Positions 1 through 12,345 of a stretch of DNA of 12,345 nucleotides are shown in pieces; within the stretch, counting starts at the first letter, position 1; each line of letters starts with the position of its first letter. Source of the DNA: Candidatus Sigynarchaeum calidifontis (lineage in GTDB: Archaea; Asgardarchaeota; Lokiarchaeia; Sigyniarchaeales; Sigyniarchaeaceae); contig JAUQYZ020000037.1 in NCBI GenBank assembly GCA_030587475.2, forward strand, positions 1-12,345, written 5' to 3'. The translations under genes and the position numbers were made by a program. The notes below the pieces were generated by a model. The model made no database searches. It was not told where the DNA came from and saw only the letters and a list, made by a program, of their open reading frames with translations.

Positions 1-533
1 TATATCGCGTCGGCACGGGCTTCACGCGAATCCCGGCGAGCGCGCTCCCTCCTTGGTACCAGCAGCAACCAGCGATGTCGCCCGGTCGCGTCCCTGGCAC
101 CTATTTGCAGCCAGCCCAGCCGTCCTCGGCACCCCAACCCGCGTACTTCCGGTACCAGCCGAGCCAGGCTCTCTACAACCGCGACGCGGCCATCCAGGGC
201 TCGCCCCCGCCCGACCCGCTTGCCAACGCGACGGGCATCCAGGGACAGATCATCCGGCGGAACCAGGATTTCTTGCACGTCCTTGATAGCGATTCGCCAG
301 GGCAACAGCGAGGGCAGCAATCGCAAGCACAAGAACAACCCGCCACGGCATCGCCGGCGATCGCGCCGTCGCGCCTGACGATGGCGCCGCCACCACCGCG
401 CGCTAACCCGATGGTTGCCGCCGCGGGAGGCACGGCCGGCTCGCCAGGACGGTGTAAATATTGCATGGCCGAGCTGCCGTCCACGAACACGGGCAAGTGT
501 CCTGGTTGCGGCGCGGCGCTCCTGTCGTTTTAA
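1..533 (+). CDS. Partial (5'-truncated) P/Q/A-rich low-complexity protein with C-terminal zinc ribbon
   Basis: The frame is open from position 3 (YRVGTGFTRIPASALPPWYQQQPAMSPG...) through the 75..533 ORF to TAA. It ends in CKYC-x10-CPGC, a zinc-ribbon pattern, after a long disordered-looking linker. The real start is probably upstream of the window. Confidence 0.75.
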   Translation, partial: YRVGTGFTRIPASALPPWYQQQPAMSPGRVPGTYLQPAQPSSAPQPAYFRYQPSQALYNRDAAIQGSPPPDPLANATGIQGQIIRRNQDFLHVLDSDSPGQQRGQQSQAQEQPATASPAIAPSRLTMAPPPPRANPMVAAAGGTAGSPGRCKYCMAELPSTNTGKCPGCGAALLSF

Positions 534-566
534 CACGCGCGACTTGCCCGCGTTTCCCCCAGTTCC

Positions 567-1064
567 TTATTTATATGACACGAGATCGGCGAGGGCTTTC
601 CTTGACGTTGGCTTCGGGATGCTAGCGGGATAGCCGATGGGCAAGATTGTCGTGATCACCTCGTCCTTGCCCAGGCCGAGCAATTTTGCTGCCTTATCCC
701 GGTCCATCGAGCCGATCCAGCACGTGCCGAGGCCCAGCGCCCACGCCATGAGGCAAGCCTGGTGGGCGCACATGCTGCTATCGTGGATGTACCATTTCGG
801 CGCGTCCCGCTGGTTTGCCACGATGGCGATGACGACGGGCGCTTGCTCGATGAAATTTCCGTAGGTAGCACACTTGCATAGCGCTTTTATGATTTCCTTG
901 CTCTTGATGACGATAAATCGCCACGGTTGCTTGTTGCTCGCCGACTGGCACCACCTGGCAGCTTCCAGGATCGTGGTGATCGCCTCGTCTGGCACGGCGT
1001 CGGGTTTAAATGCACGTATTGACCTGCGCTCCTTCATGAGCGCCAGCAAGTCCTCTGGATTCAT
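567..1064 (-). CDS. Nitroreductase family protein (FMN-dependent NAD(P)H oxidoreductase)
   Basis: 165 aa with RRSIR FMN-binding motif, SASNKQPWRF, LGLGTCWIG and C-terminal PIGYP, all typical of the family. Confidence 0.95.
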   Translation of the reverse strand: MNPEDLLALMKERRSIRAFKPDAVPDEAITTILEAARWCQSASNKQPWRFIVIKSKEIIKALCKCATYGNFIEQAPVVIAIVANQRDAPKWYIHDSSMCAHQACLMAWALGLGTCWIGSMDRDKAAKLLGLGKDEVITTILPIGYPASIPKPTSRKALADLVSYK

Positions 1065-1136
1065 AGACTAACATGATCCACGAAATCCTAATTAGCATTT
1101 CGCCTCCCGGGGTAGAACATGATCTTCACCACGGGC

Positions 1137-1682
1137 TCATTTCCGCTCGTAAAAAAACAGTGAATGCTTGCTGCCATCGATCTCGACGCTTTCCTCGTGT
1201 CTTAACGAGAGCACGCTGTCCAGCTGGTCGAGCGGGTACTTGTACGAAAAAATCGTGGCACCATAGCGAGCCGTCAAAAAGACGTGATTGAGAAACCGCT
1301 GAACGTTGGGTAGCGTGAATATGAAAATGAAATCATAGTACCCGAGGTCATGATCGAAAAGATCCCCCTTCCAGACGTATGCATTCTTGAGCTTTTCCCT
1401 CCGGATCGCTTTCTTTGCGATCCTGACCATGGCATCGTTGATCTCGATGCCAAACGACGCGATTCCGAAGGTACGCGCGCAGTACATGACCACCTCGCCG
1501 GTGCCGGCGCCGAGATCGATGAATGTTTGTCCCGATCCCCGCGTCAAGCCGAATCCCATCTCGAGAACAGAAAAACCGGCCCGGATAGCTGCGGCTGGCG
1601 TGGGCGCGTATGGCAATTCGGCCTGCGACACGATATCGTAGTACCGGGCATGGTGACGCCACGCGAAGATGGAGGGGCTCAT
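1137..1682 (-). CDS. Class I SAM-dependent methyltransferase, resembling the aKMT/FAM173 protein-lysine methyltransferase group
   Basis: PYAPTP pre-motif, motif I FIDLGAGTG, post-I GIEIN, GDLF and YDFIFIF. The start codon is uncertain. Confidence 0.88.
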   Translation of the reverse strand: MSPSIFAWRHHARYYDIVSQAELPYAPTPAAAIRAGFSVLEMGFGLTRGSGQTFIDLGAGTGEVVMYCARTFGIASFGIEINDAMVRIAKKAIRREKLKNAYVWKGDLFDHDLGYYDFIFIFTLPNVQRFLNHVFLTARYGATIFSYKYPLDQLDSVLSLRHEESVEIDGSKHSLFFYERK

Positions 1683-1689
1683 CGGTTCA

Positions 1690-2466
1690 TCACGGGGGCA
1701 CGTGTGCTTGGATAAACTTTATGGACTCCTCAATGAAGCAAGCCAGTTCCGTCCCTTTAAAGTCGTGCGTCGCGCCGGGCACCTCGACAAGCTTGTGGTG
1801 ATCGTCGCGGGGCATGTGGGCGAATGCAGCGCGGGTCCACTCGGGGTGCACCGCGCGATCGGCGAGGCCTTGCACGATCAGCGACGGTGTCTCGAAATTC
1901 GATAAAATGCCATCGATCTTGGGGATCACGTTCTCGATGTCCTCGAAGAACTTGCGGTTCACGATGATGTACCCGGACACGGCGCTTATCTTGAGATGCC
2001 GGCCGAATGCTGTCGCCATCTTGCCGAGGAGGAGCTTCGCCTTCCCGATGCTCTTGTGCATGTACAGCGCGGGAGCCCAGAAAACGGCGACCGAGCGACC
2101 GGGCAAGTTTGCGAGTAACGACGTGAGCCCGCCGAATGACAAGCCGATCGTGGCGATTCGCGTGTAATTTTGCTTCCGCGCCCATTGGTAGACATCCTCG
2201 AGATCGGACACTTGCTTCGACAGCATCACGGGCTTGCGGGGGTTCTCGCCGCAACCGGTGAAATCGAAGAACAGCGCGTCGATGCCCGACCGTCCCAGCG
2301 CGGCCGCCGCCTCCGGGAAACGGCCCCACTCCTGGCGATCGCCCCTGAAACCGTGGCAGAGGATAGCAATGGGCCGCCTGCCCGTGCTAGTTCCCGTCGT
2401 CTCGAGCCAGTCGGCATGCAATTTCTCGCCATCCCTTGCCTCGATCGTGATTGTCTTGGTGTCCAT
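1690..2466 (-). CDS. Alpha/beta fold hydrolase (esterase-like)
   Basis: HGF oxyanion motif, FDFTGCGE, nucleophile elbow GLSFGG, Asp in QGLADRAV and His in GATHDF give a complete Ser-Asp-His triad. Confidence 0.93.
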   Translation of the reverse strand: MDTKTITIEARDGEKLHADWLETTGTSTGRRPIAILCHGFRGDRQEWGRFPEAAAALGRSGIDALFFDFTGCGENPRKPVMLSKQVSDLEDVYQWARKQNYTRIATIGLSFGGLTSLLANLPGRSVAVFWAPALYMHKSIGKAKLLLGKMATAFGRHLKISAVSGYIIVNRKFFEDIENVIPKIDGILSNFETPSLIVQGLADRAVHPEWTRAAFAHMPRDDHHKLVEVPGATHDFKGTELACFIEESIKFIQAHVPP

Positions 2467-2497
2467 AATCGATCAGTCCTGGATTACGATGGTGCGG

Positions 2498-2518
2498 CAT
2501 TAAAATTGTTTTAAACAA
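2498..2518. promoter_or_regulatory. Back-to-back TATA-like boxes of a divergent promoter (hydrolase / GH3) with an overlapping palindrome
   Basis: AT-rich island in GC-rich DNA. TTTTAAA (+, 2509-2515) lies ~30 bp before the GH3 ATG. TTTTAATG (-, 2498-2505) lies ~32 bp before the hydrolase ATG. Palindrome TTGTTT-T-AAACAA at 2506-2518. Confidence 0.55.
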
Positions 2519-2545
2519 CGGGCGGGAATATCTCAATCGAGCATC

Positions 2546-4621
2546 ATGGCAAAAGAACCCGTCAAGTCAGTAGAATGGAGCACTTTGCGCGATCTCGGAG
2601 CGGAAGAGGTTGAGGTGCATGCCAAACGAATTCTCGATACAATGACGCTGCTGCAAAAGCTCAACCAGCTCACCGGCAACTGGAATCTGCTGCAAGCAGC
2701 GCCCATGCTCGTACGGTATAATTCGAAACCGATCCCGGCCGGAAAAGACGACAAGCTGGGCATTCCAGGCGTGTTGTTCACCGACGGCCCGCGCGGCGTC
2801 GTGATGGGAGCGTCGACTTGCTTTCCCGTGTCCATGGCCCGCGGTGCCACGTGGGACCCTGCATTGGAGGAGCGCGTGGGTCGTGCTATCGCCGTGGAAG
2901 CCCGGGCTCAAGGTGCGAACTTTTTCGCTGGGGTCTGCATCAATCTCTTGCGCCATCCAGGTTGGGGTCGAGCCCAGGAGACATATGGCGAAGATCCTTT
3001 CTTGCTTGGCGTGATGGGCTCCGCACTCGCACGTGGCGTGCAATCACGAGGGGTCATGGCCTGTGCCAAGCACTATGCGTGCAACAGCATGGAGAACATG
3101 CGCTTCAAGGTTAATGTCAAGATCGATGACCGCACGCTCCACGAGGTATATTTACCACACTTCAAGCGCTGCGTGGATGAAGGAATTGCCGCGATCATGA
3201 GTGCCTACAACAAGGTTAACGGGGTGCATTGCGGGCACAACACGATGTTATTACGCGAGATATTGAAAGGGACATGGGGTTTCAAGGGATTCGTGATGAG
3301 TGACTTCCTCTGGGGCATCAGGGACGGCGAGGCCGCGCTCAAGGGCGGGCTGGACATCGAGATGCCGCTACGAATGCACATGAAACCGAAAAAGATGGCA
3401 AAATTCGTCGCCGCGGGCAAGATCGATCTCGCCCTCGTGGATGATGCCGTGCTCCGCATCTTGCGCCAGCAACTTCGCTTCAATACGACGATGGATCCGG
3501 CATCATTTGGCAAGGAAAAGGTCGGATGCCCGGAACATGTTGCACTGGCACGTGAAGTGGCACAAAAATCAATTGTCCTTCTCAAGAATGACAAGCACAC
3601 GCTACCATTTAGCATGGAAGAGATCAAGCAACTCGCGGTGTTCGGAAAGATAGCCAGAATGGCCAATATCGGCGATCACGGATCGAGCCGTGTCCATCCC
3701 CGCCGGGTCGTGACGCCGCTTGATGGCTTGAAAGCCCTCGTGGGCGACCGGATCAGGGTTGTCCATGACGATGGCAAGAGCGTGACAAGGGCATCGCAAA
3801 TCGCCAGCCAGAGCGATGCTTGCGTGGTGCTCGCGGGTTGCACGTGGAAGGATGAAGGCGAATACATTGCATCTTCAGGCGGCGACCGAGCATCGCTCGA
3901 GCTGCATCCCGCGGACGTGGCGATAATCCAGGCAATCATCTCGGCAAATGAAAAATGCGCTCTCGTGCTCGAGGGCGGGAGCGCCTTCATCACCGAGAAT
4001 GTCCGCGACGTCGTGCCCGCCATGCTGATGGCGTGGTACCCCGGCATGGAAGGCGGCGCTGCCATCGCGGACATCGTCTTCGGCAAGGTCAACCCGAGTG
4101 GTAAATTGCCGGTGACCTTCCCTAAATCGACCGACCAGTTACCGTTCTTCGACATGTGGGCAAGGGAGATCGATTACGGCTATTACCACGGGTATCGATT
4201 GCTTGACAAGAAAGGGGCGCATCCAGCTTTTCCCTTCGGCCACGGGGAGAGCTATACCACCTTTCAACTTGCAAATCCACGTCTTGATTCGGATCGCGTG
4301 AGATCAAGCGGGACGATAACCGCGCTCGTCGACGTTCGAAACACGGGCATTCGGGCGGGCGATGAAATCGTTCAGGTATATGTTGGTTACGACGCGCCGG
4401 CACTCGACCGGCCGGTCAAGGAATTAAAGGGGTTCTCGAGGATCCACGTCGAACCGGGCGAGTCGCGAACAGTGTCAATACAAGTCGCTGCGAAGGATCT
4501 CGCGTACTTTGATCCTTCGTTGAAGACGTGGAAGCACGATTCTTGCAAGCATGCTGCATACATCGCAACATCCTCGGACACGAGCGGGATCTCCCCGATC
4601 GAGTTCATTATCGAGCCATGA
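2546..4621 (+). CDS. Glycoside hydrolase family 3 (beta-glucosidase/beta-xylosidase-like) with C-terminal Fn3-like domain, probably cytoplasmic
   Basis: DGPRG, WGRAQETYGEDP, KHY, IMSAYN, nucleophile motif VMSDF, SIVLLKN, WYPGMEGG, NPSGKLPVTF, FPFGHGESYT and EIVQVY...RPVKELKGF. No signal peptide is evident. Confidence 0.97.
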   Translation: MAKEPVKSVEWSTLRDLGAEEVEVHAKRILDTMTLLQKLNQLTGNWNLLQAAPMLVRYNSKPIPAGKDDKLGIPGVLFTDGPRGVVMGASTCFPVSMARGATWDPALEERVGRAIAVEARAQGANFFAGVCINLLRHPGWGRAQETYGEDPFLLGVMGSALARGVQSRGVMACAKHYACNSMENMRFKVNVKIDDRTLHEVYLPHFKRCVDEGIAAIMSAYNKVNGVHCGHNTMLLREILKGTWGFKGFVMSDFLWGIRDGEAALKGGLDIEMPLRMHMKPKKMAKFVAAGKIDLALVDDAVLRILRQQLRFNTTMDPASFGKEKVGCPEHVALAREVAQKSIVLLKNDKHTLPFSMEEIKQLAVFGKIARMANIGDHGSSRVHPRRVVTPLDGLKALVGDRIRVVHDDGKSVTRASQIASQSDACVVLAGCTWKDEGEYIASSGGDRASLELHPADVAIIQAIISANEKCALVLEGGSAFITENVRDVVPAMLMAWYPGMEGGAAIADIVFGKVNPSGKLPVTFPKSTDQLPFFDMWAREIDYGYYHGYRLLDKKGAHPAFPFGHGESYTTFQLANPRLDSDRVRSSGTITALVDVRNTGIRAGDEIVQVYVGYDAPALDRPVKELKGFSRIHVEPGESRTVSIQVAAKDLAYFDPSLKTWKHDSCKHAAYIATSSDTSGISPIEFIIEP

Positions 4622-4655
4622 ACCGCTGATTCCCTTGAAAATCAAGCATCGACAA

Positions 4656-6224
4656 TCAATCGGCCGCTTCGAAGTACACGTAGCGTTTCTTGAGCCCGTC
4701 GATGCGCAATTCCGGGTGCTTGCGCTTCGCTTTTTCCACGAGTTGCATGACCTCGAAACGGTCGATTTTCATGACAGTGGCCAGGTTGTCGTAGATCGAG
4801 TCGAGCAAGTATGGTTGCTCGCGGCGGATATATTCTTCCCGGAGATAGTCCCGAATAAAATCCAGCCTGATGTGATCGGCTTTGGACACGGTCTCGTGCA
4901 CGCGGAAGTACACGCCGAACTTTTTGCTCGAGAAAAGGAGTACCGAGAAGAACAGTGCAGCCATGACGAAGAGATTGACCAGGACATATTGGCCGTTCAA
5001 GACCCACTTGCTGATTTCTTCGAAGCCCGTGGGTAATCCCCTGGTTTGCAAGTACCGGATGCCGAACTGCCCCGCCAGCGCCGCGTAGATGAACATGATG
5101 AACGCGTGCTTGTTGAGGGGGCCGAACCTGTATTCAGTTCGCTTCCCGACGGATCGCATGGCCATCACGAGCAAAACGAGCGTGAAGATCAAGTCGCCCC
5201 ATAAAAATGCCTGGCTGATCCAATCATTCCCGCCCCCGCTGGTGCCAGTGTTCAACTGCGGCAAGAGGAAGTAGAGCGTGAAGTTGAAGAGGATGTACGG
5301 GTACATGGACAAGATGGTCATCATCACGACCAGGTTGTCGAAGCACTTCTGGCGCCGGTTCTGGCTCGCGAACGCGGCGAGTGATGGAAATATGCAGAAG
5401 ACCACCACCGCGATGGTGAAGTAATAGATCCAGTCCCGCCACGATTGCGGCACGGTGACTCCTCCCGGCATGTTCGGAACCACGATGTCCAGGAAGAGCT
5501 TGTACCCGTAATACAAGCATGCGATGACGACGATGACGAGGTACGGGGCGAACAAGGCGAACGCGTAGGCGCCCTTGCTTTTCCGCCGCGTGAATCGCCC
5601 CTCGACCCGCGTTCCCGAACGACGGGCCGCCGTGAAAAGCGCGAGTGCTTGGAAAAAAATCCATACGGTCGCGCCGGCTATTAGGATGTAGATGGCTATA
5701 CCTCCGCTGCCGAGATCGATGCCCGAGATGCTCAAAAAGATCACGACGAGTTTCAGCACCTGGATGAACACGGTGAATAATGCAAAGAAGAGCAGGACTT
5801 GCAACGTGATGCGCTTGATCTTTCGACCGGTGAACAGCGCATTAGCGAATCTCTTCCGCGTGGCGAGCAATGATACCACCAGGAAAGTGAGCACGTACGC
5901 GCCCGAGATGTACAAGGCTTGGATACCGATGAAATTCGAGAAGGGCGGGGACGGGAAGCTGATGATGAAATCGAACGCATCCCTCAAGACCGGAACGTCC
6001 TGAACGGGCGTGCGTAGCACGTCCAGAACTGCCTGGTACACGTCCGTCCCGCCGAATAAATTAAGCGTCGAGGCGACGTTGAGAATTAATACGGAGATCG
6101 CGAAGAACGCGAGGAACATGAAGGAGAAGAAGCCAAGCCGAATCGGGAAAAGGCGGGGCAGTTTCTCGGAGGCGAGTTCTTGCTCGCTGATCGTCTCCTC
6201 CTGGATTTCGGGTTCGTCGGCCAT
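4656..6224 (-). CDS. Hypothetical polytopic membrane protein (~10 TM segments) with a soluble C-terminal domain
   Basis: ORF 4656..6230 starts at GTG; the in-frame ATG at 6224 (MADEPEIQEE) is preferred. About 10 hydrophobic segments are followed by ~85 charged C-terminal residues. No family recognised. Confidence 0.85.
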   Translation of the reverse strand: MADEPEIQEETISEQELASEKLPRLFPIRLGFFSFMFLAFFAISVLILNVASTLNLFGGTDVYQAVLDVLRTPVQDVPVLRDAFDFIISFPSPPFSNFIGIQALYISGAYVLTFLVVSLLATRKRFANALFTGRKIKRITLQVLLFFALFTVFIQVLKLVVIFLSISGIDLGSGGIAIYILIAGATVWIFFQALALFTAARRSGTRVEGRFTRRKSKGAYAFALFAPYLVIVVIACLYYGYKLFLDIVVPNMPGGVTVPQSWRDWIYYFTIAVVVFCIFPSLAAFASQNRRQKCFDNLVVMMTILSMYPYILFNFTLYFLLPQLNTGTSGGGNDWISQAFLWGDLIFTLVLLVMAMRSVGKRTEYRFGPLNKHAFIMFIYAALAGQFGIRYLQTRGLPTGFEEISKWVLNGQYVLVNLFVMAALFFSVLLFSSKKFGVYFRVHETVSKADHIRLDFIRDYLREEYIRREQPYLLDSIYDNLATVMKIDRFEVMQLVEKAKRKHPELRIDGLKKRYVYFEAAD

Positions 6225-6237
6225 TATCACGCGCCCC

Positions 6238-7479
6238 TCATTTCGAGCCCTTGGAATTGGCTCTCTCCCCCGTGGAACCAGAAACCTTGGCTTCCGGCGG
6301 CCGCTGTGCCCTACTCTCGGGAGCGACCGCCGATTGCAGCAGCATGAAGTCGGAAACTTCCGGAGGTGCTTGGGGCTGGGGCCATATCATCCCGCTGACG
6401 ATATCGTTGATCTTGTCTTCCGGCGGGAAGCCGTATTGCTTGGTAATCCATTCCTCTATGTTTTTAATGGAAATCGCAGCGATGTCCTTGAGCTCCGCGT
6501 CCTCCGTGTTCTTGGCAACTAGCTTCCAGCTCAGGTGCGAATTGAGCAAGTAAATGATGTTAAAGGTGTCGCTGGCGTATGCCCTCGCCAACGCGATTTG
6601 CTCGGCCAGCAGCTTCTCGAGCTTGAGGGCCTTCTTGATGCTCGAAAGCATCTCTCTTGCCCTGAGGAAATACTGGGTCGCCTTCATGTACTCGTAGGCC
6701 TCGACTTGCTGAATGCCGACCGTGATCGTGAGGCGTCCGAGACCGAACGCGAGGAGCTCGTTGTAATAATCGACTTCCCATTTCTCGGATCTGGCAAGAT
6801 TCGCCGAAAATGCCAGTTCCGTGCACATGTTCTTCAAATACTCGATCTTCTTGGCACCAAGCTTCTCGCCAGAAACCATGTCGTACCATCTCGCCGCGAT
6901 CGATTCGTGGAGCATGATAACAAGCTTCTTGAAGTCCTTGATGATCTTGGGGCCGGTCTCGTTCTCCAGCTTGAATTCCATACCCGCGCTCTTGATGATC
7001 TCGTCGATGCTGACGATCTTGTTCATGTCCATAAACTTGAGCAAGAGTTCTTGCATCCTCTGGATGGTGGCCGCGTCCTTCGTGCCTTGCATCCTGAGAT
7101 AGGTGACCTCCTCCACGGCCTTGTTGAGTGCCTTCATCTTGTCCTGGAAATCCGCCTTGATTTGCTTGACGCGCTGGGGCAGCGTCTCGAGTTCTTTTTG
7201 CTTCTCCTTCAAGCCCTTGATGGCCTCTTCCAGGTGATTCTTTACCTCTTCCAGCACGGCTTTCTTGTCTTTTTCTTTTTTCTTTTCCTTCTTGATTTCC
7301 TCGGAGCGCTGCTTCAAGCCGGCGATCGCTTTTTGATACTCTTGAATATCGTTCTTGATATGTTCCTTGCTGTATCCCTCGAAGTTCTCGTAATATTTTG
7401 CCACGCCTCTACTAACATCGGATTTCGTCCAGATCTTGCAAGCCTCGAAGAAATTTTCCTTGGATTTTTCGAAAACCAT
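6238..7479 (-). CDS. Hypothetical protein: N-terminal K/E-rich coiled coil and C-terminal all-helical region
   Basis: 413-aa ORF with an AGGTGA Shine-Dalgarno-like motif 9 nt upstream (7489-7494) and heptad-like K/E-rich residues ~35-150. It ends 7-13 bp before the next gene, implying an operon. Confidence 0.85.
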   Translation of the reverse strand: MVFEKSKENFFEACKIWTKSDVSRGVAKYYENFEGYSKEHIKNDIQEYQKAIAGLKQRSEEIKKEKKKEKDKKAVLEEVKNHLEEAIKGLKEKQKELETLPQRVKQIKADFQDKMKALNKAVEEVTYLRMQGTKDAATIQRMQELLLKFMDMNKIVSIDEIIKSAGMEFKLENETGPKIIKDFKKLVIMLHESIAARWYDMVSGEKLGAKKIEYLKNMCTELAFSANLARSEKWEVDYYNELLAFGLGRLTITVGIQQVEAYEYMKATQYFLRAREMLSSIKKALKLEKLLAEQIALARAYASDTFNIIYLLNSHLSWKLVAKNTEDAELKDIAAISIKNIEEWITKQYGFPPEDKINDIVSGMIWPQPQAPPEVSDFMLLQSAVAPESRAQRPPEAKVSGSTGERANSKGSK

Positions 7480-7502
7480 TGTTGCTGATCACCTGGAAGG
7501 GA

Positions 7503-7542
7503 ATTGTGATTCTCTATTCACAATCGGTTGTGAAGCATAAAA
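7503..7542 (-). promoter_or_regulatory. Putative promoter (TTTTATG) with an operator of three TTGTGA/TCACAA half-sites
   Basis: ATTGTGA-N8-TCACAAT (7503-7524) overlaps TTCACAA-N4-TTGTGAA (7517-7534). A minus-strand TATA-like TTTTATG is adjacent at 7536-7542. Confidence 0.55.
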
Positions 7543-7553
7543 CCATTCCTTGC

Positions 7554-8093
7554 CTATTTGGTCGGTGCGTGGGCGCTTTTGTGCGCGGCAGCCCATCGCG
7601 AGACGAAACATCTCGTGAAGTCGCGGATCTCCGTGATGACGGCGAGGTAATAGGGATCGGGCATCATGTACGGGTCCTCGATGTCGAGACTGGAGGGATG
7701 GAGCTCGTTCGCGCATAGCTCCTTGAGCGTGAACGTCTTGGACCTGATGGTAGGGATTTCGGGGAACTGGGATGCCATGAAGTCGCGCATGTATGTTTCC
7801 ATGACGATGATCAAGTCGAACTGGCTAGCCATGGCGGCCGTGACAGTGCGCGACACGTGACCGGAGATGTCATCGCCCCCCAGCTGCTTGACGAACGCGA
7901 TGCTCTGTGGCTGCGCGCCCGTGAACGCGTGGTTCATGCCCGCCGACTCGATGCGCAGTTGCTTGAACAGCTCTGGGGGGAACATGTCGCGAGCAAATTT
8001 TCGCGCCAAGCCCTCGGCGGCGGGCGAGCGGCACGTGTTGCCAAGGCACACGAAGAGGATGCTCTTGACACCTTTCAAGTCGATGGTGGCCAT
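7554..8093 (-). CDS. Low-molecular-weight phosphatase (LMW-PTP / arginine phosphatase family)
   Basis: P-loop ILFVCLGNTCRSPAAE (C-x5-R), ESAG, FDLIIVME and general-acid motif DIEDPY. ATG at 8093 is preferred over the GTG at 8120. Confidence 0.93.
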   Translation of the reverse strand: MATIDLKGVKSILFVCLGNTCRSPAAEGLARKFARDMFPPELFKQLRIESAGMNHAFTGAQPQSIAFVKQLGGDDISGHVSRTVTAAMASQFDLIIVMETYMRDFMASQFPEIPTIRSKTFTLKELCANELHPSSLDIEDPYMMPDPYYLAVITEIRDFTRCFVSRWAAAHKSAHAPTK

Positions 8094-8189
8094 GACTGGT
8101 GACCTTGCGCGCGCCTGCACGAATGATCCGAAATTACGGGGAAGTGCAGAGGGCGGGGTTCGAACCCGCGAACTCCTTCGAGAAGGGAT

Positions 8190-8219
8190 TTCAAATCGAT
8201 TCGTAATTGAAATCCGGAT
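8190..8219 (-). other. tRNA intron 3 (30 nt, anticodon arm, position 37/38 to 41/42 ambiguous)
   Basis: Removing 30 nt restores the anticodon stem AGGGA/TCCCT. A flanking ATCC repeat makes the boundary ambiguous. The best 4-bp central helix (UUAA/UUGA) is at 38/39; the canonical 37/38 register has two U-U mismatches. Confidence 0.75.
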
Positions 8220-8235
8220 CTTAAGTCCCTCGCCT

Positions 8236-8268
8236 ATAGCCGCTTGTTGACCCTATGTGATCAAGGAG
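8236..8268 (-). other. tRNA intron 2 (33 nt, D-loop, best position 21/22)
   Basis: Central helix GGCC/GGCU with 3-nt bulges AA^C and AU^A, and internal hairpin UUGAUC/GGUCAA. Removal restores the archaeal Leu-type D-loop GGCCAAAGGCG. Confidence 0.8.
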
Positions 8269-8278
8269 TTGGCCTGGC

Positions 8279-8310
8279 TTTGCCGACGATGCAATATGCA
8301 ATGCTCGTCC
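8279..8310 (-). other. tRNA intron 1 (32 nt, D-arm, best position 14/15)
   Basis: Relaxed BHB: central helix (A)GCC/GGC(A), bulge AA^G, intron helix GACGA/UCGUC, second cut AA^G. A flanking AAG repeat makes positions 12/13 to 15/16 sequence-equivalent. Confidence 0.8.
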
Positions 8311-8350
8311 TTGGCTACCTCTGCTGAACATTTTTTTTATCGGGTTAACT

Positions 8351-8422
8351 TCGATTTCCTTGGAGATCGACAGCATCGATAGCGGGACAACCTCCCGATG
8401 CTTACATCCCTAGAAGCATCGG
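8351..8422. repeat. Cluster of inverted repeats between the tRNA and the PL10 gene
   Basis: TCGATTTC/GAGATCGA (8351-8370, one G-T), perfect 9-bp CCGATGCTT/AAGCATCGG (8395-8422), and CGGGA/TCCCG (8383-8397). Confidence 0.6.
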
Positions 8423-8493
8423 AACGTTTTAATCCACTTGTGTCATGAGGCTGCATCCAACGGACAGTTGAAAGATGTATAGAATGAATTACC

Positions 8494-10560
8494 TCACGTG
8501 ATCGCATCCAGGTAATCGATGATGCGCATCGCGTTGTAGTAAAACATCTCGTCGTCGATCTTTCCCTCCCCGTCGAGCCAGAAACCGCTCGAATGGATGG
8601 TGGAGTTGGCATGCAACGCGCCCGACAAGAGCGATGATATCGAAGGGGGCGTGTCCCGCCACGCGATGTATTGTGAGATATTCTTGCCGCAAACATTTAT
8701 CAAGTAATCATATCGACTTAGCGTGCCGTTGATGCCATAGCTGCCGACCCACGAGTACCCGTAATCTCGCGAGGGCACGTAATCGTAATAATACACGATA
8801 CCGTTCCCCTGGTTGTTGCGGTTCCCGACGATCAAGTGGTTGGAACCAAGCTCGTAAAGGCGTGCCCAAATGAAATCGCCGGGGGCACTGGTGATGTTCC
8901 AGGCATCTTCGATCGTCGTGTTCGCGTCCGTCAACCACGCGACAGCCGCGGGGATCGGGTCGAGGTAGGTCTCGTTGCCCGTCCGCAAGTAGAGATCCAC
9001 GAGCATCTCGATGGCATGCGCCGTGTCGATGCTGCACATGGCGGGAGGCTCGAACCGCCTCGCCCACGCGGGCTGGTCATTCTTGTACTGCTGCGCCCAC
9101 GCGCCCGATTGCTTGGCGTTCGAACCGCAGCCGTGGCCTTGTACACGGATGAGGAATTGCCCCGCGCGTTCCGCTGCTTGCATGTACCGGGGATCCCCGA
9201 AAATGTCGTGTGCCTTGAACATGAGGTTCACGAGGTCTCGCATGCAATCGTCGTTCAACGTGACGTAGGACTGGTACTCGTCGGGGCCGTAGTTGGACCG
9301 CTGCGGCCAGCCCCCGCCGGGCTTTTCGAGCTGGAAGATGTAGTCGAGCCCGCGAAGTGCCGCGTTCCGGTACATGACATTTCCCGTGACGCTGTACATG
9401 TCGAGCAGGAATGCCAGCGCGGATTGCATGGTGTTGTCGTCGAACACGGCCGAGTGCATGGGATTCCTCGGGTGGGGTTGGTAGCCCTTGCCATCCGGGT
9501 ACAATCGCCCATCGTAGTAAAACCCGCCATTGCCCGCGTCTTGCACGGCCATCAATGCACGCGCCGCGGCCGCGGCGACGTTCAAGTACACGGGGTTCGG
9601 GTCGAGCTTGTACATCGACAAGTAGACGCCCGCGATCAAGGGCGTGCCACCCTGGATCGAGAACTCGCCGGGATGGAGGGGGCAACCGGGGCCTCGATCG
9701 CTGTAAAACTCGGACCCGTCGAGCAGTGCCTCGAGCGGGAACCCGCCTTGACTTTGTGTCGTCGTCATTTGCCACAACGCGCGCTCGAGCGTCTCGAGCA
9801 GGGAGCGATTTTCACCTGCCAGTGCATCGAGCGCCGCATTCGCGTGCCCACCCGCTTGGACAGCAGCGAGGTCATAGGCAGGAGCCGAAAAGCCGTGAAA
9901 GCCAGTAAAACATTTCTGGGGTAAGTTCAACACGTTCACGCCATACGTGATGATGGTTCCTGCGATCGCGAGCAGCATCGCCATGGCTTGGAGCTTTCCG
10001 ATGCTTTGTCGCGTGATGGCCGGGAAATGCCACTTCCGAATTTCCTGAACCGGGGAACGGATCTCCTTTCCCTTGCCACGCGAGATACCACGCAGCAGCA
10101 AATCAACATGGCAAGCGATCACGATGCAGAGGATGGCTAAGCTGGCAATGGACAAGAAGACGGCAGCGTTCATGAACTCGGCACCAATGTCTTGCAGCAA
10201 CGATCCAAAGCTCGTGCTGGTGAGGGCGAAAAGCACGATACCGACGAGGGTCAACGCCGAGTAAATGATCACGGGTACCAGCCCTTGTACGATCCACGCG
10301 TGCTGACCTTGTCGAGGCGCGCCTTGTTTCCGGGAAACGTCCTTGATCAACGCGAATGCATGGACATAGAGCCCGCTGCAGAGGGCGCCGAGCAGGCAGC
10401 AAAGGCCCGCGAATGCTTGCTGGTACGAGACGAACACGAGCATGGCACCGCCTAAAAAAACCGCGACCACGACCAGCAAGCCAACAAGGAGGCTTGCCAT
10501 GGTGATATCGAGCACTGCCAGGGTGGCTAGCGCGTGCTTTACCTTGGAAGGAGAATTCAT
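8494..10560 (-). CDS. Membrane-anchored pectate lyase, polysaccharide lyase family 10 (PelA-like)
   Basis: PL10-type motifs AVFDDNT, GGGWPQ, YVTLNDD, GAWAQQY, PAWARRFEPPA (catalytic Arg), AVAWL, WARLYE and GYSW. About 5 hydrophobic TM segments lie in the first ~210 aa. Confidence 0.85.
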   Translation of the reverse strand: MNSPSKVKHALATLAVLDITMASLLVGLLVVVAVFLGGAMLVFVSYQQAFAGLCCLLGALCSGLYVHAFALIKDVSRKQGAPRQGQHAWIVQGLVPVIIYSALTLVGIVLFALTSTSFGSLLQDIGAEFMNAAVFLSIASLAILCIVIACHVDLLLRGISRGKGKEIRSPVQEIRKWHFPAITRQSIGKLQAMAMLLAIAGTIITYGVNVLNLPQKCFTGFHGFSAPAYDLAAVQAGGHANAALDALAGENRSLLETLERALWQMTTTQSQGGFPLEALLDGSEFYSDRGPGCPLHPGEFSIQGGTPLIAGVYLSMYKLDPNPVYLNVAAAAARALMAVQDAGNGGFYYDGRLYPDGKGYQPHPRNPMHSAVFDDNTMQSALAFLLDMYSVTGNVMYRNAALRGLDYIFQLEKPGGGWPQRSNYGPDEYQSYVTLNDDCMRDLVNLMFKAHDIFGDPRYMQAAERAGQFLIRVQGHGCGSNAKQSGAWAQQYKNDQPAWARRFEPPAMCSIDTAHAIEMLVDLYLRTGNETYLDPIPAAVAWLTDANTTIEDAWNITSAPGDFIWARLYELGSNHLIVGNRNNQGNGIVYYYDYVPSRDYGYSWVGSYGINGTLSRYDYLINVCGKNISQYIAWRDTPPSISSLLSGALHANSTIHSSGFWLDGEGKIDDEMFYYNAMRIIDYLDAIT

Positions 10561-10583
10561 AAACGCTACTAGACCGGCCGTGG

Positions 10584-10589
10584 TTAAAA
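10584..10589 (-). promoter_or_regulatory. TATA-like box for the PL10 gene
   Basis: TTTTAA on the minus strand 24-29 bp upstream of the ATG at 10560. This spacing fits an archaeal leaderless transcript. Confidence 0.4.
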
Positions 10590-10673
10590 GCCGCGTGCCA
10601 CTTTCTGGGCAGCAAGCGCGTGGTTCCAGGTCGTTTTACACGATCTTGATATTCGCCAGGTCGAGGTGTTATG

Positions 10674-10731
10674 TTATAAAAACGAATAGACATCCCGCCT
10701 TTCGTGCAGAACGCGGCATGGTGATATATAA
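10674..10731. promoter_or_regulatory. TATA-like elements in the PL10/copA divergent intergenic region
   Basis: TTATAAAA (10674-10681) and ATATATAA (10724-10731) in otherwise GC-rich DNA. Which gene each serves is unclear. Confidence 0.4.
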
Positions 10732-10828
10732 GGTTCGACCTGGTTTACTTGGCAAAAGACTCGAGCAGATTGACGGCTGCCGGAGAAACCGTGCATATAG
10801 ATGCAAATAAAAAACAGGGAGAAACCTC

Positions 10829-12345
10829 ATGAGCAAACAAGAAATGCAAAGAAAAGCGAACCTGAAGATTTCCGGCATGACTTGTGCTTCATGCGTGGCC
10901 ACGATCGAGAAATCCGTCAAGAATCTCGACGGCGTGCTCGATATCAAGGTAAACTTGAGCACGGAAAATGCCTCGCTCGAGTATGACCCGGCCAAGGTCG
11001 ACCTGGGACAGGTCGAGAAAGTCGTGAGCGATCTCGGGTACAAGGTCGTGAACGAGCAAGTCGACGTCAAGATCGGCGGCATGCATTGTGCCGCCTGCGT
11101 TTCGACGCTTGAAAAGGCGATCGGTAGCGTGGACGGGGTTTCCAGCGTTGCCGTGAACCTGGCCGCGGAGAACGCGGTCGTCCGATACAATCCACAGGTC
11201 ACCACGGTCGACGATATAAAAAAGGCCATCGAAGGCGCCGGATACCAATACATGGGCAAGCGGGAAGATCTCACGATTGACGCGGAAACAGAGGCCGTCC
11301 GCAAAAACTTGACCGACAAGAAGCGACGAGCTCTTGTTGGCATGGGCGTTGGCATAATCCTTTTCATCATGATGTTCGCGTGGATTCCTGGCGAAATGGA
11401 CATGGAGGGGATGCAAGCTCGCATGTACGTGATGCTCGCTATCGCGACCCCGGCTTTTTTCTTCGCAAGTTTTCCGATCTTCAAGGCAATGCTATCTTCC
11501 CTCAAGAACCGCAGCTTGAACATGGACGTCATGTACGGCATGGGCATCGGCGTCGCGTACGGGGCCAGCGTGGCTGGCACGTTCCTCGGTGGCATCGTTC
11601 ACGAGCTCATGCAGTTCATGTTCTTCGACGCGGCGGTCATGCTGGCGGGCTTTCTCATGCTCGGCAGGTACCTCGAAACGAGGGCGAAGAGCCGGACATC
11701 CGACGCGATCAAGAAGCTCGTCGGCTTGCAACCCAGGACCGCGACGGTCATCCGGGAAGGCAAGGAGGTGACGATCGCAGCGGAAGAAATCCAGGCCGGC
11801 GACTTGATCATCGTCAAGCCGGGAGAGCGGCTGCCCGCGGACGGCATCGTGGTGAATGGCACGAGTTACGTTGACGAGTCGATGATCACGGGAGAACCCA
11901 TCCCCGTCTTGAAGCAAGTCGATAGCAAGGTCGTCGGTGGAACCATCAACAAGAACTCGGTGCTCCGCTTCACGGCGCAGAAGGTGGGCAAGGACACGGT
12001 GCTCTCGCAGATCATCAAGCTCGTGCAGGAAGCCCAGAGCACCAAGCCGCCGATCCAGAAGCTCGCGGACAAGGCGGTCACGTGGTTCATCCCGGTCGTG
12101 CTGGCCATCGCGATCGCCACTTTTTTGACCTGGTTGTTTGTACTTGGCGAATGGCTGAACCCGCTCACGCGCCTCATCACGATTCTTGTCGTGGCATGCC
12201 CGTGTGCGCTCGGGCTGGCCACGCCGACCGCGGTGACCGTGGGCATCGGGCGGGGCGCGGAGCTCGGCATCCTCATCAAGAATGGCGAGGTGCTCGAGAA
12301 GGTTAACAAGCTCACGACCGTCATCTTCGACAAGACCGGCACGCT
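10829..12345 (+). CDS. copA: Copper-translocating P1B-type ATPase, 3'-truncated by the window edge
   Basis: Not in the ORF track because there is no stop in the window. Read manually from ATG 10829: MSKQEMQRKANLKISGMTCASC..., a second HMA domain GMHCAAC, then NMDVM, GRYLE, PGERLPADG, VDESMITGE, the intramembrane CPCALGLATP motif and the phosphorylation motif DKTGT at the window end. Confidence 0.96.
   Translation, partial: MSKQEMQRKANLKISGMTCASCVATIEKSVKNLDGVLDIKVNLSTENASLEYDPAKVDLGQVEKVVSDLGYKVVNEQVDVKIGGMHCAACVSTLEKAIGSVDGVSSVAVNLAAENAVVRYNPQVTTVDDIKKAIEGAGYQYMGKREDLTIDAETEAVRKNLTDKKRRALVGMGVGIILFIMMFAWIPGEMDMEGMQARMYVMLAIATPAFFFASFPIFKAMLSSLKNRSLNMDVMYGMGIGVAYGASVAGTFLGGIVHELMQFMFFDAAVMLAGFLMLGRYLETRAKSRTSDAIKKLVGLQPRTATVIREGKEVTIAAEEIQAGDLIIVKPGERLPADGIVVNGTSYVDESMITGEPIPVLKQVDSKVVGGTINKNSVLRFTAQKVGKDTVLSQIIKLVQEAQSTKPPIQKLADKAVTWFIPVVLAIAIATFLTWLFVLGEWLNPLTRLITILVVACPCALGLATPTAVTVGIGRGAELGILIKNGEVLEKVNKLTTVIFDKTGT

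Follow-up and report, generated by a model that had tools for sequence, protein, structure and literature searches.

The minus strand of the window (the whole 12,345-nt stretch of DNA analyzed) carries at 8145..8324 a 180-nt segment that raises two questions: whether it is a tRNA-Leu(UAA) gene broken up by three introns, and what would keep an intron in such a gene. A first-pass annotation made from the sequence alone had proposed this reading and suspected an Asgard host. The suspicion about the host was borne out, since the host genome (G000) encodes an EndA beta subunit 88% identical to a protein of a Promethearchaeota MAG and the nitroreductase of the window clustered at 90% with Ca. Sigynarchaeum springense, in agreement with a lokiarchaeial origin.

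The tRNA-Leu(UAA) gene and its orthologues

The pre-tRNA-Leu(UAA) gene was found to consist of four exons, all on the minus strand, and does not encode the CCA end. Exon 1 (8311..8324; 14 nt, tRNA positions 1-14) is the same in the orthologue from another genome of the genus (G001), and is followed by a 32-nt intron between positions 14 and 15 (intron 1, 8279..8310). A 10-nt micro-exon (exon 2, 8269..8278; positions 15-21, including G18 and G19) separates it from a 33-nt intron at 21/22 (intron 2, 8236..8268). Exon 3 (8220..8235; 16 nt, positions 22-37) has the anticodon TAA at 8223-8221, the 30-nt intron 3 (8190..8219) sits at the canonical 37/38 site, and exon 4 (8145..8189; 45 nt, positions 38-73) supplies the variable arm, the T arm, the 3' strand of the acceptor stem and A73. 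These coordinates and lengths, as well as the 85-nt product, are exactly those of the first-pass annotation, and the introns occupy 95 of the 180 nt, i.e. over half of the gene as it had claimed.

After removal of the three inserts, the spliced 85-mer was called a clean tRNA-Leu(taa) by ARAGORN, with a 7-bp acceptor stem, 5-bp anticodon and T stems, a class II variable arm and A73; it is thus a canonical cloverleaf, as defines a multi-intron tRNA. Since the four exons are colinear within 180 nt, the gene is neither a split nor a permuted tRNA. The expectation that scanners would overlook such a gene proved right, because the unspliced locus was missed by Rfam and by ARAGORN without introns and was miscalled as Arg(acg) by ARAGORN with the -i option. 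The call on the spliced form is weak evidence in itself: when we deleted three random segments of the same lengths, 187 out of 3000 trials (6%) also gave a tRNA-Leu call with low-scoring genes reported. We therefore rejected the ARAGORN score as proof of the gene and took the proof from relatives.

The G001 orthologue adjoins the same gene for a low-molecular-weight (LMW) phosphotyrosine phosphatase/ArsC-like protein, which lies downstream of the tRNA in the window (7554..8093, minus strand) and served as a synteny marker for orthology within the family; tblastn matches to it were found beside the tRNA in L006, L007 and L022. Between G000 and G001 none of the 85 exon positions differed, as compared to 9 of the 63 positions of introns 2 and 3 (Fisher p=3e-4). 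The site of intron 1 was exactly empty in G001, G002 and G003, that of intron 3 in G002, and that of intron 2 in, for example, G042 and G046. The G003 gene has introns at 21/22 and 37/38, while that of G002 has them at 21/22 and in the T loop, with no insert at 37/38. A gene on a JGI contig (L333) shares all three intron positions and the 10-nt exon with the window; its intron 1 is unrelated to ours. Another unrelated insert occupies 14/15 in G044, indicating that this labile site was filled repeatedly or emptied repeatedly. These unrelated inserts weakened an interpretation of intron 1 as a recent gain, gain and loss being separable only with a tree. The lokiarchaeial Leu(UAA) precursors in our sample ranged from 118 to 235 nt. 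By inspection, four of them (L051-L054, from G053, G008, G033 and G010; 205-235 nt) hold four or five inserts, apparently with two tandem introns at 21/22 and no exon between them, an arrangement that would force a splicing order.

We also considered whether the locus could be a degenerate pseudogene or an assembly artefact, with the working Leu(UAA) gene elsewhere. The MAG is 89% complete, intron 3 forms just two of its four central pairs and the ARAGORN call is easily produced by chance deletions, all of which would fit such a reading. A second assembly (GCA_030587545.2), however, carries the same 180 nt without a difference, and the invariance of the exons next to diverged introns is hard to reconcile with decay. 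No further Leu(UAA) gene was found in the 89%-complete genome by ARAGORN, Rfam or an anticodon-arm pattern, with the tRNA arrays on contigs C82 and C212 included in the search. The anticodon-arm pattern matched once per genome, and in the host the match was this gene; the TTA codon is in use in the genes of the window (16 occurrences). A pseudogene or artefact is consequently very improbable. The gene is almost certainly real and spliced, and is most likely functional. The two arrays (L214 and L215) hold about 11 and about 19 tRNA genes without introns, one of them called as Thr(AGT), and similar arrays occur in G001.

Splice motifs and splicing enzymes

Each insert was analyzed for the geometry of a bulge-helix-bulge (BHB) motif. 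Intron 1 forms a relaxed HBh' motif with three of four pairs in the central helix (H), a 5-bp h' helix and 3-nt bulges, and does so in the 14/15 register only (shuffle rate 0.0004). The registers 12/13, 13/14 and 15/16, which would give the same product, were rejected because the motif forms at 14/15 alone. Intron 2 has a full central helix at 21/22 (4/4; shuffle rate 0.012), in which the micro-exon supplies the H strand through G18-C20a; the flanking helix is not directly stacked on it and the exon helix is offset by one base. Intron 3 uses the anticodon stem as h (a 6-bp helix) and has an h', and its central helix is the weakest of all, with two Watson-Crick and two U.U pairs (H 2/4), in G001 likewise. 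The motif geometry of each therefore marks all three introns as relaxed substrates, intron 3 being a weak case. This agrees with the earlier description of two D-arm introns with relaxed motifs, at 14/15 and 21/22, split by a 10-nt exon.

The same annotation had predicted a heteromeric splicing endonuclease of broad specificity, and the genome matched the prediction: G000 encodes two EndA paralogues together with RtcB. The alpha paralogue aligned best to the catalytic subunits of Sulfolobus and Aeropyrum (A. pernix) across the inserted L1/CSL loop; its catalytic Tyr and His are present, and the Lys lies on a second, overlapping contig end. The alpha gene is split between C178:1-561 (L001) and the end of C189 (L003), which overlap by about 90 low-quality bases. 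The beta paralogue is devoid of the catalytic His and Lys. Judged by these sequences, G000 encodes an (alpha-beta)2 EndA with an L1/CSL loop, i.e. the broad-specificity type. Asgard enzymes of this (alpha-beta)2 type, L1 loop included, have already been published (PMC5829648).

The intron-2 tag and a box C/D sRNA

Intron 2 contains a short tag, ATAGGGTCA (8248..8256, minus strand), which forms 9 contiguous Watson-Crick pairs with the D' guide of a box C/D sRNA encoded on another contig of the host (C22, 24275-24203, minus strand). A search for antisense partners identified this sRNA, which has boxes C, D', C' and D, a terminal stem and two guides of 10-12 nt. It had no match in Rfam, and its homologues matched generic C/D models below the gathering score. 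Genes for fibrillarin, Nop5 and an L7Ae-family protein are encoded in G000. We detected homologues of the sRNA in at least 14 Asgard families, in which the D guide is invariant while the D' guide varies and changes with the tag. Our patterns did not find the sRNA in G003, G011, G004 and four of five genomes of families f6 and f7, and gave a candidate in G045; such a miss does not imply absence. Both the tag and a guide matching it were found in G021 and G031. In family f12, L312 (G300) carries an sRNA that is nearly identical to the f10 one and probably entered the bin by contamination.

The tag core, GGGYYR, was present at an insert in 95 of 107 Asgard Leu(UAA) genes with an intact 23-39 region, as compared to 7.4 expected from shuffled introns; since the same data set served to define the motif and the sampled genomes are related and not independent, the p-values for the tag are optimistic. 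A tag-bearing insert at 21/22 was seen in 57 of the 61 Lokiarchaeia Leu(UAA) genes sampled and in several other families, while in other lineages the tag resides at 37/38, and two more families have it in an insert of the variable arm or the acceptor stem. It also follows position 37 in 28 of 30 Asgard elongator tRNA-Met (Met-e) genes. Among 30 curated tRNA spans of G000, the tag occurred only in Leu(UAA), Leu(CAA) and Met-e, where it lies in an intron each time, and all three have the intended D-guide site. The core was absent from three genes of family f19 and two of f6. Two f19 genes (L131 and L133) are intron-free Leu(UAA) genes with no tag, yet an f19 genome (G265) has a homologue of the sRNA, making these genes a natural control for tag dependence. 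The tag of the window lies partly inside a hairpin of intron 2 itself. Two other roles for the tag, that of a guide acting in cis on the anticodon arm and that of a D-loop mimic, were rejected for poor fit to the variants in other families. Boxes C and D are both missing from the 33-nt intron 2, which hence is not a guide-encoding intron of the pre-tRNA-Trp type.

The D guide of the same sRNA matches a second site on the precursor (8217..8227, minus strand), made up of positions 30-37 and the first three bases of intron 3, ATC, which copy exon positions 38-40. In each of the 40 Leu(UAA) genes interrupted at 37/38, G37 is followed by ATC, of which the search pattern had forced only AT, and it is this continuation that provides the D-guide site in the precursor. 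The D guide forms 11 pairs there, in which U34 makes a G.U pair with the guide base at +5. On Leu(CAA) the guide is fully complementary to positions 30-40 and has C34 at +5; on Met-e it has two mismatches, and C34 is Watson-Crick paired. The D' guide forms 10 Watson-Crick pairs with the tag of Met-e, as against the 9 of the window, and the tag G (8253 in the window) is Watson-Crick paired in the +5 register. At least nine contiguous pairs in the +5 register were thus found for both guides on the window precursor (11 and 9), and the nucleotide that would be methylated is Watson-Crick paired in Leu(CAA) and Met-e (C34 in both) and in the tag (its G), though not in Leu(UAA) (U34). All sRNA homologues found keep G at +5 of the D guide.

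To assess co-variation, we compared the duplexes of D' guides with precursors across 10 families, one genome per family. Cognate duplexes had a mean of -16.2 kcal/mol versus -12.3 kcal/mol for non-cognate ones (permutation p ~5e-6), and the cognate precursor ranked first for 6 of the 10 D' guides. Within the window gene the pairing was specific to intron 2 (p 0.002), with no pairing for introns 1 and 3 (p 0.88 and 0.76). In the largest lokiarchaeial family (f4), pairing is complete for the Met-e tag, as against only ~6 bp and a bulge for the Leu(UAA) tag. The variable-arm intron tag of L060-L062 (family f18) pairs with the guide only via a one- or two-base bulge. The D' guide forms 8 bp with the acceptor stem of tRNA-Cys as well. 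Our scan for D' targets in G000 covered the tRNA spans, rRNA being unassembled in this MAG, and the guide may also have an rRNA target. A separate guide with perfect complementarity to UAA was also sought and rejected, there being no enrichment over controls in 41 genomes, and a candidate guide on contig C49 was discarded because it places A35, rather than U34, at +5.

A proposed role for intron 2 and its place among known systems

We propose that the three introns would be cut by the (alpha-beta)2 EndA at their relaxed BHB motifs and the ends joined by RtcB. Introns 1 and 3 would be passengers, gained and lost among relatives, while intron 2 would owe its retention to a docking tag at which a box C/D sRNP binds in trans. 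The sRNA would grip the unspliced precursor twice, at sites ~20 nt apart, with the D' guide on the tag and the D guide on positions 30-40, and the latter pairing would place N34 under fibrillarin. The second grip would compensate for the imperfect D-guide duplex (G.U at 34 in Leu(UAA), two mismatches in Met-e), and one sRNA could therefore serve Leu(CAA), Leu(UAA) and Met. Modification of N34 would have to precede the removal of intron 2 by EndA. Such a docking role would account for the retention of the 21/22 intron throughout the class amid the turnover of the others. We consider this explanation probable as a whole, from the functional gene to the docking of the sRNP. Docking of the sRNA on the intron-2 tag is very probable, and is a well-supported candidate variant of intron-dependent tRNA modification; as for Um34 on Leu(UAA), we lean only slightly toward its actual formation. 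We modestly favor an Asgard-wide extension, in which, through one sRNA and a portable intron tag, 2'-O-methylation at the wobble position of Leu(UAA), Leu(CAA) and Met-e would depend on introns.

The doubt about Um34 stems from a report that a Watson-Crick pair at +5 is essential for methylation (PMC6009581), which counts against U34 as a substrate. The gene could then be real and the sRNA could dock while U34 stays unmethylated, the pairing acting to chaperone folding, set the order of splicing or methylate the intron G, with Nm34 confined to Leu(CAA) and Met-e. The same report allows that mismatched but conserved guides may act otherwise, and the G that the D guide keeps at +5 is in line with this. 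We nevertheless regard it as unlikely, because the tag is as strictly kept in Leu(UAA) throughout the phylum as it is in Met-e, the start of intron 3 preserves the D-guide site, and C/D guides for position 34 of Leu(UAA) have been predicted in Pyrococcus (PMC7994747).

A more thoroughly neutral account would hold that all introns are neutral, that the tag is a relic of D-loop duplication or a folding element, and that only selection on Met-e or on an rRNA target lies behind its match to the sRNA. The resemblance of the tag to the D-loop GGUCAA, its position within a hairpin in the window, the short Leu pairing in f4 and the room that a MAG without assembled rRNA leaves for an rRNA target would all be compatible with it. 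On the other hand, the tag does not follow the D-loop sequence, it resides in introns at differing positions with varying hairpin partners, and the Leu(UAA) tag changes with the guide family by family. We therefore judge this account improbable, and the docking reading remains the one that we prefer.

The fragmentation of the gene adds a further case to a trait already published for Asgard archaea. Introns are described in 92-95% of the tRNA genes of three complete Asgard genomes, with several introns in over half (Valentin-Alvarado 2024, PMC11291895), and a 90-genome census gives 2.2 inserts per gene in its focal families, up to five, and notes that D-arm introns are systematically missed by tRNAscan-SE (Goswami et al., bioRxiv 10.64898/2026.10.13.758758). 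The published genes resemble ours in their short BHB-type introns, scanner-missed D-arm introns, repeated gain and loss and (alpha-beta)2 EndA. The suggestion of the first-pass annotation that heavily fragmented tRNAs might here be extended to a new lineage thus does not stand, because both the multi-intron Asgard tRNAs and the EndA type had been published. Differences are that this Asgard work focuses on Atabeyarchaeia and Jordiarchaeia, with Lokiarchaeia unnamed in the main text of the preprint and, in the parts consulted, no function assigned to any intron, and that G000 is only moderately interrupted by comparison with the genomes described there, many host tRNAs being intron-free. Thermoproteales (Sugahara 2007/2008; Tocchini-Valentini 2009, as cited in PMC11408192) are alike in having up to three introns, non-canonical sites, relaxed motifs and an EndA with the L1/CSL loop. 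They differ in having transposing intron families, whereas G000 holds no copies of the window introns that could have acted as donors (best blastn E=0.075).

The sRNA resembles the Pyrococcus sR47/sR49 type and haloarchaeal sR-tMet (PMC7994747, PMC2584109), which are trans-acting C/D guides with N34 in the +5 register. On pre-tRNA-Met, the position-34 guide known there extends past the exon to cover the start of the intron (PMC7994747, PMC2584109), and the position-34 guides described there have single tRNA targets, whereas the C22 sRNA fits three tRNAs. The second guide of tRNA-targeting sRNAs has been said usually to have no target, from scans of mature tRNAs (PMC6009581), while here it pairs with a free-standing intron tag. 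The box C/D RNA in the pre-tRNA-Trp intron (sR50) makes 2'-O-methylation at position 34 depend on a tRNA intron, as is proposed here, but that intron is the guide itself and intron 2 would be a target. In the literature searched we found no case of a second guide paired with a tag standing free in an intron, though Clouet-d'Orval 2001, Joardar 2011 and Tocchini-Valentini 2009 may mention one. The complementarity between intron tag and D' guide is new relative to that literature, and the conserved, putatively guide-docking tag in intron 2 had been overlooked by the first-pass annotation.

The persistence of introns in archaeal tRNA genes has no settled explanation, and the latest Asgard census offers spliceability alone. 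Our analysis gives one of three introns a candidate positive function and predicts which introns are kept. If the proposal is correct, the tag would select its one intron while the neighbors turn over, and would impose an order of modification before splicing. The 'orphan' second guides of archaeal tRNA-targeting sRNAs might then have targets in introns, a class left out of the published C/D target scans, which used mature tRNAs. Asgard archaea are the lineage closest to eukaryotes, in which SNORD97 guides Cm34 of elongator Met (PMC6601510).

Several other features of the host genome and the window were observed. A tRNA-Trp(CCA) gene of ~213 nt on contig C70 (4524-4736), whose D arm holds inserts and whose anticodon intron is of the C/D type with boxes that are degenerate, was missed or miscalled by ARAGORN and Rfam. 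Upstream of the tRNA-Leu(UAA) gene, the window has a 96-nt hairpin-rich spacer (8325-8420, minus strand; z ~ -1.6, not significant), in which a promoter was not identified, and a gene (8494-10560, minus strand) for a protein of 688 aa that is anchored in the membrane and has a pectate lyase (PL10-like) domain. Elsewhere the window encodes a small class I methyltransferase (1137-1682, minus strand), whose best Pfam match was DOT1 (E=4e-8), and a GH3 beta-glucosidase (2546-4621, plus strand).
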